Sequence record: PZ445428.1
Strand: one strand, 5' to 3'
Length of the DNA stretch: 64,000 nt
DNA from: a phage
Shown: positions 1-64,000 of the stretch, in pieces
Layout: each line of letters begins with the position of its first letter
Position numbering within the stretch: position 1 is the first letter of the stretch
Notes under the pieces: generated by a model
What the model was told of the DNA's origin: nothing
Seen by the model: only the letters and a program-made list of their open reading frames with translations
Database searches by the model: none
Translations under genes and position numbers: made by a program

Positions 1-394
1 GGATATACTCTTTTCGATCTGGCAATTCCTTAATACGAACTTCTGGTAAATAACCATGAACGTGTAGAACTTCACTTTTTGGCACACCAGCCCTTTCCAG
101 TAGATCATCCACGTTAGTAGTGATGTTCAGTACAGTCTCTGGATATCGTTGGAACCACTCCCCAATGCGGAGATGCGCAATGTTAGGTTCAACAGTCTGC
201 AATTCCTGACGACGCTTGTTGTAGAACTCGTGGGTTTTCCAGTAGAACTGTCCACGGAAAGCATGAATATCACATACTTCTTCCAGATCGTATTCATCCC
301 ACATTGCCTTGCCACTAGCAGTATCTGTACGGAATGCACGGATACCACTATCAACACTTAAACCTGCACCACTAACAATAATTAGTCTACGCAT
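1..394 (-). CDS. Sir2-family NAD-dependent deacetylase-like protein (N-terminal part; gene runs off window start)
   Basis: Hand translation of minus strand from ATG at 394: MRRLIIVSGAGLSVDSGIRAFR...TTNVDDLLERAG, matching Sir2 GAG.S..SGI..FR and QN.D.L motifs; not in ORF track because truncated. Confidence 0.55.
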   Translation of the reverse strand, partial: MRRLIIVSGAGLSVDSGIRAFRTDTASGKAMWDEYDLEEVCDIHAFRGQFYWKTHEFYNKRRQELQTVEPNIAHLRIGEWFQRYPETVLNITTNVDDLLERAGVPKSEVLHVHGYLPEVRIKELPDRKEYI

Positions 395-632
395 TTTTCA
401 CCTGCTCTCGGAAATTTTGACCAATACTATCTAATAGCTCAGCTAATTCTTTATTACCTTTTTCTACTAAGGTATTAGCAATAACTTCCAGCATAGTAGC
501 ACAAGATTCAACACCATCTTTGTAACCAGTTTCCCAGTGTTTCATTAAAACACCCTGAAACTCTTCATTGAGCTTGTTTAGGTCAATGAGGCTAACATTT
601 TCACTTGGTAGCTTCTGACTCGAGAATGCCAT
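387..632 (-). CDS. hypothetical protein (81 aa)
   Basis: ORF track 387..764; start moved to internal ATG (MAFSSQ...) that overlaps stop of upstream ORF. Confidence 0.4.
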   Translation of the reverse strand: MAFSSQKLPSENVSLIDLNKLNEEFQGVLMKHWETGYKDGVESCATMLEVIANTLVEKGNKELAELLDSIGQNFREQVKNA

Positions 633-804
633 ACAGTTTGTCCTCCAGTTCCATAATACGATTTTCATAGGAAGCACGCAGCTTCTCGATGGATAAAGCA
701 CGAACCGTAACCTCATCTGAGTTAATCGCCAGTTGAGCGAGGTCTTCCGTTTCCATGCGGCCATTGTAAATTAAGCGATATTTAAGATGTTTTACGTTTT
801 TCAT
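601..804 (-). CDS. hypothetical protein (67 aa)
   Basis: ORF track; AAGGAAG RBS upstream of ATG. Confidence 0.45.
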   Translation of the reverse strand: MKNVKHLKYRLIYNGRMETEDLAQLAINSDEVTVRALSIEKLRASYENRIMELEDKLYGILESEATK

Positions 805-813
805 TCTTCTTCC

Positions 814-1095
814 TTAGTTCTGTACTGTAAATGCGTTTTTATCGGCATGAGCATTATAAGGATCATTCATGCGATAGATTTTCACAGCTTTAGTAGACCC
901 TTTTGATTCTTCATAATCAATCCAGAGCCACTTGTCTTTGCCTACATAATGTACCCGAAATTTCTTAACTTTCTTATCGTTCCACGTTGCTACAACTCTA
1001 CGATAATCAAAGCCACCTAACCAATCAAGAGCCTTACGTTCTTCACTAGGCTCTCCCAAATGTGAAACGTCCACTTTAGGAAGCAATTCGCTCAT
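814..1095 (-). CDS. hypothetical protein (93 aa)
   Basis: ORF track; GAGAGGAG RBS upstream of ATG. Confidence 0.5.
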   Translation of the reverse strand: MSELLPKVDVSHLGEPSEERKALDWLGGFDYRRVVATWNDKKVKKFRVHYVGKDKWLWIDYEESKGSTKAVKIYRMNDPYNAHADKNAFTVQN

Positions 1096-1149
1096 AGCTT
1101 TCTCCTCTCAAATTTATAAATCTATTATACACAAATTTTTAGCTGAAAG

Positions 1150-1186
1150 CAAATAAAATAAAAGCCAGGTCGACTAGCAACCTGGC
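1150..1186 (-). terminator. rho-independent terminator downstream of nrdD
   Basis: Hairpin GCCAGGT...ACCTGGC preceded on plus strand by A-run (U-run on minus transcript). Confidence 0.6.
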
Positions 1187-1194
1187 TGATTCAC

Positions 1195-3069
1195 TTATTT
1201 AGCGCGAACGTCTCTATGTTTCACTCGACCCATAACCTCATGTTGTTTACCAGGGTTAAAAGGACGTGCTCCTGGGTTCCCAAGATAACCACAAACTCGA
1301 CGAGTTACCTCTAAAGTTTCAGGATCATGGTTTCCACAGATAGGACATTTGAATCCATCCTCAGAAGCGATAGTCTCACCCAAGAATCCACACTCACCAC
1401 AGGAATCTACGGGGGTATTAATACCGAAGTAATGAACCTTACTTGCAGCATAATTAATAACCCATTCCAATGCATCAGGGAATTTCTTCATATCAGGTAA
1501 TTCCACATAGGAAATGCACCCACCAGAAGCAATTGGGGTAAAGTTAGACTCATAATCAAACTTCACGTTTGGAGCAACCTTACGTTCCACATCAAGGTGA
1601 TGTGAGTTAGTATAGTATCCTTTACCAAGAATATCTTCATGCTCTGGGAAATATTCACGGTCTAGACGACAGAAGCGATCACATAGGGATTCAGAAGGCG
1701 TTGCATACAAACTGTACCCTAACTGAGTTTCTTCCTTCTTCTGATCTGCACGATCACGCATATATTGTAAAACACGCTGTACAAACTTAATGCAGGTGTC
1801 AGACATTGTATCTACATCCTTACCAAACATAAACTGTAACATTTCATGGCAGCCAATGTACCCTAGTGATACAGAAGCACGCTTGTAGAAATGATCAAAC
1901 ACATATTCATCGGGCCCCAGACGTAATCCAAAGGCTCCTGACATATAGAGGATGGGCGCAGCTTTAGCTTGAATGTATTTTAAGCGATCAACCCTCCACT
2001 CCAATGCTTTAAGTGCAGTATCAACACGCAGCTCAAGCAGATCGAAAAACAGATCAATATCTCCATCGGCTTCGATAGCGATTCGAGGAAGGTTTACAGA
2101 AACGACACCTAAGTTATTACGACCTGATGTTTCTCCATCTTCCGCAGCAGCTAAGAATGAGCGGCAGCCCATAGAAACTTTGTAGTCTCCAGTAACTTCA
2201 ACTACCTTATCATAGCTGATATAGTCAGGATACATACGTTCGGCAGTACACTTCATAGCTAACTTCTTGATATCGTAGTTTACATCACCAGGTTTCATAT
2301 TAACGCCATCACGAAGTACAAATACCAGTTTAGGGAAGATTGCAGTACGTTTATTGATACCCAGACCATCCATACGTACTTCTAGGATTGCTTTCTGTAC
2401 AAGACGAGCTTCCCAAGAAGTTCCTAAACCAAAGCCAAAGGTGATAAAAGGACTCTGACCATTAGAGTTGAACATCGTATTGATCTCATACTCTAGACCC
2501 TGACAGGCGTCGTAAACTTCTTTCTCAGTCATTTCCGTAGCCATTACAGATGCTTTGGCTTCGTCCTTAGTCCAACGCTTAGCGAACGCATGGTTCTTAT
2601 CATAAGATTTACGAACGTAAGGGGCTAATACTTCATCAAGACGGTCAACAGAAGTACCGCCATATTGATGGGAGCTAACCTGAGTAATAATCTGAGCTGT
2701 AATAGCAGCCGCAGTAGTGATAGAATTTGGCGTACTGATTTCAGCATTACCAACCTTCATACCATTCTTCAACATATCTTCCAAAGCAACGAGGCAACAG
2801 TTAGTCATACCTAAAGCTGCATAGTCAGCATCGTGGAAGTGAATATCACCAATCATATGAGCATTTCGAATCTGAATCGGCATTTCTTCTAGAATCAGAT
2901 ACTTACTCAACTCACCTGCTAGCATATCCCTTTGAGTAGGGAAGCGTTCTGAAGGTTTATTGGCGTTATTAAACAGCAGCTCTTCATCTGCTGAACCTTC
3001 GATAATTTCCTTGCAGTTTGTAATTAAAGACTGCATTCTTTTAATCTTCATCTGATCATTGTGATTCAT
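1195..3069 (-). CDS. nrdD: anaerobic ribonucleoside-triphosphate reductase (class III RNR)
   Basis: 624-aa ORF; C-terminal glycyl-radical motif RVCGYLG and CxxC zinc site (CGECGF...CPICG); AGGAGAAT RBS. Confidence 0.9.
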   Translation of the reverse strand: MNHNDQMKIKRMQSLITNCKEIIEGSADEELLFNNANKPSERFPTQRDMLAGELSKYLILEEMPIQIRNAHMIGDIHFHDADYAALGMTNCCLVALEDMLKNGMKVGNAEISTPNSITTAAAITAQIITQVSSHQYGGTSVDRLDEVLAPYVRKSYDKNHAFAKRWTKDEAKASVMATEMTEKEVYDACQGLEYEINTMFNSNGQSPFITFGFGLGTSWEARLVQKAILEVRMDGLGINKRTAIFPKLVFVLRDGVNMKPGDVNYDIKKLAMKCTAERMYPDYISYDKVVEVTGDYKVSMGCRSFLAAAEDGETSGRNNLGVVSVNLPRIAIEADGDIDLFFDLLELRVDTALKALEWRVDRLKYIQAKAAPILYMSGAFGLRLGPDEYVFDHFYKRASVSLGYIGCHEMLQFMFGKDVDTMSDTCIKFVQRVLQYMRDRADQKKEETQLGYSLYATPSESLCDRFCRLDREYFPEHEDILGKGYYTNSHHLDVERKVAPNVKFDYESNFTPIASGGCISYVELPDMKKFPDALEWVINYAASKVHYFGINTPVDSCGECGFLGETIASEDGFKCPICGNHDPETLEVTRRVCGYLGNPGARPFNPGKQHEVMGRVKHRDVRAK

Positions 3070-3327
3070 TATATTCTCCTTCTCTAACTAAGACTACTAT
3101 TATAGCTCATTTGAAGGCGTATGTCAATATAAATTTTCTAAAGAGCTAAGTAACTTGATCTGGCTCAATTTTTGGAAAATTGTTGTTGACACCTTACCCT
3201 ATTTTATACTATAATCCCGCGCCCATGTACGCGATATAAAATGATTATCTAGTATCATACATCTCCCTCTATAAGCAAGCAAATTTTTTATTTAACTGCA
3301 ATGTCATAGGCTTATTTAAAATTGTAG

Positions 3328-3356
3328 TTGCTTTTTACTGTAGATATTGGTATAAT
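3328..3356 (+). promoter_or_regulatory. sigma70-type promoter (-35 TTGCTT, 17-bp spacer, -10 TATAAT)
   Basis: Hexamers read directly upstream of phoH. Confidence 0.55.
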
Positions 3357-3429
3357 ATATTTGTAAGTTGATAAACAAGATCTTTTTGTTGATCCTCTGT
3401 TAGCGAAGTACACTATAGGAGTGTTATTT

Positions 3430-4179
3430 ATGGGAAAACTGCGTCAGAAAAGAGAAACCCGTAACGGGTCAAGAAAGCGTAACAGCAACTACGAAGATAA
3501 CATTATTCAGGGAAACTTCTCTGATTTTGCTATTCCCGTTGCTAAGTCCCTAGAAGGTAAAAACAAAGAGCAAAAATCATATATCAATATGATCAAGAAC
3601 AACACCATTACCGTTGGTATTGGTGAACCAGGTACGGGTAAGACTTTTATCCCTTCCGTTCTTGCTGCTCAGGAACTTACTAATCCTCGCTCTAATATTG
3701 AGCAAGTGATTTTAGTGCGTCCTAACGAACCTCTAGGCAAATCTCTTGGGATGCTACCGGGTGACCTGGCTGAGAAGCTAGAACCTTGGCTGGAACCGAT
3801 TGCAGATGGCATGAAATGGGCTATAGGTGATCAGGCATATAAAGGGTATGTAGAACGTCAGAAAGTTAAATTCCTGGCTATCGAGCATGCTCGTGGACGA
3901 ACTTTCAACAACTCCTATGTGATTGTCGATGAAGCTCAGAATATCTCAGTCGAAGCAATGATCTGTCTCCTAACTCGTGTAGGACAAGATTGTCGCTTAG
4001 TCATTTGCGGAGATATCGCTCAGAAAGACATTAAGGGTGACTCAGGCTTAGCACTTCTAATGGAAGTGTATAAGAGGTATGATTACTCTCCATTCTCAAT
4101 GATTGAACTTATTGAGAACGTACGTTCCCGAGAATCTAAAGCATTCTATGACATCTTTAAAGAGATGGGGCTGGTGTAA
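3430..4179 (+). CDS. phoH: PhoH-like ATPase
   Basis: ORF track 3421..4179, start moved to ATG 3430 after TAGGAG RBS; Walker A GEPGTGKT and VIVDEAQN motifs. Confidence 0.85.
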   Translation: MGKLRQKRETRNGSRKRNSNYEDNIIQGNFSDFAIPVAKSLEGKNKEQKSYINMIKNNTITVGIGEPGTGKTFIPSVLAAQELTNPRSNIEQVILVRPNEPLGKSLGMLPGDLAEKLEPWLEPIADGMKWAIGDQAYKGYVERQKVKFLAIEHARGRTFNNSYVIVDEAQNISVEAMICLLTRVGQDCRLVICGDIAQKDIKGDSGLALLMEVYKRYDYSPFSMIELIENVRSRESKAFYDIFKEMGLV

Positions 4180-4180
4180 T

Positions 4181-4423
4181 ATGGGAAATGTCGTACATCT
4201 ACATCGCAAAACTAAAATTCACCGCACTTCGCTGAGTGCTGCAAACATGATTACCCGTAAAGAGGGTGAAGAAAGTCCTAAGACTTCTCTAGCATGGAAA
4301 ATTGTAGCCTCTAATCCAAATCGACCGTTCAACTATAATGAATTGAATACTTCCGTAGATATTTTAATGGCTAAGGAAATACGAGAGAAATTAAGAGATA
4401 TGGCCGATAAAATTAAACGGTAA
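4181..4423 (+). CDS. hypothetical protein (80 aa)
   Basis: ORF track 4103..4423; start moved to ATG overlapping phoH stop (TAATATG). Confidence 0.45.
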   Translation: MGNVVHLHRKTKIHRTSLSAANMITRKEGEESPKTSLAWKIVASNPNRPFNYNELNTSVDILMAKEIREKLRDMADKIKR

Positions 4424-4430
4424 GACAGAT

Positions 4431-4465
4431 GAGCCTGGGTATGAAAATATCCGGGCTCTTTTTAT
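4431..4465 (+). terminator. rho-independent terminator
   Basis: Hairpin GAGCCTGG...CCGGGCTC followed by TTTTTAT. Confidence 0.6.
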
Positions 4466-4546
4466 CTGTAAAATTGTACTTGCATAATGACTCAAAACAA
4501 AGTAGAATATTTCCTAAATCCTGAGAACTACAAAAAGGAAACTGCA

Positions 4547-6880
4547 ATGGACTTTCGAATCACAAAAGTAATTAAACGCGACGGTACGATCCAGGACTTT
4601 GCTCCTGAAAAACTCAACGACTGGGCTGCGTGGGCATGTAAGAATGCTAACGTTAGCTGGTCTGCCGTAGTTATGGCTGCACTGAAAAATCTACCTAAAG
4701 GGGTTGTAGATTCCGATACACTTCAAGATGTATTAATCAAAGCAGCAGAAGGTTTGATCAAAGATAACCCTGCGTATGATGAAGTAGCGAAGGAATTACG
4801 TCTTGCACAGATGCGTAAACGCCTGTATGATTCCTATGAACCACCTTCTTTACGTTTCTTCCATGACCACATGGTTAAAGTTGGGGCTTGGGAAGATATG
4901 AGTGCATGGATTTCCGATGAACAGTTTGACGCTTTGAATGGTGTTATTGATCATGAACGTGATCGTCTCTTCACTAGCGGTGGTCTGAAACAGTTCTTCG
5001 ATAAGTATTCCCGTCGTAATATCGCAACTGGCGAAATTTACGAAACCCCGCAATTTGCCTACATGGGTATGGCAATGGCGATGTTATCTCAACCTAACTG
5101 GACAATTCTGGATGCAATCGACCTCTACAATGCAATGTCGCTCCATAAAATCAACGTTCCTACTCCGCCACTGGTTGGTCTGCGCTCTAGTGACCGTGGA
5201 TTTGCTAGTTGCTGCCTCGTGGATTCCACGGACACGCTGGATTCAATCGACACAGCCGAGCACATCGTTTTCAAAATGGTCGCAGCCAGAGCGGGAATCG
5301 GGTATCATCTTGAAAGCCGATCAATTGCTGATCCGGTGCGAAATGGGGCGTTCCCGCATTCCGGAAAACTGCCATATTATAGACACATCGACCGTTCAGT
5401 AAAAGCGAACACTCAGCAAACCCGTGGTGGTTCTGCTACTGTATCTTATCCGTACTTCGATCCTGAAATCATTCAGTTGATGCAGGTTAAACAGCAACGT
5501 GCTACAGACGAGAACAAAATCGATAAGATGGACTACTCTCTGAGCTTTAACAACCTTCTATTGAAACGTTATCTGAAAAACGAAGATATTACGCTCATGT
5601 CTTACTTCTATGCACCAGAAGTCCACGAAGCGTTTTATGGGGAAGATGAGGCTAAGTTTGAAGAAATCTATGTGGCAGCGGAGAAACGTGTGGCATCTCT
5701 TACAAAGATCGACCACGAAGGAAAAACAATTCCAGCAGCTCCTAAAATCCCTGCAAAAGAAATCCTAGATACTTGGTTACGTATCCGTATGGAAACAGGT
5801 CGTATGTACGCTCATCACATTGGGGAATCTAACCGTCATGGTAACTTCCTTGACCCGATTCGTATGACCAACCTTTGTGTAGAGATTACCCAGCCAACTC
5901 GTCCATTCCAGCACATTACGGAACTGTACAAAACTCCAGATCAACTGGATGATATGCGTCCAGAAGATATTGGTGAAGTATCTCTGTGTAACCTGGGTGG
6001 TGTTGTTCTAGGCCGTATGAGTTCTCTGGCAGAATGGGAGAAAACTTGCTACATCCTTCTGAAATTCGTTGATACTATCATTGAAATTCAGGACTATCCG
6101 TTCCCAACTATGGAATACACGGCTAAGAAGCGTCGTAACGTAGGTATTGGTCTGATGAATGCAGCAGGTGCAATGGCAGCAGAAGGTCTGGCTTACGAAG
6201 GTGAAGAAGCTCGTAACTGGATTCACCGTGAAGCTGAGAAGCTCTCTTACTTCCTGCATAAAGCCTCTGTACGTCTGGCAAAAGAACAAGGTGCATGTGA
6301 TTGGTTTAACCGTACCAAACCTTCTCAAGGAACTCTGGTAATCGACACCTATAAGAAAACTGTTGATGAACTGGTATCCGTAGGTCTAGAAATGGATTGG
6401 GAATCTCTGCGTGCAGATATCCTGAAATACGGTATGCGTAACTCTGTTCTGACAGCTCAGATGCCTGGTGAAAGTTCTTCTGTACTGTTAGGTGTTACCA
6501 ACTCAATTGAGCCACCTCGTAAGATTGTATCTATCAAGGGTAGTGCAGTGAACAAAGTAATTGCAATTGCTCCAGGTGCAACTGATTGGGATACTCTCAT
6601 GAGCTATAAACTAGCCTATGATGTAGATCGCATTGAGTGGATCAAGTGGGTAGCAACTATGCAGAAATTCTTCAGCCAGTCTATTAGTACGAACATGTAC
6701 TATGACTACACCAAGTTTGAGAATGAAATCATTCCTGGCCCAGTAGTAGTTCGTGATTTCATGACTGCTGTTAAGTACGGATGGAAGACTTGGTACTACG
6801 CTAACTTCAACACTGAAAACGGTGGTGGAGCAGGTGAAGAAGCCGCAGCTGGTTGTGCATCAGGTGGTTGCCAACTTTAA
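4547..6880 (+). CDS. nrdA: ribonucleoside-diphosphate reductase large subunit (class Ia)
   Basis: ORF track 4487..6880; start moved to ATG 4547 after AAGGAAA RBS (4487 possible); NLCVEI active-site region and C-terminal CASGGC tail. Confidence 0.9.
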   Translation: MDFRITKVIKRDGTIQDFAPEKLNDWAAWACKNANVSWSAVVMAALKNLPKGVVDSDTLQDVLIKAAEGLIKDNPAYDEVAKELRLAQMRKRLYDSYEPPSLRFFHDHMVKVGAWEDMSAWISDEQFDALNGVIDHERDRLFTSGGLKQFFDKYSRRNIATGEIYETPQFAYMGMAMAMLSQPNWTILDAIDLYNAMSLHKINVPTPPLVGLRSSDRGFASCCLVDSTDTLDSIDTAEHIVFKMVAARAGIGYHLESRSIADPVRNGAFPHSGKLPYYRHIDRSVKANTQQTRGGSATVSYPYFDPEIIQLMQVKQQRATDENKIDKMDYSLSFNNLLLKRYLKNEDITLMSYFYAPEVHEAFYGEDEAKFEEIYVAAEKRVASLTKIDHEGKTIPAAPKIPAKEILDTWLRIRMETGRMYAHHIGESNRHGNFLDPIRMTNLCVEITQPTRPFQHITELYKTPDQLDDMRPEDIGEVSLCNLGGVVLGRMSSLAEWEKTCYILLKFVDTIIEIQDYPFPTMEYTAKKRRNVGIGLMNAAGAMAAEGLAYEGEEARNWIHREAEKLSYFLHKASVRLAKEQGACDWFNRTKPSQGTLVIDTYKKTVDELVSVGLEMDWESLRADILKYGMRNSVLTAQMPGESSSVLLGVTNSIEPPRKIVSIKGSAVNKVIAIAPGATDWDTLMSYKLAYDVDRIEWIKWVATMQKFFSQSISTNMYYDYTKFENEIIPGPVVVRDFMTAVKYGWKTWYYANFNTENGGGAGEEAAAGCASGGCQL

Positions 6881-6889
6881 TAAAACTAA

Positions 6890-6916
6890 GGAGATCTTCG
6901 GGTCTCCTTTTTCTTT
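6890..6916 (+). terminator. rho-independent terminator after nrdA
   Basis: Hairpin GGAGATC-ttcg-GGTCTCC followed by TTTTTCTTT. Confidence 0.6.
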
Positions 6917-6926
6917 GAAATTTTAC

Positions 6927-6955
6927 TTGCTAATCGCGACCTGATTTGCTATAAT
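6927..6955 (+). promoter_or_regulatory. early promoter cassette (-35 TTGCTA, -10 TATAAT)
   Basis: Consensus hexamers with 17-bp spacer upstream of HNH/nrdB. Confidence 0.6.
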
Positions 6956-6979
6956 ATCTCTATATTAAGGAGATATACT

Positions 6980-7498
6980 GTGAAACCTCAATTAACAAAA
7001 GAATTTCTAGAGAAATACCTAGAACTCAGAGAAGATACACTCTATTGGAAGCCAAGAGAAACTAACAAGGGTGGATTTAACACTAGATTTGCTGGAAAAC
7101 CTGTAGGAGCCGTCAATGGAAATGGCTACCTATGCTTCCGACTTAATGTGGAAGGTTATAGATGGGAGTTAAGAAATCATGTAGTAATCTTCTGTCTCTA
7201 TTATGGATATTACCCTACTAAGACAGTAGATCATAAAGATACAAATAAACTTAATAACCACCCTTTAAGTCTAAGGGAATCAACCGATGCTGGTAACGCC
7301 CAAAATAGAGGAGCTGGTAAAAACAATACTCATGGGCATAAAAACCTAGAGCCTCTTAGTTCAGGAAACTGGAGGGTTAGGATAACACACAACGGTACTG
7401 TTTATAGATCTTCCGCAATGCCTTTAGAAAAAGCTCTAGAACATAGAGATATTAAACTTAAAGAATTTCATGGTGAATACGCTAATAATGGAGAATAA
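6980..7498 (+). CDS. HNH homing endonuclease (free-standing, between nrdA and nrdB)
   Basis: GTG start after AAGGAG RBS; HNH core VDHKDTNKLNNHPLSLRE; stop 3 nt before nrdB ATG. Confidence 0.7.
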   Translation: MKPQLTKEFLEKYLELREDTLYWKPRETNKGGFNTRFAGKPVGAVNGNGYLCFRLNVEGYRWELRNHVVIFCLYYGYYPTKTVDHKDTNKLNNHPLSLRESTDAGNAQNRGAGKNNTHGHKNLEPLSSGNWRVRITHNGTVYRSSAMPLEKALEHRDIKLKEFHGEYANNGE

Positions 7499-7501
7499 TT
7501 A

Positions 7502-8647
7502 ATGACAACCTTACTAAATCTGAACTGGAATCCTGATTCTGAAGAGCTATTTCTGGGTGATGCTTTGGGAGTAGCAGACTATGTTCGTGTTGCTCATCCA
7601 GAGCTAGAACGACTTGCACTATTGCAGAGGAGCCAGTTTTGGACTGAAACAGAAATCAGTCTAGAAAGTGACAAAAAGCAATGGCCTAATCTCCCAAGAG
7701 AAATACAAGAAATCACTCTGCTGAATTTAGCTTGGCAGGTTCAAACAGATTCATTTATTAGTAGAGCACCAGAAGCCGCAGTACTTCCTTTGGTTAGTCG
7801 CCCTGAGTTAGAGGGAATGCTAAAGCAGTGGAGCTACTTCGAAGATCTGCACAGCCGTGCTTATAGCAACATTATCCGTAACGTTCTGACTGATCCAGCA
7901 GAATTTATCGATTCTGTTACAAAAAACCAAGAAGCATTCGCACGTATCGCTGATTCCGTAGAACTGTTCGATGAACTGTATCAATTAGGTCAGTATTTCA
8001 TCGCAGTACGTGACCATCGTGGTGACAATACTTATCCAGAAACCGAGTTTCCTGAAGTTAAACGTGAAACTCAGGCTAAACTGTTAGATGCCTATTTTGC
8101 AATCTATGGTCTGGAAGCAATGCAGTTCTACGCATCTTTTGCTTGTACCTTTGCTCTAGCAGAAAACGATATTCTGCAAGGTATTGCTAAGAACCTGCAA
8201 TTGATTGCTAAAGATGAAGCTCTGCATACTCAAATGTCCAAAGCAGTTATCCAGATCATGTTCCAGCAGTTCGACCAAGATCTGATTGATGAAGCTCTGG
8301 CTAAAGCACCAGCGCAGCTTTTGAAAACTCTGCAAACTGAAATCAACTGGGGCCACTTTATCTTTAAAGGCCGTAGTCTGATTGGTCTGAACGCAGAACT
8401 TCTGGAAGAATACCTTTACTTTGTAGGACGTAACGCATTTATGCATATTGGCGTAGAATGGCCGAGCAATCTGCCAGTAATTACTAAGAACCCAATTCCG
8501 TGGATCATGAACTGGCTGGATACTACCTCTTTACAACCTGCTCCACAGGAAATCCAGATTGGTGCAGCTTATCGTGTAGGTCAGGTAACTGAGACTTCAA
8601 CTGATACCTTGAAAGACCTGGGTAATGAATTTGAGGGCATGTTCTAA
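7502..8647 (+). CDS. nrdB: ribonucleoside-diphosphate reductase small subunit (class Ia)
   Basis: 381-aa ORF directly after nrdA/HNH; di-iron/tyrosyl-radical subunit-like sequence. Confidence 0.85.
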   Translation: MTTLLNLNWNPDSEELFLGDALGVADYVRVAHPELERLALLQRSQFWTETEISLESDKKQWPNLPREIQEITLLNLAWQVQTDSFISRAPEAAVLPLVSRPELEGMLKQWSYFEDLHSRAYSNIIRNVLTDPAEFIDSVTKNQEAFARIADSVELFDELYQLGQYFIAVRDHRGDNTYPETEFPEVKRETQAKLLDAYFAIYGLEAMQFYASFACTFALAENDILQGIAKNLQLIAKDEALHTQMSKAVIQIMFQQFDQDLIDEALAKAPAQLLKTLQTEINWGHFIFKGRSLIGLNAELLEEYLYFVGRNAFMHIGVEWPSNLPVITKNPIPWIMNWLDTTSLQPAPQEIQIGAAYRVGQVTETSTDTLKDLGNEFEGMF

Positions 8648-9183
8648 TGATAGCAGCAATCTATGCAACTGGGCCGAAAGGGGAGTTCGGCCTCAATGGT
8701 AGACTCCCTTGGGGTTCCTTCAAAGAGGAACTAGATATATTTTATGCCACACTAGATTCTCTAGCACCTGATAACATCATCATTGGTGCAGGTACGTGGT
8801 TGGGCTTTCCTGAAACGCTTCAAAAGCGGATTTTAGGGGATTCTGATCTGTTTATTTATGCCAATGCCCACAAGCCTTTACCAGAAACTATTGGGTGCCC
8901 TACTCGAATTACTAGCATTGGGTATACTTTGCCTGAATTCTTTAAGGAAGAAGTAACAGTAGTATTGGGCGGAGCAGCTTTGCTCCTAGAGATGTATGCT
9001 AAAAATCACTTAGACATGGCATATGTTTCGACAATCGCATCAGCAACACCATTATCAGCTGATGTACACTTGCATCCACATATTACTATGACTAACTCGA
9101 TGGCAACCAGAATGGAGTATGCATCAGGGGAGAATGCGGATAAAACCCTTTCCTTCCTACAGGAGCTGGTAACGTTTAAATGA
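8647..9183 (+). CDS. frd: dihydrofolate reductase
   Basis: 178-aa ORF between nrdB and thyA; N-terminus IAAIYA..G..G.LPW DHFR-like; start overlaps nrdB stop. Confidence 0.65.
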
Positions 9184-10034
9184 AACAATATATTGAAACA
9201 GGAAAACGTATTCTCGAAGAAGGTCAGTGGGTAACTAATCCTAGAACAGGTGTACGTTGCCTCACTATTATTGATGCAGATTTCACTTTTAATGTGGGGG
9301 CTAATGAATTTCCTCTTATTACTACTCGTAAGGCATTTGCAAAACAAGCAATAATGGAAATGATTGGCTATCTACGTGGTTATGACTCCGCAGCACAATT
9401 CCGCGATATCGGGGTTAATACGTGGAACGCTAATGCAAATGAAAACCTTGCATGGTTGGATAATCCATATCGTAAAGGCGAGGATGATATGGGACGGGTC
9501 TATGGTGTTCAAGGACGTCATTGGACAAACTCTGATGGTCTTATGTTTGACCAATTATCCAAGATCTATCGTAACCTGAAAAGAGGGATTGATGATCGTG
9601 GGGAAATTCTAACTTTCTGGAATCCGGGGGAGTTCTCAAAGGGCTGCTTGCGTCCTTGTATGCACACCCATCAGTTCTCTATTCTAGGTGATACCTTATA
9701 TCTGAATTCATTTCAGAGGTCTAATGACTTCCTGCTAGGCCAGGTATTTAACATGGTTCAATGCTACGCTTTGCTTGCAATCATGGCTCAAATCACTGGA
9801 TATAAACCTGGGATCGCTCGCCAAAAGATCGTGAATCTTCACATCTATGAGAATCAGTATGAAGTTCTAATGGAACACAAACAGTTTGATCGTGAACCTT
9901 TTGAGCCGCCTCATCTGATTATTAATCCAGATATTCGAACTTTGGATGATGTATTAACTTGGGTAAGTAAGGATGATTTTACTGTTCGTGGCTATGAACA
10001 TCATCCTGCTATTGCATATCCATTTACGGTGTAA
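9180..10034 (+). CDS. thyA: thymidylate synthase
   Basis: 284-aa ORF; [10 protein letters not shown] catalytic-Cys region and QRSNDFLLG motif typical of ThyA. Confidence 0.85.
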
Positions 10035-10037
10035 CAT

Positions 10038-10391
10038 ATGTTAATTATACTATTATTTGTAATATTCTTTCTAAAACATTTTATGGCCGATTATCCTCTC
10101 CAAACACCATATATGCTAAGAAAGACTCATAAAATAGGGTGGAAACTTCCATTATTAACCCATTCTCTAGTACATGCTGTATTAACATTTGCAATTCTAA
10201 TTCTATTCACATCACTAGGGATGGCTATAGCTTTAGCTATTATGGAATTAATTTTACACTTTATTATAGATTATTGGAAAGCACAACGCTGTAAGTACGC
10301 TATAAGCGATGCTAAGTTTTGGATAGCTTTAGGATTTGATCAGTTACTGCACTATCTGACATACGCCTTAATAATCTTGATTATAATCTAA
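10038..10391 (+). CDS. small hydrophobic membrane protein
   Basis: ORF track; multiple predicted TM stretches. Confidence 0.5.
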   Translation: MLIILLFVIFFLKHFMADYPLQTPYMLRKTHKIGWKLPLLTHSLVHAVLTFAILILFTSLGMAIALAIMELILHFIIDYWKAQRCKYAISDAKFWIALGFDQLLHYLTYALIILIII

Positions 10392-10395
10392 CTCA

Positions 10396-10421
10396 AATAG
10401 CCCTTCGGGGCTATTATATTT
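10396..10421 (+). terminator. hairpin terminator
   Basis: AATAGCCC-ttcg-GGGCTATT hairpin then AT-rich run. Confidence 0.5.
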
Positions 10422-10430
10422 AAATTTCAT

Positions 10431-10459
10431 TTGCTTACTGAGTGAAATTCAAATATAAT
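10431..10459 (+). promoter_or_regulatory. early promoter cassette (-35 TTGCTT, -10 TATAAT)
   Basis: Hexamers with 17-bp spacer. Confidence 0.55.
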
Positions 10460-10483
10460 ATATTTTATAAATTGGAGACACCT

Positions 10484-10738
10484 ATGGGACTCTTTAAAAA
10501 GAAAGTTTATTTAACACAAAGTCAAGAACGCAGGTTCTTAACTCTGTCTCAGTATTATCACTTACCTTTCGATCATTTCGTAGAACGGGCGATAGAACAA
10601 TTCCTAGAAAAGGAACTAAGGGCAATAAGACCCGAACCGCCAAGAGTACCCAATGATGCACAGAGAGGCCACCCACGTATTCCTCCTATGCCGCCAATTC
10701 CTCAGGCGACTAGGGTCATTGTAGAGGGCGAAAAATAA
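10484..10738 (+). CDS. hypothetical protein (Pro-rich C-terminus)
   Basis: ORF track 10442..10738; start moved to ATG after GGAGACACC. Confidence 0.5.
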   Translation: MGLFKKKVYLTQSQERRFLTLSQYYHLPFDHFVERAIEQFLEKELRAIRPEPPRVPNDAQRGHPRIPPMPPIPQATRVIVEGEK

Positions 10739-11007
10739 TGTCTATTCTTTTATCTGCTTTAGAAGCAAAACAAAATACTATTGCTGTTATTAAACAGGAA
10801 GTAATTGACCTAGAATCACTTATTGCCGTAGAGATTGATAAAGCAATCAAAGAAAAAGAATTTAACTGCCATATTCAGGGATTAACTGAATATTCAGAAA
10901 ACGCCAGAAACAGCGTTATGCAACGACTTACTAAACTAGGCTATATCGTAGAGGCTAAGTATGAGCAGCGTGAAGGTTTTTGGCTTGAAATTGACTGGAG
11001 CAAATAA
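10738..11007 (+). CDS. hypothetical protein (89 aa)
   Basis: ORF track; start overlaps upstream stop (TAATG). Confidence 0.5.
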   Translation: MSILLSALEAKQNTIAVIKQEVIDLESLIAVEIDKAIKEKEFNCHIQGLTEYSENARNSVMQRLTKLGYIVEAKYEQREGFWLEIDWSK

Positions 11008-11483
11008 TGTCGGTTTTCCACATATATACAGATGGTGCATGTAAAGGTAATCCTGGGTTAGGCGCTTGGGGTTTTGTAGTATATGATCCTACTGATGAAC
11101 GTTTAGGTTCTAAATCCGGTTTTAATCCAAAAACCACAAATAATGAGATGGAACTCACAGCTATTGTTGAAGTTCTACGTTGGGCTACTAAAAATGATAA
11201 GCGCCCAGCTATGATCTACACTGACTCTACATACTGTAAAAATGGCATGGAAAGCTGGGTTTTCTCCTGGCAGAAAAAAGGCTGGAAGAAAGCCGATGGA
11301 GAAGCCCCTCTTAACCTAGAGTTGTGGAAAGAAGCATTCTCATTACTACAAAAATACATAAACTTCCACGACACCACACCGACCTTCGTTAAAGTCAAGG
11401 GGCACTCAGGTGGTCCTAGAAATGACGAAGTAGACGCTCTATGTAATACAGTTATAACAGAGCAAGAGTTAGCTGAGATGTAA
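11007..11483 (+). CDS. rnh: ribonuclease H
   Basis: N-terminus IYTDGACKGNPG typical of RNase HI. Confidence 0.8.
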   Translation: MSVFHIYTDGACKGNPGLGAWGFVVYDPTDERLGSKSGFNPKTTNNEMELTAIVEVLRWATKNDKRPAMIYTDSTYCKNGMESWVFSWQKKGWKKADGEAPLNLELWKEAFSLLQKYINFHDTTPTFVKVKGHSGGPRNDEVDALCNTVITEQELAEM

Positions 11484-11503
11484 TAAATAAATTAAAAATT
11501 CAG

Positions 11504-11532
11504 TTGCTTAAAGCCCTCGATTTTAGTATAAT
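11504..11532 (+). promoter_or_regulatory. early promoter cassette (-35 TTGCTT, -10 TATAAT)
   Basis: AAAAATTCAGTTGCTT...TATAAT; conserved leader with GAGGAGG RBS. Confidence 0.65.
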
Positions 11533-11559
11533 ATTCATATTGAAAGTGAGGAGGGCTTT

Positions 11560-11838
11560 ATGCGAATTTATAACTCAAATTCATTAGGTTTCAAACCATT
11601 GAGAAAACGTGCACAATCTCCGCGTCAGATCAGAAAGGCTAATATCGGAGAACCAGAAACGCGTCTTCCGCCACCTCCTGAACAACGTTTAGTTTATCTA
11701 GACGAGGAATTGGCAGAACGTGAACGTAAAGCTCAAGAAGAAATTGAGCGTAAGAAGATGTGTACTGCTCCGGCATATAATAAAGGTGCATATCAATACG
11801 TTTCTGATGAAGAACAAGCTAAGATGGTCGGCAGATAA
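11560..11838 (+). CDS. hypothetical protein (92 aa)
   Basis: ORF track; cassette promoter and RBS. Confidence 0.5.
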   Translation: MRIYNSNSLGFKPLRKRAQSPRQIRKANIGEPETRLPPPPEQRLVYLDEELAERERKAQEEIERKKMCTAPAYNKGAYQYVSDEEQAKMVGR

Positions 11839-11854
11839 TTTTTAAAAAATTCAT

Positions 11855-11883
11855 TTGCTAAACGCTTCAAAATCTCGTATAAT
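11855..11883 (+). promoter_or_regulatory. early promoter cassette (-35 TTGCTA, -10 TATAAT)
   Basis: Hexamers with 17-bp spacer. Confidence 0.6.
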
Positions 11884-11921
11884 ATACTTCATAAATTGAT
11901 CAACAAAAAGGAAAATAAATA

Positions 11922-12437
11922 ATGGCTAAGCAGAAAAACGCAAAAACTCAGGCAGCTCCAGCAGTTAAGACTTTCCCGCAGACCGAAGCTAATCGTAAGG
12001 CTCGTCTGGAACGTCATCTGCGTAAGCATCCTGAAGATGTTCAGGCTGCACAAGCTCTGGGTCGTCCGGCTCCTGTTCGTCAGAAACCGAAGGCTAAAAA
12101 CTCAACCCGAGCTGTAGCTAAACAGGTTGTGTTCATCAAAGGTGAAGGCCACAAGTCTGTACCTGTAACCCTGGGCTTCAACGGTGGAGCTGAAATGTTC
12201 TCCCGTAAGGACATGTCCCCGAAAGAGTACGAAAAAGCAGTTAATCAGAAACGTAAGCCAATGGCCGACGTATTCCGTGAAACTCGCGGCCAGTTCGGCT
12301 CTGTTAAACCGAATATCTTCGGTGTAGAGTATAGCCGTGACAACGTTCGCGCTCTGTGCTACGGCATTGGCATCAAGTTCACTGGTGCTTCTGATCGTAA
12401 ATCCGCTAAACCGGCTCGTAAGCGTAAAGCGAAGTAA
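11922..12437 (+). CDS. hypothetical basic protein (171 aa)
   Basis: ORF track; Lys/Arg-rich termini. Confidence 0.55.
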   Translation: MAKQKNAKTQAAPAVKTFPQTEANRKARLERHLRKHPEDVQAAQALGRPAPVRQKPKAKNSTRAVAKQVVFIKGEGHKSVPVTLGFNGGAEMFSRKDMSPKEYEKAVNQKRKPMADVFRETRGQFGSVKPNIFGVEYSRDNVRALCYGIGIKFTGASDRKSAKPARKRKAK

Positions 12438-12443
12438 TGATTG

Positions 12444-12460
12444 ATGGGGCGAAAGCCCCA
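12444..12460 (+). terminator. GNRA-tetraloop hairpin (TGGGGC-GAAA-GCCCCA), putative terminator/processing site
   Basis: Perfect 6-bp stem with GAAA loop right after stop codon; weak U-run. Confidence 0.4.
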
Positions 12461-12495
12461 TATACTAACTCTCTTTCTAACTAAGGATATTTTTT

Positions 12496-12711
12496 ATGTT
12501 CTCTAAGAAACCACGTTCCGTTACTGAAATCGTTGCTTCCTTTACCACAATTACTGACGAACTTCAAGCTCGTATTGATGCTGATCAGAAAACCGCTGCT
12601 GAAATTCAGAAACAGCAGGAAGAACTTGCTCTGAAATTGGCTGAAACCAATAAGAGCGAAAAATCTGCTCAAACTATTAAGGAAAACATCCTTAAACTGC
12701 TGGGTAAGTAA
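12496..12711 (+). CDS. hypothetical protein (71 aa)
   Basis: ORF track. Confidence 0.45.
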   Translation: MFSKKPRSVTEIVASFTTITDELQARIDADQKTAAEIQKQQEELALKLAETNKSEKSAQTIKENILKLLGK

Positions 12712-12712
12712 T

Positions 12713-12973
12713 ATGAGACATAATAACTCACGTATTATGTCTGGTATGCTTCAACGACTATTTAACGATGGAGCGGTGAGGGCTTATCGGACAGACATTA
12801 CCAATATTTGGAAACTAGAGTTTAGGTTATCAGATGATTCCGAAGCCATAAACAACCGTACCTTTACTTGGTATGAATTTGAAGATGAAGTTCAGCAGTT
12901 TAGCGAGGGTTACTTTGTAACACCTGGAGAAGCTCAGGCTGCCCTAGAGCACTACTGTAGGACTTATCTCTGA
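12713..12973 (+). CDS. hypothetical protein (86 aa)
   Basis: ORF track; start overlaps upstream stop. Confidence 0.45.
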   Translation: MRHNNSRIMSGMLQRLFNDGAVRAYRTDITNIWKLEFRLSDDSEAINNRTFTWYEFEDEVQQFSEGYFVTPGEAQAALEHYCRTYL

Positions 12974-13012
12974 TATACTAGGGGGCGAAAGCCCCTCTCA
13001 TTTGGAGAAACT

Positions 13013-13228
13013 ATGCGTAACTTCGTTGCAAAGAATGATTTTAACCGTGCTAGCACTCATAAGTCTGCTAGAGATTATACTCGTCTTTCTAAACATGAGC
13101 TTCTAGAAGAAATCATGGAAGAAAACTGGGATGTTAATGAAAATGGAACAGACCTGTTTGAAGAAGAAGAAATTCCCTTGAAAGACCCCAAGCAGTGGGA
13201 GTCTAACAAAGAGACCACTCTTTGTTAG
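13013..13228 (+). CDS. hypothetical acidic protein (71 aa)
   Basis: ORF track. Confidence 0.45.
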   Translation: MRNFVAKNDFNRASTHKSARDYTRLSKHELLEEIMEENWDVNENGTDLFEEEEIPLKDPKQWESNKETTLC

Positions 13229-13252
13229 TTTTCTACACAATAAGGATAAGTT

Positions 13253-13954
13253 ATGAAAGTAAAACCATTTGGTATGCTGGACATTGAATCCCTAGGGACT
13301 CCAGATAACTGTGGAACAACCCATATCGCAATGCCGTCTTTCGCTTTCGTAGCCATGCACGGAATTGATACAGACCCTGACCTGATCTTCGTAACCCTAG
13401 ACGTTCAAGATCAACTTAATGCAGGTGCTAAAGTTACTGCATCTACATTTGCTTTCTGGATGGATCAGGCTAAAAATAGCCCATCTGCCCTCCACATTAT
13501 GGAAGCTTTACAAAGCAAAGGTGCAAAACTCATTGCATTCCGTGATGGTAAACACCAGTGCACTAATGAACTAGGTTCAAACTATGGAGCTTACCTCATG
13601 GCTAAGAACATGATGGAAATCTTCCTAGACGAAAATGCACTGTACTACGGCAATGGCCCAGAATTTGATATGACTATCTACTCTGCTAATACGTTCCATG
13701 CTGGAACTAATGAAGCAGTCGTTCCATGGAAATTCTGGAATCTGGGTAACGTTCGTTCTTTCCGTAATCTGTGGATGCAAGCAGGTTATAATTACAAAGA
13801 ACTGGAAGCCGAAGGTGCTAGCTGGGCTAAGGCTAAAATGGAGAAGATGGACACCATTCGTTATGGAATCTATCCAGTTAAGCATGATCCAGCATTCGAT
13901 GCATTAGTTGAAAGTTACTGCGTTGCGCGCATGATCGAAAAAATCAAAATTTGA
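13253..13954 (+). CDS. putative DEDD-family 3'-5' exonuclease
   Basis: N-terminal LDIESLG resembles Exo-I (D.E) motif; 233 aa. Confidence 0.4.
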   Translation: MKVKPFGMLDIESLGTPDNCGTTHIAMPSFAFVAMHGIDTDPDLIFVTLDVQDQLNAGAKVTASTFAFWMDQAKNSPSALHIMEALQSKGAKLIAFRDGKHQCTNELGSNYGAYLMAKNMMEIFLDENALYYGNGPEFDMTIYSANTFHAGTNEAVVPWKFWNLGNVRSFRNLWMQAGYNYKELEAEGASWAKAKMEKMDTIRYGIYPVKHDPAFDALVESYCVARMIEKIKI

Positions 13955-13955
13955 T

Positions 13956-13984
13956 TTGCTTTCAGCTCCAAAATTCTGTATAAT
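13956..13984 (+). promoter_or_regulatory. early promoter cassette (-35 TTGCTT, -10 TATAAT)
   Basis: Hexamers with 17-bp spacer. Confidence 0.6.
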
Positions 13985-14024
13985 ATATTCATAAATTTGA
14001 GAAAACAAACAAAAGGAAAACACA

Positions 14025-14207
14025 ATGCCAGTATCTAAAAACACTCGTAAAAATGGTAAGAAAGCTACTCGTAACCTGGGCCTGCGTCGTATGGCTGAAC
14101 GTCAGTCCGGCATCCAGAAAATCTTTAACGTGCTGAATCGCGCTAATCCAAACATTGATAACAGTTCTGATACTGTTCTGCGCACTCTGCTGGCAATCGG
14201 TCTGTAA
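14025..14207 (+). CDS. hypothetical protein (60 aa)
   Basis: ORF track. Confidence 0.45.
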   Translation: MPVSKNTRKNGKKATRNLGLRRMAERQSGIQKIFNVLNRANPNIDNSSDTVLRTLLAIGL

Positions 14208-14220
14208 TAGACCGCTTTTA
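14199..14220 (+). terminator. hairpin terminator overlapping stop codon
   Basis: GGTCT-gtaat-AGACC followed by GCTTTTAAAA. Confidence 0.45.
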
Positions 14221-14260
14221 AAACAAATTCAAATCTCAAACTTCATATAAGGAAGAAATA

Positions 14261-14899
14261 ATGACTACTCGTATGTCTAAAACTCGTGCTCTGGCAACCA
14301 TCAAGTCTCTGGAAGCTAAAATCCGTAAAGCCACTGAACAACAGCTTCTGGTTGCAGTTGGTGAAGGTAAAGACCACAACCAAGTTGTTGTTGGTGCTGC
14401 AATCGAAGTAGATGCTCTGTCTACTCGTATTGCGAATGACTTCCAGTCTCTGCTGGATATGATGTCTCAGCGCGATCGCATCAAAGCTGCCCTGATTCAG
14501 AGCAACGCAGAAACGATTGTTGAAATCGGTTCTCGCAAAATGACCGTAGCGGAAGCTATCGAAGCCAAGCGTTCTATGGAACTCAAGGCACAGCTGTTGG
14601 CTAACATGCGTAAGCAGTTCCATGCTGCAACTGTTAAGTTCAACACTCAGAAAGCTCAATTTGATGCTAAGTACGAACGTCTTCAGGATAATATGTCCAC
14701 CCGTGACAAGAAGACTTCCGAAGATGAAATCAAAATGCAGATCAACCTGCTGGAACTGAAGCACACTCCGTTCCTGATCGATCCTCTGGGTCTGGAAGCG
14801 TTGATCAAGCAGCATGACGAAGACTATCAGGACTTTGCAACTAACGTTGACTTTGTTCTGTCTGAGTCCAACGCCTCTACTTTCATCGAAGTAGAGTAA
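14261..14899 (+). CDS. hypothetical protein (212 aa)
   Basis: ORF track; AAGGAAG RBS. Confidence 0.55.
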   Translation: MTTRMSKTRALATIKSLEAKIRKATEQQLLVAVGEGKDHNQVVVGAAIEVDALSTRIANDFQSLLDMMSQRDRIKAALIQSNAETIVEIGSRKMTVAEAIEAKRSMELKAQLLANMRKQFHAATVKFNTQKAQFDAKYERLQDNMSTRDKKTSEDEIKMQINLLELKHTPFLIDPLGLEALIKQHDEDYQDFATNVDFVLSESNASTFIEVE

Positions 14900-15282
14900 T
14901 GAATTAAAAGTCTAGCAAATCGGTAGACGAAAGCCCAAGCATCTTACCTCGCAGCAGCGGTTGAAATACGAGGTTAAATAAGACCGCTGACCATACTATA
15001 AAGTATAATCTATTGGAGATTATGTTTATTACATCAGACTCTTAATCTGACACGTAAAAACAAAGGTCGTTGGTAGTACCAACACAACTTCAAAGATCAA
15101 CGCTCAAGTATGAAAGCTGAAAAGTTAAAAGCACTCAAACTTCTAACCTTCTAAAGCTAAAAGATGCAAAGTATTCGTTGATGATTCAAACCCTAGGTCA
15201 AAGGTACATGGCTCATAAGATATGGCCTGTGGCGCCTCTAGGCTGTTTATCGGTTTGCTAGTCTCTCAATCTAAAAATGTAT

Positions 15283-15311
15283 TTGCGAAAACACTTTCAC
15301 TTCTGTATAAT
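15283..15311 (+). promoter_or_regulatory. early promoter cassette (-35 TTGCGA, -10 TATAAT)
   Basis: Hexamers with 17-bp spacer. Confidence 0.55.
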
Positions 15312-15341
15312 ATATTTTTAAATTGATGAGACGAGGCTATT

Positions 15342-15659
15342 ATGACTTTCCATATTCTGATTGATGATGTTCGTAACTTAAATGGAATGGATATTATCAT
15401 TCGAACCCCCGAAGCCGCTGTTGAGTTTCTGAATACAACCGATACCACTGGTCATTTCGTTTATATGGACAACGATCTGGCTGTAGATGGTATGGAAGGT
15501 TATCAAATTCTTCGTTTACTCTTAGAATTTGGCCAGAGACCCAAGAAAGTGGTACTAGTAACCTCTAACCCGGTAGCTAAAGAGACCATGCGTAATGATC
15601 TCCTAGACGAAGGGTATCAAGAAAGCCCTAATCGTATTGAGTACGATTGGCCGGAGTAA
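15342..15659 (+). CDS. hypothetical protein (105 aa)
   Basis: ORF track. Confidence 0.5.
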   Translation: MTFHILIDDVRNLNGMDIIIRTPEAAVEFLNTTDTTGHFVYMDNDLAVDGMEGYQILRLLLEFGQRPKKVVLVTSNPVAKETMRNDLLDEGYQESPNRIEYDWPE

Positions 15660-15666
15660 ACAAAAG

Positions 15667-16116
15667 ATGAAGGCAGCACTGCTACTAACTGCTGCCCTAG
15701 CCTTTAGCTTTAATAGTCATGCCACACATGATGCAAAAGAAATAGAATGTATTGCTAAAAACATCTATTTTGAGAGCCGAGGTGAGGGCACGAAGGGAAT
15801 GCTCGCAGTTGCACAGGTTACTAAAAACCGTGTTAACTCTGGTAAGTTCCCTGATACTTACTGTAAAGTAGTATATCAGTCTAACCAGTTTTCTTGGGTA
15901 TCCAAGAACCCAAAAGTTGATAAAACCGATGAGGCTTGGCAAGTTGCTAAGAATTTAGCTAGAGTGATATACTACGTTGATTTACCACAAGATCCAACAC
16001 ATGGAGCGTTATACTTCCATAGTGGTAAAGACAAACCTTATTGGACTAAAGTATTTAAGAAAACAACTAAGATCAAAGGACACACGTTCTATAAACCTGT
16101 CTCCCAAGAAACTTAA
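15667..16116 (+). CDS. putative cell-wall hydrolase (SleB-like), signal peptide
   Basis: ORF track 15637..16116, start moved to ATG 15667; N-terminal signal MKAALLLTAALAFS; GMLAVAQVTKNRV resembles SleB-family hydrolases. Confidence 0.5.
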   Translation: MKAALLLTAALAFSFNSHATHDAKEIECIAKNIYFESRGEGTKGMLAVAQVTKNRVNSGKFPDTYCKVVYQSNQFSWVSKNPKVDKTDEAWQVAKNLARVIYYVDLPQDPTHGALYFHSGKDKPYWTKVFKKTTKIKGHTFYKPVSQET

Positions 16117-16124
16117 AAATTCGG

Positions 16125-16153
16125 TTGCTTAATGCTTTAAAAACCTGTATAAT
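16125..16153 (+). promoter_or_regulatory. early promoter cassette (-35 TTGCTT, -10 TATAAT)
   Basis: Hexamers with 17-bp spacer. Confidence 0.6.
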
Positions 16154-16184
16154 ACTTTCATAAATTAATGAGAGGAAGCGAAAC

Positions 16185-16355
16185 ATGAAATCAGTTGTAA
16201 TTATTGGTGTTAATACTCGTGGTATTCGTACTACTAAAACTGTTAAAACTGCTAAGATTTCTGATGTTACATCAAACCCTAGCAAGTTTGATTTCGCTAA
16301 AGTCTCGGCAGTTATGACTGAAAAATCTTTTAATCAAACACTGGAAGCAAAATAA
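16185..16355 (+). CDS. hypothetical protein (56 aa)
   Basis: Hand-translated ORF below track cutoff (MKSVVIIGVNTRGIR...); GAGAGGAAG RBS; stop overlaps next ATG. Confidence 0.4.
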   Translation: MKSVVIIGVNTRGIRTTKTVKTAKISDVTSNPSKFDFAKVSAVMTEKSFNQTLEAK

Positions 16356-16798
16356 TGGAAGAGAATATCCTAGACGTTCTGCGTAGAGCTTTACAAGCAT
16401 CTAAAGTAAATGGTTCTGATAAAGAAGTAGTGAAGAGCTACCAGACTATAATTGGCGATCTTCAGCGGGTAGATAAAGACTTTATCACTTCTGAACAATT
16501 TGTAAATTATCTGAAAGCTCAGTTAAAGAGCATTGAAGCAACTAAAGCAAAACTGCAGGGTGCTGATCTGCAAAACTATAGTCTGCAATCTGCTCAGTAT
16601 GAATATGTACTTAACAGTTATTTAGAGAAGTATCTGCCTCCGCAGATGTCCTCTACTGAAATACGCAATTACTTTGCAGAATTAGTTAAACTGAATCCAG
16701 GTATTACCAAAGGTACCCTGATGAAAGCGATTAAGGAAGAATTTTCTGGTCGTTATGATGGTAAACTTGCAGCTCAAGTTGCTGGCGAATTTAATTAA
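16355..16798 (+). CDS. hypothetical protein (147 aa)
   Basis: ORF track. Confidence 0.55.
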   Translation: MEENILDVLRRALQASKVNGSDKEVVKSYQTIIGDLQRVDKDFITSEQFVNYLKAQLKSIEATKAKLQGADLQNYSLQSAQYEYVLNSYLEKYLPPQMSSTEIRNYFAELVKLNPGITKGTLMKAIKEEFSGRYDGKLAAQVAGEFN

Positions 16799-16806
16799 AA
16801 ATTGAT

Positions 16807-16835
16807 TTGCTAAATGCTTCAAAAGTTGATATAAT
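16807..16835 (+). promoter_or_regulatory. early promoter cassette (-35 TTGCTA, -10 TATAAT) driving an ORF-free region
   Basis: Hexamers with 17-bp spacer; no start codon or ORF follows for about 1.1 kb. Confidence 0.6.
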
Positions 16836-17963
16836 AGTTACATAAATTAGAGAGAACAGCGAGCCGATTACGCTGAGTGCAGAATCCCAACCGGAGCGCA
16901 TTGAATAGAGTCGGTGAGTTGTACTAGGATTCCTGATTAGAGAGGTTCCAGGCACCGCAGGGTTTACTCTGTACCGCTTCCAGCTATCGATATCAGGAAT
17001 GAATAGTGCGCAAAACTCGGGAGCTGTCCCGAAACCTCGTAAACTCTTCTCTCTAATTTAATTAAACGATGGATCTCAGCACGAGCCAGTCACAGTGTGA
17101 AACATGGTGCGTGACCCAGGGGTAGAAGACTAGGAGTTGGCTTGAGAAACCCATGTAACTCCTAACGCTGACCCGTCTAGGTTGCAAATCGAGACATGTG
17201 TATATCACAATGAGGTAAGTGACCATCAAATAGTGGGTAGCGTAATTTTTAGGTGAATGATGGAGGTCTAACGACTGAGGGCATCATCTCGGGATTACCA
17301 GCCACGAAATAGTGGGGTGTCGAACTGACTTATGTAATAACACTGCCGTCCTAGTATAAACGGTAATATCAAGCCGTAACTGGTGGAAGATGTAGGTTCG
17401 AATCCTACGGTCGGTAAGAATTAGATAACTCGGGCTTATACCGGATAAGCATTCGCTGCGGAAGTACATACTATGACGGTTCAGGAGGTACGCCGCCTGA
17501 TCAGTATGAGGTTAGAATCGAAACCGCTAAACCACGAGGAAACCTGACGGCCTCAGCCAAACTCGGAAACTCAGGATCGCTGCTTAGTGCGTGCCCTGTT
17601 TTAACCTAGAGACTAAGCACTCCAGCTTCGCATCGAAAATCGGAGGTGCGATTCTACTAGACCGCGTAACTATGAGAGGGGGAAATGCTCACATGAAACA
17701 TGTGACTAATGGTGCACAATAGAACAGGTAAACGCGATAAGTCCTGTTGAGTAGCAGCAGAAGGCTGGGAGTCATGACCTGAGCCTAACCGAGTTCTCCA
17801 CATAGGGAGGACATAACCACGAAGTCACCTTGACTTAAACTGGAAGATATTGTCTGACGGCAGGGCTGAAGAGCTTAATCTGAGGGGGCTGACCCTACCT
17901 ACCGCCGGGTATCTTTAAGAGCTTTTGAGAGAGTTCTTAAAAATACCTAACAAAATCTATTTT
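16836..17963 (+). ncRNA. candidate large structured non-coding RNA / tRNA-like precursor region
   Basis: 1.1 kb with stops in all plus frames, higher GC than surroundings, promoter upstream, tRNA-like T-arm (GTAGG-TTCGAAT-CCTAC near 17392-17408), canonical tRNA-Arg directly at 3' end. Confidence 0.3.
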
Positions 17964-18038
17964 CGGGGTGTAGTCTAAGGGATAGGCAGGAGTCTTCTAA
18001 ATTCCTTTATGCAGGTTCGAATCCTGTCACCTCGGCCA
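17964..18038 (+). tRNA. tRNA-Arg (anticodon TCT)
   Basis: Cloverleaf read by eye: acceptor CGGGGTG/CACCTCG, anticodon loop CTTCTAA, T-arm GCAGG-TTCGAAT-CCTGT, CCA encoded. Confidence 0.7.
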
Positions 18039-18064
18039 ATTTTATTAACTAGTAGGAAAATAAA

Positions 18065-18265
18065 ATGAAAACACGATATATAGTAAAAGCAGTAGGTGAA
18101 CATTCTCAAGTAAATACCACTGATGTTACAGCACTAGCGTTTGAAGTAGTCTCCGGTATAGTTATATTTCATAATGGAGATATTAAAGCACCTGAATTTG
18201 CTGTGGATTCTGGCCTGTTTATTTCTGCCACTAAAGTAACTGTAGTATCTAACTCTTCTAAATAA
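18065..18265 (+). CDS. hypothetical protein (66 aa)
   Basis: ORF track. Confidence 0.45.
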   Translation: MKTRYIVKAVGEHSQVNTTDVTALAFEVVSGIVIFHNGDIKAPEFAVDSGLFISATKVTVVSNSSK

Positions 18266-18276
18266 TAAGGAAATAT

Positions 18277-19221
18277 ATGTTTACTAAAAACACTAAAGAA
18301 CTAACTTCTGAACAAAAAGTAATTCGTACTATTAAACGTTGGGGTGTTGGTGCTGTAGTTGGTCTTGGTGCTCTTATTCTGGCTCTCAATTCCTATACAG
18401 TTGTTCAGGACGGTACTGTAAAGACTCAGACATTCTTGGGTAAAGTTAACCCGAACCCTGTACTGCCAGGGTTTCACATTGTCAACCCATTCGCTTCTTT
18501 TGATACTTTTAGTACGAAAGATATTTCCATGAAACTGGATAAGCTTCAGGTTCCTAGCCAGGATAAGTTTAAGTCCACTGTTGATATTACTGTTATGTTG
18601 CAGTTCGATGGTGCTAAAGCTCCGATGAACCGTGTTAACGCAGGTACTCAGGATCAGGCGCTGAACAAGTATGTTGAAGAGAAGATGCTGTCTACTATCC
18701 GTGAATTTGGTAAGTCTGTACCGAAAGCACAGGATCTGTTCGACGCTAAGATTCAGGCACAGCTGCAAACTGCAATTCAGCAGGAAGTTGAAGAATATGC
18801 TCGTCCTTATGGTTACACCGTGAAGCAAGTATTCCTTCAGGATATTACACTTCCGCCAGTAATCATGGAACAGGTTCAGAACACAAAAGTTCGTGAAGAA
18901 CAAGTTAACGCCGCTAAAGCTGAACTAGCTCGTGTTGAACAAGAAGCACAGCAGAAAGTTAAGCAAGCTGAAGCAGATCGTTCTGCTCGTGAAAACATGG
19001 CAGTAGCTAACGAACGTGACGCAGATGCTAAACTGTACGCAGCTAAGAAAGAAGCTGAAGCTAACGCCGCACTGCAACGTACCATTACCCCTGAAATGAT
19101 TCGTTGGAAACAGCTGGAAGTTGAAATGCTTCGTGCTGAGAAATATCAGGGTGGTGTACCGCAGACTGTAGTTGGTACTGGTTATGATGGCCAGATGATC
19201 ATGGATATGCGTAACAAGTAA
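18277..19221 (+). CDS. putative SPFH/band-7 (prohibitin-like) membrane protein
   Basis: N-terminal TM helix, central SPFH-like region, long Ala/Glu/Gln coiled-coil tail. Confidence 0.5.
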   Translation: MFTKNTKELTSEQKVIRTIKRWGVGAVVGLGALILALNSYTVVQDGTVKTQTFLGKVNPNPVLPGFHIVNPFASFDTFSTKDISMKLDKLQVPSQDKFKSTVDITVMLQFDGAKAPMNRVNAGTQDQALNKYVEEKMLSTIREFGKSVPKAQDLFDAKIQAQLQTAIQQEVEEYARPYGYTVKQVFLQDITLPPVIMEQVQNTKVREEQVNAAKAELARVEQEAQQKVKQAEADRSARENMAVANERDADAKLYAAKKEAEANAALQRTITPEMIRWKQLEVEMLRAEKYQGGVPQTVVGTGYDGQMIMDMRNK

Positions 19222-19245
19222 TAGACATACGTAACATCTGAAGTA

Positions 19246-19330
19246 AGCCCGCGTTTCCTCCGAGAGCGCGGGCTTTTCTGTATTTAAGGCAAAAGAAAAG
19301 CCCCTTACCTTTCGGCAGGGGCTTTGTTTT
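19246..19330. terminator. bidirectional terminator region between convergent genes
   Basis: Two hairpins (AAGCCCGCG...CGCGGGCTT and GCCCCT...AGGGGC) flanked by T-runs on one side and A-runs on the other. Confidence 0.6.
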
Positions 19331-19539
19331 TGGTTTAGAACCATACTCTCTTGTTACAGCAACCACCCATACGGGAGACCAATCTTGACTGAAAATCTAC
19401 TCTAGGGGGCAGGATAAGAGTAGGCTTAAAGGCAAACGGATTGAACACCGGTATTTGCGTAAACATTGCTGGAGAGCAACAACGTGCTACAGGCATTGGG
19501 CAGCATGATGTAGGCTTTCTACAACACATTTAAACCTCC

Positions 19540-19968
19540 TTAGGAGTTATTCCCATTGTTTTGAGCTTTTGCAATCTGACTCTGGCAGTAGCTGTTAAAC
19601 TTCCCCATGTAAGAGACAAGAAGCTTTCCATCCTCTGTTTTAGCGAATTCTTCGAAAAGGGACAATACGGCCTGTCCCTCAGCAGAAACTTGCTGTTGTT
19701 GAGGTTGTTGAACCTGCTGCTGTTGAGGCATTTGCATCTGCTGCTGAGGCTGCATTTGTTGAGGCATTTGCGGCTGCCCGCTCATTTGCTGCATCATCTG
19801 CATAGGGTTTACACTTCCAGGATTCTGCTGGAATTGCTGTTGCATATTCTGAGCTTCTGCCAAACGCTGTTGCAACTGCTGTAGGTAAGGGTTATCCAGA
19901 CCCGGAACGGGCTGCTGGGAGCCCATTGGTTGATTAAATCCGTTGTTTACAAAACCATATTTACTCAT
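19540..19968 (-). CDS. Gln/Pro/Met-rich low-complexity protein (142 aa)
   Basis: ORF track; GGAGGAG RBS; poly-Q/QQMQ repeats. Confidence 0.5.
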   Translation of the reverse strand: MSKYGFVNNGFNQPMGSQQPVPGLDNPYLQQLQQRLAEAQNMQQQFQQNPGSVNPMQMMQQMSGQPQMPQQMQPQQQMQMPQQQQVQQPQQQQVSAEGQAVLSLFEEFAKTEDGKLLVSYMGKFNSYCQSQIAKAQNNGNNS

Positions 19969-19989
19969 AATGGGCTCCTCCCCTTAATA

Positions 19990-20976
19990 TTAAGCTGGCA
20001 GCTTAGCTTGTAGGCCAGCCAGCGTCTGAGTGATAGCACCTAGGCTAACAGCGATCTGGTTGATTACCTGACCGTTTGCACCACTACCCTGAGCGATTGC
20101 TTCGCGTAGACGACATTCGTTCAGTTCGTCCTGGATACGCGCAGTAGTTACACCAGCGATCGCAGACTGAAGTTCACAGCAGCACTCAGCAATCTGACGT
20201 TCCAGAGAGTTCTGGTTAGCACACATCTGAGCCTGAACAGCGGCGAACTGGTTGTTTGTCTGGATAGACTGAGCAAAAGAGATCTGTGCAGCATCAAACT
20301 TGTCCTGTGCACGAGCGATCTGGTTAGCAGCGAAAGCTTGATCCATCTGACGAGAAAGATCGAACTGACCCTGAATAACGTTACGAGTTTCCTGACAGAT
20401 CTGGTTGGACAGGTTAGCACCAGTACCATACACAGTAGTCAGAATCTGTTGAGTGCTAGAAGCTTGAGCAGCACCTACACCATTAACAGCGTTTAGAACA
20501 GCACCAGTACCTTGATTTGCTTCAGTACGAGTAGTGTTGATTGCAGCTAGAATACTTGCAGTATCCTGGTTGGAAAGGATAGCGTCCACAGCAGTTCCCT
20601 CAGTGGCAACACCAGCACCACGACCTAAACCACCGAAACCACCGAATCCGCCTGTTAATAGAGCACCAATCAGGATAGCTCCGAATAGACCCATACCTTC
20701 ACCACCGAAAGCACCCTGTGCAGCAGCTGGGTAACCACCCATCAGACCTGGGAAGCCGCTAGTGAATACGTTTACTGGTTCTTGCATTTTATGTTTCCTA
20801 TGTTTATGACAGCCCTCATGGTCGTCATCTTCTTCATCGTCATCATCGTGATCACGATGTTTCTTTTCGTAGGCTTTGACCTTCTCCCACTTATGTTTGT
20901 CTGATTCCTCATGACGTCTCAGTTCTGCTGCGACTTCACTTACGGTCTCAGGTTTCTTAGTTACTTCATCTGTCAT
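19990..20976 (-). CDS. hypothetical protein with His/Asp-rich N-terminal segment and Gly-rich hydrophobic core
   Basis: ORF track 19990..20985, start moved to ATG at 20976 after AGGAGG RBS. Confidence 0.55.
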   Translation of the reverse strand: MTDEVTKKPETVSEVAAELRRHEESDKHKWEKVKAYEKKHRDHDDDDEEDDDHEGCHKHRKHKMQEPVNVFTSGFPGLMGGYPAAAQGAFGGEGMGLFGAILIGALLTGGFGGFGGLGRGAGVATEGTAVDAILSNQDTASILAAINTTRTEANQGTGAVLNAVNGVGAAQASSTQQILTTVYGTGANLSNQICQETRNVIQGQFDLSRQMDQAFAANQIARAQDKFDAAQISFAQSIQTNNQFAAVQAQMCANQNSLERQIAECCCELQSAIAGVTTARIQDELNECRLREAIAQGSGANGQVINQIAVSLGAITQTLAGLQAKLPA

Positions 20977-21182
20977 TTTTGACACCTCCTAGTATATAGA
21001 AAATGTGTGTCTCTTTGATCACTCATCCATAACATATACTTTACACTACCCCAGCGAAAATGTCAAGGGGTCTTTAAAAATTGCCCCCGGATTTTTATTG
21101 GGGTAATAATTTTGGGGTCTGCCCACTCACCTGCTACCCTTAAGTGCCCTACTATTTTCCTACAAAAAGTTTAAAAATTCGA

Positions 21183-21211
21183 TTGCTTGAACGCTAAATT
21201 CTCTGTATAAT
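21183..21211 (+). promoter_or_regulatory. early promoter cassette (-35 TTGCTT, -10 TATAAT)
   Basis: Hexamers with 17-bp spacer. Confidence 0.6.
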
Positions 21212-21242
21212 ATATTTATAAATTAATGAGAAGGAAGTAAAT

Positions 21243-21707
21243 ATGAACAAGTTCAAAGGCATTCGAGTTATTCCTTGTCTTATTCCTAAAACCTTCAAAA
21301 GATTCGCTGAATGGCGTGGTGATGAAGAAGAACTTAGTCATTGCTTCCATAAATATAAAGAAATAGAGTGTGAACCACGTTTCAATCGTCCAGGTCTTTA
21401 CATGGATCGTATTAACAAAGAAGCATGGTACGAACTAGAAATGCTTGATGGTACTATTCGAGCTTTCAGCACAGAATATGAGCATCAAGAATGGGTCTGG
21501 AAGTATAAGTACTCTCACGGTGATCGTATTCTGAACAAAGGCGAATATGAAGAAATGCGCCGTATGTTCCAACTATATAACGTGCCTCTAGAGCAGCAGC
21601 CAGATGTATACAGAGCTAGCCGTGAATACTGGCATGATAAAGCAATAGGACGAGATATGGAGTTGTGTTTACTTCGTTCTTCTAAACGAAAAGCTGAGAA
21701 GGAATAA
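21243..21707 (+). CDS. hypothetical protein (154 aa)
   Basis: ORF track. Confidence 0.55.
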   Translation: MNKFKGIRVIPCLIPKTFKRFAEWRGDEEELSHCFHKYKEIECEPRFNRPGLYMDRINKEAWYELEMLDGTIRAFSTEYEHQEWVWKYKYSHGDRILNKGEYEEMRRMFQLYNVPLEQQPDVYRASREYWHDKAIGRDMELCLLRSSKRKAEKE

Positions 21708-21712
21708 AAATA

Positions 21713-22003
21713 ATGAAACACTACGCAGAACGTGAAATTGATGAATTAGACTTTGCTGGCGGGTTTTATTCCACCCATGTTAGTGCTATGACCGCAGAAG
21801 GACTTAATTCTAAGTCGGCTATTGCGGCAGAATTAGCATTTCGTGATTTTACTATTGCTGAAATGCAAGAGCATATTATGCGACTAGAGAATCAGGTGGA
21901 TGAACTCCTGAAGCACAATGAGGAACTAGGTGAAGATCTCCATGAACTCACAGAAGAACGTGATACTCTTTACATGAAGTTAGCCGGTCATGAATCTTTT
22001 TAA
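21713..22003 (+). CDS. hypothetical protein (96 aa)
   Basis: ORF track. Confidence 0.5.
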   Translation: MKHYAEREIDELDFAGGFYSTHVSAMTAEGLNSKSAIAAELAFRDFTIAEMQEHIMRLENQVDELLKHNEELGEDLHELTEERDTLYMKLAGHESF

Positions 22004-22009
22004 ATTTAT

Positions 22010-22038
22010 TTGCTAAATAACTTGAATTTCTATATAAT
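22010..22038 (+). promoter_or_regulatory. early promoter cassette (-35 TTGCTA, -10 TATAAT)
   Basis: Hexamers with 17-bp spacer. Confidence 0.6.
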
Positions 22039-22068
22039 ATACTTATAAATTTGAGAGAGGAAGCAAAT

Positions 22069-23133
22069 ATGATTAAGACTGGTCTAGTAATTGGTAAATT
22101 CGCACCATTAACTCGTGGTCATATCAACCTTATTAATACTGCGGCGACAATGTGTGAGCGCGTTATCGTTGTAGTTAGCCACGACAATCGTTGGCTGGAT
22201 AAGCAAAACTCTAGGGATCAAGAAGTCCTACAGTTGAAGAATCGTTTACGATGGCTTGAGCAGACTTATGCAGATATTGAGCATGTGGAAATCCACGATC
22301 TTATCGAAGATGATATTCCTGAGTACCCTAATGGATGGGAAGCATATACCAAGATACTCCAGGAGTGTTATGGTATGTATCCTGAAATCACTATCTTTTC
22401 TAGTGAAATTGGGTATGATGCGGAGTACAAAAAGTATCTGCCAAACTTCGGCCATTATATTGTAGACTCGGAACGCACTCGTGTACCAATCTCTGCTACT
22501 ATGATTCGTGAGAATCTGATGAAGTATTGGGAGTTCCTGCCTAGCATAGTTCGTAAAGACTATGTTCGCAAGGTAGTTGTTATCGGTACTGAAAGCTCTG
22601 GCAAGACAACTTTAACAAAGTATCTTGCGAAGTTATATAATACTTCATGGGTTGAAGAGTATGGTCGTACATACTGTGAAGTTGACTTAGTAGGCAACGA
22701 AAGCCTACTGACTAGCGACGACTACACGAAGATTGCATTTAGGCACAAAGAGCTAGAGTTTGAAGCAGAATGTACTGCAAATAAGATCATGTTTGTGGAT
22801 ACCAATGCTTTCATTACTGAGTTCTACCATAGACTCTACGAACATCGTAAGAATCCTGTGGTTACGGCTATTGCGAAAGAAGAACATTACGATTTAGTTA
22901 TTGTTCTAGCACCTACTGTGAAGTGGGTAGATGATGGTTTACGTATTAACTCAGATCGTTCTATTACTTCAGAACTATTCGAGCAGATGAAGGAGGAGTT
23001 CCCTAACCAATTCCCAGAGGGACGCACTGTTTATATCGACTCACCGGACTACAAAGTTCGTATGGACGAAGCTGTAAATGCTGTAGACTGGTTAATTCAT
23101 TATGTTGACGCGGGAGCTATCCAATATGACTAA
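22069..23133 (+). CDS. nadR: NadR-like bifunctional NMN adenylyltransferase / ribosylnicotinamide kinase
   Basis: ORF track 22051..23133, start moved to ATG 22069; N-terminal nucleotidyltransferase motif GKFAPLTRGH and C-terminal Walker A GTESSGKTT. Confidence 0.65.
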   Translation: MIKTGLVIGKFAPLTRGHINLINTAATMCERVIVVVSHDNRWLDKQNSRDQEVLQLKNRLRWLEQTYADIEHVEIHDLIEDDIPEYPNGWEAYTKILQECYGMYPEITIFSSEIGYDAEYKKYLPNFGHYIVDSERTRVPISATMIRENLMKYWEFLPSIVRKDYVRKVVVIGTESSGKTTLTKYLAKLYNTSWVEEYGRTYCEVDLVGNESLLTSDDYTKIAFRHKELEFEAECTANKIMFVDTNAFITEFYHRLYEHRKNPVVTAIAKEEHYDLVIVLAPTVKWVDDGLRINSDRSITSELFEQMKEEFPNQFPEGRTVYIDSPDYKVRMDEAVNAVDWLIHYVDAGAIQYD

Positions 23134-23803
23134 TTATCTTGTAAATGACTTTAAAAACTGGAAACCTCTGGAATATCTGTGGCTGTTCATTGCAGTGGCC
23201 TTCATTAGTTTGGCTAACTATAATGGTACAGCACTAGATTGGGCAACAGCAATCACCAACGTTGTTTGTGTTATTCTGGTTGCAAAGGGGCGTGTTTCTA
23301 ACTATGTCTGGGGTTTGGTAGGTGTTCTGACCTACGGAATTACAGCTCTAAATGCTGATCTTTATGGTAACGCAGCGCTAAACCTGTTGTACTACGTCCC
23401 TATGCAGTTCTACGGAATGTACTTGTGGCATAAAAATAAGCCAAGTAATCTGCCGGATGTTCCAACTAAAGTTCTGACAAAAGCTCAAGCTTTGCTGACT
23501 CTAGGGATTTTAGCAGTAGCAACATTAGGTTATGGTAGTTTCCTTGCTACTACGGCTGATCCATTCCCAATGTTAGACGCATTTACCGCGGTTGGCAGTG
23601 TGATTGCTATGTGGCTTATGGTTAAGCAGTATGCTGAACAGTGGCTGATCTGGATTGCCATTAACTTTGGTACTGTGTACATCTGGCTTGTAACTGCCCA
23701 ATCTACGGGTGCATCTTACGCAATCCTGGCAATGTGGCTGGTATTCTTAGGTAACTCTATTATGGGAGCCTATAAAGGCTACTTTGTAAGAGTTAACAAG
23801 TAA
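23126..23803 (+). CDS. putative PnuC-like nicotinamide riboside transporter
   Basis: Multi-TM 226-aa ORF overlapping nadR-like stop (ATGACTAA); PnuC is the usual NadR partner (inference). Confidence 0.45.
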   Translation: MTNYLVNDFKNWKPLEYLWLFIAVAFISLANYNGTALDWATAITNVVCVILVAKGRVSNYVWGLVGVLTYGITALNADLYGNAALNLLYYVPMQFYGMYLWHKNKPSNLPDVPTKVLTKAQALLTLGILAVATLGYGSFLATTADPFPMLDAFTAVGSVIAMWLMVKQYAEQWLIWIAINFGTVYIWLVTAQSTGASYAILAMWLVFLGNSIMGAYKGYFVRVNK

Positions 23804-23813
23804 TTGAATTTAT

Positions 23814-23838
23814 AGCCCTCTACCTGAGGGCTATTATA
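23814..23838 (+). terminator. hairpin terminator
   Basis: AGCCCTC-tacct-GAGGGCT after stop codon; weak U-run. Confidence 0.4.
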
Positions 23839-23851
23839 CAGAAAATTTCAC

Positions 23852-23880
23852 TTGCTAATTGCCGAAATTTTCTGTATAAT
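23852..23880 (+). promoter_or_regulatory. early promoter cassette upstream of tRNA genes (-35 TTGCTA, -10 TATAAT)
   Basis: Hexamers with 17-bp spacer; next feature is a tRNA. Confidence 0.6.
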
Positions 23881-23894
23881 ATATTCATAAATTC

Positions 23895-23988
23895 GGAAGA
23901 TTAACCCTAAAGGTAAGGGAGTTGTTTGCTAAACAACCAGTAGCTGTGGAGACACGGTGTATCAGTTCGAGTCTGGTATCTTCCTCCA
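23895..23988 (+). tRNA. tRNA-Ser (anticodon GCT)
   Basis: Acceptor GGAAGAT/ATCTTCC, anticodon loop TTGCTAA, long variable arm, T-loop TTCGAGT, CCA encoded. Confidence 0.75.
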
Positions 23989-23995
23989 AATTCAT

Positions 23996-24073
23996 GGTTC
24001 CTTAGCTCAATCAGGTTAGAGCATTCCCCTCATAAGGGACAGGTTCTCGGATCATACCCGAGAGGAGCCACCA
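23996..24073 (+). tRNA. tRNA with CAT anticodon (Met/fMet/Ile2 class)
   Basis: Acceptor GGTTCCT/AGGAGCC, anticodon loop CTCATAA, atypical T-loop ATCATAC, CCA encoded. Confidence 0.55.
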
Positions 24074-24090
24074 ATTAACTAGGAGACTTT

Positions 24091-24279
24091 ATGTCTAAAT
24101 TCCAAGAACTAATGAGAGAGTTGGGTGAGCATCGCTGCAAGGATTGTTATGGGTCTGGAGAGCAAAACGATGCAGAGCCTGGAGATACTCGATTCAATAA
24201 GTGGACTTGTCCTACCTGCGAAGGTACAGGTATCAACCCTCTTTACACTATTTCTATCTACGTGGGAATTGCTAAATAA
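24091..24279 (+). CDS. small zinc-ribbon protein (62 aa)
   Basis: ORF track; AGGAG RBS; CKDC...CPTCEGTG Cys pairs. Confidence 0.5.
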   Translation: MSKFQELMRELGEHRCKDCYGSGEQNDAEPGDTRFNKWTCPTCEGTGINPLYTISIYVGIAK

Positions 24280-24617
24280 TGGATATTTTTACTACTCCAG
24301 CAGTCAACCTTTTAGGTGTAGGTCTGTTCCAAGCTACCATCTATCGTACTGATGATTCTACTGATGTGGTAATGTTCATCGTACCTGAATTCTTCCTAGA
24401 AAAGTTCTTTGAAGAGTTTGAGCAGTTCCGTGAAGAACATAATGCTCACTCCGATATGGAAGATCTAGCAGCTATGTTCCCTGCAGTTTACGGCTATATC
24501 TTTGAAAGTAATGGTCTGGATCTTAATAAATCTGAGCTGGTCGAACTTAATTGGGGAATTAGTTTTGAAGTTGGCTCTCCATTCCCCCGATACTTCCAGG
24601 GTTTAGAGATCCGCTAA
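24279..24617 (+). CDS. hypothetical protein (112 aa)
   Basis: ORF track. Confidence 0.5.
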   Translation: MDIFTTPAVNLLGVGLFQATIYRTDDSTDVVMFIVPEFFLEKFFEEFEQFREEHNAHSDMEDLAAMFPAVYGYIFESNGLDLNKSELVELNWGISFEVGSPFPRYFQGLEIR

Positions 24618-24625
24618 GATTACAT

Positions 24626-24702
24626 GGGGGTGTAATCGAATTGGCATAGGTACTGGACTTAAAATTCAGGTTTTGTGGGTTCGAATCCCACCACCCCTAC
24701 CA
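24626..24702 (+). tRNA. tRNA with TAA anticodon (Leu-like D-loop, short variable loop)
   Basis: Acceptor GGGGGTG/CACCCCT, anticodon stem CTGGA/TTCAG loop CTTAAAA, T-arm GTGGG-TTCGAAT-CCCAC, CCA encoded; D-arm imperfect. Confidence 0.5.
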
Positions 24703-24719
24703 AATAAAAGGAAACTGAT

Positions 24720-24887
24720 ATGTATCAGAGACCGTCACCACCAGCTCGAAGATCAAGAGAAACTCTTTTGATGGAGTTGGCGAAAAACTTCAAGGCTAAA
24801 CTTGAAGACGATAATTTTACTACAGATGAAGATATTGACTTCATTTGCAAACTATTAAAAATGAAATTGGAGAAAAAACATGGCTAA
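24720..24887 (+). CDS. hypothetical protein (55 aa)
   Basis: Hand-translated ORF below track cutoff; stop overlaps next ATG. Confidence 0.3.
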   Translation: MYQRPSPPARRSRETLLMELAKNFKAKLEDDNFTTDEDIDFICKLLKMKLEKKHG

Positions 24888-25086
24888 TCCAGAAGTAGTT
24901 ACACAGCGTTTGCTGATTAAAGGTGTAGTAGCTGAAGCAGGTCTTACCGAAGCTGTTGCAGATTTTCAGGCACAGTTCACAGCTATTCTCACCCAAGCTA
25001 AAGAAACTGGTGCGGAGGAGTATGCTGCTGCAACTCTAGCGCTCACGTTAGCTGGACTTGATCTGGCAGAAGAAGCCGGAGTTTAA
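24880..25086 (+). CDS. hypothetical protein (68 aa)
   Basis: ORF track. Confidence 0.45.
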   Translation: MANPEVVTQRLLIKGVVAEAGLTEAVADFQAQFTAILTQAKETGAEEYAAATLALTLAGLDLAEEAGV

Positions 25087-25116
25087 CTCCTCCAAGCAGA
25101 AATTTTAAAAATGTAC

Positions 25117-25146
25117 TTGCTTTTTACTTAAGATTTCTGCTATAAT
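25117..25146 (+). promoter_or_regulatory. early promoter cassette (-35 TTGCTT, -10 TATAAT)
   Basis: Hexamers with 18-bp spacer. Confidence 0.55.
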
Positions 25147-25175
25147 AGTTATATAAATTGATGAGAGGAATCAGA

Positions 25176-25451
25176 ATGTCAAAACGTGTTACAGCAACTG
25201 GTATTGAAAGCTCAGTATGTAAATCCTGGGGTGGTTGGGAAGGTGAGATTGAATGGCTTTATTTCTACAATGTAGAACTTCTGCCTGAAATTAAAGCCCA
25301 CTGTATCGAAGCTGGTATGTCTCCTGATGCTAAAGCAGATATCGAAATTACTATGACTAAACTAGAAGGTCGTGTAATTACTGTTAGTGATGAAGGTGAA
25401 GAGGTCTTCGAACTTCCATTCACCTTGAAAGTCACTCCTTCGTTTGATTAA
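25176..25451 (+). CDS. hypothetical protein
   Basis: ORF track 25158..25451; start moved to ATG 25176 after GAGAGGAA. Confidence 0.5.
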   Translation: MSKRVTATGIESSVCKSWGGWEGEIEWLYFYNVELLPEIKAHCIEAGMSPDAKADIEITMTKLEGRVITVSDEGEEVFELPFTLKVTPSFD

Positions 25452-25460
25452 CTGATACAG

Positions 25461-25499
25461 CACTGAGCAAGTTCTTTAAAATTTGACTTGCTCAGTGCC
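25461..25499 (+). terminator. 13-bp inverted repeat hairpin overlapping the next promoter -35
   Basis: GCACTGAGCAAGT...ACTTGCTCAGTGC, perfect stem. Confidence 0.5.
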
Positions 25500-25516
25500 T
25501 TAAAACTTGATATAAT
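25488..25516 (+). promoter_or_regulatory. early promoter cassette upstream of tRNA cluster (-10 TATAAT)
   Basis: TTGCTC / TATAAT with 17-bp spacer; -35 lies in the 3' arm of the upstream hairpin. Confidence 0.5.
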
Positions 25517-25641
25517 AGTTATCTAATTTGGAAAACATATCTGAATGAGAAGTAACTAAGCGAGTTGCTTTGAGGGGTAAGGTCAGGATAGCCTGAAATA
25601 TTCCACCTTGAGTTTAACCGACTTACTTTTCATTCAAATAT

Positions 25642-25732
25642 GTTGGATTAGTATCGTAGAGGTAGCGAAGCAGACTGTAAATCTGCCGACTCGGAAGGGT
25701 CTCGGGTGGTTCGACTCCATCATCCAACACCA
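25642..25732 (+). tRNA. tRNA-Tyr (anticodon GTA)
   Basis: Acceptor GTTGGAT/ATCCAAC, anticodon loop CTGTAAA, long variable arm, T-loop TTCGACT, CCA. Confidence 0.75.
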
Positions 25733-25740
25733 AATTTAAT

Positions 25741-25815
25741 GCACCTATCGTCTATCGGTTAGGACATCAGGTTTTCAACCTGAGAAGCTCGGTTCGATTC
25801 CGTGTGGGTGTACCA
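25741..25815 (+). tRNA. tRNA-Glu (anticodon TTC)
   Basis: Acceptor GCACCTA/TGGGTGT, anticodon stem TCAGG/CCTGA loop TTTTCAA, T-loop TTCGATT, CCA. Confidence 0.6.
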
Positions 25816-25822
25816 AATTAAT

Positions 25823-25899
25823 GTTCTGCTAGACAAACAGGTAAAGTCCCTACCCTTTCAAGGTAGGGTTTGCGGGTTCGATCCCCGCACAGAACGCCA
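25823..25899 (+). tRNA. tRNA with TTC anticodon (second Glu-type)
   Basis: Acceptor GTTCTGC/ACAGAAC (one mismatch), anticodon stem CTACC/GGTAG loop CTTTCAA, T-arm GCGGG-TTCGATC-CCCGC, CCA. Confidence 0.55.
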
Positions 25900-25907
25900 T
25901 ATTCTGC

Positions 25908-25984
25908 ATTCCTAGAGTGTTACTGGACAGCATGTCGGTCTCCAAAACCGTACGGTCTAGGTTCGAGTCCTAGTAGGTTTGCCA
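25908..25984 (+). tRNA. tRNA-Trp candidate (anticodon CCA)
   Basis: Anticodon loop CTCCAAA, T-arm CTAGG-TTCGAGT-CCTAG, CCA encoded; acceptor stem has two T-T mismatches. Confidence 0.4.
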
Positions 25985-25990
25985 ATATTT

Positions 25991-26065
25991 GCACCTTTAG
26001 CTGAGATGGATTAGCGCTTGCCTGAAGAGCTTGAGAGGTTGGATCGTTACCAACGGGGTGCACCA
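25991..26065 (+). tRNA. tRNA candidate (anticodon GAA, Phe?)
   Basis: Perfect acceptor GCACCTT/GGGGTGC and D-arm; anticodon stem imperfect, loop CTGAAGA; atypical T-loop ATCGTTA; CCA. Confidence 0.45.
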
Positions 26066-26082
26066 ATTTGAAGGAGATGCTG

Positions 26083-26355
26083 ATGCATCCTGAAAACTTC
26101 TTTATATACTGTACTAGTCCTTTGCTTAAACGCCGGATTAATAAAGTATATCACTACAGAGCTAGTCAACAGCCTTATATTTATGATTCTAGTGGAGATC
26201 ACATTCCACTTGAGCAACTAGGGACTGATTATATGGTTTTGAAGCACTTTAATGAGGCAAAGATCTCAAGCGTTCATAACCGACAAAACTCTAAAACGTG
26301 GTGGTATAAGAAGCGTAAGAAAGGCATCAAATTTCTGAAAAATGTAGTTGCTTAA
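26083..26355 (+). CDS. hypothetical basic protein
   Basis: ORF track 26068..26355; start moved to ATG about 6 nt after AAGGAG. Confidence 0.45.
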   Translation: MHPENFFIYCTSPLLKRRINKVYHYRASQQPYIYDSSGDHIPLEQLGTDYMVLKHFNEAKISSVHNRQNSKTWWYKKRKKGIKFLKNVVA

Positions 26356-26376
26356 ATCCTTAAAGTTCTGTATAAT
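26348..26376 (+). promoter_or_regulatory. early promoter cassette (-35 TTGCTT, -10 TATAAT)
   Basis: Hexamers with 17-bp spacer; -35 overlaps upstream stop codon. Confidence 0.55.
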
Positions 26377-26404
26377 TATTACATAAATTGAACTGGAGAA
26401 CTAG

Positions 26405-26593
26405 ATGAAAGCACCTAAACCGAAATTAGTTAAGTTCGACTGCTGTGACACTGAAATCTTATTTACTAAGTTTGGTGAATTTAAGATGTGTGAATGTGGA
26501 ACATGTGGTTACGATCATGGTGATGGATATTATTGCAGAACCCTCGGGCCTTCTGAACTAATCCACTTCTCATGGCCGGAAAGTAAAGAATAA
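26405..26593 (+). CDS. small Cys-rich protein (62 aa)
   Basis: ORF track; CCDT...CECGTCGYDHGDGYYC. Confidence 0.45.
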   Translation: MKAPKPKLVKFDCCDTEILFTKFGEFKMCECGTCGYDHGDGYYCRTLGPSELIHFSWPESKE

Positions 26594-26595
26594 TA

Positions 26596-26671
26596 CGACC
26601 GTTGGCTGAATGGCTTAGGCGGGGGCCTGCAAAACCTCCTTATGTGAGTTCGAATCTCATGCGGTCGTCCA
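26596..26671 (+). tRNA. tRNA-Cys (anticodon GCA)
   Basis: Acceptor CGACCGT/GCGGTCG, anticodon loop CTGCAAA, T-loop TTCGAAT, CCA. Confidence 0.6.
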
Positions 26672-26678
26672 AATTTAT

Positions 26679-26761
26679 GGGTCGTTAGCCAAGCGGTTTG
26701 GCGGTGGACTGTTAATCCATGTCGAAAGACAACGTAGGTTCGAATCCTGCACGGCCCGCCA
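26679..26761 (+). tRNA. tRNA with GTT (Asn) anticodon and 13-nt variable arm
   Basis: Acceptor GGGTCGT/ACGGCCC, D-stem GCCA/TGGC, anticodon stem GTGGA/TCCAT loop CTGTTAA, variable hairpin GTC-GAAA-GAC, T-loop TTCGAAT, CCA. Confidence 0.55.
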
Positions 26762-26789
26762 TTTTTCACTAAAAACTGAGGAAATAGAT

Positions 26790-26975
26790 ATGACAACTCA
26801 TGCAATTGCTCGACTAGAAGCTGATCGCGATAGTATTAAGAACAATATTAAAGTTCGTGATCAAATCATTAAGGTTTTAAAGGCAGAACTGCTTGAAGAA
26901 CTTCAACATCAAGTAGATCGTCGTGAGTCTTTAAAAGAAGTCGAGGAAGCTCTGTCTAAACTCAAAGCTGAATAA
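26790..26975 (+). CDS. hypothetical coiled-coil protein (61 aa)
   Basis: ORF track. Confidence 0.45.
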   Translation: MTTHAIARLEADRDSIKNNIKVRDQIIKVLKAELLEELQHQVDRRESLKEVEEALSKLKAE

Positions 26976-26984
26976 ACAAATTAT

Positions 26985-27061
26985 GCGATCGGGGCTGGCT
27001 TGGTAATGGTACTCCCCTGTCACGGGAGAGAATGTGGGTTCGAATCCCATCGGTCGCGCCA
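26985..27061 (+). tRNA. tRNA-Asp (anticodon GTC)
   Basis: Acceptor GCGATCG/CGGTCGC, anticodon stem CTCCC/GGGAG loop CTGTCAC, T-loop TTCGAAT, CCA. Confidence 0.7.
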
Positions 27062-27067
27062 AATTAT

Positions 27068-27143
27068 ACATCCATAGCTCAATGGTTAGAGCTACCGCCT
27101 CTTAAGCGGAGGGTTCTAGGTTCAAGTCCTAGTGGGTGTACCA
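27068..27143 (+). tRNA. tRNA-Lys (anticodon CTT)
   Basis: Acceptor ACATCCA/TGGGTGT, D-arm GCTC..GAGC, anticodon loop CTCTTAA, T-loop TTCAAGT, CCA. Confidence 0.65.
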
Positions 27144-27149
27144 AATACT

Positions 27150-27237
27150 GGGGTCTTAGCTAATCGGTTAAGCGTCATGGATAGCGGTGAATTCCGGCCT
27201 ATGAAGGGAGTAACACGTAGTCTCCCAGACTCCACCA
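27150..27237 (+). ncRNA. tRNA-like element (88 nt) with canonical acceptor and D-arm but no canonical T-loop
   Basis: GGGGTCT...AGACTCC-A-CCA acceptor pairing; D-arm GCT-AATCGGTTA-AGC; remainder does not fold as standard cloverleaf. Confidence 0.3.
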
Positions 27238-27487
27238 AATTTCAGTGCAGAACACGGAGCTAGCAATTCGGAAGTGCTGACGCGCGATAAGCTGCCTATG
27301 TACTTGCAAAGCGGACGTGTCCTAGACTCGGACTCTTGCACTGAAACCAATTAAACATTCTAGCGTGGTGGAGAGGGGACACCAGCTTGCCGAGGGTAGA
27401 AGCTCGTTCGATTCGAGTGAAAGAATGGTTCTCGTAAATCCGCACAAGTGATAGTAGGTTCAAGTCCTGCCTAGATTGACTTATTAT

Positions 27488-27561
27488 GCGTCCATAGTTA
27501 AAAGGTATAATTTCTGGTTGCCAACCAGATGTTGAGAGTTCGATTCTCTCTGGCCGCACCA
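27488..27561 (+). tRNA. tRNA-Gly (anticodon GCC)
   Basis: Acceptor GCGTCCA/TGGCCGC (one mismatch), anticodon stem TCTGG/CCAGA loop TTGCCAA, T-arm GAGAG-TTCGATT-CTCTC, CCA. Confidence 0.65.
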
Positions 27562-27808
27562 AATTTAGGTTTATGCTTCCTAGAGAACGTACTCCTAAAT
27601 AAACAAGGCGATGAGTTTCCGGCCGGTTCTAGTCGCTGAAAATCCTCCCGACCAGGTAGGTGTAGGTAAACGAAAGTTTACTTATTAAGTAAGTCCGACA
27701 CATCGGCGGGTGTGTTCTAGTATTTAAAGAAGGTCTCGCAAACTTTCTCGCTAGCATGAGTTCATAGCTCGGTGACTTACCTAATAAGTAAATTTATTAA
27801 AAATGTAA

Positions 27809-27837
27809 TTGCTATTTAGCTTAATTCTCTGTATAAT
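27809..27837 (+). promoter_or_regulatory. early promoter cassette (-35 TTGCTA, -10 TATAAT)
   Basis: Hexamers with 17-bp spacer. Confidence 0.6.
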
Positions 27838-27869
27838 ATATTTTATAAAGTGATGAGAAGGAAAGCAAA

Positions 27870-28028
27870 GTGAAATTAAAAATTGCAGATGTACTTATGT
27901 GTACTTGGGTAATTCCAATCATAATTGTTGGTTTTAACGCAGATATACTTTCCACAGCGTGGAAGATTGTAGGGCTAAGTACAGGGTTCACAATGCTAGG
28001 GTTAAGCATGTTGTGGACGAAAAACTAA
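27870..28028 (+). CDS. small hydrophobic protein (52 aa), GTG start
   Basis: Hand-translated ORF after cassette RBS GAAGGAAAG; below track cutoff. Confidence 0.3.
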   Translation: MKLKIADVLMCTWVIPIIIVGFNADILSTAWKIVGLSTGFTMLGLSMLWTKN

Positions 28029-28032
28029 TATT

Positions 28033-28109
28033 CTCCGATTAGCTCAATTGGCTAGAGTACACCGTTTGGGGTGGTGGGGTTGAAGGTTCGAGTCCTTCAT
28101 TGGAGACCA
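28033..28109 (+). tRNA. tRNA-Pro (anticodon TGG)
   Basis: Acceptor CTCCGAT/ATTGGAG, anticodon stem CACCG/TGGTG loop TTTGGGG, T-arm GAAGG-TTCGAGT-CCTTC, CCA. Confidence 0.6.
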
Positions 28110-28124
28110 AATAAGAGGTTAATA

Positions 28125-28277
28125 ATGCGTCATTTAAATAGGCAAAAAACAAAAGCACCTAAAAGGTTTAAGACTTGGTGCGGTTGTGATAGAGAACTCG
28201 TTTCTCTAGGAGAGAAATGTTCTGTTTGTGGTGTACGCTTTGTTAAGTTCAAACAAAGATTTAAATTTGCGAGTTAG
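28125..28277 (+). CDS. small zinc-ribbon protein (50 aa)
   Basis: ORF track 28071..28277 trimmed to ATG after AAGAGG (track 5' part overlaps tRNA-Pro); CGCD...CSVCG. Confidence 0.4.
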   Translation: MRHLNRQKTKAPKRFKTWCGCDRELVSLGEKCSVCGVRFVKFKQRFKFAS

Positions 28278-28345
28278 ATCTCTGGTAGAGATCACTAGTC
28301 TCATAAGCTAGTAAGAGGTCGGTTCGATTCCGACACTCGCATCCA
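28268..28345 (+). tRNA. tRNA with CAT anticodon (Met/fMet/Ile2 class)
   Basis: Acceptor TGCGAGT/ACTCGCA, D-stem GATC/GATC, anticodon stem CTAGT/GCTAG loop CTCATAA, T-loop TTCGATT, CCA. Confidence 0.65.
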
Positions 28346-28356
28346 AAAAGTATTAA

Positions 28357-28434
28357 GGGTTGCTAGCTCAACTGGTTTAGAGCACTGGTCTTTTAAACCA
28401 TAGGTTACAGGTTCGAGTCCTGTGCAACCCACCA
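28357..28434 (+). tRNA. tRNA-Lys (anticodon TTT)
   Basis: Acceptor GGGTTGC/GCAACCC, anticodon loop CTTTTAA, T-arm ACAGG-TTCGAGT-CCTGT, CCA. Confidence 0.7.
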
Positions 28435-28438
28435 AATT

Positions 28439-28512
28439 GCTCGGTTAGTTTAATGGGAGAACCCCGTCTTTACACGGCGGTTGCGATAGTTCGATTCTAT
28501 CACCGAGTACCA
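28439..28512 (+). tRNA. tRNA-Val (anticodon TAC)
   Basis: Acceptor GCTCGGT/ACCGAGT, anticodon stem CCGTC/GGCGG loop TTTACAC, T-arm GATAG-TTCGATT-CTATC, CCA. Confidence 0.65.
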
Positions 28513-28536
28513 CTTAACTAAAATAAGGAATTGCAA

Positions 28537-28896
28537 ATGCAATTATCATCTAAAGTTCAAGGTTTCTTCACACATGCAACAGCAGAATTTGCTATTAGCA
28601 AGGGTTGGGACTTTGAGCAAGAACTTTCTGAGTTCTATAAAGATATAGATATGAATACACCATACATGGCCTTAGCTTCTGGACAAGAGTTCTCAGAAGG
28701 TGATCTTTTCAAGGCAAGTCAAGGCGAGGTAACGCCTGGTTTTGCCGCTTTTTGGAGTGGCTTCACAATTAAAGAAGAAGCTCCAGATGATGATGTATTT
28801 ATGCAAAGCATGCACTCTGGGAGTTCTGATATGTTATTCGTTAAAGATGTACGACATATCCAAGAAGTGGTAAAAACGTATTTGCAAAATGCTTAA
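28537..28896 (+). CDS. hypothetical protein (119 aa)
   Basis: ORF track 28531..28896; start moved to ATG after TAAGGAA. Confidence 0.55.
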   Translation: MQLSSKVQGFFTHATAEFAISKGWDFEQELSEFYKDIDMNTPYMALASGQEFSEGDLFKASQGEVTPGFAAFWSGFTIKEEAPDDDVFMQSMHSGSSDMLFVKDVRHIQEVVKTYLQNA

Positions 28897-28910
28897 TTTC
28901 TTGTTATAAT
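28882..28910 (+). promoter_or_regulatory. early promoter cassette (-35 TTGCAA, -10 TATAAT) driving ORF-free leader plus tRNAs
   Basis: Hexamers with 17-bp spacer; -35 overlaps upstream stop. Confidence 0.55.
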
Positions 28911-29150
28911 ATTTATATAAATTGATGGGGAGAAATCCTCATCAAAGTTCACTAAGGTATTAGCTCGACCTAGGACTGGCTGCCACCAAGCACGATCCCT
29001 ACGACTCGGGAGAAGTTCTAGATTAGTCCACTAGATTCAGCGGCAACTGAATAGTGTATCGGGTTTGTGAAGAGCGGGTATCCAAGCCTGGCTAATGGCA
29101 CTGGGTATTACGCACACCGAGCTAATAGCCTTAGTAAACTTGAAGAATTT

Positions 29151-29225
29151 GGGCGAATAGTGTCAGCGGGAGCACACCAGACTTGCAATCTGGTAGGGAG
29201 GGTTCGAGTCCCTCTTTGTCCACCA
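29151..29225 (+). tRNA. tRNA-Ala (anticodon TGC)
   Basis: Acceptor GGGCGAA/TTTGTCC, anticodon stem CCAGA/TCTGG loop CTTGCAA, T-arm GAGGG-TTCGAGT-CCCTC, CCA. Confidence 0.65.
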
Positions 29226-29231
29226 AATTTT

Positions 29232-29307
29232 GGGGTCATAGGTTATTTGGTTAAACTTACTGCCTTGCAAGCAGTAGAACTCAGTTCAATTCTGAGTGAC
29301 TCCACCA
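29232..29307 (+). tRNA. tRNA with TGC anticodon (second Ala-type)
   Basis: Acceptor GGGGTCA/TGACTCC, anticodon stem ACTGC/GCAGT loop CTTGCAA, T-arm CTCAG-TTCAATT-CTGAG, CCA. Confidence 0.6.
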
Positions 29308-29326
29308 AACAAATTAAGGAAATAAT

Positions 29327-29545
29327 ATGGTATTCTTAGCAGCCTCTGTAGTTCTTGCATCTTTAGCGTTAGCTATCTATTTTAGAACTGCTAAAGATTT
29401 ATCTAAAGAAAAGAAAACTTTCTTTACTGATTACTCTTGGGGTGCTCCATACGCTATCAATTCTATCAGTCTAGAAGCTATGTTGATAATGGTATTCAGT
29501 GGTATAGGTTCTATCGTTGCTGGATTACTTTTTATTTCTAACTAA
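29327..29545 (+). CDS. small membrane protein (72 aa)
   Basis: ORF track; two hydrophobic helices. Confidence 0.45.
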   Translation: MVFLAASVVLASLALAIYFRTAKDLSKEKKTFFTDYSWGAPYAINSISLEAMLIMVFSGIGSIVAGLLFISN

Positions 29546-29552
29546 ACAAAAT

Positions 29553-29633
29553 GGGGATGTGGCGAAATTGGCAGACGCGCTAGATTTAGGTTCTAGTCTT
29601 CGGGTGTGGGTTCGAGTCCCTCCATCCCTACCA
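29553..29633 (+). tRNA. tRNA-Leu (anticodon TAG)
   Basis: Acceptor GGGGATG/CATCCCT, Leu-type D-loop GAAATTGGCAGAC, anticodon stem CTAGA/TCTAG loop TTTAGGT, extended variable region, T-loop TTCGAGT, CCA. Confidence 0.65.
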
Positions 29634-29653
29634 TTTTAAAATAGGATTAATTA

Positions 29654-29818
29654 ATGTTAAAGATGCCAGTAAAACATATTTGGTTAGCTAGAAATAGGGC
29701 TACTAATGAATTTGTCTTTATTGATACAGGAATGACATATGATCAACGAATATATGATCTTCTGTATTCCGTGTCTGCTGAAGAAGTACACAAATTAATT
29801 CTAAAAGATGCAACATAA
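29654..29818 (+). CDS. hypothetical protein (54 aa)
   Basis: Hand-translated ORF between two tRNAs; weak RBS; below track cutoff. Confidence 0.3.
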   Translation: MLKMPVKHIWLARNRATNEFVFIDTGMTYDQRIYDLLYSVSAEEVHKLILKDAT

Positions 29819-29820
29819 TT

Positions 29821-29913
29821 GGAAGAGCAAATCGACTTGGTGACGAAAACCGCTTGGAAAGTGGCTGACTTGTGAAAGCAGGCTTGAGAGTTCGAATCTC
29901 TCTTCTTCCGCCA
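29821..29913 (+). tRNA. tRNA-Ser (anticodon GGA)
   Basis: Acceptor GGAAGAG/TTCTTCC, 3-bp D-stem, anticodon loop TTGGAAA, long variable arm, T-arm GAGAG-TTCGAAT-CTCTC, CCA. Confidence 0.65.
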
Positions 29914-29920
29914 AACAATT

Positions 29921-30010
29921 GGAAGTACGGGCGTAGTGGTATGCAACTAGTCTTGAAAACTAGCCCGCTGTAGCGATATGGTGATGGTTCGACTCCATGT
30001 GCTTCCGCCA
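29921..30010 (+). tRNA. tRNA-Ser (anticodon TGA)
   Basis: Acceptor GGAAGTA/TGCTTCC, anticodon stem CTAGT/ACTAG loop CTTGAAA, long variable arm, T-loop TTCGACT, CCA. Confidence 0.7.
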
Positions 30011-30016
30011 AATCTT

Positions 30017-30145
30017 GGAATATGCCGGAATTGGTAGACGGGACTGCCGAATAGGTTTACTAGGAACATCCACTCCTAGAAATATACCTTAAAAGCGGTT
30101 GAGTTAAATGGTCTAACTCGTGAAGGTTCAAGTCCTTCTATTCCT
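30017..30145 (+). tRNA. oversized tRNA-Leu(TAA)-like gene (~129 nt) with ~40-nt insertion in anticodon arm; possible intron-containing or disrupted tRNA
   Basis: Acceptor GGAATA/TATTCC, Leu-type D-arm CCG-GAATTGGTAGA-CGG, T-arm GAAGG-TTCAAGT-CCTTC, variable hairpin GAGTTA...TAACTC, anticodon stem ACTGC/GCGGT enclosing CTTAAAA loop plus inserted hairpin CTAGGA...TCCTAG; no CCA. Confidence 0.35.
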
Positions 30146-30395
30146 TGATACATCAATGGCTCAAAGAGTAACGGTGCACCTTTCTAGAGAATTTCCTGGG
30201 CGAGAATCCAGGTGTAATCAACTAGTCGTTAGTGTGATGAGTTTCGGAGAGCCGCCACAATTGAAGATCATTGTCTGTTTGAGTCTACCATTTAGGGTCG
30301 TTACTTGTAGCGCCTATCTGCTAGGTCTAATCACTAGGTAAAGGCATGCAAGCTTCTAGTGTAGAGAGTTCGCTACTCCTCGATGGTTTTCAATT

Positions 30396-30472
30396 GTGGC
30401 TATATCATAATTGGTTAATGATCCTGATTGTGAATCAGGCCTATGTGGATTCGAGTTCCACTAGCCACCCCA
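30396..30472 (+). tRNA. tRNA-His (anticodon GTG)
   Basis: Acceptor GTGGCTA/TAGCCAC, anticodon stem CCTGA/TCAGG loop TTGTGAA, T-arm GTGGA-TTCGAGT-TCCAC, CCA. Confidence 0.75.
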
Positions 30473-30478
30473 AATATT

Positions 30479-30553
30479 GCGTCCTTATTTCAACGGAAAG
30501 AATGTAAAGCTACGAACTTTACGATCGGGGTTCGATTCCCTGAGGATGCACCA
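30479..30553 (+). tRNA. tRNA-Arg (anticodon ACG)
   Basis: Acceptor GCGTCCT/AGGATGC, anticodon stem TAAAG/CTTTA loop CTACGAA, T-loop TTCGATT, CCA. Confidence 0.7.
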
Positions 30554-30577
30554 ATTAACTTAAACAGGAAAATAATA

Positions 30578-30778
30578 ATGGCTGATTTCTGTAAAGAATG
30601 CTCTATCGATATGTGGGGCAAAGATACACAAGATCTTTCTGGTCTTATCACTGAAGCTGAAGTTAAAGAAGGCTATGGTGCTGTAGTAATCTGCGAAGGT
30701 TGTGGTATTATCCGTGTTGATCATGAAGGCAAACGCCTTGAAGAACCTGAGCCAATCGCAACGGTTCCTGTAGAGTAA
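30578..30778 (+). CDS. small zinc-ribbon protein (66 aa)
   Basis: ORF track 30443..30778 trimmed to ATG after AGGAAAATAATA (5' part of track ORF overlaps two tRNAs); CKEC...CEGCG. Confidence 0.5.
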   Translation: MADFCKECSIDMWGKDTQDLSGLITEAEVKEGYGAVVICEGCGIIRVDHEGKRLEEPEPIATVPVE

Positions 30779-30786
30779 CAAATTAT

Positions 30787-30862
30787 TGGGATGTAGATCA
30801 ATTGGCAGATCGTCGGCCTCTGACTCCGAAGGTTCCTGGTTCGATCCCAGGCATCCCAGCCA
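30787..30862 (+). tRNA. tRNA-Gln (anticodon CTG)
   Basis: T1-A72 acceptor TGGGATG/CATCCCA (Gln-like), anticodon loop CTCTGAC, T-arm CCTGG-TTCGATC-CCAGG, CCA. Confidence 0.65.
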
Positions 30863-30868
30863 AACAAT

Positions 30869-30944
30869 TGGAGAATAGTGTAGTGGTTCGCACAACGGCC
30901 TTTGACTCCGTTAGTGGTAGGTTCAATTCCTCCTTCTCCTGCCA
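30869..30944 (+). tRNA. tRNA-Gln (anticodon TTG)
   Basis: Acceptor (T)GGAGAA/TTCTCC(T), anticodon loop CTTTGAC, T-loop TTCAATT, CCA. Confidence 0.6.
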
Positions 30945-30950
30945 ATTTAT

Positions 30951-31025
30951 GCGTGATTAGTTCAGTGGCTAGAATAACTGGCTTCCAACCAGTAGACACG
31001 AGTTCGACTCTCGTATCCCGCACCA
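30951..31025 (+). tRNA. tRNA-Gly (anticodon TCC)
   Basis: Acceptor GCGTGAT/ATCCCGC, anticodon stem ACTGG/CCAGT loop CTTCCAA, T-arm ACGAG-TTCGACT-CTCGT, CCA. Confidence 0.7.
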
Positions 31026-31039
31026 AATAAGGAAACGTT

Positions 31040-31261
31040 ATGCACGTTTTTGAGTTTCGTAATAAAAGCCCCAATAGACGCGTTTTGATTATTGGTGAAA
31101 CATATCGAGCTTACGAGCAAGAAGATGGTTCAGTTTTACTAAACGATGAAAAGCAAGGTTATAGCTTTCATCCAGAAGAAACGTATGAAGAGTTTCGTAC
31201 TAAGTTTCTTTTACCAGACTGGCTAGCAGTAGCCGAGCAACGAGAATCCGAAGATGGCTGA
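31040..31261 (+). CDS. hypothetical protein (73 aa)
   Basis: ORF track; AAGGAAA RBS. Confidence 0.5.
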   Translation: MHVFEFRNKSPNRRVLIIGETYRAYEQEDGSVLLNDEKQGYSFHPEETYEEFRTKFLLPDWLAVAEQRESEDG

Positions 31262-31427
31262 TAACCTGAAACTAAAGGTTGACAAACAGAAGAAACGTGT
31301 AGAGATTGAGCTTGGTGACGAACGCCTAGCACTATCCTTCGAGTTTCTTCAGCAGTTGGCGATGACAGTAATGTCTGATAAGTCTCCTGTATTTGAAAAA
31401 GAAATCCCGTTGAAATGACGGGTTTAT

Positions 31428-31502
31428 TGCTCCTAAAGCATTGCTGGCGATGCAGTTGCCTTGTAAGCATCTGAACCGGGTTCGATTCCTGGTGGGAGCA
31501 CC
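31428..31502 (+). tRNA. tRNA-Thr (anticodon TGT)
   Basis: Acceptor GCTCCTA/TGGGAGC, D-stem GCAT/ATGC, anticodon loop CTTGTAA, T-arm CCGGG-TTCGATT-CCTGG, CCA. Confidence 0.65.
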
Positions 31503-31517
31503 AAATTTAAAAATTCA

Positions 31518-31546
31518 TTTGCCTTCTCTCTTATTTCTTGTTATAA
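31518..31546 (+). promoter_or_regulatory. early promoter cassette (-35 TTGCCT, -10 TATAAT)
   Basis: Hexamers with 17-bp spacer. Confidence 0.55.
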
Positions 31547-31577
31547 TATTTATATAAATTAATGAGAGGGAAACCAA

Positions 31578-31871
31578 ATGAAACGTTATCTTTCTGTCGT
31601 GTTCCAAACTGGTGGTCAGCGTTATACCTACGAATTTCCAGAGTCTTGGAAAATCAAAGAAGGTGATCAGGTTGTTGTACTGACACCGCGTGAAGGCTTC
31701 AAAGTGGTTACGGTTAAACAAGTATTTCCTAAAGATCACGAACCATCTAAATCTATTAATTATAAGATGATTCATGGTCTGGTACGAAAAGTACCACGGA
31801 CGGAAGTTGAAGTAGATAAAGATGGTGAAGCTAAATACCAGTATACTTCTTACCTAGACGAGATGCGATAA
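31578..31871 (+). CDS. hypothetical protein (97 aa)
   Basis: ORF track; cassette RBS GAGAGGGAA. Confidence 0.55.
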   Translation: MKRYLSVVFQTGGQRYTYEFPESWKIKEGDQVVVLTPREGFKVVTVKQVFPKDHEPSKSINYKMIHGLVRKVPRTEVEVDKDGEAKYQYTSYLDEMR

Positions 31872-32095
31872 TGAGAATTACCTTTACTGAGAAGATAATA
31901 TGTAATGGGATTATGATCATTACAGCGTGGGAAGGTAAACAATGGTGCAGTATAACGGGTCTTAAAGCAGAAGATCAAACACCAGAAAACATTCTCAAAA
32001 TAAAACAAAACATGGCAAAACATGCTAAACGTCCTGGTGCTCCTAGGAATGGCATACGTTTTGCAGCAAAATGCTCCGATAGTTCAAACGGTTAG
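31871..32095 (+). CDS. hypothetical protein (74 aa)
   Basis: ORF track; 3' end overlaps tRNA-Ile by about 20 nt, so the call is uncertain. Confidence 0.35.
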   Translation: MRITFTEKIICNGIMIITAWEGKQWCSITGLKAEDQTPENILKIKQNMAKHAKRPGAPRNGIRFAAKCSDSSNG

Positions 32096-32148
32096 AACAG
32101 GCGACCGATAATCGTCAAATCTTGGTTCGATCCCAAGTTGGAGTACCA
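32073..32148 (+). tRNA. tRNA-Ile (anticodon GAT)
   Basis: Acceptor GCTCCGA/TTGGAGT, anticodon stem GGCGA/TCGTC loop CCGATAA, T-arm CTTGG-TTCGATC-CCAAG, CCA. Confidence 0.65.
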
Positions 32149-32192
32149 AAACAACGGAGAGTCACTACCGTAAGTGTGAAGTTGAAAAATAT

Positions 32193-32268
32193 AGTTAGTT
32201 GGCAGATCGGTTATGCACCTCCTTCATACGGAGCGATCAGAGTGGTTCGATTCCACTACTAACTACCA
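32193..32268 (+). tRNA. tRNA with CAT anticodon (Met/fMet/Ile2 class)
   Basis: Acceptor AGTTAGT/ACTAACT, anticodon loop TTCATAC, T-arm AGTGG-TTCGATT-CCACT, CCA. Confidence 0.6.
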
Positions 32269-32637
32269 AACAGAAGATCAGGCCATAGTGCCAGATCCTG
32301 CTGAGAAGAGAGTCCACATTCTATAAATGGACGGGCGTGACAGCAGGAAGTAGACTGCAACTCGATGCTATCTAAGAGTATAAATGTAGAAGCTAAGACT
32401 TTAGATAGTCATTGTCTTAGCGTGAGTAATCACGTAGTTGCAACAGACCAGGAAGATCGCAACGTTAAAATCAAAGCTCCTGTGCTTTTCTTCTTAATCG
32501 AGACCATCAATCTCACCGGAATGCTAGCACCCCAACAGTAGCTAGTGATTAAGAGAAAAGCAAACCTGCCTTCCAGTTTTTATCTTGCTTCTGGGTTATC
32601 AAAAAGCTGAGCCAATTTCTAACATCAGGGAGATCTA

Positions 32638-33006
32638 ATGAAAGCATATCAAAGTCTTAAATCCGGCGTAATTAACCTTGTTCATGACAATCAGATCATT
32701 CAGCTATACTCTAAAGACGGCGAACTTAAACAGAAAGTTCTAGTTGAAGATCTAGAAGGTATCACACCTCACTTTGATCCTGAAGCCTTCCGCATCGTGG
32801 ATGTTAAAGTAGTTCCTCAAGTCGAGGGTGGTCAACACCTAAATGTCAACGTATTAAGTCGTGATCAGCTTTTGGATGCTCAGAAACATCCTGAAAAATA
32901 TCCTCAGTTGACCATTCGTGTCTCTGGTTATGCTGTTCGATTTAATGCACTGACGCGTGAACAACAGAACGACGTTATTAGTCGTACATTTACTCAGGCG
33001 ATCTAA
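32638..33006 (+). CDS. grcA: autonomous glycyl-radical cofactor (GrcA/YfiD-like)
   Basis: 122-aa ORF ending [11 protein letters not shown]...[36 protein letters not shown], nearly collinear with E. coli YfiD glycyl-radical domain (RVSGY motif). Confidence 0.8.
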
Positions 33007-33087
33007 TGGGGTTTGGATACGATTTCTCCCAGCTACGCAAGGTAGTCGAGCAAACTCCATTTATCTCCGAAGTTTTAGGAGAACTTA

Positions 33088-33387
33088 GTGGACAGAGCAT
33101 TAAGACGTCACCACCGTCAACGTGTCAAGAACAATCGCAAGAAGTATTGGACAGTCTTCCCTCATGAAGAAAGTCCTAAACGGTTAGGTATTATTACTAC
33201 CACTCCTTGTATTTGCTCTTGCTGGATGTGTGGCAACCCACGCAAATACTATAAAAATAGTAAAGCAGCAATGAAAATCTCGGAGATTAAAAAGATGGAT
33301 TCAGGATATAATGAAATCACGTTTACAGGTGGTATCTCTGATGAGTTCGATGGTTTTGTATCACAAGACGTTATCGAAATTATCTAA
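33088..33387 (+). CDS. hypothetical basic Cys-rich protein (99 aa), GTG start
   Basis: ORF track; AGGAG RBS. Confidence 0.45.
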   Translation: MDRALRRHHRQRVKNNRKKYWTVFPHEESPKRLGIITTTPCICSCWMCGNPRKYYKNSKAAMKISEIKKMDSGYNEITFTGGISDEFDGFVSQDVIEII

Positions 33388-33396
33388 TTAAATAAC

Positions 33397-33432
33397 AAAC
33401 CCCGGCTATTGAATAAGTAGTTGGGGTTTTCT
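33397..33432 (+). terminator. rho-independent terminator
   Basis: AAACCCCGGCTA...TAGTTGGGGTTT hairpin followed by TTCTTAT. Confidence 0.5.
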
Positions 33433-33453
33433 TATATACACAGGATTTTCAAA

Positions 33454-33639
33454 ATGAAAATTTTTAAAGTGAACTACCGTGGACTATGGTTAGGTGGTAC
33501 AGCTATTGTTGTTGCGGAAACTGCGGAAAAAGCAATCGAACTGGCTAGAAACCATAGATCTTCTATAGAGTTTGAAGGTGTGACAGTAGAAGAACTCCCT
33601 AGCAGTGGGGTAGTATACAACGATAACGGGAATTACTGA
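33454..33639 (+). CDS. hypothetical protein (61 aa)
   Basis: ORF track 33421..33639 trimmed to ATG downstream of terminator. Confidence 0.45.
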   Translation: MKIFKVNYRGLWLGGTAIVVAETAEKAIELARNHRSSIEFEGVTVEELPSSGVVYNDNGNY

Positions 33640-33696
33640 TGTTATATTTTAAAGTTCGACCACATTAAGTTAATTCACAGACTTAATGGAGAAAAT

Positions 33697-34092
33697 ATGA
33701 GCCGTACTTATCGCAAACAATCTGGAAATCATTACTGGCGTGACAAACATCGTTGCACTTATAACTTCCACAGCACTAATGTGCGTATTCCCTATGTTTA
33801 CACAGATCGTGAAGGTAAACAGTGGAAATACTACAAAGTTCGCTCTAATGAAGCATGGGCTATGTCTTGGGATGAAGTTGATGCAGAAATTCAGGAAGGC
33901 ATCCTGAATAACGAAAAGAAAGATGGTCACTGGTGGGATTCTATCAACCAGAGTGTTAAATGGCACTCTAACAAAATGGTTCGACAGGGAAATCGCCGTG
34001 AGTTACATCGTGTAATGAAAGATCCAGAAAATTACGACTACAATCGAGATCACGACCTTCGTAAGAAAGGCATCTGGTGGATCTACGACTAA
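33697..34092 (+). CDS. hypothetical Trp/His-rich protein (131 aa)
   Basis: ORF track. Confidence 0.55.
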   Translation: MSRTYRKQSGNHYWRDKHRCTYNFHSTNVRIPYVYTDREGKQWKYYKVRSNEAWAMSWDEVDAEIQEGILNNEKKDGHWWDSINQSVKWHSNKMVRQGNRRELHRVMKDPENYDYNRDHDLRKKGIWWIYD

Positions 34093-34109
34093 TTTCGTAA
34101 ATAATTCAT

Positions 34110-34138
34110 TTGCTAAAACCCTCTCCTTTTGATATAAT
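34110..34138 (+). promoter_or_regulatory. early promoter cassette (-35 TTGCTA, -10 TATAAT)
   Basis: Hexamers with 17-bp spacer. Confidence 0.6.
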
Positions 34139-34168
34139 ATTTATATAAATTGATGAGAGGGCTTTGAA

Positions 34169-34441
34169 ATGAAAGAAGCAGAAATTAATGAAATGGCTAG
34201 GGTTTTCGTAGTTTCCTATATGCAAGGTAGCTGCAATAGTCTTTTCGATTCAGCAGTAGTATTTCAGGAAGAATTAGCTGAGAAAGGTATACATATGGAA
34301 GATACTGAAATTGAGGATCTTCTGATGGAAGCTGCAAGTAGTGCAGAAGTATTCTTGTGTGATAATTGTGGTTGGTGGTGTCCTGAGCATGACCGTTCTG
34401 AAGAAGGCTCTTACTGTTCTGACTGTGAGGGAGAAGAATAA
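34169..34441 (+). CDS. hypothetical acidic Cys-cluster protein (90 aa)
   Basis: ORF track; CDNCGWWCPEH...CSDCEG. Confidence 0.5.
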   Translation: MKEAEINEMARVFVVSYMQGSCNSLFDSAVVFQEELAEKGIHMEDTEIEDLLMEAASSAEVFLCDNCGWWCPEHDRSEEGSYCSDCEGEE

Positions 34442-34737
34442 TGAATAAGTTTACTATTGCACTGATGATTTCCGCAGTTAGTTTCAGTTCTCTGGCATCC
34501 ACCAAAGTTTCTATGAAAAATGGTAATGTTAAAGTTCAGCAGAACGGCATTACCACTGAGTATGGTAAAGTCAGATTAGTAAAGGAGCGTAATGGTAATA
34601 TAGAAATTATGACCAATAAAAACTTCTCTACTCCAGCTATTACCATTCAGCGTAACGGTAATATTACTACCCAACGTTCCAACAATTCTGACTCGTTTAC
34701 TTGTCGTTATGATTGTGGTGTGGAAGTAGAAGAATGA
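34441..34737 (+). CDS. secreted small protein (signal peptide)
   Basis: ORF track; N-terminal MNKFTIALMISAVSFSSLAS. Confidence 0.5.
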   Translation: MNKFTIALMISAVSFSSLASTKVSMKNGNVKVQQNGITTEYGKVRLVKERNGNIEIMTNKNFSTPAITIQRNGNITTQRSNNSDSFTCRYDCGVEVEE

Positions 34738-35261
34738 TTACTCAAGAAAGGTTAAAAGAACTGCTAGAGTATAATCCTGAGACAGGACAATTTACTAATA
34801 AAATCCTAAGAGGTAGACTAAAGGTAGGTGCATTTGCAGGCACGTTAAGGTCTGATGGGTATATCCAAATAAGGCTTGATAAAAAAGCATATTATGCACA
34901 ACAACTAGCTTTCCTATATATGACAGGTATACTTCCAGAGGAAGTTGATCACATTAATAGGATTAGGTCGGATAACAGATGGGTTAATCTTAGAGAATCT
35001 AACAGACAAGAAAATAGTAGAAATCGTAAATCCACTAGTAACTCTGGATACTTAGGTGTGTCTTGGAATACAAAGGCACAGAAATGGCAAGTAATGGTGC
35101 GAAATTCCACGGGAAATAATATATTTGGTGGTTATTTTAACTATGAAGATTTAGATTATGCCGTTGCTAAAGCTAATGGATTACGACTAGAATTGCATGG
35201 AACTCTAGCAGTTATCGAAGAGTTTAGCGGTTTTCCACAAGAAAGAGAGAGAAGAACGTGA
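34734..35261 (+). CDS. HNH homing endonuclease (second copy)
   Basis: ORF track 34713..35261, start moved to ATG 34734; HNH core EVDHINRIRSDNRWVNLR plus AP2-like GYLGVSWNTKAQKWQ. Confidence 0.7.
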   Translation: MITQERLKELLEYNPETGQFTNKILRGRLKVGAFAGTLRSDGYIQIRLDKKAYYAQQLAFLYMTGILPEEVDHINRIRSDNRWVNLRESNRQENSRNRKSTSNSGYLGVSWNTKAQKWQVMVRNSTGNNIFGGYFNYEDLDYAVAKANGLRLELHGTLAVIEEFSGFPQERERRT

Positions 35262-35551
35262 AAGAAATAAACTTAAACAGTTACGCGAGGATTCTAGCGA
35301 CGGAACCAGTTCTGGAGTTCCTTCGTAAAGAACATACTGAATTCTGGCAAGAGTACAGCTTTGAGCATGGTTCAGAAGCAGCCGCAGCCTTTGCTAGAAA
35401 AAGAATTGACGAGTATGTTGACCCAGTAATTACTGATGGATTTATCAAGATGCCCCTTTGGGATCTGATGCAAAAATTCGGTGACACAATGGTAATGGGA
35501 CGAGTTCCTTACTTCACTGAAATCTACTTTGACGAAAAGGATATTAAATGA
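35258..35551 (+). CDS. hypothetical protein (97 aa), GTG start
   Basis: ORF track. Confidence 0.45.
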   Translation: MKEINLNSYARILATEPVLEFLRKEHTEFWQEYSFEHGSEAAAAFARKRIDEYVDPVITDGFIKMPLWDLMQKFGDTMVMGRVPYFTEIYFDEKDIK

Positions 35552-35832
35552 TTGTTTCTCCGTTTGCTCTTTGGTTTATTATTGGTGCAGTCGTTGCGAT
35601 TTACAGCTGTGTTGACGATGTGTTCTTCTCGAAAAACAAGGCTGTATTGTTAGAGCATATGCGGCGAACTTCCTCAGATATCTTAACCTTCTTTGGTGAG
35701 GAAAAGGCATACAAGATCGCTCTAGCAATATTTATTATATTTGACACATTATTCGGGCCGGTAGCTCTCTACGGATTCTATCGTAAAACCCGCAAGATGA
35801 AACAACTCAAAGCTGAATACTTTGGGAAGTAA
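35548..35832 (+). CDS. small membrane protein (94 aa)
   Basis: ORF track. Confidence 0.5.
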   Translation: MIVSPFALWFIIGAVVAIYSCVDDVFFSKNKAVLLEHMRRTSSDILTFFGEEKAYKIALAIFIIFDTLFGPVALYGFYRKTRKMKQLKAEYFGK

Positions 35833-35949
35833 AGAACTCGCGTAGGACCGAGTTAGTGTCACCTACTAACGTTACGGAGGGGAGTCGTGCCCCCGACAGG
35901 CAAAAGTGGTGAGTTGGTCGCTGACCTCAATTTTAACTTAGGAGCTAAC

Positions 35950-36294
35950 ATGACTTTTCTTTTAATTATTCTTGTTGCATGGCTGTTGATCGGAGCTGGT
36001 TATGCAATTGCACTTACTCGTCATCTTGATGAATACTCCGCTGAGTGGTTTGTAAAGTATCTACGACTAGACGATAAAGCTGAATCTTTTTCTAGTGAAG
36101 ATGAACGAAAAGCTGTTATGGAAATGACCCCGAAGCAATGTTTACGTTACATGCGTGTTGTTGGCTTCTTTGGTCTATTATTCCTTGGGCCGATTGGTAC
36201 TACAATCGCCCCGTACAAAGAAACAGTTGCCGACATCAAACTATGGAGAACTGCTGGATCGCTACGTCGTGCTAGAGAATTGAGTACCAAATAA
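35950..36294 (+). CDS. membrane protein (114 aa)
   Basis: ORF track 35887..36294, start moved to ATG after AGGAG. Confidence 0.5.
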   Translation: MTFLLIILVAWLLIGAGYAIALTRHLDEYSAEWFVKYLRLDDKAESFSSEDERKAVMEMTPKQCLRYMRVVGFFGLLFLGPIGTTIAPYKETVADIKLWRTAGSLRRARELSTK

Positions 36295-36335
36295 GATTGA
36301 TCTCAAATCAACTTACTAGCAAAACAATAATGACA

Positions 36336-36370
36336 AAGCCCAGCCTGCACTTTTGCGACTGGGCTATTTT
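36336..36370 (+). terminator. rho-independent terminator
   Basis: AGCCCAG...CTGGGCT hairpin followed by TTTTT. Confidence 0.6.
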
Positions 36371-36386
36371 TGTAATAAAATTTCAG

Positions 36387-36415
36387 TTGCGTAGATGCCC
36401 AAAGTCTTGTATAAT
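36387..36415 (+). promoter_or_regulatory. early promoter cassette (-35 TTGCGT, -10 TATAAT)
   Basis: Hexamers with 17-bp spacer. Confidence 0.55.
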
Positions 36416-36446
36416 ATGTTTATAGATTGAGGCAAAAGGATAATTT

Positions 36447-37145
36447 ATGAGAATCATTTCAAAGTTTAATGATGTTTATGATTTACAGAACAGTTTATTT
36501 GACCCCGACCGTGTTTGGGAACGTAAATCAGACGAGATTCTGGTAAAAGTAACTGAAGATGTAGAAAAGAACATCGTTCATGATCGCCAAGTATTTCAAG
36601 AAGGCTCTATGTCCTTCCGCGGTGACTTCGAGTATCATGTAAATCCACTATTCGTTGCAGGTGAAGTGTACTGGTTACATGGGTTATACTGCTGGCATCC
36701 AAAATTCAGCTTCAAAACGTTTAATCTCGATGCAGTGTTCGACAAAATGGAAGAAATGGGATTACACGCTCGCTCTTACTTACTAGACAAAAGTCGTGGT
36801 GATGTTCGAGAATCCATGCGAGATATGCTGATTGAGGCAAAACCAAAAGCAGAACGTATCTTATCTGAGCTGAGAGTACCGATTGCGTATGTGAAGGGTA
36901 TTAAGAAGAACGACAACGATGATATTCGTAACTTCGTTATTCAGACCAACATTCGTTTCCATCAGTCAGGTATTCCGTGGCAGGAAATTGAAAGTAACTT
37001 ATATCGTTTACACCAAGTTCTCGAACAGTATATCTTCGGAGTGCTAGGAACTGGTGAGCCTGATATGATCACCGTATCAGATAAAGACAGGTTAGCAGCT
37101 CATGGTTTCGATACAAAAACTTCTTTCAGGAATATGGCAAGGTAA
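36447..37145 (+). CDS. hypothetical protein (232 aa)
   Basis: ORF track. Confidence 0.55.
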   Translation: MRIISKFNDVYDLQNSLFDPDRVWERKSDEILVKVTEDVEKNIVHDRQVFQEGSMSFRGDFEYHVNPLFVAGEVYWLHGLYCWHPKFSFKTFNLDAVFDKMEEMGLHARSYLLDKSRGDVRESMRDMLIEAKPKAERILSELRVPIAYVKGIKKNDNDDIRNFVIQTNIRFHQSGIPWQEIESNLYRLHQVLEQYIFGVLGTGEPDMITVSDKDRLAAHGFDTKTSFRNMAR

Positions 37146-37551
37146 GTGGTATATTCTGGGAGCTGGACTAGCGATAGGCATCGGATTTGGTGCTTATCAT
37201 CTAGTAAATAAGGTAGAGACTTTAGCAGGAGATCTAGCGGTAGCTACTAAAAAGATCTCAACTCTAGAAACTTCCTTAAACAAGGTGAAAGCAGAGAGTG
37301 AACAGCGTGAAACACGCATGAATCAATACTTCACTTTCCACAACATTTCACAACAAGATCTTGATAAAAAGATCGCCCAGCTTGATAAAGCTCTTAGTCG
37401 TCAAGACATTATAGCTGCAAAGCCTGGACTGGTAACATTAATAGCTAAAAAGCAGAGTAAAGAGTTCGAGGAAAGATTAGCATGTTTAACTGGAAACTTG
37501 GAATACTGCTCGCAGCCGCAATCACCGTCACAGGCTGCGCAGAAACGGTAG
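37102..37551 (+). CDS. membrane-anchored coiled-coil protein (i-spanin-like?)
   Basis: ORF track; N-terminal TM then coiled-coil; overlaps downstream lipoprotein gene. Confidence 0.3.
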   Translation: MVSIQKLLSGIWQGKWYILGAGLAIGIGFGAYHLVNKVETLAGDLAVATKKISTLETSLNKVKAESEQRETRMNQYFTFHNISQQDLDKKIAQLDKALSRQDIIAAKPGLVTLIAKKQSKEFEERLACLTGNLEYCSQPQSPSQAAQKR

Positions 37552-37835
37552 TACCAGAGCCGTCACATGAGTTAAAGCAAGCCCATGTGGATTGGCCTAA
37601 AGGACTTCAGCCTTGTAGCTTTGATTTCAAATTCGAAAAGAAACTAGCTACAAATGGTGAAGATGGCGTAGTAGTTGTTGTACCGTATAAAGATTGGAAT
37701 ATGTTAGCGAAATGTCGTGAGGCAGAATTTTCGTATATTTCAAGACTGACTAGTATGGTTTGCTTCTACCGCCAAGATTTACAAGAACAACGTTGCTTAG
37801 TTTACTATCCACCCATTACAAATAGGAAAGATTAA
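37482..37835 (+). CDS. lipoprotein (o-spanin-like?)
   Basis: ORF track; lipobox ...AITVTGC; embedded in 3' end of preceding ORF in another frame. Confidence 0.4.
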   Translation: MFNWKLGILLAAAITVTGCAETVVPEPSHELKQAHVDWPKGLQPCSFDFKFEKKLATNGEDGVVVVVPYKDWNMLAKCREAEFSYISRLTSMVCFYRQDLQEQRCLVYYPPITNRKD

Positions 37836-38581
37836 TGTCAGTATTAGTCGGTTTACATGGTGAGGCTGGTGCGGGGAAAGATACCGTAGCAAAATTGATG
37901 TTAGAATGGTGCAATGATACGTTCCCAACGTATTTAGCCCGCCAATACAGTTTTGCTAAACCCGTTTACGAACTTGCATCCGTAATCCTCGGGGTAACTC
38001 CAGAGTTTCTGGGAGAGCGCAGGGGAAAAGAGGTTAGTCAATGGTTTAATGTGACTCAATCTCAATTGGAGCGAGCTAGGGATGTGTGGTTTAAATACGG
38101 AATCGACAAATATGAAGACTTCTCGTACGTTTGGCCGATTTTTGAAGGAAAATACCTTGATCCTCAGCAGCTTATCAGTCAGGAGGAAGCACTATATAGT
38201 GTATTTATCTCCCCAAGAAAGATGCTACAGCTTGTAGGTACTGAGTTAGGAAGGCAGCTGGTGCATGAACGCATTTGGCTCATAATTCTGGAGCAATCCA
38301 TCGCTAAAGACGACCCAGACGTCGCCGTAGTAACAGATGTGAGATTCCCTAATGAAGGAGAGTTGATCAGAGAAACAAATCGTCTAGATATGGATTCTCT
38401 GTTAGTAAATGTCGTACCCGCGGAACGTGAATATACTATAAAGACAAACCATCCGTCAGAAAATGGTATTCCCGTTAAATACATTACTCACGAATTTGTT
38501 AATACATTCGAGGGTATGCACAACCTTAAACTAGAAGTAAATAACTTCTGTGACTTAGAGCTAGAACCACTAGTTGGATAA
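37835..38581 (+). CDS. dnk: deoxynucleoside monophosphate kinase
   Basis: N-terminal P-loop GLHGEAGAGKDT resembles phage dNMP kinases. Confidence 0.6.
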   Translation: MSVLVGLHGEAGAGKDTVAKLMLEWCNDTFPTYLARQYSFAKPVYELASVILGVTPEFLGERRGKEVSQWFNVTQSQLERARDVWFKYGIDKYEDFSYVWPIFEGKYLDPQQLISQEEALYSVFISPRKMLQLVGTELGRQLVHERIWLIILEQSIAKDDPDVAVVTDVRFPNEGELIRETNRLDMDSLLVNVVPAEREYTIKTNHPSENGIPVKYITHEFVNTFEGMHNLKLEVNNFCDLELEPLVG

Positions 38582-38594
38582 TTAAAGGATCACT

Positions 38595-39194
38595 ATGACT
38601 AATAAGAAAGAAGAGAAGACTAACCTGTTTCACACTGTTCGCCAATCTAACGAATATACCTTTTTCTTTGACGAAGAATTAGGTTCACCAGATGAGTATC
38701 GTGATCTTTCAATGATACTGATGCAGGCTGGTGAAGAAGATGAAATTAATCTGATGATTAATGGGCCTGGTGGTTATGTTGATACTGCTGCACAGCTATC
38801 TAACCTGATTGCCAACTGTCGTGGAACGGTTATTGGACACCTGCTCGGTCCTAGTGCCTCTGCTTACTGCACAATCTTCCTGTCTTGCCACGGTTGGGTT
38901 GTACATCCACATGCTACGCTTATGGGACATACGTTCTCTGGCGGATTCTGTGAGAAAGGTCAAGAAATCAAGAAAGCCTATGAATCTTACAACCAGTTCG
39001 TAGAAGATATGATGCTCGATGTTTACTTCCCGTTCTTCTCCATCGATGAAATCGAGGATATGGTAAAAGAGAATAAAAATATCTATCTCGACAGCAAAGA
39101 AATCAATAAGCGTATTGAAGTATTGGCGAACTATCGCAAAGAGCAGTACAGTAAAGCTCAATGCCCTCATCCAGAAGAACATGGAGAAGTGTAA
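38595..39194 (+). CDS. ClpP-like serine peptidase (putative)
   Basis: INGPGGYVDTAAQLSNLI resembles ClpP INSPGG... segment. Confidence 0.4.
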   Translation: MTNKKEEKTNLFHTVRQSNEYTFFFDEELGSPDEYRDLSMILMQAGEEDEINLMINGPGGYVDTAAQLSNLIANCRGTVIGHLLGPSASAYCTIFLSCHGWVVHPHATLMGHTFSGGFCEKGQEIKKAYESYNQFVEDMMLDVYFPFFSIDEIEDMVKENKNIYLDSKEINKRIEVLANYRKEQYSKAQCPHPEEHGEV

Positions 39195-39203
39195 GTAATT
39201 TTA

Positions 39204-39235
39204 AGCCAGAGTTTAACGACTCTGGCTTTTCTTTT
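39204..39235 (+). terminator. rho-independent terminator
   Basis: AAGCCAGAGT-ttaacg-ACTCTGGCTT followed by TTCTTTT. Confidence 0.6.
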
Positions 39236-39297
39236 GCCTAAAATTCTTCTTGACAACGATAAAAAATTGTGCTCCAGAAGTGAACTTTAAAAACACG

Positions 39298-39326
39298 TTG
39301 TAATTTTCCTCTAGACTTAGTATAAT
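39298..39326 (+). promoter_or_regulatory. promoter (-35 TTGTAA, -10 TATAAT) for lysis genes
   Basis: Hexamers with 17-bp spacer; additional TTGACA at about 39250. Confidence 0.45.
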
Positions 39327-39350
39327 GGTAATGGTTAGAGGAGGTTACAA

Positions 39351-40007
39351 GTGGAAAAGTTTCTACAACTATTAACGGTACTGCTCCAAGAAGCGAAAGA
39401 TCCAGCTTCGCTTCTAAAACGTCTGCTAACTATCTTAGTTGCTGTCATTATTTTCTTATTTGTTAGTAATACTAGCGAGGTGATGTCATTTTTAAAGACT
39501 TTCTCCACGTCTGCGGTTTTACAGGATGTTCAAACCCAAAGGATCGATAACTTTCCTAATATAGCTCGAGAAAAGAGTATGGTGCTTTTCTCGCAAACGG
39601 GTGCGGATGCTGTTTTTGTAGTCAAGTATAAACCCGATGCTATTAATGATTATTCCAACATTATCGCATGGGAGAGCAATGCGCAATTAGATAGGGCTGA
39701 CTTGGCCGATAAAGCAGTAAATAAGACGTCTGAAATGTATAGACGTCACCTGGAAGGCTTTAACTACGCTTCGGACTTAACTGTAAAGATTAATAAATAT
39801 ATGGGGGCAAATATCCCTACGTTTAAGAACGTTACATTTAATTATATTTACACGTGTCCGTATTTCAACCTGAATAATATCTACGCTGGATATGTAGGTA
39901 TTGCATGGAAGGATAAACCCGTAGATACAGCTGACTCGGAACAATTTAACGAGTACTTAACAAAGCTTTGCTCACCGCAGCAAAGATCATTAGGTAGATC
40001 TATATGA
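39351..40007 (+). CDS. putative holin / membrane protein
   Basis: GTG start after AGAGGAGG; N-terminal TM segment; immediately upstream of, and overlapping, the endolysin gene. Confidence 0.45.
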   Translation: MEKFLQLLTVLLQEAKDPASLLKRLLTILVAVIIFLFVSNTSEVMSFLKTFSTSAVLQDVQTQRIDNFPNIAREKSMVLFSQTGADAVFVVKYKPDAINDYSNIIAWESNAQLDRADLADKAVNKTSEMYRRHLEGFNYASDLTVKINKYMGANIPTFKNVTFNYIYTCPYFNLNNIYAGYVGIAWKDKPVDTADSEQFNEYLTKLCSPQQRSLGRSI

Positions 40008-40417
40008 GTTTTAAATTTGGTAAAAATAGCGAAAAACAACTTGCTACTGTAAAACCCGAGCTACAAAAGGTAGCTCGGAGAGCATTAGAACTGTCTCCTT
40101 ACGATTTTACTATCGTTCAAGGGATTCGTACTGTTGCTCAAAGTGCCCAAAACATTGCTAATGGCACATCATTCCTCAAAGATCCTAGTAAGAGTAAACA
40201 CGTTACTGGAGATGCAATCGATTTTGCACCATATATTAATGGTAAGATTGATTGGAACGATCTTGAGGCATTTTGGGCTGTTAAGAAGGCTTTCGAACAA
40301 GCTGGAAAAGAATTGGGCGTGAAACTTCGTTTCGGGGCTGACTGGAATGCATCTAACGATTATCGTGATGAAATTCAACGTGGTACCTACGACGGTGGTC
40401 ATGTAGAATTGGTTTAA
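40004..40417 (+). CDS. lys: endolysin, L-alanyl-D-glutamate peptidase (M15-like)
   Basis: 137-aa ORF; sequence and length as expected for T5-type endolysin; Zn-ligand-like H/D residues. Confidence 0.7.
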   Translation: MSFKFGKNSEKQLATVKPELQKVARRALELSPYDFTIVQGIRTVAQSAQNIANGTSFLKDPSKSKHVTGDAIDFAPYINGKIDWNDLEAFWAVKKAFEQAGKELGVKLRFGADWNASNDYRDEIQRGTYDGGHVELV

Positions 40418-40428
40418 ATAGTAAGGTA

Positions 40429-40452
40429 AGGCGGGGTTCTCCCGCCTTTTAA
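40429..40452 (+). terminator. rho-independent terminator after endolysin
   Basis: AGGCGGGG-ttct-CCCGCCTT followed by TTTT. Confidence 0.6.
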
Positions 40453-40492
40453 AGCAAAGGGGGCTTTAATAACTTAATGATAGGAGAAAGCC

Positions 40493-40909
40493 ATGTTTGC
40501 AGAACTATTCACAATGACGCTATTAGGTATCTGGAAAATAAGTCTGATAGTGTTCGTCTTAATGATAATTTTAACTATAGTCGCACTAGTCACCCAAAAT
40601 GACCTACTAAAAAGAGTCATCCAAGGGCTAGAGTATATAATTATGGGCACATTCGGTGTTTGCAAATGTAAATGCCAGAGGAATACGAAATATTGTTGGT
40701 TATGGATGGAATTAGAAAGCTGTCTATCTGTCGCCTTGGCTGTCTCATTCGGTATGATTCTTATGGCCCTTACTCTAGCACTGATACCATTAATGCTGGC
40801 TGGGGGAGTCACGGCTTATTTCACTCTTTTCTCCCCTATACTTATGTATTCAATCTACCCAATCACTATGTTCTTAGTGAGGAAGAGATTCCCGCATATT
40901 GCACATTAA
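40493..40909 (+). CDS. membrane protein (138 aa)
   Basis: ORF track; TAGGAGAAAG RBS; four hydrophobic segments. Confidence 0.5.
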   Translation: MFAELFTMTLLGIWKISLIVFVLMIILTIVALVTQNDLLKRVIQGLEYIIMGTFGVCKCKCQRNTKYCWLWMELESCLSVALAVSFGMILMALTLALIPLMLAGGVTAYFTLFSPILMYSIYPITMFLVRKRFPHIAH

Positions 40910-40922
40910 GATAAAAAAGTAA

Positions 40923-40951
40923 TTGACTTCCTGCTTAAATTTTTATATAAT
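40923..40951 (+). promoter_or_regulatory. early promoter cassette (-35 TTGACT, -10 TATAAT)
   Basis: Hexamers with 17-bp spacer. Confidence 0.6.
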
Positions 40952-40982
40952 ATATGTATAAATTGAATCAGAGGAGTTCACT

Positions 40983-41393
40983 ATGTCAGATCGTTTCTAT
41001 ACTCAGATGGCCAACCATTACAATATGGCTCCGTATGAATTGAACATCGCATTACGTGACCTCGATTCACCAGAGCGTCAGAAACTTGAGAAAAAGGCGG
41101 GAATTCGTATGTCTAGCAAGGGCAAAAAACTTACTCGTATTGACTTAAATACTATGCTAATGGAAGAGCTTGGCAGAAACATTGAAGGTCAAAAACTGCC
41201 TCTCAATGTGTTAGAATTGATGCTGGATAAAGTCAAGAAGAAAACTTATAAGAAAGTAGAAGTACCAGAAGGCAGGCTAAAAGCCCCTTATCAGGCTGCT
41301 GTATCCGAGTGCTTGGGAGCTACTTTAGATATGAGCACTGCGACTGTTAAAGTAATGAAGGCATTTTTGGAGGCCATTAATAAACATGAGTAA
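40983..41393 (+). CDS. hypothetical protein (136 aa)
   Basis: ORF track. Confidence 0.55.
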   Translation: MSDRFYTQMANHYNMAPYELNIALRDLDSPERQKLEKKAGIRMSSKGKKLTRIDLNTMLMEELGRNIEGQKLPLNVLELMLDKVKKKTYKKVEVPEGRLKAPYQAAVSECLGATLDMSTATVKVMKAFLEAINKHE

Positions 41394-41676
41394 ATTAGTA
41401 TATCTGTTAAAGGGATCTACCTGCAATCCGTGCAAACTTTTCGAGCCTGTGTTCGATAAAGTAGTGGATGAATACAGTTTGGAAGTCCATAAGGAAACTG
41501 ATAATACTGAGCTAATGCAGAAGTTTGGTGTACGCCAAGTTCCTGTTGTGGTTCTAGCAGATCGTCTCCCGAACGGTCGTATTGAGGCTAATCATATTAT
41601 GGTTGGTCGTCAGCTTCGTAAAGAAACTATGCACGAGGCTATCAAAACATTCCTGGAAGATAATCCAGAAGATTAA
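41386..41676 (+). CDS. thioredoxin-like protein
   Basis: CNPC active-site-like CxxC and VRQVPVVVL cis-Pro region. Confidence 0.5.
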   Translation: MSKLVYLLKGSTCNPCKLFEPVFDKVVDEYSLEVHKETDNTELMQKFGVRQVPVVVLADRLPNGRIEANHIMVGRQLRKETMHEAIKTFLEDNPED

Positions 41677-41683
41677 TAATTCA

Positions 41684-41713
41684 ACCCAGATCTTAGCTGA
41701 TCTGGGTTTTTTA
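41684..41713 (+). terminator. rho-independent terminator
   Basis: ACCCAGATC-ttagct-GATCTGGGT followed by TTTTTTATT. Confidence 0.65.
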
Positions 41714-41717
41714 TTAG

Positions 41718-41746
41718 TTGCTAAACGCTAAAATTTTTGATATAAT
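41718..41746 (+). promoter_or_regulatory. early promoter cassette (-35 TTGCTA, -10 TATAAT)
   Basis: Hexamers with 17-bp spacer. Confidence 0.6.
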
Positions 41747-41780
41747 ATACATATAAATTGATGAGAGGAGTATCAAATAA

Positions 41781-42161
41781 ATGAATTACGCTTACTTAAT
41801 AATCCATAATAACGTAGTTTGTGGTACTCGCGCTGTCGAAATGGGTATCACAGAAGAAAAGTATAACTCTTTGTCTGAATCGGAGCAAGAATACTATGTC
41901 GAACAAGCTGCTTGGGAATATGCTGAAGCTTATCCCGAAGAACGTGAAGGCCGCGTTACTATTGTTGTGTCTTTGGGCTTGGTTGGCTGTGATACCGAAG
42001 TTGATACAGATTTAGAAACGCTTGAAGAATGGGAAGAGCTAGATATTGGCGAACAAAACGCTATTATCAAAACATCTTTCTGGGAAGCAGTAGACTGCCA
42101 TGTAGTCTTTGAGCCTAACGATAACGAAGCTGAAAAGCACACTAATTGGATGACTCGATAA
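41781..42161 (+). CDS. hypothetical acidic protein (126 aa)
   Basis: ORF track. Confidence 0.5.
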   Translation: MNYAYLIIHNNVVCGTRAVEMGITEEKYNSLSESEQEYYVEQAAWEYAEAYPEEREGRVTIVVSLGLVGCDTEVDTDLETLEEWEELDIGEQNAIIKTSFWEAVDCHVVFEPNDNEAEKHTNWMTR

Positions 42162-43024
42162 TGAAAAAAGAATTTAATGTACATGAAACGCTGGTAGTTC
42201 CTGATACCGCTAACCTGTTCTTCGTAGGTGATATTCATGGTTGCCATGATATGCTGGAAGATGCACTCAAACTAGCAGGATACAAGGATCGTCGTGACTA
42301 TGTTGTTTGCGTTGGTGATCTAATCGACCGTGGTAAGCAGAATTTACAGGTTCTAGCGAAGTTCCTTTACAACCCACGTTTCCGCAGCGTTCGTGGCAAT
42401 CATGATCAGTTTATGATTGGTGGCGACTATGCCAACTGGATGTACAACGGTGGTAGTTGGGCAATGAATGATATGGATACTGATACCATTAAGGGTATTG
42501 CAGCAGATATGGCTGAAAAACTTCCAGTATTCATGACTATTCTGCATCGTGGCAAGAAGTATGGCGTAGTTCATGGTGGTGTCCCATTCCAATATAAGGA
42601 TAATGGGAATGATGTACATAAACCTAACTGGGATACTATCATTCAGACTATCGAAGCCAGCAAACTCGATAAGAATGATCATCCAGCATATTACATCGAG
42701 CCTTATCTGTGGGATCGTGATGTAATTCAGGAAATTGGGTTCAATCTGGCACGTCAAGGTGCTACAGATGAGTATTTCCAGCGGTACGCTAGCTTTAAGG
42801 CAGAATTAGTAATGGAAGTACCTCCGGTGGATGGTGTGGATTTCGTATTCCATGGTCATACTGGTGTTCCATATCCAATTCTGTACCAGAACCGTGTTTA
42901 CCTCGATACTGGCGGTGTTTTCAACGGCAAGTTGACGGTTGCGCAAGTTAGTGATGATGCTAACAAAATTATAACGTTTACCACAGATCGTGATGATAGC
43001 TGTGGTGTGCAGAGGGTTCTCTAA
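42161..43024 (+). CDS. Ser/Thr protein phosphatase (calcineurin-like metallophosphoesterase)
   Basis: ORF track 42146..43024, start moved to ATG overlapping upstream stop; GDIHGCHD, GDLIDRG, GNHD motifs. Confidence 0.7.
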   Translation: MKKEFNVHETLVVPDTANLFFVGDIHGCHDMLEDALKLAGYKDRRDYVVCVGDLIDRGKQNLQVLAKFLYNPRFRSVRGNHDQFMIGGDYANWMYNGGSWAMNDMDTDTIKGIAADMAEKLPVFMTILHRGKKYGVVHGGVPFQYKDNGNDVHKPNWDTIIQTIEASKLDKNDHPAYYIEPYLWDRDVIQEIGFNLARQGATDEYFQRYASFKAELVMEVPPVDGVDFVFHGHTGVPYPILYQNRVYLDTGGVFNGKLTVAQVSDDANKIITFTTDRDDSCGVQRVL

Positions 43025-43398
43025 TGGAACGCGAAGAACGTTACATAGTTATAAAGCTAGCCGATATTGAGAAAGCCCTAGAATTAGGGCATATCAATCA
43101 AAGCAACATTACTACGCTAGAGCATATCGTTACTAAGATATGGTATAGTCGTAATCAGCGTGGTAAAGAGGATCTCAAAACTGTCGTGGTAGAACAAGAT
43201 TGGCCTGAATATGAAAAAGTTTGGGAAATGCTTGAAGAACGGGATGAAAAAGAAGACTATGCCAACTCTGAGTATAATAGTGGGTGGGATAATGCATTAA
43301 TGCATATAGGTAGTGGCGAGAAACCTTACCTAATAAGAGGTATTAGCCCTTACGCTACAGGTTGGAATACTTATATGAAATCCTTGAGGAATGAATAA
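43024..43398 (+). CDS. hypothetical protein (124 aa)
   Basis: ORF track. Confidence 0.5.
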   Translation: MEREERYIVIKLADIEKALELGHINQSNITTLEHIVTKIWYSRNQRGKEDLKTVVVEQDWPEYEKVWEMLEERDEKEDYANSEYNSGWDNALMHIGSGEKPYLIRGISPYATGWNTYMKSLRNE

Positions 43399-44021
43399 TG
43401 AAAGTTAAATTCTGGTCGGATTTGCACTTAGACCACCCAGGGACATTACGTTTCCGTCCATGGTTTAAGAACATGAAAGAGCACGATGAATATATTCTGG
43501 ATACCCTATCCAAGCACATCGGCAAGCGTACTAAGCTCGTCCTGCTAGGAGACATTGCAGTAGGTCGTGAAGGTCTGGCAAAATTAAAATCGGTTATCTA
43601 CAACGTGCCGAACCAACTTATCCTGGGCAACCATGATGCTGAACGTCAGGGTCTGCGTATTAAAGATCTTGTAGACGTTTACGATGATATTCAGGCTCTA
43701 GGTAAGCAGACTGGTGGTGGCAAGAAGTTCTGGCTGTCACACTGCCCATTGCACGAAGCTGAACTTCGGGGTAAGGTAAACATCCACGGACACGTTCACA
43801 CCAATTCTGTACGTGACCAACGTTATATCAACGTTTCATTTGAAATGAGCAAGACACCGATTACTCTAGAAGATATCGTGTCTGGTAAGTATCAGACGTG
43901 GAACAAGATTGTTGACCCAATTACTGGTGTTGTATCTGAAATTAGCCAAGATATGGTTGATATCCTTAGTAAGGGGTTTACTTTCGCTGATGGACACCCT
44001 GTGAGGACTAACAATGTTTGA
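43398..44021 (+). CDS. metallophosphoesterase
   Basis: DLHLDHP...LGDIAVG...GNHD...GHVH motifs. Confidence 0.6.
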   Translation: MKVKFWSDLHLDHPGTLRFRPWFKNMKEHDEYILDTLSKHIGKRTKLVLLGDIAVGREGLAKLKSVIYNVPNQLILGNHDAERQGLRIKDLVDVYDDIQALGKQTGGGKKFWLSHCPLHEAELRGKVNIHGHVHTNSVRDQRYINVSFEMSKTPITLEDIVSGKYQTWNKIVDPITGVVSEISQDMVDILSKGFTFADGHPVRTNNV

Positions 44022-44123
44022 TTTTGATGGAATGGCTCGTGAAATATTTATTGCGATAGCAATAGTAGTTCTTATTTCTTTCTTCACTGGCCTAGGAATA
44101 GGCCTTTTATTTTAAAACTTCAG

Positions 44124-44152
44124 TTGCTAAAATGCTTTAATTTCTGTATAAT
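44124..44152 (+). promoter_or_regulatory. early promoter cassette (-35 TTGCTA, -10 TATAAT)
   Basis: Hexamers with 17-bp spacer. Confidence 0.6.
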
Positions 44153-44182
44153 TACTTTATAAATTGATGAGAAGGAATCAAA

Positions 44183-44614
44183 ATGCAAAAGGTTGATAAA
44201 GCACTCTTAATCGCAGCAGCAGATAAGTTTGAACAAGTTAAAGCTACTTTTAGAGCAGTCTTCCAGACCTATGTTCAAGACAAATCAAACCCTATTTCTG
44301 AACGTTTGATGATGTGGGAATGTTTTGCTTGTAATGCTCTGCTAATTTCCGATTATAAGGGAGAAGTATCTGAGGAGTTACACGAGATCTTTATTAATGA
44401 AGATACTCCACGCTATCAGTTAGTGAACTTCCAAGATCTGGCTGAGCAAGTTATTCCTGATGATCTTTGGGACAAGTATTACGGTGATCCTGAAGAAGAT
44501 GGTATGGAACCTGAGAAGTGCATCGAACTGATCTGTAAAGATCATCCGCATATTGCGGAAAAGTTTGAAGCGGTATTTGCTTCTGAGTTCTCCGGTTTTG
44601 TGAATGACTGGTAA
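44183..44614 (+). CDS. hypothetical protein (143 aa)
   Basis: ORF track. Confidence 0.55.
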   Translation: MQKVDKALLIAAADKFEQVKATFRAVFQTYVQDKSNPISERLMMWECFACNALLISDYKGEVSEELHEIFINEDTPRYQLVNFQDLAEQVIPDDLWDKYYGDPEEDGMEPEKCIELICKDHPHIAEKFEAVFASEFSGFVNDW

Positions 44615-44631
44615 TTAATTTAAAAATTCAC

Positions 44632-44660
44632 TTGCTTGATGCTTCAAAATGCTGTATAAT
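44632..44660 (+). promoter_or_regulatory. early promoter cassette (-35 TTGCTT, -10 TATAAT)
   Basis: Hexamers with 17-bp spacer. Confidence 0.6.
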
Positions 44661-44692
44661 AGCTTCATAAATTAATGAGAGAGGATTCAAAC

Positions 44693-44944
44693 ATGGAAAA
44701 CATGACTAAAAACGAAATGGCAAACGTATTGGCTATCCTGCTGGATATGCAGGGTCTGGAAGGTCAGCTGATGAAGATGTCCATTCCGGCAATGAAGAAG
44801 ATGTATGATTCTCTGAACAAGAACGCTATGGCATTCAACCTCGCTAAACAAGAAGCACGTTTTGCGAAAGAGCATCAGGCAACTGCCGAACGTCGTGCAG
44901 CTTCCTTTGAGCGTGAAGTTAAACAACTGAAAGGTAAGAAATAA
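44693..44944 (+). CDS. hypothetical protein (83 aa)
   Basis: ORF track 44675..44944 trimmed to ATG after cassette RBS. Confidence 0.5.
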   Translation: MENMTKNEMANVLAILLDMQGLEGQLMKMSIPAMKKMYDSLNKNAMAFNLAKQEARFAKEHQATAERRAASFEREVKQLKGKK

Positions 44945-45342
44945 TGACTAATGGAAAATTCTTACTTGTACTAGGGCTGAATGCTCTAGTTTCTATAGCT
45001 ATCACACTCGGTGTTACTGATTTTATGCTCAACCAACATGAGAAGAAGGAAGCACTTGAGCAAGTATATATTAGCCCTGAAATTAAAGCACAGGCAGAAC
45101 GTAATAAAATGCTCGCAGAAGCAAACCTTGTGCTTAATCAAGCAGAGTTTGATAAAGCTCTCTCGATATATTCAGGTGCTAAAATAAAAGATGCGCATGT
45201 GCTAAAGGATTTAGAAGAAATAAAGCATCAAATTGAAGAGGCCAAAAGATTTTGTAAATCAATTGACCAATCTTTAGAAAAAATCACGTTCTATAGAACT
45301 ATAAGCCCATATATTGAGTGTGGTCATGGAGTAGTTAAATGA
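44944..45342 (+). CDS. hypothetical membrane-anchored protein
   Basis: ORF track. Confidence 0.5.
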   Translation: MTNGKFLLVLGLNALVSIAITLGVTDFMLNQHEKKEALEQVYISPEIKAQAERNKMLAEANLVLNQAEFDKALSIYSGAKIKDAHVLKDLEEIKHQIEEAKRFCKSIDQSLEKITFYRTISPYIECGHGVVK

Positions 45343-45620
45343 TAACAGAAATTCTAATTGGATTGCTAGTAATTACAACGATAGCAGCAATCGGTGGTAT
45401 AATTGGCATCATTAATGCCAGTAAAAATATGGAAGCTATGAAGCTTACTAATGAAGGGTTACACAAACGTCTGGTCGAACAAGAAGAAGCTATTGAAATG
45501 GCTCAGCGAAGATCAGATATTCTTAAAGATAAACTAACAACTGTCGAGTCTCTGGCCGGAAACGTTAAACTGCCTGTTAAAATATTACGTGCACAGATTA
45601 TTACGGAGATTAAGAAATGA
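45339..45620 (+). CDS. hypothetical protein (93 aa)
   Basis: ORF track; overlapping start/stop. Confidence 0.5.
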   Translation: MITEILIGLLVITTIAAIGGIIGIINASKNMEAMKLTNEGLHKRLVEQEEAIEMAQRRSDILKDKLTTVESLAGNVKLPVKILRAQIITEIKK

Positions 45621-45862
45621 TTATGTTCCTCCTAGCGATGTATCTTGTTGTTATTGCGGTTCTGGTTCAAAAGTACCACACCTGGACTATTAAGAACGTT
45701 GCAAAAGTAGCACTGTTTATTATTCCAGTTCCGGTTCTTATCGTTGCCTTAGTTCTCACGATGATTGCGGGTAAGATCACCAAGACTAACGTTAAACGTA
45801 TTATCGACGAAATACAGCAATCTTCTGACCTAATCGAGGATATCCTGAAAGATGAAGCTTAA
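45617..45862 (+). CDS. small membrane protein (81 aa)
   Basis: ORF track. Confidence 0.5.
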   Translation: MIMFLLAMYLVVIAVLVQKYHTWTIKNVAKVALFIIPVPVLIVALVLTMIAGKITKTNVKRIIDEIQQSSDLIEDILKDEA

Positions 45863-46181
45863 TCACTTAGAAGCAACTTTACTGCACGAGTTCCTGGGTT
45901 TTGTTACTGATGGTTTCATCCAGACAGATGCCCAAACTACCGAAGTTCTCGGGCGGATTCGTGGGAAGCTAGAAGGTACGTTGGAAGATTTCTGGCGTCC
46001 ACTGTCTGAATTACCGCCACTTCAACTAAAGGTAATTGTTAAAGATATCGAGACTGGTGAAGAACGTGAAATGATCCGTAAAGAGTACGCGGATAGCTAT
46101 TCTCCAGCTTCTCTGATTATGCACCACGACGATGAACCAGAAACCCTCTGGACAGCCCATTACAAATGGCGTCTCCCGTGA
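45852..46181 (+). CDS. hypothetical protein (109 aa)
   Basis: ORF track. Confidence 0.5.
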   Translation: MKLNHLEATLLHEFLGFVTDGFIQTDAQTTEVLGRIRGKLEGTLEDFWRPLSELPPLQLKVIVKDIETGEEREMIRKEYADSYSPASLIMHHDDEPETLWTAHYKWRLP

Positions 46182-46281
46182 TTGAACTATCAACTGTTAC
46201 GGCAATCCTAGTCTTCGGTTTAGTGTTTGCCGTTTTCATTATTGTGGAGCAGGCCAAAGTAATAAGGAGACTTAAAAACAG

Positions 46282-46482
46282 ATGATCAATTTTTATAACC
46301 CTCGATTGCAAAAAGCAACATGGGATTACTTCATAATCCTGCCAGCCTTCATGCTAAGCTGCGCAATCATCAATATTATGTATCAAGAAGCTGGTTGGAC
46401 AGTTCAAGACTTCCATGTTTCGCAAGTTTTACCTTTTATGTATGAAGGCTTTATCGCAGCAATAAATGGAGTTCGCAAATGA
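46282..46482 (+). CDS. hypothetical protein (66 aa)
   Basis: ORF track. Confidence 0.4.
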   Translation: MINFYNPRLQKATWDYFIILPAFMLSCAIINIMYQEAGWTVQDFHVSQVLPFMYEGFIAAINGVRK

Positions 46483-46946
46483 CAGCACTACAGAGATTAC
46501 AAAACTACTGGTTTGATGGCCAATTTAACGATCTGTTTGTCCAGTTATTTGTCGAAACGAATGGACGCTTTAACTACCGCTTCTTCAACACATTCCACGA
46601 ATCTAAATACTCTCATACAGAAATTAACGCAGCGATTCAAGACCTCACAGGTTCTAAGGTAATTCCTTATCGTGATGTAGATTTCGCTCCTGATTGTTTC
46701 GGTTTTGAACTGTTTAAGAAAGCGTATAAATTCGGTAAGTTCGAGGATGCACGTCAATGGGTTCATGACTTTTGGTACAATACCGATATCGTTCCTAGTC
46801 GTGTTCTGATCCTCAACTGGATTGCAAAACAACATCCACCTAAGCAGCAAAGTTCGTTCCTCCCAACTGATACAAGGAATCTATACCATGACTCAAAAGA
46901 AAAATCCAGTTCTAGAGCAGATGAAGCAGTTGGAGAAGCGGATTGA
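46479..46946 (+). CDS. hypothetical protein (155 aa)
   Basis: ORF track. Confidence 0.5.
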   Translation: MTALQRLQNYWFDGQFNDLFVQLFVETNGRFNYRFFNTFHESKYSHTEINAAIQDLTGSKVIPYRDVDFAPDCFGFELFKKAYKFGKFEDARQWVHDFWYNTDIVPSRVLILNWIAKQHPPKQQSSFLPTDTRNLYHDSKEKSSSRADEAVGEAD

Positions 46947-47271
46947 GGAAGGCACTCTAGAAGGTCGAGATATTGTTAATCATGCCTTTGATCTTACTAC
47001 AGACCATGCTGACCCAATCGTTGCAGGTGAAACAGCAGATCTTATTGGTCTTTTAATGGCGGTTGGCCAGTTAATGGACATTACTCAGGAAGAGATTGAT
47101 AATGGTGAAGAAGTCACTGTTCAAGATGTTCTTGGTGCTATAGATCTAGTTGTTAATGCCTATGCTTATAAGCGTCGTCACGCAATTAACGAGTATTCAG
47201 TATCTCGTGAAATGACTGAATCATTACTTGAAACTGCTGACTTAGCTCTGCAAGGCAAGAAACTCCACTAA
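46888..47271 (+). CDS. hypothetical protein (127 aa)
   Basis: ORF track 46822..47271 trimmed to first ATG; still overlaps upstream ORF by 59 nt. Confidence 0.45.
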   Translation: MTQKKNPVLEQMKQLEKRIEEGTLEGRDIVNHAFDLTTDHADPIVAGETADLIGLLMAVGQLMDITQEEIDNGEEVTVQDVLGAIDLVVNAYAYKRRHAINEYSVSREMTESLLETADLALQGKKLH

Positions 47272-47277
47272 TCCTAG

Positions 47278-47307
47278 AGGCCAGGACTTAATTGTTCTGG
47301 CCTTTTG
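47278..47307 (+). terminator. rho-independent terminator
   Basis: AGGCCAGGA...TTCTGGCCT hairpin followed by TTTTGTGT. Confidence 0.6.
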
Positions 47308-47315
47308 TGTATACT

Positions 47316-47834
47316 ATGCGTGATAAAATAAATGATTTACTTTATGAGGAAGCTCTAGCTTTCCCATATAATAAGTTCACAAAGTCTGACGGTTCTATTA
47401 ATAGAACGAAGATTAGACAGTTACACCCTGACTTCCAACAAGAAGCACTAAACCTTATATTCGTTAGAAGAGCTATTAAAGCTCATGGTAAGTTCTTTGG
47501 GTATGAGAGAGTTAAGTATAGAACTATGCAACAGCAGGTTGAGATTTATTGTCCGGATCATGATGGATATTACTTGCAGACTGCACGTTCTCACTTAGAA
47601 GGTCATGGTTGCCGATTATGTGCGCACAAAGTTGTGACACGCCTTACAGAATATGGTGTGTATACCGTACCAGCATCTCTCCACAAATTTGTAGTTGACG
47701 GTGAGCACATAATTTGGTATAATAAAGATCAAAAGTTAAAACAGGAGTTAAAGAAAGATGGAGTACGTAGTTTGGTCAAACCCCTTAGCTCTCCTGTCCC
47801 ACAAACTGTTCAAGACGACGTGGGGAAGGAATGA
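47316..47834 (+). CDS. hypothetical protein (172 aa)
   Basis: ORF track 47292..47834 trimmed to ATG (MRDKIND...). Confidence 0.5.
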   Translation: MRDKINDLLYEEALAFPYNKFTKSDGSINRTKIRQLHPDFQQEALNLIFVRRAIKAHGKFFGYERVKYRTMQQQVEIYCPDHDGYYLQTARSHLEGHGCRLCAHKVVTRLTEYGVYTVPASLHKFVVDGEHIIWYNKDQKLKQELKKDGVRSLVKPLSSPVPQTVQDDVGKE

Positions 47835-48045
47835 GGTTGATATAAGTCTAACACCTTACCCAAATAATCATCCTCTAGTTCCTACCTTGTTTAAGGTAAG
47901 GATTAATGATAAAGAATACTTACTAGATTCTTTTGGACATGAATTTGTATTGGAAGCTATAGAGGACAATAGTATCTCTATGGGCGAATTAATTAATAGA
48001 GCAGCCACGTTCGACAAGAGCTGGATGCTAATCTGGAGTAACTAA
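47758..48045 (+). CDS. hypothetical protein (95 aa)
   Basis: ORF track; overlaps upstream ORF by 77 nt. Confidence 0.4.
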   Translation: MEYVVWSNPLALLSHKLFKTTWGRNEVDISLTPYPNNHPLVPTLFKVRINDKEYLLDSFGHEFVLEAIEDNSISMGELINRAATFDKSWMLIWSN

Positions 48046-48230
48046 TGGAAACCTTATTACTAGTAATACTTGGCGGCTCACTCTTAACCATCCTAGGCTT
48101 GATACTTGTATGCAGTCGCCTAAATGTTAAGAATCTAGAACTAAATAGTGAGAACGAAATTCTTAACCGAGAAATTAAACAACATAATATCGCAGCTTGT
48201 AAGCTATTAGATAAACTGGAGAATAAATAA
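48045..48230 (+). CDS. small membrane protein (61 aa)
   Basis: ORF track. Confidence 0.45.
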   Translation: METLLLVILGGSLLTILGLILVCSRLNVKNLELNSENEILNREIKQHNIAACKLLDKLENK

Positions 48231-48862
48231 TGTTTACACAACAATCTATCCAAGTAGTAGCAGACCATGAATTAGATACATGGGACTATAGTTTTAAAGA
48301 TCTAACTGCAACGGTTCAGTTCAAATCTATGAAGATGTCGTTTTTGCACACTGATCTGCAAGGTTGCAAGGATTTCGAAAGCAAACTCATGAGTGCTCGG
48401 GCTATCTTTGGCACGGCTCGCATCCCGGCTGATAACCTCATTAATGCACTGATCGATGCTGGATACAAACTCGTGAAGACTGAGGTGAATCGTCCTAGTA
48501 ATAACAGTATGCAGCTACCATCTTTAGGTTCTGGGTACATCACAGCTATGACAAATTCTGATAAAAGATTAATGTCGGATATGCACAATGTTAAACTTGG
48601 GGGTACTATTGAAGCCTCTACACCTTACCGAATTGGGGAAGCTGGTGGCACTGGAGCTACGGAGGTATTCAGAGAAGTAGCCCAGAAACAGTTCGAGGAC
48701 TCCGGAGCTTCTAGGAACCGTGTAATACCTTTGGATGCTAAAGCTTCTGGGAAGCAGATCTATACTGTGCATCTGAGTACACCATCTAGCAGAAATGAGA
48801 GCTTTGCTGATGCAGTTATGGAAGCTCTTGTAGATCTTACCAATGACAGTGGTTTTAAGTAA
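48230..48862 (+). CDS. hypothetical protein (210 aa)
   Basis: ORF track. Confidence 0.55.
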   Translation: MFTQQSIQVVADHELDTWDYSFKDLTATVQFKSMKMSFLHTDLQGCKDFESKLMSARAIFGTARIPADNLINALIDAGYKLVKTEVNRPSNNSMQLPSLGSGYITAMTNSDKRLMSDMHNVKLGGTIEASTPYRIGEAGGTGATEVFREVAQKQFEDSGASRNRVIPLDAKASGKQIYTVHLSTPSSRNESFADAVMEALVDLTNDSGFK

Positions 48863-48931
48863 GTAACACACAAGCCTCTACGGAGGCTTTAAAATAAAAA
48901 GCAGGTCATCTGACCTTAAAAAGGAAATACA

Positions 48932-49819
48932 ATGAGTACATATAATTTCAAAGACAAACTGAGACAAAATGCCGGTAAAGGGAAAACTAAGGAAACAAAT
49001 AACATTCCAAATGCTAAGATCCTACCATTCCCTGAACTAACCCAAGAAGAAAAAGATAAACTAGCATTTATGTTTGACACCTTGCTAGGGTTGAATGGGC
49101 GTTTATATTCTACGTTATCTTTAAATGAGAAACGTTTAGTGGAGTTCTTCGGAAAACGTTATCAAGTTACATCTAAGGGTAATGCTCTTAAAGAAGGAGA
49201 GAAACCCTACACAGTTATTAAGATTAGTGCATATGCACATCGTTTTTTAATTCGTGCGCTAGAGACAGAATACTTCACGTTACCCTCATTTAGTGCATTC
49301 CATATCTTCGAAGATGAACGAATGAATATTGATGATTTATATGGAGATCGTTATCAATATTCTGGAAGTCCTTTTCATGATGCATTGAGAAGCTACCCAA
49401 ATTGTTATCTACCAATCAGAGCATCACAAGGTAAAGCAAGTGTCTTTGCAGTGTATTCAGGATCTAAAGCATCTGATATAGAAACTTATATTTATAAAGA
49501 ACGCAGATCTGCTATTCCTGAAGAAGCACGTTATGAAAATCCAATCCTACCAACTAAAGAAGTCAAGGAAACCAAAACTTCTACTACTCAAACAGAATCT
49601 CCTTATCTGAAATTTGAGAAACAAACTGGATGGGTTCTAGAAATGGGTATAGCTTCACCGCTTGCTGCAGCATTCATCAATAGATATCTAGAAATTCCTG
49701 ACGAGTTCCACTCACGTTATAACACGAATATTCAGATCACTGATGAATTAATTGCAATTGCAAAAGATACACCTACAGATACCGAGGCGTATCAAAAAGC
49801 GTACCAAGAACTACTGTAA
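48932..49819 (+). CDS. hypothetical protein (295 aa)
   Basis: ORF track; AAAAGGAAA RBS. Confidence 0.55.
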   Translation: MSTYNFKDKLRQNAGKGKTKETNNIPNAKILPFPELTQEEKDKLAFMFDTLLGLNGRLYSTLSLNEKRLVEFFGKRYQVTSKGNALKEGEKPYTVIKISAYAHRFLIRALETEYFTLPSFSAFHIFEDERMNIDDLYGDRYQYSGSPFHDALRSYPNCYLPIRASQGKASVFAVYSGSKASDIETYIYKERRSAIPEEARYENPILPTKEVKETKTSTTQTESPYLKFEKQTGWVLEMGIASPLAAAFINRYLEIPDEFHSRYNTNIQITDELIAIAKDTPTDTEAYQKAYQELL

Positions 49820-49829
49820 ATATCTGCAT

Positions 49830-49858
49830 GTCTCGGTACACAATACCTGTACCGAGAC
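49830..49858. repeat. perfect 11-bp inverted repeat hairpin (GTCTCGGTACA...TGTACCGAGAC) at end of early gene array
   Basis: Read directly; no U-run follows. Confidence 0.6.
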
Positions 49859-50189
49859 AACAATACAAACTCTCGTTGACAGATAGATTAATGTATGTTA
49901 TCATAACTCTATGAGTTAATAAAATTAACCATTTAGAGTTGCCACACAGAAGGTGTGGTGGTTCAGGAATCTTAAATTACTGACTTGTAGCGTAGGATAC
50001 GGAGCGACAGGACAAGTCAACAGGTAATTTAATAAAGATTACTAGAAACATCACGAGACCTTCTGGCGGGGGCAAAGCTCTATATGAGAACCCTGGGGGA
50101 TCTTATACTTATATAAAAACTGATACTGTCAAATAGGTAAATTAACGTTCAAGATGATACACCGGTTGCCGCTCATCTGCTAGGATGGC

Positions 50190-50470
50190 TCAACACTTTC
50201 TTCTAGACTCCTAAGTTTCTAGGAAAACTCTCGATATCCAGGGCAGTTTTCATTATTCCTAGAAACTCTAGCAATAGGCGGTTAATACAGTAAACTGTCA
50301 TTTCAGTCGCTACCCTCCTTCAATGACAGGGCGGTTATAGGGAGGGCGGTTATTTCTAGGAGACATTTTTTGAAAACACATTTCTGGAAATTCTCATCGG
50401 ATTTGCACATTACATTTCTAGAAATTTATGGTCGGATTTGCACATTGATAGAAGACTCCAGAATTTCTAT
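50190..50470. repeat. cluster of TTTCTAGRAA-type palindromic motifs (about 6 copies)
   Basis: AGTTTCTAGGAAAACT, TTCCTAGAAACT, CATTTCTAGGAGA, TACATTTCTAGAAATTTATG, CCAGAATTTCTATG read in sequence. Confidence 0.5.
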
Positions 50471-50996
50471 GAACATTGAAAATAGCAGCATTATTTCGGG
50501 CCGAAGGCCCATGTTTGCCTGAGTTTTTAGAGCCACAGGAATTTTCACTTGTCAAGCAATTTTGCCCCCTTTAACTAATAAAATTTCACATAATCTCCAC
50601 CTATCTCAAATCTCCCCAAAACATCCCACATTATCCCCAAAAACGCAGCAAATAAGGCGTTTCACGCCATTTCCGCTGCCCCTTCCGTTTCTCCTCTTAT
50701 TTTCTCTCACTGCGTCAACTCTCACACAAACTCACACAATCACACACTCTCTCATCGAACTCACAAAAACTTCATCGGATTCGCACATCTTAACCCTAGA
50801 AAAATCATGTCGTATTTGCACATATGCGGCTGGATTTGTGCGCAGCACGAGTCTGCCCGAGTTTTTAGGAAAATTCATTGTCGGATTTGCACAATATAAA
50901 ATATTTTCGGGTCGGATTTGCACACTACCAAAAATTGTCGGATTCGCACATACACGCCCACGCGTAATTCATGGCGGCAAATGTCGGATTTGCACA
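50394..50996 (+). repeat. array of about 9 direct copies of 14-bp motif GTCGGATT(T/C)GCACA with irregular spacing
   Basis: Copies near 50397, 50431, 50775, 50809, 50830 (degenerate), 50880, 50911, 50937, 50983, all same orientation. Confidence 0.8.
50570..50760 (+). repeat. CA/CT-rich low-complexity tract (CTCACACAA repeats)
   Basis: Strand-biased pyrimidine+A composition; generates spurious Pro/Ser/Thr/His ORFs. Confidence 0.6.
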
Positions 50997-51039
50997 AAAG
51001 CGCAGGGCAAAATGAAAATGCCCTGCTGGCCGAAATGCG

Positions 51040-51175
51040 AATGATAATGAGAACGATTCGCATTTGAGAAGTTGAATGCGAATGAGAATGAGTCGCGTTT
51101 GGAAAGTGGAATGAGAATGGTTATTATTTACAGAGTTGAATGCGAATGAGTCGCATAATGAGAATGATTTGCATT
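51040..51175 (+). repeat. tandem GAATGCGAATGAGAATGA-family repeats
   Basis: GTTGAATGCGAATGAG twice plus several GAATGAGAATG units. Confidence 0.7.
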
Positions 51176-51204
51176 TAGGGAGGGAAGTGAGAAACACTGC
51201 TATT

Positions 51205-51305
51205 TAAGTTATCCACAGGTTTATCAACAGCACGATTTGACTTGACAAAACCCTAGCGATTTTGAGGCGTTTTCAACAGACTTATCAACAGGTTATCCTA
51301 CTGGA
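51205..51305. promoter_or_regulatory. cluster of DnaA-box-like 9-mers (one perfect TTATCCACA, plus TTATCAACA x2 and TTATCCTAC)
   Basis: Consensus TTATCCACA at about 51209-51217; related boxes at about 51221, 51282, 51293. Confidence 0.5.
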
Positions 51306-51345
51306 TAAATATACAGTATTCCTGCGTAGGGAATAACTCTAATAT

Positions 51346-51385
51346 AGCGTTTAAACGCTCTCAAACGCATTCTAAGCGGTTTAAT
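51346..51385 (+). repeat. copy A of ~30-bp repeat AAACGCTCT..AA.GC.ATTCTAAGCG.TTT
   Basis: Near-identical to copy at 54931-54968; inverted related copy at 54393-54430. Confidence 0.55.
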
Positions 51386-51691
51386 TTTGGAGGAGGTATT
51401 TTAATAAGGGGAAATTTGTTTGCAGGCAGAAAAGGCGGGGCCGATAGTTGCGCCCCGTTATTATTAGAGGAGTGGGCAATTATCCCGCTTTGCCATTTCG
51501 CGCCACTCCTCCCACTGTTTCACCTTGCGGCGATGTTCCAAAAACTTTTTAAACCACTGTTTCATAATGCCATCGCACCTAGAATGAGAATGATTATTAT
51601 TAACATTGCAAAGCCGTTCCCAAATCGTAAACGCTGGGAATGTTTCCCAGCGGTATTATTAGATTTATGGGATTGCGTTTTACGCCACCAG

Positions 51692-51877
51692 CTATTCACG
51701 GTAGACACGCCAGCCGTCATTAAACATTTCACGGCTGTAAAATTCATGATTGAATTTGTAACCGTCCTCAGTGGTGATCACTTCATATTTCATGAATAAA
51801 TATTCATGGATAGAAAAATAACGATGGGTTACTTTTTCACCTTCTAGCATAGCCTTTACAGCTTCATTTCTAGTCAT
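51692..51877 (-). CDS. hypothetical protein (61 aa)
   Basis: ORF track; start overlaps stop of upstream gene (ATGA); AAGGTGG RBS. Confidence 0.45.
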   Translation of the reverse strand: MTRNEAVKAMLEGEKVTHRYFSIHEYLFMKYEVITTEDGYKFNHEFYSREMFNDGWRVYRE

Positions 51878-52218
51878 TGCGCCACCTTTCGAAACGCTGT
51901 TTCAATACTTTCAGCGGTTGATTGAATATACGCGCCTTTCATAATCAGGCGCTCTGTACATACTTTGCGGAAAATATCAATAAATTCATCTTCATTTTCT
52001 GCAATCAAAGGCTCACCCATAACCTGAATATCGCATGAGTTAAAAGTAAGAAACTGAAAGGCAAGCTCGCGAGCGACAACGGCATTAATCTTATAATGTG
52101 CTTTTCCTTCATAGATGTTAACCACGCCTTTATAAACTGGTGAAAGCTGATTTAAATAGTTTGCTAACAATGCCGGACGGCAATTAGTTACAAAGCGGTT
52201 GCCTTCATAAATAACCAT
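51874..52218 (-). CDS. hypothetical protein (114 aa)
   Basis: ORF track 51874..52317 trimmed to ATG after AGGAG RBS. Confidence 0.5.
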   Translation of the reverse strand: MVIYEGNRFVTNCRPALLANYLNQLSPVYKGVVNIYEGKAHYKINAVVARELAFQFLTFNSCDIQVMGEPLIAENEDEFIDIFRKVCTERLIMKGAYIQSTAESIETAFRKVAQ

Positions 52219-52354
52219 TAGAAATATACTCCTGTTACCAGATTGTAGCACAAACGGACGGTAGCAGATATTGACAGCGCCACGGCACAAACGCCCCCAA
52301 ACGCCGCCACTATACAAACAACGGTTTCACAAGTTTTTTCAAAATCGCTTTTCA

Positions 52355-52567
52355 TTATAATACCCCACGAAAAGCAGCGTAAAAAGTAGCAAAGTGTTTA
52401 ACCGTTTCCGCTATCAAATTGCCGCGCTTATCAAATTTCTTTTCTGTAACACGGAAAGCGTTTTTGTTGCGCGGTACATATTCAATTTTGCAGTCGTCAC
52501 GCTCAAACGTGTTAACATCCACCAGCTTAAAACCTTTAGAACGGGCAAGGGATACATTTTTCAACAT
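52355..52567 (-). CDS. hypothetical protein (70 aa)
   Basis: ORF track; strong AGGAGG RBS. Confidence 0.5.
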   Translation of the reverse strand: MLKNVSLARSKGFKLVDVNTFERDDCKIEYVPRNKNAFRVTEKKFDKRGNLIAETVKHFATFYAAFRGVL

Positions 52568-52624
52568 TTTACTTCCTCCTAGTAAGGGAATTTTTTACTC
52601 CACCATTTCGGTGTAAAGGCATTA

Positions 52625-52657
52625 TAACAAAAAAGGCCGCCGATTAGGGCGACCTTT
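52625..52657 (-). terminator. hairpin terminator (minus strand)
   Basis: AAGGCCGC...GCGACCTT hairpin with A-run on plus strand to the left. Confidence 0.45.
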
Positions 52658-52670
52658 ACAAAACTTTACA

Positions 52671-53144
52671 TTACGCTATTTCTGTGACTTCAATACTGTA
52701 TAACTCTCTTAAAGCCTGAATGAGAACGTTGTACTCTTCCCATTCTTTCCCCTCGGGAATATATACAAGTTGCTTTAATCGGTTGGCGTATAATAACGCC
52801 TTGTTATCATTAATAGCTACGCCGCCGTGTTTAACAATCCATCGTGTAACAGTTCCAATCGGATCACCGCCATTAACATAAATACCTGATTGCGTCAACT
52901 GATATTTATAGAGGCTGCCTTCAATACTATTATCTTCAATGCCGCTTTCGAAATCCTCATCATTTTCGAAACGAGAAGCATTATCATATGCTAGTTCTTG
53001 GGCGAAAGCGTCCAGATCACAGCCAGCAGGAATAAAATGTTCCTCCGTCCAGTTCTCTCCGCAATAGCCCGTATTGCAATCTGATATAACGATCATATCG
53101 TGGTTAGCTTTCCCGCTAACAGGTAAACCGTATTTCTCTGACAT
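52671..53144 (-). CDS. hypothetical protein (157 aa)
   Basis: ORF track; AGGAGA RBS; CG-rich codon usage unlike the early region. Confidence 0.6.
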   Translation of the reverse strand: MSEKYGLPVSGKANHDMIVISDCNTGYCGENWTEEHFIPAGCDLDAFAQELAYDNASRFENDEDFESGIEDNSIEGSLYKYQLTQSGIYVNGGDPIGTVTRWIVKHGGVAINDNKALLYANRLKQLVYIPEGKEWEEYNVLIQALRELYSIEVTEIA

Positions 53145-53160
53145 TAATTAGTCTCCTAAC

Positions 53161-53193
53161 TAAAAGGGAAAAGGCGGGGCAAACTACCCCGCC
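53161..53193 (-). terminator. rho-independent terminator (minus strand)
   Basis: GGCGGGG-caaacta-CCCCGCC hairpin with A-run on plus strand to the left. Confidence 0.55.
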
Positions 53194-53202
53194 CGATTAT
53201 TA

Positions 53203-54210
53203 TTACTCGCTTTCGGCGTTTTGGGTAAAGGTGGAAATGTCAATGCCTTTTACCATTTCGTCGATCATTTCAGCGATGTTAAAAGATTGTACCATTTCTA
53301 ACATTGCCGCTTCCATTGCCGCGCCTGCTACTGCTTTAGCTTTTGCGTTAGTCGGGGCGTACTGGTCAACCGCTACGCTTAACAGGTTAGCGATCACTAC
53401 GCGGCCAATCGGCGTATCAATATAACCTTTAATCATAAACGGTGCTTTTTTCGCCGCTACTTTTGTGATTTGAGTCAAAGCAATTTTACCCGCTTCCAGT
53501 TTAGCAGCGTTTACAACGGCGGATTTATTAGCGGCGATGATAGAAGTTACTTTAGACATAGTGTTATTTCCTTTATTTTCAGTAGTTTGCGCAATTGCGC
53601 TTGAAGTTTGAGTGTTAGAGCTTACAGCTTGTTTAGCTACGTTGTCAACTGGTTTTAATGTAAATCCAGATTTTGCGACATTCATCACATTATCCTCATC
53701 CTCAAAATAACTTTGAGGAAACAACATGTTACCTGTCGAACGTTCAAAACACAATACGCCGGTAGTAGAAATTGAATCATCTTTCGCGCGGCTAATATGT
53801 GTACCACACTCGCCCCAAATGCTAGACAATAAATCTTCTACACTGCTAGAGTTAATATTAGATACCCGAACGCCGAAAACTTGATCTTTATCCTGTACAT
53901 TATAACCACGGGCAAGATAACCGCGATCGTCATGACCTACAATGATAAAATCAATATTGTTTTCACGGCGATTATTAAAGATGAAATAATCACGGTTATA
54001 TAATACTAAAATCCGCGTAGGATCAAGTAATTGTGTGAAATCATCAATTGAATAATCCACCTCACAATCATCTAAAATCATGCTGTGGATTTGTTCAACC
54101 TTTGCCGCCGTATGGTGAACGCTTGCCGCGCTACTACCATCTAGCAGATTGCGCAAACTACCTTTTAAAATAGTTGCGTTTTCTGGTACTGCAATTCTGG
54201 TCAAAGACAT
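53203..54210 (-). CDS. hypothetical protein (335 aa)
   Basis: ORF track; GAGGGAG RBS; Ala/Lys-rich C-terminal half. Confidence 0.6.
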   Translation of the reverse strand: MSLTRIAVPENATILKGSLRNLLDGSSAASVHHTAAKVEQIHSMILDDCEVDYSIDDFTQLLDPTRILVLYNRDYFIFNNRRENNIDFIIVGHDDRGYLARGYNVQDKDQVFGVRVSNINSSSVEDLLSSIWGECGTHISRAKDDSISTTGVLCFERSTGNMLFPQSYFEDEDNVMNVAKSGFTLKPVDNVAKQAVSSNTQTSSAIAQTTENKGNNTMSKVTSIIAANKSAVVNAAKLEAGKIALTQITKVAAKKAPFMIKGYIDTPIGRVVIANLLSVAVDQYAPTNAKAKAVAGAAMEAAMLEMVQSFNIAEMIDEMVKGIDISTFTQNAESE

Positions 54211-54392
54211 TTCTTTGTCTCCCTCGTTAATCGGTGAGTGAATGATATAGATATTTGTTCACTATGGGCAACGTTTATTTTACCTTTTTATTTTTCTTGC
54301 TCAAATCGAAAAAGTATGCTAACCGCGCGTTTTCTATTTCTAGCTCTCTGTAAGCGTACACAAGGCTTTATTATAATAAGGGTAACAGTGAG

Positions 54393-54430
54393 AAAACCGC
54401 TTAGAATCGATTCTAGACCGCTTAAAATTG
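54393..54430 (-). repeat. inverted copy of TTCTAAGCGG-family repeat
   Basis: AAACCGCTTAGAATCGATTCTAGACCGCTTAAAA. Confidence 0.45.
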
Positions 54431-54930
54431 ATTGCGGTTGTTAGTGCTACCTATTTACCCTGTATATTTATACAGTAGGATAACCTGTTTATAAGTCTGT
54501 AGATAAGTCCTCTTATCTCTGCCTATTGCGTCAAGTTATTTTGTGCTGTGTATAACTTTGGGGATAAGTTAAATGATAGTGGTTCTCACTTAGCCCGATA
54601 GTTTCTCATAGTTATTATTTCTCATTAATTTATATGTATATTATATATTATGGAATAGTTAGTTGGCTAATAGGATTTTCCGTGATTAATAGTCTGCTAA
54701 TGATAACGCATGTTACAATCCACCAGCGCGATTACCATCCTAGCGACTGTTAGCGTGCTAATGATCCATAACGTTACCAATTCTTAAATGATACTCATTC
54801 TCATTGTAGGAAAGTTACGAAATGCTGTTATAAAGCAACATGTCAATAGCAAAGCGGGTAAGGCATAAAAATAAATTTTGTCAATACCCGAAAGTTATTA
54901 AATGTGGTGTGAATAAGTTATCAACAGGGT

Positions 54931-54968
54931 CTAAAACGCTCTGTAAGCGATTCTAAGCGCTTTTGATG
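54931..54968 (+). repeat. copy B of ~30-bp repeat, preceded by DnaA-box-like TTATCAACA
   Basis: CTAAAACGCTCTGTAAGCGATTCTAAGCGCTTTTGATG; TTATCAACA at about 54918. Confidence 0.55.
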
Positions 54969-55377
54969 AAAAGCTATCCCATCATAAGGGGACTATACCG
55001 AACGCCTCACCACGAGGATTTTAGATTTTGTCAAGTACCCTAGAGCAGATATAAATGAAAAAATTACTTGCTTAAATGGTTGTTTTCGTGTTATTCGCGC
55101 GCCCGTTTCATTAAATTTAGTGCCTTGCTGGACGTTTGCGGAGACTGGTTTTCTTTACGTTTCTTTACAAAAATAAGGTTGCGCCATTTTCGGGAATAAC
55201 CTATTATTTATCTCGTAGGACGGCAAGACGGAAACGAAAGGCCAGAATACACGGTAAGGATAACAGCGATTGACAGTCTGTATGACCTTTCAAAACCTTA
55301 CCACGCTCTTTAAAAATCAGGTACAAGATACATATTAAAGCCTATCGGCTTACTCCACTAAACAAGGATAAGACGAT

Positions 55378-55569
55378 ATGAGAGAAAAACTGTATGATGC
55401 GACTATTTCAAATGAAATCAGGACGCTAGATAAAATTACAGTAGAACAAGCCGAAAATGTGATTAAATTTGTTGAAAAATATGATGGTGAATGTTTCTTT
55501 ATAAGAGACGATATCTACGCATGTTGTTACAAATCACATAATTTTTCAGTTACTCATAAAGGTTTATAA
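55378..55569 (+). CDS. hypothetical protein (63 aa)
   Basis: ORF track. Confidence 0.45.
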   Translation: MREKLYDATISNEIRTLDKITVEQAENVIKFVEKYDGECFFIRDDIYACCYKSHNFSVTHKGL

Positions 55570-55570
55570 T

Positions 55571-55780
55571 ATGAAACAATCTCTTTTGCTAACGGGTAAA
55601 CCTGCTAGCCCATTAAACAGCAGAACAAAAAAGCTCTTGACAGTAGCGCAACAATCCGTAAAATACAGATTCAAGCAATACAAGAAAGGCAAGCAACAAG
55701 GTTTAGAAATGGTGTGGCGTAATATAATGATTGATTTATATAACTCACATCAAATCGAAAAAAGTTTAAAAAACGCTTGA
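55571..55780 (+). CDS. hypothetical basic protein (69 aa)
   Basis: ORF track. Confidence 0.45.
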   Translation: MKQSLLLTGKPASPLNSRTKKLLTVAQQSVKYRFKQYKKGKQQGLEMVWRNIMIDLYNSHQIEKSLKNA

Positions 55781-55962
55781 CGCTCCAGCCGATAGGCTCT
55801 AATATGTATCTCGTACCACGGCGAATGACAAAACGCCCTGCTCTTTAAAAATTTGGATAACGGTAATGTTTAGGCTAACTCCTAGCGGATTATAATCTAA
55901 TACCGATTTAAAACATCAAATCGGTATTGTGGAATAATCCCCAATAAACCGGAGTATTAAAA

Positions 55963-56214
55963 ATGCAAAACGTTATTACCGCGCCGAAAGTTGGTCAATC
56001 TGTATTCATTCCTTTTGTTACTAAAACGGATGAATTAACCGGAAAAGCCGAACGTATTAAAGGTGCGGCGCTTGATCCTTTCGATAAAATCGAAGCGGTC
56101 TATGCGGAAACGGAACGCAGTAACCACGGCAAGCCGATTTATAACGTCCGTGTTAAATCAGGCGACGTTGTAAAGATCATTCAAAAAGATGATAAATGGC
56201 AAGCTATCGCATAA
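55963..56214 (+). CDS. hypothetical protein (83 aa)
   Basis: ORF track; GGAGTATTAAAA before ATG. Confidence 0.5.
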   Translation: MQNVITAPKVGQSVFIPFVTKTDELTGKAERIKGAALDPFDKIEAVYAETERSNHGKPIYNVRVKSGDVVKIIQKDDKWQAIA

Positions 56215-56470
56215 TAAGCGGTAACGATTTTAAATTAAAATATCATGCTTAGAGCGGCAATTATGAGCTAACTCGAAGTAATAGCGAGAAATTACCATAC
56301 CAGTGAAAGTGATAAAAGCTATCGGTTATAACCTTTAGCGCCTTAATTGGCTTTAAATTGAAAACTATAATCTAGAGTTTTCGTTATATATTTCGTGACT
56401 ATATACCGGAATATATAGCGGCTAATTCTAGCCATAATCCCTTAATTAAAAATTGAATGGAGTATTAAAT

Positions 56471-56887
56471 ATGTCTAACGTTAAAACCGAAAAAACCGCA
56501 AAATTCTCTTGGAACGAAGAAAACACCGAAAAAGCGGTATCAATGTATAATACTTTCGTAAAAGATAGCGGCATTGAATTTGCTAACACTGACGGCTTAA
56601 AAGAAATTGCCGCCGCCGTTGGCGCTGCAAGTCCTGTTTCTGTACGTTCTAAATTGACAAGCGCGAAAGCGTATCAGAAAAGCGATAAACCGCGTAAAGT
56701 TGGCGGCGGGTCTAGTGTCCGTAAAGCTCACTATGTACGCGTCATTGCTAAACACGCCATTGATTCAGGTATCGTAAAAGATGCTGACGATCTGGCATCG
56801 CTGGAAAGTGCAAAATTGGAAACGCTGGACGCGGTAGCGCAATTGCTCGGCGTAGCGGAGGAAGTAAAACAGGCCGCAGGTGAATAA
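56471..56887 (+). CDS. hypothetical protein (138 aa); possible A2-like pre-early protein
   Basis: ORF track 56453..56887 trimmed to ATG after AATGGAGT; size and position relative to A1-like gene fit T5 A2 (inference only). Confidence 0.4.
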   Translation: MSNVKTEKTAKFSWNEENTEKAVSMYNTFVKDSGIEFANTDGLKEIAAAVGAASPVSVRSKLTSAKAYQKSDKPRKVGGGSSVRKAHYVRVIAKHAIDSGIVKDADDLASLESAKLETLDAVAQLLGVAEEVKQAAGE

Positions 56888-56936
56888 ATTTTAATTAGCG
56901 GGGAATATTCCCCGCTATCCCTGAAAGGAGAATAAA

Positions 56937-57164
56937 TTGATTTTCTATCCTAGCGAGTCGCTAATATTAGGTTTATTCCTGATAGCGGTTATATTTATCT
57001 TTAATTACGGTAAATATATAATTGCAATAATCGGTATTAATTCAGTATATGCCGCCGATAAATTTAAACGATCGGCAAATGTGCAAAAGTATTTAGCCAT
57101 TATCTTTTTAACGCTGGCTATAGCTTGCGGTTTTAGTTCTAGTCTAGTGCCTATATTAGAATAA
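56937..57164 (+). CDS. small membrane protein (75 aa), TTG start
   Basis: ORF track; AAAGGAGA RBS. Confidence 0.35.
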   Translation: MIFYPSESLILGLFLIAVIFIFNYGKYIIAIIGINSVYAADKFKRSANVQKYLAIIFLTLAIACGFSSSLVPILE

Positions 57165-57270
57165 TATTGCAAATTATAACGCCTTTAAAAGTCCCCACTT
57201 CGGGTAAGGCGTTATATTTGGCAATATTGCCAGTATTAATAATTATCCCTTTAATGGAGTTGAATTAGTT

Positions 57271-58935
57271 ATGAATATTTCCGCTGAAAAACAAGCTCAA
57301 ATCGTTAAACTTGCTGCTGATTTTAATTTCTACGGTAAACGTTTACGCGCTACTAAGCTGGAAGTGTGCGACGATATTTCAAAAGCTGTTTACGATACAA
57401 CGAAACATTCAACCGCAATCTGTGACTGGCTGGAAGCAAACAAGCCAGCAAAACCAAAAGCGGCAAAAGCTGAAAAGGCGATTAAAAATGATGATCGCCC
57501 CGAAGCGGCAGGGATTGTTTCTAGTACCGTTGAACAATGGGAAGTTAAATCCGGTCGCCGTTTTATTCTAACGTCGATTCAAAATAACACTTTCCCGCAT
57601 AAAAACTTTTTAGCAAGTCTGGAAAAATTCGCTGATTATATCGGCGCTGAATTGCTGATTAGTAAATTCATTTACAATAAAAACGGCTTCCAGAATGGTG
57701 AAGGTAGCGACGGCATTAAATACGATCCCGCATTTAATAAATATATTTGCGAGAAAAACGTATTTTTGAATAATCGCCGCTTTGCTTTCATGGCTGAAAT
57801 TAACGTATTACCAACGGCAGATTATCCGCTTTCAGGATTCGCAGAAACCGCCACGGCTTTAAATATTGAAGGTTTGGCAATCGGTCACGCTAAAATCACC
57901 GCTGAAAGTGTGCCAGCGTTAAAAGGTGAAATTGTGCGCCGTATGTATTCAACCGGAACGGCTACGCTTAAAAACTACATCCAGCAGAAAGCAGGTCAAA
58001 AAGCTGAAGCGTTACATAATTTCGGCGCTTTGCTGGTGGAGTTCGACGACGACGGCGAATTTTTTGTTCGCCAGCTTGAAACAATGGATGAAAGCGGAAT
58101 GTTCTATGATTTGAATATTTGCGCCACTCCTAGCGGTTGCAAAGAAATTACAGGACACGTTTTAGGCTTGCAATATGGCGATATTCATGCCGAAAAATTA
58201 GATGATGAATGTGCCGTTGCGTCATGGGCTAGTGAAAATTCATTGCTGGATATTCTTAAACCGAAATATCAGTTTATTCATGATGTGCATGATTTTACAT
58301 CCCGCAATCACCATAACCGCGCAAGTGGTGTATTCCTTGCTAAACAGTACGCCGCAGGACGTGACAAAGTTCTGGATGATCTAATTGATACGGGTCGCGT
58401 ATTGGAATCAATGGAGCGTGATTTTAGTCAGACAATCATTGTTGAATCTAACCATGATTTAGCGCTTTCACGCTGGCTTGATGATCGCAACGCTAACATT
58501 AAGGACGATCCCGCAAACGCCGAACTATATCACCGCCTGAATGCAGCCATTTACGCCGCAATCGGTGAACGTGATGAAACGTTTAACGTGTTAGATTACG
58601 CGCTTAGAAACGTTGCTGGCTGCGAATTTAACGCCATATTCCTGACTACTGACCAGTCGTTTAAAATCGCTGGCATTGAATGCGGCGTACATGGTCACAA
58701 CGGCATTAACGGCAGTCGTGGCAATCCTAAGCAGTTTAAGAAACTTGGACGCCTTAACACTGGTCACACTCACACGGCTAGTATTTACGGCGGCGTTTAT
58801 ACCGCTGGCGTTGCTGGTAATCTTGATATGGGCTACAACGTCGGCGCTAGTAGCTGGACGCAAACGCATTTAATTACCTATGCAAACGGTCAAAGAACAT
58901 TGATTGACTTTAAGAATGGTAAATTCTTTGCATAA
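57271..58935 (+). CDS. A1: A1-like pre-early protein (metallophosphoesterase-type nuclease domain)
   Basis: 554-aa ORF with GDIHAE and HD..H metallophosphatase-like motifs; size close to T5 A1 and adjacent to dmp-like gene. Confidence 0.6.
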   Translation: MNISAEKQAQIVKLAADFNFYGKRLRATKLEVCDDISKAVYDTTKHSTAICDWLEANKPAKPKAAKAEKAIKNDDRPEAAGIVSSTVEQWEVKSGRRFILTSIQNNTFPHKNFLASLEKFADYIGAELLISKFIYNKNGFQNGEGSDGIKYDPAFNKYICEKNVFLNNRRFAFMAEINVLPTADYPLSGFAETATALNIEGLAIGHAKITAESVPALKGEIVRRMYSTGTATLKNYIQQKAGQKAEALHNFGALLVEFDDDGEFFVRQLETMDESGMFYDLNICATPSGCKEITGHVLGLQYGDIHAEKLDDECAVASWASENSLLDILKPKYQFIHDVHDFTSRNHHNRASGVFLAKQYAAGRDKVLDDLIDTGRVLESMERDFSQTIIVESNHDLALSRWLDDRNANIKDDPANAELYHRLNAAIYAAIGERDETFNVLDYALRNVAGCEFNAIFLTTDQSFKIAGIECGVHGHNGINGSRGNPKQFKKLGRLNTGHTHTASIYGGVYTAGVAGNLDMGYNVGASSWTQTHLITYANGQRTLIDFKNGKFFA

Positions 58936-58987
58936 TTAAATTTAATCGGCGGTTGAAATATACCGCCATTAATAAAAGGATAATTAA

Positions 58988-59260
58988 ATGTCTATTAAAA
59001 TTAATATTCCATCTAGTAAAAACGTGTCAGATGTTTACGATATTAGCCAGATAAGGCAGGGCACTGTATATCAAAATATTAAAGATGGTGAATGTTATAT
59101 TTACCAGAATGAATTAAACGGTCATTCATATATTATTGAATCACACGATTTTTATTCTTTTGAAACTGACCACGAGGCAAGGGAATTTATTTCTGATAAT
59201 GATTTGCCTGACGCATGGAAAGAAACAAATCTAAACTTTGTTGTAAGTTTAGAAAAATAA
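58988..59260 (+). CDS. hypothetical protein (90 aa)
   Basis: ORF track. Confidence 0.45.
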   Translation: MSIKINIPSSKNVSDVYDISQIRQGTVYQNIKDGECYIYQNELNGHSYIIESHDFYSFETDHEAREFISDNDLPDAWKETNLNFVVSLEK

Positions 59261-59296
59261 ATTAATCCCGTAATTAAATAATCTGGAGTTATAAAC

Positions 59297-59689
59297 ATGA
59301 AACAATCAAACATTCCTTTTGATCGCGCCGCTTCTTCAATCGTTCTGGTTTATTCTAATGGTGAACGCTATCACGTTGAATCAGGTCATGTTATCGACGA
59401 TTTGCTAAACTATAACGAAGCGTTACAGGTTACAACGTTTGCATATATGACAGGGAAAGCGGCAAGCCATATTAAAGCAAAAGGCGTTTATGTCGATACA
59501 ATCAAACAAGAAACGATTATTATCGATGCTGTTAAATCCGGTCTAGCGTTTGCAGTTGTCGCGCCGTGTCTCGGTTGCCTTGATGATCAAATGGTATCGG
59601 CAAAGGTCTACACTTGCGCGGGGATTCGTTCTAGCGTATCCGGTGAAGATGTTAGCTTTATTGCTGATGCTCTCGCTTTTGGTCTGTAA
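59297..59689 (+). CDS. hypothetical protein (130 aa)
   Basis: ORF track. Confidence 0.5.
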   Translation: MKQSNIPFDRAASSIVLVYSNGERYHVESGHVIDDLLNYNEALQVTTFAYMTGKAASHIKAKGVYVDTIKQETIIIDAVKSGLAFAVVAPCLGCLDDQMVSAKVYTCAGIRSSVSGEDVSFIADALAFGL

Positions 59690-59778
59690 TAGTTAATTGA
59701 ACATTGCCAGCTAATCTAATATAATTAGCTGGCAAGATTGAATTAATAACCCAGTCCCTTAAATGGAGAAAGTAACAA

Positions 59779-60513
59779 ATGAATCAAGTTAACATGAATA
59801 TTACCCGCACTTTCCCGCATATTTCCCGCGTTATGATTTGGGATTTAGACGGAACGGTTATAAATAGTTTTCATCGTGTAGCGCCTTGCTTTGATGATAA
59901 CGGGAATTTAGATTTAGTTAAGTATTCCCGCGAAGCCTGCAAACATGATTTAATTATGCAGGATTCTTTATTGCCATTGGTTGAATATATGCGCCAATGT
60001 ATGAATGATGCTAATACATTAAACATCATTTGCACCGCTCGCTTAATGTCTAAAAGCGATTATTTCTACTTACGTAAACAAGGTCTAAGAGGGCGCGGAA
60101 ATAGTAACATTCGCGTGTTTTCCCGAGATACATTACATAAATACTTTGAAGCGGAAAAGGTTAGCGATATATATCACAGCAAAGACGCTGTATATAAATC
60201 TTATTACTTTGAACTGTTTAAACAGCTATATCCGAACGCTGATTTTACGATGATTGATGATCATAAAGGCGTATTATCAGCAGCAGCAAACGCAGGATTT
60301 AAAACACTGGACGCTCAAGCCGTTAACGATATCCTATCAATCGGGGTAACATTGATCGGTGAAACCTTTATTGATGAATCGCTTGATGATGATAACGATT
60401 ATCAATTCCTAGCCGAACGTTTAAAAATGTGTTGGGAAGGTATGACCGAAGAAGAACGCAGCGAATATAGTACCACGCCGCAACAGTTCATTGATAAATT
60501 AAAAGTTGCCTAA
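59779..60513 (+). CDS. dmp: 5'-deoxyribonucleotidase-like HAD-family hydrolase
   Basis: 244-aa ORF; HAD motif I IWDLDGTVI near N-terminus; size matches T5 dmp. Confidence 0.6.
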   Translation: MNQVNMNITRTFPHISRVMIWDLDGTVINSFHRVAPCFDDNGNLDLVKYSREACKHDLIMQDSLLPLVEYMRQCMNDANTLNIICTARLMSKSDYFYLRKQGLRGRGNSNIRVFSRDTLHKYFEAEKVSDIYHSKDAVYKSYYFELFKQLYPNADFTMIDDHKGVLSAAANAGFKTLDAQAVNDILSIGVTLIGETFIDESLDDDNDYQFLAERLKMCWEGMTEEERSEYSTTPQQFIDKLKVA

Positions 60514-60677
60514 CAATTAAAAATAAAATAGTCACGGTGTGTAATGATAACATGCCGTGACTATTAGCTTGCTAAGTACCGGGGCGGTAATGAGACTCAT
60601 TCTCATCTGGGGAACCACTGGGCCCACCTCCATGTGTAATCTTATGAAATTTGGCAAAAAGGTAATTAGCGCTAAAC

Positions 60678-60923
60678 TTAGGAGGAACGCCTATCTACTG
60701 GCTTATCTCCCGATTCTGACATACGAAATCTCCTCCGAGAACTTCTTGAGCCATCGCTCCACTCCCGCTCGAACTCCTCCCGTTTCTCCGCAAACCTCCT
60801 CTCTCTTTCCGAAAGCTCCCGCATCAGCCCCGAGACATATTCACGATGCCTGTTGATTGCCGCAGCCGTCCCGAAAATACCTGCAAGCACCCCGATAATA
60901 AATATGATTACTAAAGTTGACAT
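60678..60923 (-). CDS. small membrane protein (81 aa)
   Basis: ORF track 60678..60959 trimmed to internal ATG (MSTLVIIFIIG...). Confidence 0.35.
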   Translation of the reverse strand: MSTLVIIFIIGVLAGIFGTAAAINRHREYVSGLMRELSERERRFAEKREEFEREWSDGSRSSRRRFRMSESGDKPVDRRSS

Positions 60924-61031
60924 TATCCCACACACCCCGCCATTGCCGCAATAAACCAAACTACGAAAATTAGAAATAGTACAGTCCCGAATCCGAAACT
61001 ATTTATCCAACTCTCGTACACTTCCCCTCTT

Positions 61032-61310
61032 TTATTTCTTCTGTTGTCGTTTGACATCTCTTTGCTTCTCCTGTAAGCCTGGTATTTGGAAGATCCTAGA
61101 TATTGCACGAACCATTACGACTGTCCCGATAAGATCCATTACTTCATCGAAGCCGGATTCTTCTAGTAAGAAGGATGTTCCCATAACATCTTCCATTGTA
61201 TCTTGTATGACGTCTTGAATAATTTCGTTTATTGCATCATGTATTGCCTTTGTCTTGGGATCTAACTCTAGAGGTAGAGGTTCCTGAAAAGGCTTATCAT
61301 TTTCTTGCAT
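61032..61310 (-). CDS. hypothetical acidic protein (92 aa)
   Basis: ORF track. Confidence 0.4.
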   Translation of the reverse strand: MQENDKPFQEPLPLELDPKTKAIHDAINEIIQDVIQDTMEDVMGTSFLLEESGFDEVMDLIGTVVMVRAISRIFQIPGLQEKQRDVKRQQKK

Positions 61311-61384
61311 TGTGTTTGCTACCTGTACCTCATCCCAAAAATAAAAATTTTTGTTTACTTCGAGATCTTTTTAATTTATACTAA

Positions 61385-61651
61385 TTACAAGTATCCAGAT
61401 TGTTCGAGATTAAATTTACAATCACCGTATTTTAAATCGAATTGTGATAAGTCCCACCAACCAAATTTAGTACGCATCTGTACTTTAGGGAAACGATATC
61501 CTACTTCACGAACATCTCGGATTGTTAAGCTATAGTGACCCGACCCTGCTGCCCACGAAGTTTTCACATATGAAGTACAGAATGGTTTCGGTTGTGGTGC
61601 ACAGCCAGATAATAGTGTTATAGTAGCTAAAGCGATTAGTAACTTTTTCAT
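61385..61651 (-). CDS. llp: lipoprotein, Llp-like (putative lytic-conversion / receptor-blocking lipoprotein)
   Basis: ORF track 61385..61669 trimmed to ATG (MKKLLIALATITLLSGC...); lipobox LLSGC; divergent from adjacent receptor-binding protein gene as in T5 llp-oad. Confidence 0.5.
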   Translation of the reverse strand: MKKLLIALATITLLSGCAPQPKPFCTSYVKTSWAAGSGHYSLTIRDVREVGYRFPKVQMRTKFGWWDLSQFDLKYGDCKFNLEQSGYL

Positions 61652-61734
61652 TTTAGTTCTCCAGTTCAATTTATAAATATATTATAACAAAATAATAGGA
61701 ACAGAGCAACTACATTTTTAATTTAGGAGATTGT

Positions 61735-63507
61735 ATGGGTTTTTTCGCAGGAAAGTTTAGTGATGGTAAAACAGTATTATCACTAACAAACAATAATGGT
61801 GGAGACACCAATGAACATTACAGTCCTGGTGGTAATACAATATTTCACTCTGATATGCCCTTCGTTCTAGTAGACGGGACATATGAGGCTGCTCTAGGTA
61901 ACGCCGGTAATGGGTATTTTGTTTGTGCGATGCCTTCTGATATCATTAATATGAAGTCTAATGATCCTGGTAGAGTAATCCTTACTGCTATTGAGATTAA
62001 TGGTACGCATAGGGGGTTCCTCAATGGTACACAATCGCAAGTAGGTCAGTATCTTACTTTTGCAGAAGAGCCATCACGCGCATTTGCTGCTGTTGGATTA
62101 AGTTCAGCTTTTGCTATTGGGGATAGTTTGGCTAGTGGTACATATATATACAATAGTTTAATAGGTCATGAAGAATCTATAGCGCGTCAAGGTACTGGTG
62201 GTACACTAATTCAGGGTTCTGATTTTGGTATAGTAAGGCCAGGTGGATTTGTACCTGCAGGTGAAGCTATTGCAGGGGCTTATGATTTACTAGGCTTCCC
62301 CAAAGGGTCTAGTACTGTACCTTTGGATGGTGGAAATGCTAAATACTGGGATCCGAACTGGTATAACCCTATTGGGTCTGCTGGTAGGGGGCATAATCAT
62401 TTTTATGTGTGTAGCTCTAACATTCGTAGCTACATCGGAAAGAAAAGAGAAGTTCCTGCGAATACTAACGTATTCTATAACCCTAGTACTCTAGTTTACG
62501 CATGTAGGGGATCCGCTAGTAACATGGCTAGTCAGTCTGTTAACACCGTTTATGTTCAGGATTGGTATAATATTACTCCGACCAAAGTTATTTGGTATGT
62601 ACTGAATCTACGTTATTCAAATGGTAATATGGGAGTTTCTGGAACTCCCTTTACTGGTTCTGATATACTTATTTCCCCCTCTAATTTTACTATTAAAGGT
62701 GTTAGTCTCCCTAACACAGGATATAAGTTCATTAACCAGAATGCTTTTGGGAACTTGGGTTATCGTCCTGACATGGAGTACGTGGGTAATAATGCTGCGT
62801 ATACTGGAGTTTTTGGCGATACAACCGCTAGATGTGAGTTCATTGGCTCTAATAATGGTAGTCTATGGTCCCCTGTAAACTACGGAGGTGCTGCCTCCCA
62901 GATTAGTATATACAAGTTTAATGCGGGTAAACAGTGGTACGTAGATACTAATACTAACTCTATTGGCAACGAACATGGGGCTGTGTGGAGTCCAAGTACA
63001 GTTCCTCTCAGATTATTTCCAAATAACGTGGCTAGTACGTATGTTGGGGATGATATTACTCCTTCGTACCCAGGTACTGGAGATTACTATCTTCCTCTAT
63101 CAACTGTTTGGTTGGGGCTACCTAATGCCCATTCTACTATCATCCTAACTACTGAAGTTATTATGGGTAATATTAATACTGCCGGACAACCAATACGTAC
63201 GTATGGTGGTAGTGCTTGGCAGGTACAGGGTAGGCGTCAACAGAGCTATACTGCGGGTGATGGAGTATTCCACCAAATATTGACTTTGCCACCTGGTTAC
63301 TTAGTACCTTATCATGGAACTTCTTCTTATAGCTATTGGCAATTATGGGGTAGTAGACCAGATATGGAATTCCGTAGAAACGGATATATCTACACAGTAA
63401 AGAACCTGGGTAATGGTAATGTCGAGTTCGGTGTAATTATACATGCTGGATCTCAGGCTGCTATATTCCTACCAAGACTACGTGTAACTGCACAGCGCCT
63501 GACCTAA
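61735..63507 (+). CDS. receptor-binding tail protein (pb5/Oad/Hrs-like)
   Basis: 590-aa Gly/Asn/Ser/Thr/Tyr-rich ORF next to llp-like gene; GGAGATTGT RBS. Confidence 0.55.
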
Positions 63508-63518
63508 AGGAGGTAATT

Positions 63519-64000
63519 ATGGCAAATGATGTTTTAGTACCTGATCTCATGTCTCCTGAAGGCATGGACGTAATTGAGGCTTATCTACAATGTGGTAGTG
63601 ATGTACGAATGGCCTCACGTACTCTTGGAATGTCGGAAATTGCATTCCGCGATATTATGAATCGTGGTGAGGTAAAGAATTATCTCAACGACATATTTAT
63701 GGAGAGTGGCTTCCGCAATCGTGACAAGTTATTTGGTGTACTCGATGAAGTCATCAAGCGCAAGTTGGAAGAACTCGAAGAAACTGGTATGGGATCTGAC
63801 CAGGATATCATGGATATTCTGTGGAAAGCCCATAAAATGAAGATGGAAGAAATGAAGATGATGGTAGAGCTGGAGAAAGCGAGAGCTGCTACACGTGCTC
63901 CTACTAATCAGACTAACATTCAGAACAACATTATTGCTGGCTCCGGTGATCAGAACTACATGGACTTAATTACTTCGCTAGCAACTGGAGGTAGAAAGTA
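63519..64000 (+). CDS. HTH DNA-binding protein, possibly terminase small subunit (3' end beyond window)
   Basis: AAGGAGG RBS; helix-turn-helix-like [16 protein letters not shown]; no stop before window end. Confidence 0.35.

What the first reader, a model, noticed from the sequence alone, without database searches (positions are those of the whole stretch)
28882..29150. Second promoter-driven ORF-free leader (about 240 nt) upstream of tRNA-Ala
An early promoter cassette at 28882-28910 is followed by about 240 nt with no ORF and no tRNA before tRNA-Ala at 29151. Either a long structured 5' leader that must be processed, or a small RNA gene.
Basis: seen in the sequence. Interest (0 to 1): 0.4.

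Follow-up and report, generated by a model that had tools for sequence, protein, structure and literature searches.

The report
Phage T5 stable RNA "RNA2H" gene
The ORF-free stretch is an unannotated copy of a small, stable, intricately folded RNA gene (RNA2H) already annotated in phage T5; it has its own promoter, is made together with the tRNAs that follow it, and its function is still unknown.

Summary
A strong sigma-70 promoter (TTGCAA-17-TGnTATAAT, 28882-28910) is followed by 240 nt with no tRNA and no conserved ORF before tRNA-Ala at 29151.

The window is Escherichia phage TrudiGerster (Bas27), a T5-like phage. The stretch is unannotated there. It is orthologous to T5 misc_RNA rna2H ('stable RNA with unknown functions', 172 nt, behind promoter P13b). 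The equivalent of the T5-annotated RNA is window 28958-29130.

It matches no Rfam family. I derived a fold supported by covariation:
- a long closing stem P1;
- a cloverleaf-like four-way junction (P2-P5);
- the loops of P4 and P5 both pair with an upstream strand, giving two pseudoknots;
- a 3' hairpin P7 that occurs as two alleles.

On 32 sequences, 96% of cells pair, against 33-42% in slid controls. 32 of 61 pairs change on both sides.

A model built from these sequences also finds homologues in Pectobacterium, Proteus and Vibrio T5-like phages. The gene following the RNA varies: tRNA-Ala, tRNA-Leu, a small ORF or another promoter. It is therefore a gene, not a tRNA-Ala leader.

A natural deletion in phage FFH1 indicates it is dispensable. 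Its function is unknown; I favour a trans-acting, protein-binding or decoy RNA, with low confidence.

The RNA is already known as an entity. The fold and its spread across the phage family are modestly new.

The parts
28882..28910 (+). Early sigma-70 promoter, orthologue of T5 P13b: -35 TTGCAA, 17-nt spacer, extended -10 TGnTATAAT. Inferred transcription start about 28917.
   Evidence: Consensus scan 10/12 with TG. 92% identity to the annotated T5 P13b over 28872-28936. T5 annotation.
28923..28944 (+). 5' leader hairpin (UGAUGGGGA-GAAA-UCCUCAUCA). It lies outside the RNA as annotated in T5. The stem base is conserved and the interior is variable.
   Evidence: MFE fold. The same hairpin with other stem sequences occurs in KKP_3711, L146 and My1. 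S133 has about 100 nt inserted inside it. It is absent in Klebsiella phages and Eos.
28947..28967 (+). P1 5' strand: P1a 28947-28949, P1b 28952-28957, P1c 28958-28967. The T5-annotated 5' end maps to 28958, between P1b and P1c.
   Evidence: 99.8% of cells paired and 5 pairs with changes on both sides. Entirely different P1c sequences in My1, Proteus and Vibrio phages still pair. T5 ends.
28958..29130 (+). Predicted mature RNA2H orthologue (173 nt): a 10-bp terminal helix with a 3' overhang GCC.
   Evidence: Mapped from the T5 feature rna2H (L002 3041-3212). CM R1 scores 217.7 bits over 28946-29140.
28973..28984 (+). Single strand that pairs with two hairpin loops: PK1a GGACU (28973-28977), invariant GG(C), PK2a UGCC (28981-28984).
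   Evidence: PK1 100% paired with 4/5 pairs covarying; PK2 99.2% paired with 3/4 covarying. Variants: GAGCC/GGCUC, GAGUC/GACUC, GAACC/GGUUC, AGAAC/GUUCU; ACCA/UGGU, AAUCA/UGAUU, UUGC/GCAA, GCCAA/UUGGC.
28990..29057 (+). Cloverleaf-like four-way junction. P2 GCAC/GUGU (28990-28993 / 29054-29057) closes hairpins P3 (28996-29011, variable length), P4 (29017-29035, loop holds PK1b AGUCC 29025-29029) and P5 (29036-29051, loop holds PK2b GGCA 29042-29045).
   Evidence: P3, P4 and P5 covary. P2 is invariant in Markadamsvirinae, but it is AUGU/GCAU in Proteus phage PL1 and GCAUC/GGUGU in the Vibrio phage.
29058..29073 (+). Conserved joining strand AUCGGGUUU, then the P6 5' strand GUG (29067-29069), then AAGA.
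   Evidence: Invariant columns G116, U119-G122, G124, A125. P6 pairs with 29115-29117 (CAC). Its middle pair is U-A, C-G or A-U in different phages, and it is 100% paired.
29074..29113 (+). P7, the long 3' hairpin, here allele A with the 8-nt loop UGGCUAAU (29089-29096), which is the same in every allele-A sequence examined. T5, BF23, bombadil and Eos carry a different allele B.
   Evidence: 6 of 9 stem pairs covary. The window and T5 align at 94.7% only over RNA positions 1-113. Alleles are visible.
29115..29139 (+). P6 3' strand (29115-29117), P1c 3' strand (29118-29127), bulged G 29128, P1b 3' strand (29129-29134), P1a (29137-29139). The T5-annotated 3' end maps to 29130 (..AAUAGCC).
   Evidence: The bulged G after P1c is kept in My1, Proteus and Vibrio homologues.
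29131..29150 (+). 20-nt trailer and spacer between RNA2H and tRNA-Ala.
   Evidence: Sequence.
29151..29307 (+). Two tRNA-Ala(UGC) genes (29151-29225, 29232-29307), presumably co-transcribed from the same promoter.
   Evidence: ARAGORN, Rfam, record annotation. No terminator-like site lies between the promoter and the tRNAs.

Best explanation
Window 28882-29150 is a promoter plus the gene for the TrudiGerster orthologue of phage T5 'RNA2H'. RNA2H is a stable non-coding RNA of about 173 nt.

Inferred production: host RNA polymerase starts at the P13b-type early promoter at about 28917 and transcribes a short leader hairpin, RNA2H and the downstream tRNA-Ala genes as one precursor.

Shown by covariation: RNA2H folds compactly. 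A long stem P1 closes the molecule. Inside it, a 12-nt strand pairs with the loops of two neighbouring hairpins (P4 and P5) of a cloverleaf-like four-way junction, forming two pseudoknots. A second arm (P6-P7) lies next to the 3' strand of P1.

Inferred from the T5 annotation: the ends annotated in T5 lie opposite each other inside P1. They leave a 10-bp terminal helix with a 3' G-C-C overhang. The RNA is therefore cut out of the precursor within P1, either tRNA-style (RNase P plus 3' trimming) or by RNase III. This also frees the tRNA precursor.

Inferred, with low confidence: the excised RNA then acts in trans as a folded particle. It is neither a messenger nor a regulator of the adjacent tRNA. 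My preferred reading is that it binds a host or phage protein of the tRNA or RNA-processing world, for example as a decoy against a host defence or nuclease. I put about 0.3 on that sub-claim.
For: Identity:
- The window is 100% identical to MZ501108.
- 28918-29150 is 85% identical to T5 31789-32019, which is annotated rna2H/T5s04 'stable RNA with unknown functions' behind promoter P13b. BF23 and DT57C carry the same annotation.

Conservation: 507 phage records match and 412 of them cover at least 80% of the query.

Fold:
- 96.1% of cells are paired, against 33-42% for slid controls.
- 32 of 61 pairs change on both sides, against 2-9 for slid controls. 0 of 500 shuffles reach the observed value.
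- Both pseudoknots are 99-100% paired and covary.
- All helices were re-verified by hand in eight clades, with different sequences at fixed positions.

Strand: G-U pairs occur only when the + strand is read.

Gene rather than leader:
- CM R1 finds a full-length homologue in Pectobacterium phage My1 (45.7 bits), followed by tRNA-Leu.
- Proteus phage PL1 (43.6 bits), followed by an ORF.
- Vibrio phage 70E37.1 (33.2 bits), where it sits between two promoter cassettes with a U-tract after P1.
- In Klebsiella phages and Eos the -10 box sits about 7 nt before P1.

Ends: the T5 RNA is UAUUAGCUCG...CGAGCUAAUAGCC. The other T5 stable RNAs likewise have a terminal stem plus a 2-4-nt 3' overhang: GCCA, ACCA, ACA, AU.

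Copy number: one per genome.
Against: - No expression or end-mapping data were available to me. The word 'stable RNA' and the ends come from a GenBank annotation whose experimental basis I could not read (literature searches found nothing).
- Function is not shown by anything here.
- The RNA is dispensable. FFH1 has lost most of it through a microhomology deletion. It lies in the T5 'del-1' tRNA region, which tolerates large deletions (PMC12483538).
- P2 is invariant within Markadamsvirinae. Its support rests on three distant sequences (My1, where it is unchanged, and Proteus and Vibrio, where it changes).
- An alternative pairing of GUGU with the 3' RCRC segment is possible in most Markadamsvirinae members.
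- PK2 could not be placed in the Vibrio homologue.
- RNase III and RNase P cannot be told apart from sequence.
Confidence: 0.85

Rival explanations
1. It is only a processing or stabilising cassette: a structured 5' leader whose job is to protect the primary transcript and supply a cleavage site so that the downstream tRNAs mature correctly. The excised piece would be a by-product.
For: It is co-transcribed with tRNA-Ala here, and no terminator-like site lies between them. The long P1 stem brackets the RNA the way processing stems bracket rRNAs. The annotated ends lie in P1.
Against: - A by-product does not need two covarying pseudoknots, invariant junction nucleotides and fixed helix spacing kept across four subfamily-level lineages.
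- The downstream partner is not conserved: tRNA-Ala, tRNA-Leu, an ORF or a promoter.
- FFH1 keeps the promoter and tRNA-Ala without the RNA.
Confidence: 0.08
2. It is a cis-acting sensor such as a riboswitch, attenuator or antitermination RNA that controls read-through into the tRNA genes.
For: It is promoter-proximal, highly structured, and has invariant junction nucleotides.
Against: - There is no terminator or other expression platform after it in the window.
- It matches no riboswitch or leader family in Rfam at E<=10.
- It is annotated as a stable, excised RNA in T5.
- The downstream genes vary.
- In the Vibrio phage it stands alone between promoters.
Confidence: 0.04
3. It is a ribozyme, for example one that cleaves itself or a tRNA precursor.
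For: It has a compact double-pseudoknot fold of about 170 nt with invariant unpaired nucleotides. It sits in tRNA arrays.
Against: It matches no known ribozyme family, including RNase P, at E<=10. Its ends are explained by ordinary host RNases. Nothing here points to catalysis.
Confidence: 0.04
4. It encodes a small protein, or it is a DNA-level element such as a homing-endonuclease target, nick site or origin.
For: Some GenBank records call short 'hypothetical proteins' under it, on either strand.
Against: - All six frames have stops in the window and T5 versions, and no frame is shared.
- The length differences in P3 are hairpin extensions, not conserved codons.
- The changes are compensatory, and G-U pairs are confined to one strand. 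That pattern is the signature of RNA, not of protein or DNA.
Confidence: 0.01

Closest known systems
Phage T5 / BF23 / DT57C stable RNA 'RNA2H' (gene rna2H, T5s04; GenBank NC_005859, NC_042564, KM979354)
   Same: It is orthologous. It has the same promoter (P13b) and the same position between tRNA-Val and tRNA-Ala. Identity is 94.7% over RNA positions 1-113, and the CM match is full-length.
   Different: The 3' hairpin P7 is a different allele: A in the window, B in T5. The window phage has two tRNA-Ala genes after it. The gene is not annotated in the TrudiGerster record.
Other small stable RNAs of phage tRNA clusters: T5 RNA1, RNA2, RNA3, RNAI, RNAIII, RNAIV; T4 species 1 and 2 RNAs (rnaC, rnaD)
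   Same: They are small stable RNAs of unknown function embedded in phage tRNA arrays. Each has a terminal stem with a short 3' overhang, as if matured like tRNAs.
   Different: They are not homologous. CM R1 finds nothing in the rest of the T5 tRNA region or in the T4 tRNA cluster. RNA1 and RNA2 carry recognisable T-arms and RNA2H does not. RNA2H is the only one for which a double-pseudoknot fold was worked out here; for the others I ran only MFE folds.
GOLLD and ROOL RNAs (Rfam RF02032 for GOLLD)
   Same: They are ornate, pseudoknotted, abundant RNAs of unknown function, encoded by phages and often near tRNA islands (PMC12286853). A Vibrio T5-like phage carries both GOLLD and an RNA2H-like gene in one tRNA array.
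   Different: RNA2H is 3-5 times smaller. It gives no match to the GOLLD or ROOL models. No evidence of multimer or cage formation was obtained.
tRNA, tRNA-like and tmRNA-type architectures
   Same: It has a terminal helix with a 3' G-C-C overhang, a helical arm next to the 3' strand, and a four-way junction with arms of 4, 5 and 5 bp like the D, anticodon and T arms.
   Different: It is not detected as tRNA or tmRNA. It has no T-loop or anticodon-loop signature. The two 'arm' loops are tied up in pseudoknots, and there is no encoded CCA.

Membership tests
T5 RNA2H (rna2H) stable RNA | Sequence homology to the annotated T5/BF23 rna2H | tested here: met
   85% identity over 233 nt, and 94.7% over RNA positions 1-113. 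CM built on the family scores 217.7 bits.
T5 RNA2H (rna2H) stable RNA | Same genomic setting: behind the early promoter P13b, inside the tRNA array | tested here: met
   Promoter 92% identical to P13b. Order is tRNA-Lys, tRNA-Val, (ORF), promoter, RNA, tRNA-Ala.
T5 RNA2H (rna2H) stable RNA | Accumulates as a discrete stable RNA in infected cells | not testable with these tools
   Rests on the GenBank annotation only. No readable paper was found.
tRNA / tmRNA | Detected by ARAGORN or the Rfam tRNA and tmRNA models (cloverleaf with T-loop and anticodon loop) | tested here: not met
   No call in 28911-29150. No tRNA-clan hit there at E<=10.
Any curated RNA family (riboswitches, ribozymes, RNase P, 6S, SRP, Y RNA, GOLLD, ROOL and the rest of Rfam 15) | Covariance-model match | tested here: not met
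   No hit at gathering score. No hit at E<=10 for the window, L6jm, PYC03, Klebsiella and Eos versions.
T4 species 1/2 RNAs (rnaC, rnaD) | Homology | tested here: not met
   R1 with filters off gives nothing above 10.3 bits in the T4 tRNA cluster, and those fragments are not at rnaC or rnaD.
RNase III-processed stem (rRNA-operon or T7-early type) | About 20-bp duplex cut on both strands with a 2-bp stagger | tested here: inconclusive
   P1 has 19 bp, plus a bulge and an internal loop. The T5-annotated ends are staggered by 2 bp plus the bulged G. The same ends also fit RNase P plus 3' trimming. No cleavage data.
Protein-coding small ORF | Open frame conserved among relatives | tested here: not met
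   At least 2 stops in all six frames of the window and T5 versions, and no shared frame.

The most novel reading that the evidence does not exclude
RNA2H is the founding member of an undescribed class of compact, double-pseudoknotted, cloverleaf-cored RNAs that is ancestral to the T5-like phage family (Demerecviridae). It would work as a tRNA-shaped decoy or RNP component that neutralises a host tRNA-directed defence or RNA-processing enzyme. Its exchangeable P7 hairpin (alleles A and B) would act as the specificity module in an arms race.
Probability: 0.2. Interest if true: 0.65.

Novelty: already known. Interest (0 to 1): 0.33.

Why it matters
T5's small stable RNAs are annotated in GenBank without a function, and I could find no paper that assigns one.

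This work shows that one of them has a fold as elaborate as a riboswitch or small ribozyme. The RNA has its own promoter. It is kept in T5-like phages of Escherichia, Salmonella, Klebsiella, Enterobacter, Pectobacterium, Proteus and probably Vibrio. It is missing from Rfam and from most genome annotations, where spurious 'hypothetical proteins' are sometimes called over it.

Phage tRNA arrays are now known to counter tRNA-targeting defences (PARIS and retron Eco7; PMC11464382, listed, and PMC10644984). They also house enigmatic ornate RNAs such as GOLLD and ROOL. A small, genetically tractable member in a model phage collection (BASEL Bas27, T5) would be a convenient entry point to what such RNAs do.

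For annotation, the practical gain is immediate: a covariance model can label this gene in several hundred genomes.

Tried and rejected
- Rfam at gathering score and at E<=10, on five versions of the RNA: nothing.
- Literature searches for RNA2H and for T5/BF23 stable RNAs: nothing readable. Papers citing Ksenzenko gave only the del-1 deletion context.
- First structure model. I paired GUGU (29054-29057) with ACAC (29114-29117) next to P1. I replaced it after the Proteus and bombadil sequences showed that GUGU pairs with GCAC (28990-28993), and that the 3' CAC pairs with GUG of the joining strand.
- MFE folding alone is misleading here. It pairs CUAGGACU with AGUUCUAG and misses both pseudoknots. 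For the mature RNA alone the z-score is only -1.4.
- CM re-alignment (A2) did not repair the shifted P4/P5 columns of the Klebsiella and Eos rows. I checked those helices by hand instead.
- Paralogues: none in the window or in the T5 tRNA region.
- T4 rnaC/rnaD homology: none.
- Bacterial genomes: 0 pattern hits in 185,579 species genomes. No E. coli similarity at E<=10.
- IMG/VR and metagenome pattern scans returned only T5-like contigs plus chance hits.
- blastn from My1 found only My1, so distant members needed the CM.
- Considered and dropped as not supported by covariation or by the models: the P7 loop UGGCUAAU pairing with the 5' strand of P1c; resemblance to RNase P CR-V; a 10-mer I recalled from 4.5S RNA.
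- PK2 in the Vibrio homologue could not be placed.

Full report
**What the window is.** Window 28850-29330 is 100% identical to Escherichia phage TrudiGerster (BASEL Bas27, MZ501108; Demerecviridae, Epseptimavirus), a T5-like phage. In that record the stretch between CDS bas27_0119 and tRNA-Ala carries no feature.

**The observation.**
- A sigma-70-type promoter lies at 28882-28910: TTGCAA, a 17-nt spacer, then TATAAT preceded by TGn. It scores 10/12.
- ARAGORN and Rfam place tRNA-Ala(UGC) at 29151.
- The 240 nt between them hold no tRNA or tmRNA. They match no Rfam family even at E<=10. No ORF is shared with relatives, and every frame has at least 2 stops in the window and T5 versions.
- The stretch folds far better than shuffled sequence: -82.3 against -60.1 +/- 4.4 kcal/mol, z = -5.1.

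**Identity.**
- blastn of 28918-29150 finds 507 phage records, and 412 of them cover at least 80% of the query.
- In T5 (NC_005859), BF23 and DT57C the matching DNA is annotated as misc_RNA rna2H, 'RNA2H, stable RNA with unknown functions'. It is 172 nt long, sits behind the annotated promoter P13b and is followed by tRNA-Ala.
- The window's promoter is 92% identical to P13b. T5's 75-nt promoter features follow a -55..+20 convention. That puts the start 7 nt after the -10 box, at window position about 28917.
- The T5 RNA reads UAUUAGCUCG...CGAGCUAAUAGCC. The window equivalent is 28958-29130, 173 nt.
- The finding is therefore an unannotated orthologue of a known phage RNA gene.
- I found no readable paper on RNA2H. 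'Stable RNA' and the ends rest on the GenBank annotation.

**Structure.** I collected homologues from GenBank phages, IMG/VR and metagenomes and aligned 32 of them (A1). The structure below was read from compensatory changes and then counted.
- P1 is a long closing stem in three segments (28947-28967 with 29118-29139), with a bulged G at 29128.
- After P1 comes a single strand, CCUA-GGACU-GGC-UGCC-ACCAA.
- P2 (GCAC 28990-28993 with GUGU 29054-29057) closes a four-way junction with three hairpins: P3 (28996-29011, variable length), P4 (29017-29035) and P5 (29036-29051).
- The P4 loop (AGUCC) pairs with GGACU of the upstream strand. This is PK1.
- The P5 loop (GGCA) pairs with UGCC of the same strand. 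This is PK2.
- A conserved joining strand, AUCGGGUUU, leads to P6. P6 is a 3-bp helix (GUG 29067-29069 with CAC 29115-29117) that abuts P1.
- P6 encloses the long hairpin P7 (29074-29113).

**Counts on alignment A1** (first version):
- 96.1% of 1866 cells form standard pairs, against 33-42% when partners are slid by 1-3 columns.
- 32 of 61 pairs change on both sides, against 2-9 in the slid controls.
- 0 of 500 shuffles reach the observed values.
- PK1 is 100% paired with 4 of 5 pairs covarying. PK2 is 99.2% paired with 3 of 4 covarying.
- The middle pair of P6 is C-G in 19 sequences, U-A in 11 and A-U in 1.
- G-U pairs appear only when the + strand is read, so the functional strand is +.
- MAFFT misaligns P4 and P5 in the Klebsiella and Eos rows. 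I checked these helices by hand, and every one is fully complementary.

**A correction made along the way.** My first model paired GUGU with the ACAC next to P1. The distant homologues changed this. In Proteus phage PL1 the two segments corresponding to GCAC and GUGU are AUGU and GCAU. All four pairs differ and all still pair, and there is no 3'-end partner. In bombadil the old pairing is broken while the new P6 (GAG/CUC) is intact. Within Markadamsvirinae P2 does not vary, so its support rests on few sequences. An alternative pairing remains possible there.

**Range.**
- CM R1, built from A1, finds exactly one copy in the window (217.7 bits) and one in the T5 tRNA region.
- It finds nothing in the T4 tRNA cluster with its rnaC and rnaD.
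- With filters off it finds full-length homologues outside Markadamsvirinae:
  - Pectobacterium phage My1 (Mccorquodalevirinae): 45.7 bits, E 3e-11.
  - Proteus phage vB_PMC-PL1 (Novosibvirus): 43.6 bits.
  - Vibrio phage 70E37.1: 33.2 bits, E 5e-8.
- In all of these P1c begins at position 13-14, PK1a at 28-32, PK2a (where placed) at 36-40 and P2 at 44-49. The helix sequences are otherwise unrelated. In the Vibrio RNA I could not place PK2.
- No copy was found by pattern in 185,579 bacterial species genomes, and there is no E. coli similarity. This fits strictly virulent phages.

**Gene or leader?** Several observations show an autonomous gene.
- The element that follows the RNA varies:
  - tRNA-Ala in most phages;
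  - tRNA-Leu(UAG) in My1 and in metagenome contig L146;
  - a small Cys-rich ORF in bombadil and in Enterobacter phage KKP_3711;
  - another ORF in the Proteus phage;
  - the next promoter cassette, after a U-tract, in the Vibrio phage.
- In Klebsiella phages and Eos the -10 box sits about 7 nt before P1, so the promoter serves the RNA itself.
- FFH1 has lost the interior of the RNA through a GCTCGA microhomology deletion, yet keeps the promoter and tRNA-Ala.
- The same deletion also indicates that the RNA is dispensable. So does its position in the T5 'del-1' region, which tolerates large deletions (PMC12483538).

**Maturation (inferred).**
- The T5-annotated ends lie opposite each other in P1. 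They leave a 10-bp terminal helix and a 3' overhang G-C-C, where the G is the conserved bulge.
- The other T5 stable RNAs have the same design, a terminal stem plus a 2-4-nt overhang (GCCA, ACCA, ACA, AU). This looks like tRNA-type maturation. From established knowledge, RNase P would act at the 5' end and exonucleolytic trimming, which stalls at CC, at the 3' end.
- A 2-bp-staggered RNase III cut in the 19-bp P1 fits equally well.
- Either route separates RNA2H from the tRNA precursor.
- The 5' leader hairpin (28923-28944) is outside the annotated RNA. Its stem base is conserved and its interior varies freely. S133 has about 100 nt inserted in it.

**Function (inference only).**
- These features argue for a trans-acting folded particle with a specific partner, rather than a spacer:
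  - the elaborate, deeply conserved fold;
  - the invariant unpaired nucleotides (GG at 28978-9, A-rich/GCAC at 28988-93, G..UUUG.GA at 29061-70);
  - the strong early promoter.
- P7 occurs as two alleles. Allele A has the loop UGGCUAAU, which is the same in every allele-A sequence examined. It is found in the window, other Epseptimavirus phages, Klebsiella phages and the Enterobacter phage. Allele B is found in T5, BF23, bombadil and Eos. Both alleles are spread across genera, and the breakpoints lie inside the RNA. That suggests an exchangeable specificity module.
- The architecture loosely recalls tRNA and tmRNA: a terminal helix with a GCC overhang, an arm next to the 3' strand, and a four-way junction with 4/5/5-bp arms. 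It fails every tRNA and tmRNA test.
- Phage tRNA arrays counter tRNA-directed defences (PMC11464382, listed; PMC10644984). My preferred guess is therefore a decoy or RNP component aimed at a host tRNA or RNA-processing or defence protein, at about 0.3.
- I rate lower the readings as a pure processing cassette, a cis-regulator or a ribozyme. A coding or DNA-level element is excluded by the pattern of substitutions.

**Comparison with known systems.**
- It is a member of the T5 RNA2H family. Homology and genomic setting were tested and met. Accumulation as a stable RNA was not testable here.
- It is analogous but not homologous to the other T5 and T4 stable RNAs.
- In context it resembles GOLLD and ROOL, which are ornate phage RNAs near tRNA islands with unknown function (PMC12286853). 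The Vibrio T5-like phage carries a bona fide GOLLD (176 bits) in the same array as its RNA2H-like gene.
- RNA2H is much smaller than GOLLD or ROOL and matches neither model.

**Verdict.**
- The entity is already known (annotated in T5), so novelty is low.
- What is modestly new is the covariation-supported double-pseudoknot fold, the P7 allelism, the family-wide distribution, and the fact that the gene is unannotated in most genomes and absent from Rfam.
- Interest is about 0.33.

Noticed in passing
window 27356-27480; 30014-30157; 27694-27745: Unannotated homologues of other T5 stable RNAs: rna2 (88.8% identity, just before tRNA-Gly), rna1 (95.8%, just after the second tRNA-Ser, containing a sub-threshold tRNA-like piece at 30078-30146), and a partial rnaIV. 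rnaI, rnaIII and rna3 are absent.
   Followed up: partly
window 29821-29913, 29921-30010, 25991-26062: Two tRNA-Ser genes annotated in the GenBank record are missed by ARAGORN and by Rfam at gathering score. They appear only as sub-threshold tRNA-Sec hits. Conversely, Rfam finds a tRNA (tRNA-Phe in the record) at 25991-26062 that ARAGORN missed.
   Followed up: partly
window 25098-25165, 26329-26400, 27790-27864, 31503-31566, 41716-41765, 44109-44178 and others: Repeated T5-type early promoter cassettes (75-97% identical to T5 P13a or P13b) are scattered through the window.
   Followed up: no
window 29074-29113 versus L002 (T5) ~3157-3195: The 3' hairpin of RNA2H exists as two unrelated alleles (A: loop UGGCUAAU; B: loop UYGAA). 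Each occurs in several phage genera, with recombination breakpoints inside the RNA gene.
   Followed up: partly
L011 (phage FFH1) 640-660: A natural deletion of the RNA2H interior, between two copies of GCTCGA (the P1c strand and the allele-B P7 loop). It leaves the promoter, the leader hairpin and tRNA-Ala intact.
   Followed up: yes
L007 (Salmonella phage S133) ~285-400: About 100 nt of extra sequence is inserted inside the 5' leader hairpin between the promoter and RNA2H. It may be another structured element.
   Followed up: no
L008 (bombadil) 743-1060; L135 (Enterobacter phage KKP_3711) ~826-1000: A small cysteine-rich ORF with a strong RBS is inserted directly after RNA2H, in place of or before the tRNA.
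   Followed up: no
L154 (Vibrio phage 70E37.1) 12657-13077 and 7024-7215: A T5-like Vibrio phage carries a bona fide GOLLD RNA (RF02032, 176 bits) inside its tRNA array. It also has an RNA2H-like gene standing alone between two near-identical promoter cassettes. The annotated CDS p0126 (6980-7117) overlaps the RNA and is probably spurious.
   Followed up: partly
L151 (Pectobacterium phage My1) 29278-29362 (-): An unannotated tRNA-Leu(UAG) lies 2 nt downstream of the My1 RNA2H homologue.
   Followed up: yes
L153 (Proteus phage vB_PMC-PL1) 11933-12074: About 140 nt of ORF-free sequence with GC-rich hairpins lies immediately upstream of the Proteus RNA2H homologue. No obvious promoter lies directly before the RNA.
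   Followed up: no

What the first reader, a model, noticed from the sequence alone, without database searches (positions are those of the whole stretch)
30017..30145. Oversized tRNA-Leu-like gene with a ~40-nt insertion in the anticodon arm
Acceptor halves GGAATA/TATTCC, a Leu-type D-arm (CCG-GAATTGGTAGA-CGG), a variable-arm hairpin (GAGTTA...TAACTC) and a canonical T-arm (GAAGG-TTCAAGT-CCTTC) are all present, but the acceptor strands lie 129 nt apart. An intact CTTAAAA anticodon loop (anticodon TAA) abuts the 3' anticodon-stem strand GCGGT, which pairs with ACTGC 47 nt upstream; the intervening ~40 nt forms its own hairpin (CTAGGA...TCCTAG). This is either an intron-like insertion of a size not expected for bacterial or phage tRNAs (bacterial group I tRNA introns are over 200 nt) or a disrupted/pseudo tRNA. 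No CCA is encoded, unlike neighbouring tRNAs.
Basis: seen in the sequence. Interest (0 to 1): 0.6.

Follow-up and report, generated by a model that had tools for sequence, protein, structure and literature searches.

The report
Phage T5-type tRNA-like stable RNA1
This is one phage's copy of 'RNA1', a tRNA-shaped small RNA annotated in phage T5 long ago but still without a function; its anticodon arm is replaced by a long, strictly conserved hairpin, so it is neither an intron-containing tRNA nor a broken tRNA gene.

Summary
The window is Escherichia phage TrudiGerster, a T5 relative. The stretch is unannotated there. In phage T5 and Salmonella phage 5 the orthologous stretch is annotated as 'rna1, tRNA-like stable RNA with unknown functions' (144 nt).

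Thirty-five distinct orthologs from several genera of the family Demerecviridae all keep the ~40-nt insertion. All seven helices show compensatory base changes (17 of 36 pairs).

The supposed CTTAAAA anticodon loop lies in the least conserved segment. ARAGORN in intron mode calls the orthologs Leu(taa), Phe(aaa) or Val(aac), with different 'intron' positions. The apical loop of the inserted hairpin (ACAUCCAC, core CAUCC) is the most conserved segment.

The body is derived from tRNA-Leu. It ends in U, with no A73 and no CCA.

Best model: a non-decoding RNA in which a tRNA body gives processing and stability and holds out a conserved loop, like the engineered 'tRNA scaffold'. The partner of that loop is unknown.

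The entity is already known and its function is still open, so interest is moderate.

The parts
30014..30157 (+). Full extent of the RNA1 ortholog, using the ends annotated in phage T5 (rna1, T5s03, 144 nt)
   Evidence: T5 misc_RNA at L002 1205-1348. The covariance model aligns L002 1202-1349 with window 30011-30158. 95% identity to T5.
30017..30022 (+). Acceptor-like stem, 5' strand (GGAATA). T30023 and G30024 correspond to U8 and G9.
   Evidence: Pairs with 30139-30144. Four of the 6 pairs show changes on both sides among orthologs.
30025..30041 (+). D-arm of tRNA-Leu type (CCG / GAATTGGTAGA / CGG), with the elbow-forming GG
   Evidence: Column identity 0.96. My1 has CUG/CAG, a compensatory change. 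The same D-arm occurs in phage genes that ARAGORN calls tRNA-Leu.
30043..30047 (+). Proximal helix of the extended arm, 5' strand (ACTGC). This is the former anticodon stem.
   Evidence: Pairs with 30095-30099. Three of 5 pairs show changes on both sides.
30048..30053 (+). A-rich internal loop, 5' side (CGAATA; CTAAAR in most orthologs)
   Evidence: Alignments; column identity 0.84.
30054..30059 (+). Middle helix, 5' strand (GGTTTA)
   Evidence: Pairs with 30083-30088. This is the weakest helix: 80% of cells paired and one pair changed on both sides.
30060..30079 (+). Apical hairpin CTAGGA-ACATCCAC-TCCTAG. The loop at 30066-30073 is the most conserved segment of the RNA.
   Evidence: Four of 6 stem pairs show changes on both sides. 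Loop column identity is 0.986, against 0.70-0.73 for its own stem. The core CAUCC is kept in My1.
30080..30082 (+). 3-nt bulge (AAA) between the apical and middle helices
   Evidence: Structure used.
30083..30088 (+). Middle helix, 3' strand (TATACC)
30088..30094 (+). It is really the 3' side of the internal loop, and C30088 also closes the middle helix.
   Evidence: Least conserved segment, column identity 0.70. The sequence differs between lineages.
30095..30099 (+). Proximal helix, 3' strand (GCGGT)
30101..30119 (+). Long variable arm GAGTTA-AATGGTC-TAACTC (a class II tRNA feature). The loop is nearly invariant.
   Evidence: Three of 6 pairs show changes on both sides. Loop column identity 0.98.
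30122..30138 (+). T-arm GAAGG-TTCAAGT-CCTTC
   Evidence: 100% of cells paired. My1 has GUAGG/CCUAC, a compensatory change. The Rfam tRNA model aligns here.
30139..30146 (+). Acceptor-like stem, 3' strand (TATTCC), followed by TT. There is U where a discriminator would be, and no CCA.
   Evidence: this T is nearly invariant; ARAGORN drawing.

Best explanation
The locus is the TrudiGerster ortholog of phage T5 gene rna1. It encodes a stable RNA of about 144 nt that derives from a class II tRNA-Leu gene but no longer decodes.

The upper half of the tRNA is retained: the acceptor-like stem, the Leu-type D-arm with its GG, the T-arm and the long variable arm. This half most likely folds into the tRNA L-shape. 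That would let the host tRNA-maturation machinery cut the RNA out of the polycistronic tRNA transcript and would protect it from decay.

The anticodon stem-loop has been rebuilt into a long arm of fixed length. From the body outward it has 5 pairs, an A-rich internal loop, 3-5 pairs, a bulge and 6 pairs. The arm is capped by a near-invariant loop, ACAUCCAC, with core CAUCC.

That loop is the working end and is recognised by a partner not yet identified, either a protein or an RNA. The near-invariant variable-arm loop may be a second contact. In effect this is a natural counterpart of the engineered 'tRNA scaffold'.

Shown: orthology, structure, selection, and the absence of a conserved anticodon. 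Taken from the database annotation only: that it accumulates as a stable RNA. Inferred: processing by tRNA enzymes, that the loop is a binding site, and what it does for the phage.
For: Identity:
- The tested 2.5-kb stretch is 100% identical to Escherichia phage TrudiGerster.
- The stretch is 95% identical to T5 and 86% to Salmonella phage 5. Both annotate it as 'rna1: tRNA-like stable RNA with unknown functions', between tRNA-Ser(UGA) and RNA I, RNA III and tRNA-His.

Structure under selection:
- 25 orthologs: 95% of cells paired and 12 pairs changed on both sides.
- 35 orthologs including Pectobacterium phage My1: 95.6% paired, 17 of 36 pairs changed on both sides, at least one in every helix, against at most 4 when partners are slid.
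- Length is almost fixed at 148-149 nt in the 34 sequences extracted.

No decoding:
- The putative anticodon segment has the lowest column identity, 0.70.
- ARAGORN in intron mode gives Leu(taa), Phe(aaa) or Val(aac) with the intron at different positions.
- U follows the acceptor strand and no CCA is encoded.
- The phage already has a separate tRNA-Leu(UAA) at 24626-24702.

Working end:
- Apical loop identity is 0.986 while its own stem, at 0.70-0.73, changes by compensation.
- My1 keeps CAUCC.

Origin from tRNA-Leu:
- After RNA1 itself, the covariance model scores ordinary class II tRNA-Leu genes best. Examples are 61.7 bits for L052 with the insertion skipped and 39 bits for the window's tRNA-Leu(TAG).

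Context:
- No promoter-like site on the + strand lies upstream of it (the only + strand match sits inside tRNA-Ser), and there is no terminator-like site apart from its own T-arm.
- It directly follows the CCA end of tRNA-Ser in both TrudiGerster and My1.

Analogy:
- In E. coli, tRNA bodies with a hairpin inserted in place of the anticodon loop are processed and accumulate stably (PMC3753655).
Against: - No partner was found. There is no significant complement to the loop in the 64-kb window (7 matches against 4.0 expected, the only exact one being the element itself). There is no exact complement in an E. coli rRNA operon.
- Stability and the 144-nt ends rest on database annotation. The primary papers could not be read here.
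- The T5 mutant T5-123 (deletion 29191-32442) grows, and rna1 at 30501-30644 falls inside that deletion if the coordinates use the same reference. Any function is therefore dispensable in the laboratory (PMC11464382).
- The acceptor-like stem has only 6 pairs. In the genus Sugarlandvirus it is replaced by a 13-pair terminal helix. Maturation as a tRNA is therefore not assured.
- Single-sequence folding energy is only modestly better than shuffles (z about -2).
Confidence: 0.6

Rival explanations
1. Decoy or sponge. RNA1 mimics a class II tRNA body in order to occupy a host or defence factor that binds tRNAs, such as a tRNA-cleaving defence nuclease, a toxin acting on tRNA, or a tRNA enzyme. 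The long arm and its loop would add affinity or block catalysis. This is a specific version of the best explanation, not a contradiction of it.
For: - The tRNA elbow elements (D-loop GG, T-loop) and the Leu-type D-arm are almost invariant.
- There is no conserved anticodon, so there is no decoding.
- T5 tRNAs are documented as countermeasures to tRNA-cleaving defences: PARIS (PMC11464382) and retron Eco7 (cited in PMC10644984).
- The RNA is dispensable on laboratory strains, as anti-defence genes usually are.
Against: - There is no direct evidence.
- Rescue from PARIS mapped to a different fragment of the T5 genome (31885-32870), not to rna1.
- A decoy for an anticodon nuclease would be expected to keep an anticodon-like loop, which is not conserved here.
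Confidence: 0.2
2. Intron-containing tRNA-Leu(UAA). The 40 nt are removed after transcription to give a ~91-nt functional tRNA.
For: ARAGORN with intron search returns tRNA-Leu(taa) i(33,40) for the window copy and for the T5 copy. One public record (JLBYU40) annotates the ortholog as tRNA-Leu.
Against: - The same program gives Phe(aaa) or Val(aac), with introns at positions 35-39, in the other lineages.
- The loop that splicing would create is the least conserved segment, and the 'intron' loop the most conserved.
- No ortholog among 35 distinct sequences lacks the insertion.
- 40 nt is far below the size of a group I intron, and no intron family matches in Rfam.
- Enterobacteria have no known enzymatic tRNA splicing (established knowledge).
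- U instead of the A73 needed by LeuRS (established knowledge), and no CCA.
- T5 annotates a stable RNA of unspliced length.
- The phage has another tRNA-Leu(UAA).
Confidence: 0.03
3. Relic with a processing role only. It is a dead tRNA gene kept merely as a punctuation mark, so that RNase P and other nucleases can cut the long tRNA transcript and release its neighbours. The insertion itself would have no function.
For: - It lies inside a dense tRNA array without clear transcription signals of its own.
- In T5 its annotated 3' end abuts the 5' end of RNA I.
Against: - The inserted hairpin is kept by compensatory changes, and its loop is nearly invariant across genera. A punctuation role does not require that.
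- In My1 and Sugarland, RNA I and RNA III are absent and different sequence follows, yet RNA1 is conserved.
- Ordinary tRNAs on both sides already provide processing sites.
Confidence: 0.1

Closest known systems
Phage T5 RNA1 (gene rna1, T5s03; also annotated in Salmonella phage 5, AJ604531)
   Same: It is the ortholog: 95% identity to T5, the same gene order (tRNA-Ser, tRNA-Ser, RNA1, RNA I, RNA III, tRNA-His) and the same length.
   Different: Nothing essential. TrudiGerster lacks the small ORF T5.063 that sits upstream in T5. The T5 loop reads ACAUCCGC rather than ACAUCCAC. The TrudiGerster record does not annotate the RNA.
Phage T4 RNAC and RNAD (stable RNA 'species 1 and 2' of the T4 tRNA cluster)
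   Same: They are small stable RNAs transcribed from a phage tRNA gene region, and their biological roles are still unknown after decades (PMC3014915; PMC9697503).
   Different: No sequence relationship was tested or is claimed. T4 belongs to a different phage family. Whether the T4 RNAs have a tRNA body with an extended anticodon arm was not examined here.
Engineered 'tRNA scaffold' for recombinant RNA expression in E. coli
   Same: The design is the same: acceptor stem, T-arm and D-arm are kept and a hairpin is inserted where the anticodon stem-loop was. Such chimeras are recognised by cellular factors, processed and protected from nucleases (PMC3753655).
   Different: That is an artificial construct built on tRNA-Lys3 or tRNA-Met. 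RNA1 is natural, derives from a class II tRNA-Leu, has a 6-pair acceptor-like stem and lacks an encoded CCA. Its processing has not been demonstrated here.
Class II bacterial and phage tRNA-Leu
   Same: The D-arm (GCCGGAAYYGGTAKAYGGG), the long variable arm, the T-arm and the overall cloverleaf. The RNA1 covariance model scores true tRNA-Leu genes next best.
   Different: No 7-nt anticodon loop, no conserved anticodon, U instead of A73, no CCA, a 6-pair acceptor, and about 40 extra nucleotides.
Other tRNA mimics (the tRNA-like domain of tmRNA, bacterial Y RNA YrlA)
   Same: They reuse the acceptor, T-arm and D-loop architecture for a non-decoding job (established knowledge).
   Different: ARAGORN found no tmRNA, and no Rfam tRNA-like family other than the tRNA clan matched. 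There is no tag reading frame. By my recollection YrlA has its ends in the other helix; that was not tested here.

Membership tests
T5 RNA1 (rna1) family of Demerecviridae | Sequence orthology to the annotated T5 and phage 5 rna1 gene | tested here: met
   95.2% identity to T5 and 85.6% to phage 5 over the whole element. The features are annotated misc_RNA rna1. The covariance model scores 174.8 bits.
T5 RNA1 (rna1) family of Demerecviridae | Conserved position in the tRNA array, directly after tRNA-Ser(UGA) | tested here: met
   Window 30010/30014. T5 and phage 5. In My1 it also follows a ...CTTCCGCCA end.
T5 RNA1 (rna1) family of Demerecviridae | Accumulates as a stable RNA of about 144 nt in infected cells | not testable with these tools
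   Stated only in the database annotation. No expression data were available.
Functional (decoding) tRNA-Leu | Cloverleaf with acceptor, D, variable and T arms | tested here: met
   All of these helices are supported by covariation or are invariant.
Functional (decoding) tRNA-Leu | A 7-nt anticodon loop on a 5-pair stem, with a conserved anticodon | tested here: not met
   47 nt lie between the stem strands. The loop-like segment varies between lineages. ARAGORN's anticodon calls are inconsistent.
Functional (decoding) tRNA-Leu | Detected by standard tRNA models | tested here: not met
   ARAGORN in default mode makes no call. Rfam RF00005 gives 24 bits against a gathering score of 29, and only for the 3' half.
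Functional (decoding) tRNA-Leu | A73 discriminator (a LeuRS identity element in E. coli, established knowledge) and a 3' CCA | tested here: not met
   The acceptor strand is followed by TTGATA, and the T is nearly invariant. Whether CCA is added after transcription cannot be told.
Intron-containing tRNA | A self-splicing (group I) core in the insertion | tested here: not met
   The insertion is about 40 nt. No intron family appears in an Rfam scan at E <= 10.
Intron-containing tRNA | The same exon junction and mature anticodon in all orthologs | tested here: not met
   Leu(taa) i(33), Phe(aaa) i(35-37) and Val(aac) i(39).
Intron-containing tRNA | Exons more constrained than the intron, and intron-less alleles exist | tested here: not met
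   The inserted loop is the most conserved segment (0.986), while the junction segment scores 0.70. All 35 distinct orthologs carry the insertion.
Intron-containing tRNA | A spliced product is observed | not testable with these tools
   This needs RNA sequencing or a Northern blot.
tRNA pseudogene | Relaxed constraint: helices decay and length varies | tested here: not met
   95.6% of cells paired, 17 pairs changed on both sides, and essentially no indels.
tmRNA and other curated tRNA-like RNA families | A match to the family model | tested here: not met
   ARAGORN finds no tmRNA. Rfam gives only weak hits from the tRNA clan.

The most novel reading that the evidence does not exclude
RNA1 is a natural 'tRNA-scaffolded' effector RNA. 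A tRNA-Leu body, matured by host tRNA enzymes, delivers a conserved CAUCC loop that binds a specific host or defence factor.

It would also be one example of a wider, undescribed habit of phages: turning tRNA-Leu-like genes in their tRNA arrays into carriers of inserted RNA modules. Two unrelated examples turned up here. One is a ~40-nt insertion in a 276-kb phage contig (L048). The other is a covarying family of ~160-190 nt in large phages, including the cyanophage S-CRM01.
Probability: 0.3. Interest if true: 0.65.

Novelty: already known. Interest (0 to 1): 0.35.

Why it matters
RNA1 has stood in the T5 annotation for about two decades as a 'tRNA-like stable RNA with unknown functions'. It is missing from most newer annotations of T5-like phages, and one record calls it tRNA-Leu.

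The comparison made here turns a vague label into a testable model. The anticodon is not what is conserved. An 8-nt loop, held at a fixed distance from a tRNA body, is conserved instead. That points experiments at one small target.

If the loop binds a host or defence factor, T5-like phages would join the growing list of phages that use tRNA-related RNAs against their hosts. These phages are common in phage-therapy and food-safety collections.

There is also a practical point. Gene callers should not count this locus as a tRNA-Leu, with or without an intron.

Tried and rejected
- Target search. The complement of the loop (GAGTGGATGTTC, up to 2 mismatches) gave 7 matches in the window against 4.0 expected, the only exact one being the element itself. 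There is no exact complement in an E. coli rRNA operon, and duplex energies were unremarkable. The partial complementarity to T5 RNA III seen by eye is not kept in TrudiGerster.
- Host origin or prophage copies. There is no match in 5,426 complete E. coli genomes.
- A second copy or mobile element. The covariance model finds a single copy in the window.
- Wider relatives. A second blastn from the Pectobacterium DU_PP_V copy found the same 493 records. Vibrio phage pVp-1 has only normal class II tRNAs in the 49 kb searched. A loose metagenome pattern returned mostly unrelated tRNAs, with 6 true RNA1 copies, all T5-like.
- Dependence on the neighbouring RNA I and RNA III. Rejected, because they are absent next to RNA1 in My1 and Sugarland.
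- Regulation of a downstream gene in cis. Rejected, because the downstream neighbour differs between lineages.
- Protein coding. Small CDSs annotated over it in some Klebsiella phage records are not compatible with the paired compensatory changes.
- Literature. Several full-text searches found no paper that describes a function for T5 RNA1. The primary Russian and older papers are not held.
- The NrdA protein search, meant to count T5 relatives, was too unspecific. It gives only a rough denominator: 533 records at 60% identity or more, against 493 with RNA1.

Full report
**1.

- Acceptor strands GGAATA 30017-30022 and TATTCC 30139-30144.
- A D-arm at 30025-30041.
- ACTGC 30043-30047 pairing with GCGGT 30095-30099, 47 nt apart.
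- A hairpin CTAGGA-ACATCCAC-TCCTAG at 30060-30079.
- CTTAAAA at 30088-30094.
- A variable-arm hairpin at 30101-30119.
- A T-arm at 30122-30138.
- No encoded CCA: TATTCC is followed by TTGATA.

The acceptor has six Watson-Crick pairs plus a U.U apposition at the position of pair 1-72.

- ARAGORN in default mode finds nothing here.
- The Rfam tRNA model matches only the 3' half, at 24 bits against a threshold of 29.
- ARAGORN with intron search calls tRNA-Leu(taa) with a 40-nt intron.
- The single-sequence fold gives the cloverleaf with a long arm, with only a modest z-score of about -2.

**2. What the locus is called elsewhere**

The tested 2.5-kb stretch is 100% identical to Escherichia phage TrudiGerster (Bas27), genus Epseptimavirus, family Demerecviridae. 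The stretch is unannotated there. It sits between tRNA-Ser(UGA) and a 'hypothetical protein'.

In phage T5 (95% identity) and in Salmonella phage 5 (86%) the orthologous stretch is annotated 'rna1, RNA1: tRNA-like stable RNA with unknown functions', 144 nt. It is followed directly by the stable RNAs RNA I and RNA III and then by tRNA-His. Transferred to the window, RNA1 spans about 30014-30157.

The entity is therefore already known and named. Its function is not. I could not read the primary papers, so 'stable RNA' rests on the annotation alone.

**3. Comparative structure**

blastn finds the element in 493 phage records, from Salmonella, Escherichia, Klebsiella, Citrobacter, Shigella, Yersinia and Pectobacterium phages. 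I collected distinct copies from annotated records and from IMG/VR.

A covariance model built from them found a further, unannotated homolog in Pectobacterium phage My1, at 81 bits and E = 5e-21.

On 35 distinct sequences the cloverleaf with an extended arm gives these figures:
- 95.6% of cells paired, against 41-53% when partners are slid.
- 17 of 36 pairs changed on both sides, against at most 4 when slid.
- At least one pair changed on both sides in each of the seven helices.
- None of 500 shuffles reaches the observed values for percentage paired, pairs or cells changed on both sides, or covariation score. The count of further pair types does not stand out (150 of 500).

The inserted hairpin is the best-supported helix, with 4 of 6 pairs changed on both sides. 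Examples are CTAGGA/TCCTAG, AGCAGA/TCTGCA, TGGGGA/TCCCCG and TTGAGA/TCTCAA. Length is almost fixed. This is an RNA under purifying selection for its structure.

**4. Test of the intron reading**

If the 40 nt were an intron, the exon-derived anticodon loop should be conserved and the intron free to vary or be lost. The opposite is seen.
- CTTAAAA is confined to the T5/TrudiGerster lineage. Other lineages have CTCATAAA, CCGAAAAC, CAGAAAAC or CTCGACGG.
- That segment has the lowest column identity of the molecule, 0.70. The apical loop of the insertion has the highest, 0.986, flanked by stem strands at 0.70-0.73.
- ARAGORN in intron mode assigns Leu(taa) i(33,40), Phe(aaa) i(35-37,41) or Val(aac) i(39,40), depending on lineage.
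- No ortholog lacks the insertion.
- No intron family matches in Rfam.
- The T5 annotation gives the unspliced length.
- The phage has a separate tRNA-Leu(UAA) at 24626-24702.
- From established knowledge, enterobacteria lack enzymatic tRNA splicing and E. coli LeuRS needs A73. RNA1 has U there.

I put the intron reading at about 3%.

**5. Test of the pseudogene reading**

Decay predicts broken helices and length drift. Neither is seen.

A role purely as a processing signal does not explain the invariant loop at the end of a covarying hairpin. Nor does it explain conservation in My1 and Sugarland, where RNA I and RNA III are absent and different sequence follows.

**6. Origin**

The D-arm GCCGGAAYYGGTAKAYGGG is the one found in phage genes that ARAGORN calls tRNA-Leu. 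After RNA1 itself, the covariance model scores true class II tRNA-Leu genes best, by skipping the insertion. L052 scores 61.7 bits and the window's own tRNA-Leu(TAG) scores 39 bits. RNA1 is thus a remodelled tRNA-Leu.

There is no copy in complete E. coli genomes and no second copy in the window.

**7. Distribution**

RNA1 is present in the subfamily Markadamsvirinae (Tequintavirus, Epseptimavirus), in the genus Sugarlandvirus and in the subfamily Mccorquodalevirinae (Hongcheonvirus, Myunavirus).

It was not found in the 49 kb of Vibrio phage pVp-1 (subfamily Ermolyevavirinae) that holds its tRNA region. A metagenome scan added only T5-like copies.

In Sugarlandvirus the six-pair acceptor-like stem is replaced by a 13-pair terminal helix, CGCGTTGATGCCG/CGGGGTTAGCGTG. 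I read this from the alignment. It suggests that a free aminoacyl-acceptor end is not what matters.

**8. Context**

No promoter-like site on the + strand lies upstream of RNA1. The only + strand match sits inside tRNA-Ser. There is no terminator-like site apart from its own T-arm. RNA1 starts a few bases after the CCA of tRNA-Ser. It is most likely part of the polycistronic tRNA transcript; this is an inference.

The T5 deletion mutant T5-123 (deletion 29191-32442) is viable, and rna1 at 30501-30644 lies within that deletion if the coordinate systems agree (PMC11464382). The RNA is therefore dispensable on laboratory hosts.

**9. How it most likely works**

Shown:
- The tRNA upper half is conserved, with intact elbow elements.
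- The arm has a fixed length: 5 pairs, an A-rich internal loop, 3-5 pairs, a 3-nt bulge and 6 pairs.
- The 8-nt loop ACAUCCAC is near-invariant. T5 itself has ACAUCCGC, My1 has CAUCCUA, and the shared core is CAUCC.
- The variable-arm loop AAUGGUC is also near-invariant.

Inferred:
- The tRNA body recruits RNase P and the other tRNA end-processing enzymes and confers stability.
- This is what happens to engineered 'tRNA scaffold' chimeras, in which a hairpin replaces the anticodon loop (PMC3753655).
- The apical loop is the recognition site for a partner.

A decoy or sponge role against a tRNA-binding host or defence factor is an attractive specific version, at about 20%. T5 tRNAs are already known to counter PARIS and retron Eco7. 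However, rescue from PARIS mapped elsewhere in the T5 genome, and nothing here points to a particular partner.

**10. Comparison with known things**

- It is a member of the T5 RNA1 family: orthology and gene order were tested and met, and expression could not be tested.
- It works like, but is not, a tRNA. It fails the anticodon-loop, detection-threshold, discriminator and CCA criteria.
- It is not an intron-containing tRNA, a pseudogene, a tmRNA or any curated Rfam family.
- Conceptually it sits closest to two things. One is the orphan stable RNAs RNAC and RNAD of the T4 tRNA cluster, whose roles are also unknown (PMC3014915 and PMC9697503). The other is the engineered tRNA scaffold.

**11. 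Novelty and score**

The entity is already known.

This analysis adds comparative evidence that I did not find in the accessible literature:
- Covariation in every helix.
- A non-conserved pseudo-anticodon.
- A conserved apical loop.
- Presence in My1.
- Independence from RNA I and RNA III.

That gives an old orphan RNA a concrete experiment. Interest is 0.35. The most novel reading not excluded is a natural tRNA-scaffolded effector that belongs to a wider class. I give it about 0.3 probability, and it would deserve about 0.65.

**12. Side finding**

A scan of IMG/VR for the Leu-type D-arm also hit unrelated large-phage contigs. In these, the same D-arm, a T-arm and a covarying acceptor stem enclose inserts of 110-130 nt.
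- Eight of them align into a structured family: 21 of 36 predicted pairs have compensatory changes.
- A stricter motif finds 23 contigs, of 1 to 519 kb and mostly over 60 kb. One is Synechococcus phage S-CRM01, where the element at 135432-135627 is unannotated.
- The family has no Rfam match.
- A 276-kb contig (L048) carries a tRNA-Leu-like gene with a ~40-nt hairpin insertion, built like RNA1 but unrelated in the insert.

These hint that tRNA-Leu bodies carrying inserted modules recur in phage tRNA arrays. I did not pursue this far enough to say more.

Noticed in passing
L053, L054, L058, L061, L062, L063, L044, L047 (IMG/VR contigs); L074 = Synechococcus phage S-CRM01 HQ615693 135432-135627: A second, unrelated family of tRNA-like RNAs of about 160-190 nt sits inside the tRNA arrays of large phages. 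A motif scan hit 23 contigs of 1-519 kb, mostly over 60 kb. Each has a Leu-type D-arm, a T-arm and a covarying acceptor stem around a conserved insert of 110-130 nt that begins GGTGTGG..TAAGYCRATAYGRA. Twenty-one of 36 predicted pairs have compensatory changes. There is no Rfam match, and the element is unannotated in S-CRM01.
   Followed up: partly
L048 603-741 (minus strand), IMG/VR contig of 276 kb: A tRNA-Leu-like gene (7-pair acceptor GGCCCCG/CGGGGCC, then A, then GCCA) carries a ~40-nt hairpin insertion (CACTAAG...CTTAGTG) in the anticodon arm. The architecture is the same as RNA1, but the insert is unrelated. ARAGORN in intron mode calls it tRNA-Phe(aaa) i(34,37), and the RNA1 model scores 53 bits.
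   Followed up: partly
window 30158-30257 and 30262-30395: These are the orthologs of T5 stable RNA I and RNA III. RNA I has a terminal stem GGCUC/GAGCC followed by GCCA. RNA III has a terminal stem of about 12 pairs. The GenBank record of TrudiGerster instead annotates a 61-aa 'hypothetical protein' (bas27_0126, window 30156-30341) across them, which is probably a miscall. RNA I has conserved ends and two quite different middle modules among relatives. An 11-nt complementary pair, CCACAATTGAA and TTCAATTGTGG, brackets RNA III.
   Followed up: partly
window 29821-29913 and 29921-30010: Two long tRNA-Ser genes (anticodons GGA and UGA, both ending in CCA) are annotated in GenBank. The session's ARAGORN run missed them, and in Rfam they score only as sub-threshold tRNA-Sec (25 and 38 bits against 47).
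   Followed up: partly
window 28958-29067: A stretch 96% identical to the first 110 nt of 'RNA 2H', another stable RNA of unknown function annotated in phages T5 and 5, upstream of tRNA-Ala.
   Followed up: no
window 24626-24702: The phage's ordinary tRNA-Leu(UAA) is only 77 nt long, with a short variable region. It is therefore built like a class I tRNA, which is unusual for a bacterial-type tRNA-Leu.
   Followed up: no
window 30066-30073; L201 (E. coli rrsH) position 994-1001: The 8-nt apical loop ACAUCCAC occurs once, in the same sense, in E. coli 16S rRNA. No exact complement occurs in the rRNA operon. By my own estimate an 8-mer would match about 4.5 kb of rRNA by chance with a probability near 0.07. 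The My1 loop differs. This is probably coincidence.
   Followed up: partly
L064 12627-12772 (minus strand), Pectobacterium phage My1 NC_018837: The My1 record does not annotate its RNA1 homolog. It also does not annotate an apparent class II tRNA-Leu at L064 14270-14368, or a tRNA-Ser-like gene at 13667-13771, both found with the RNA1 model.
   Followed up: no
Escherichia phage JLBYU40 NC_105514.1 30711-30848: This public record annotates its RNA1 ortholog as 'tRNA-Leu', showing that annotation pipelines can miscount this locus as a tRNA.
   Followed up: no
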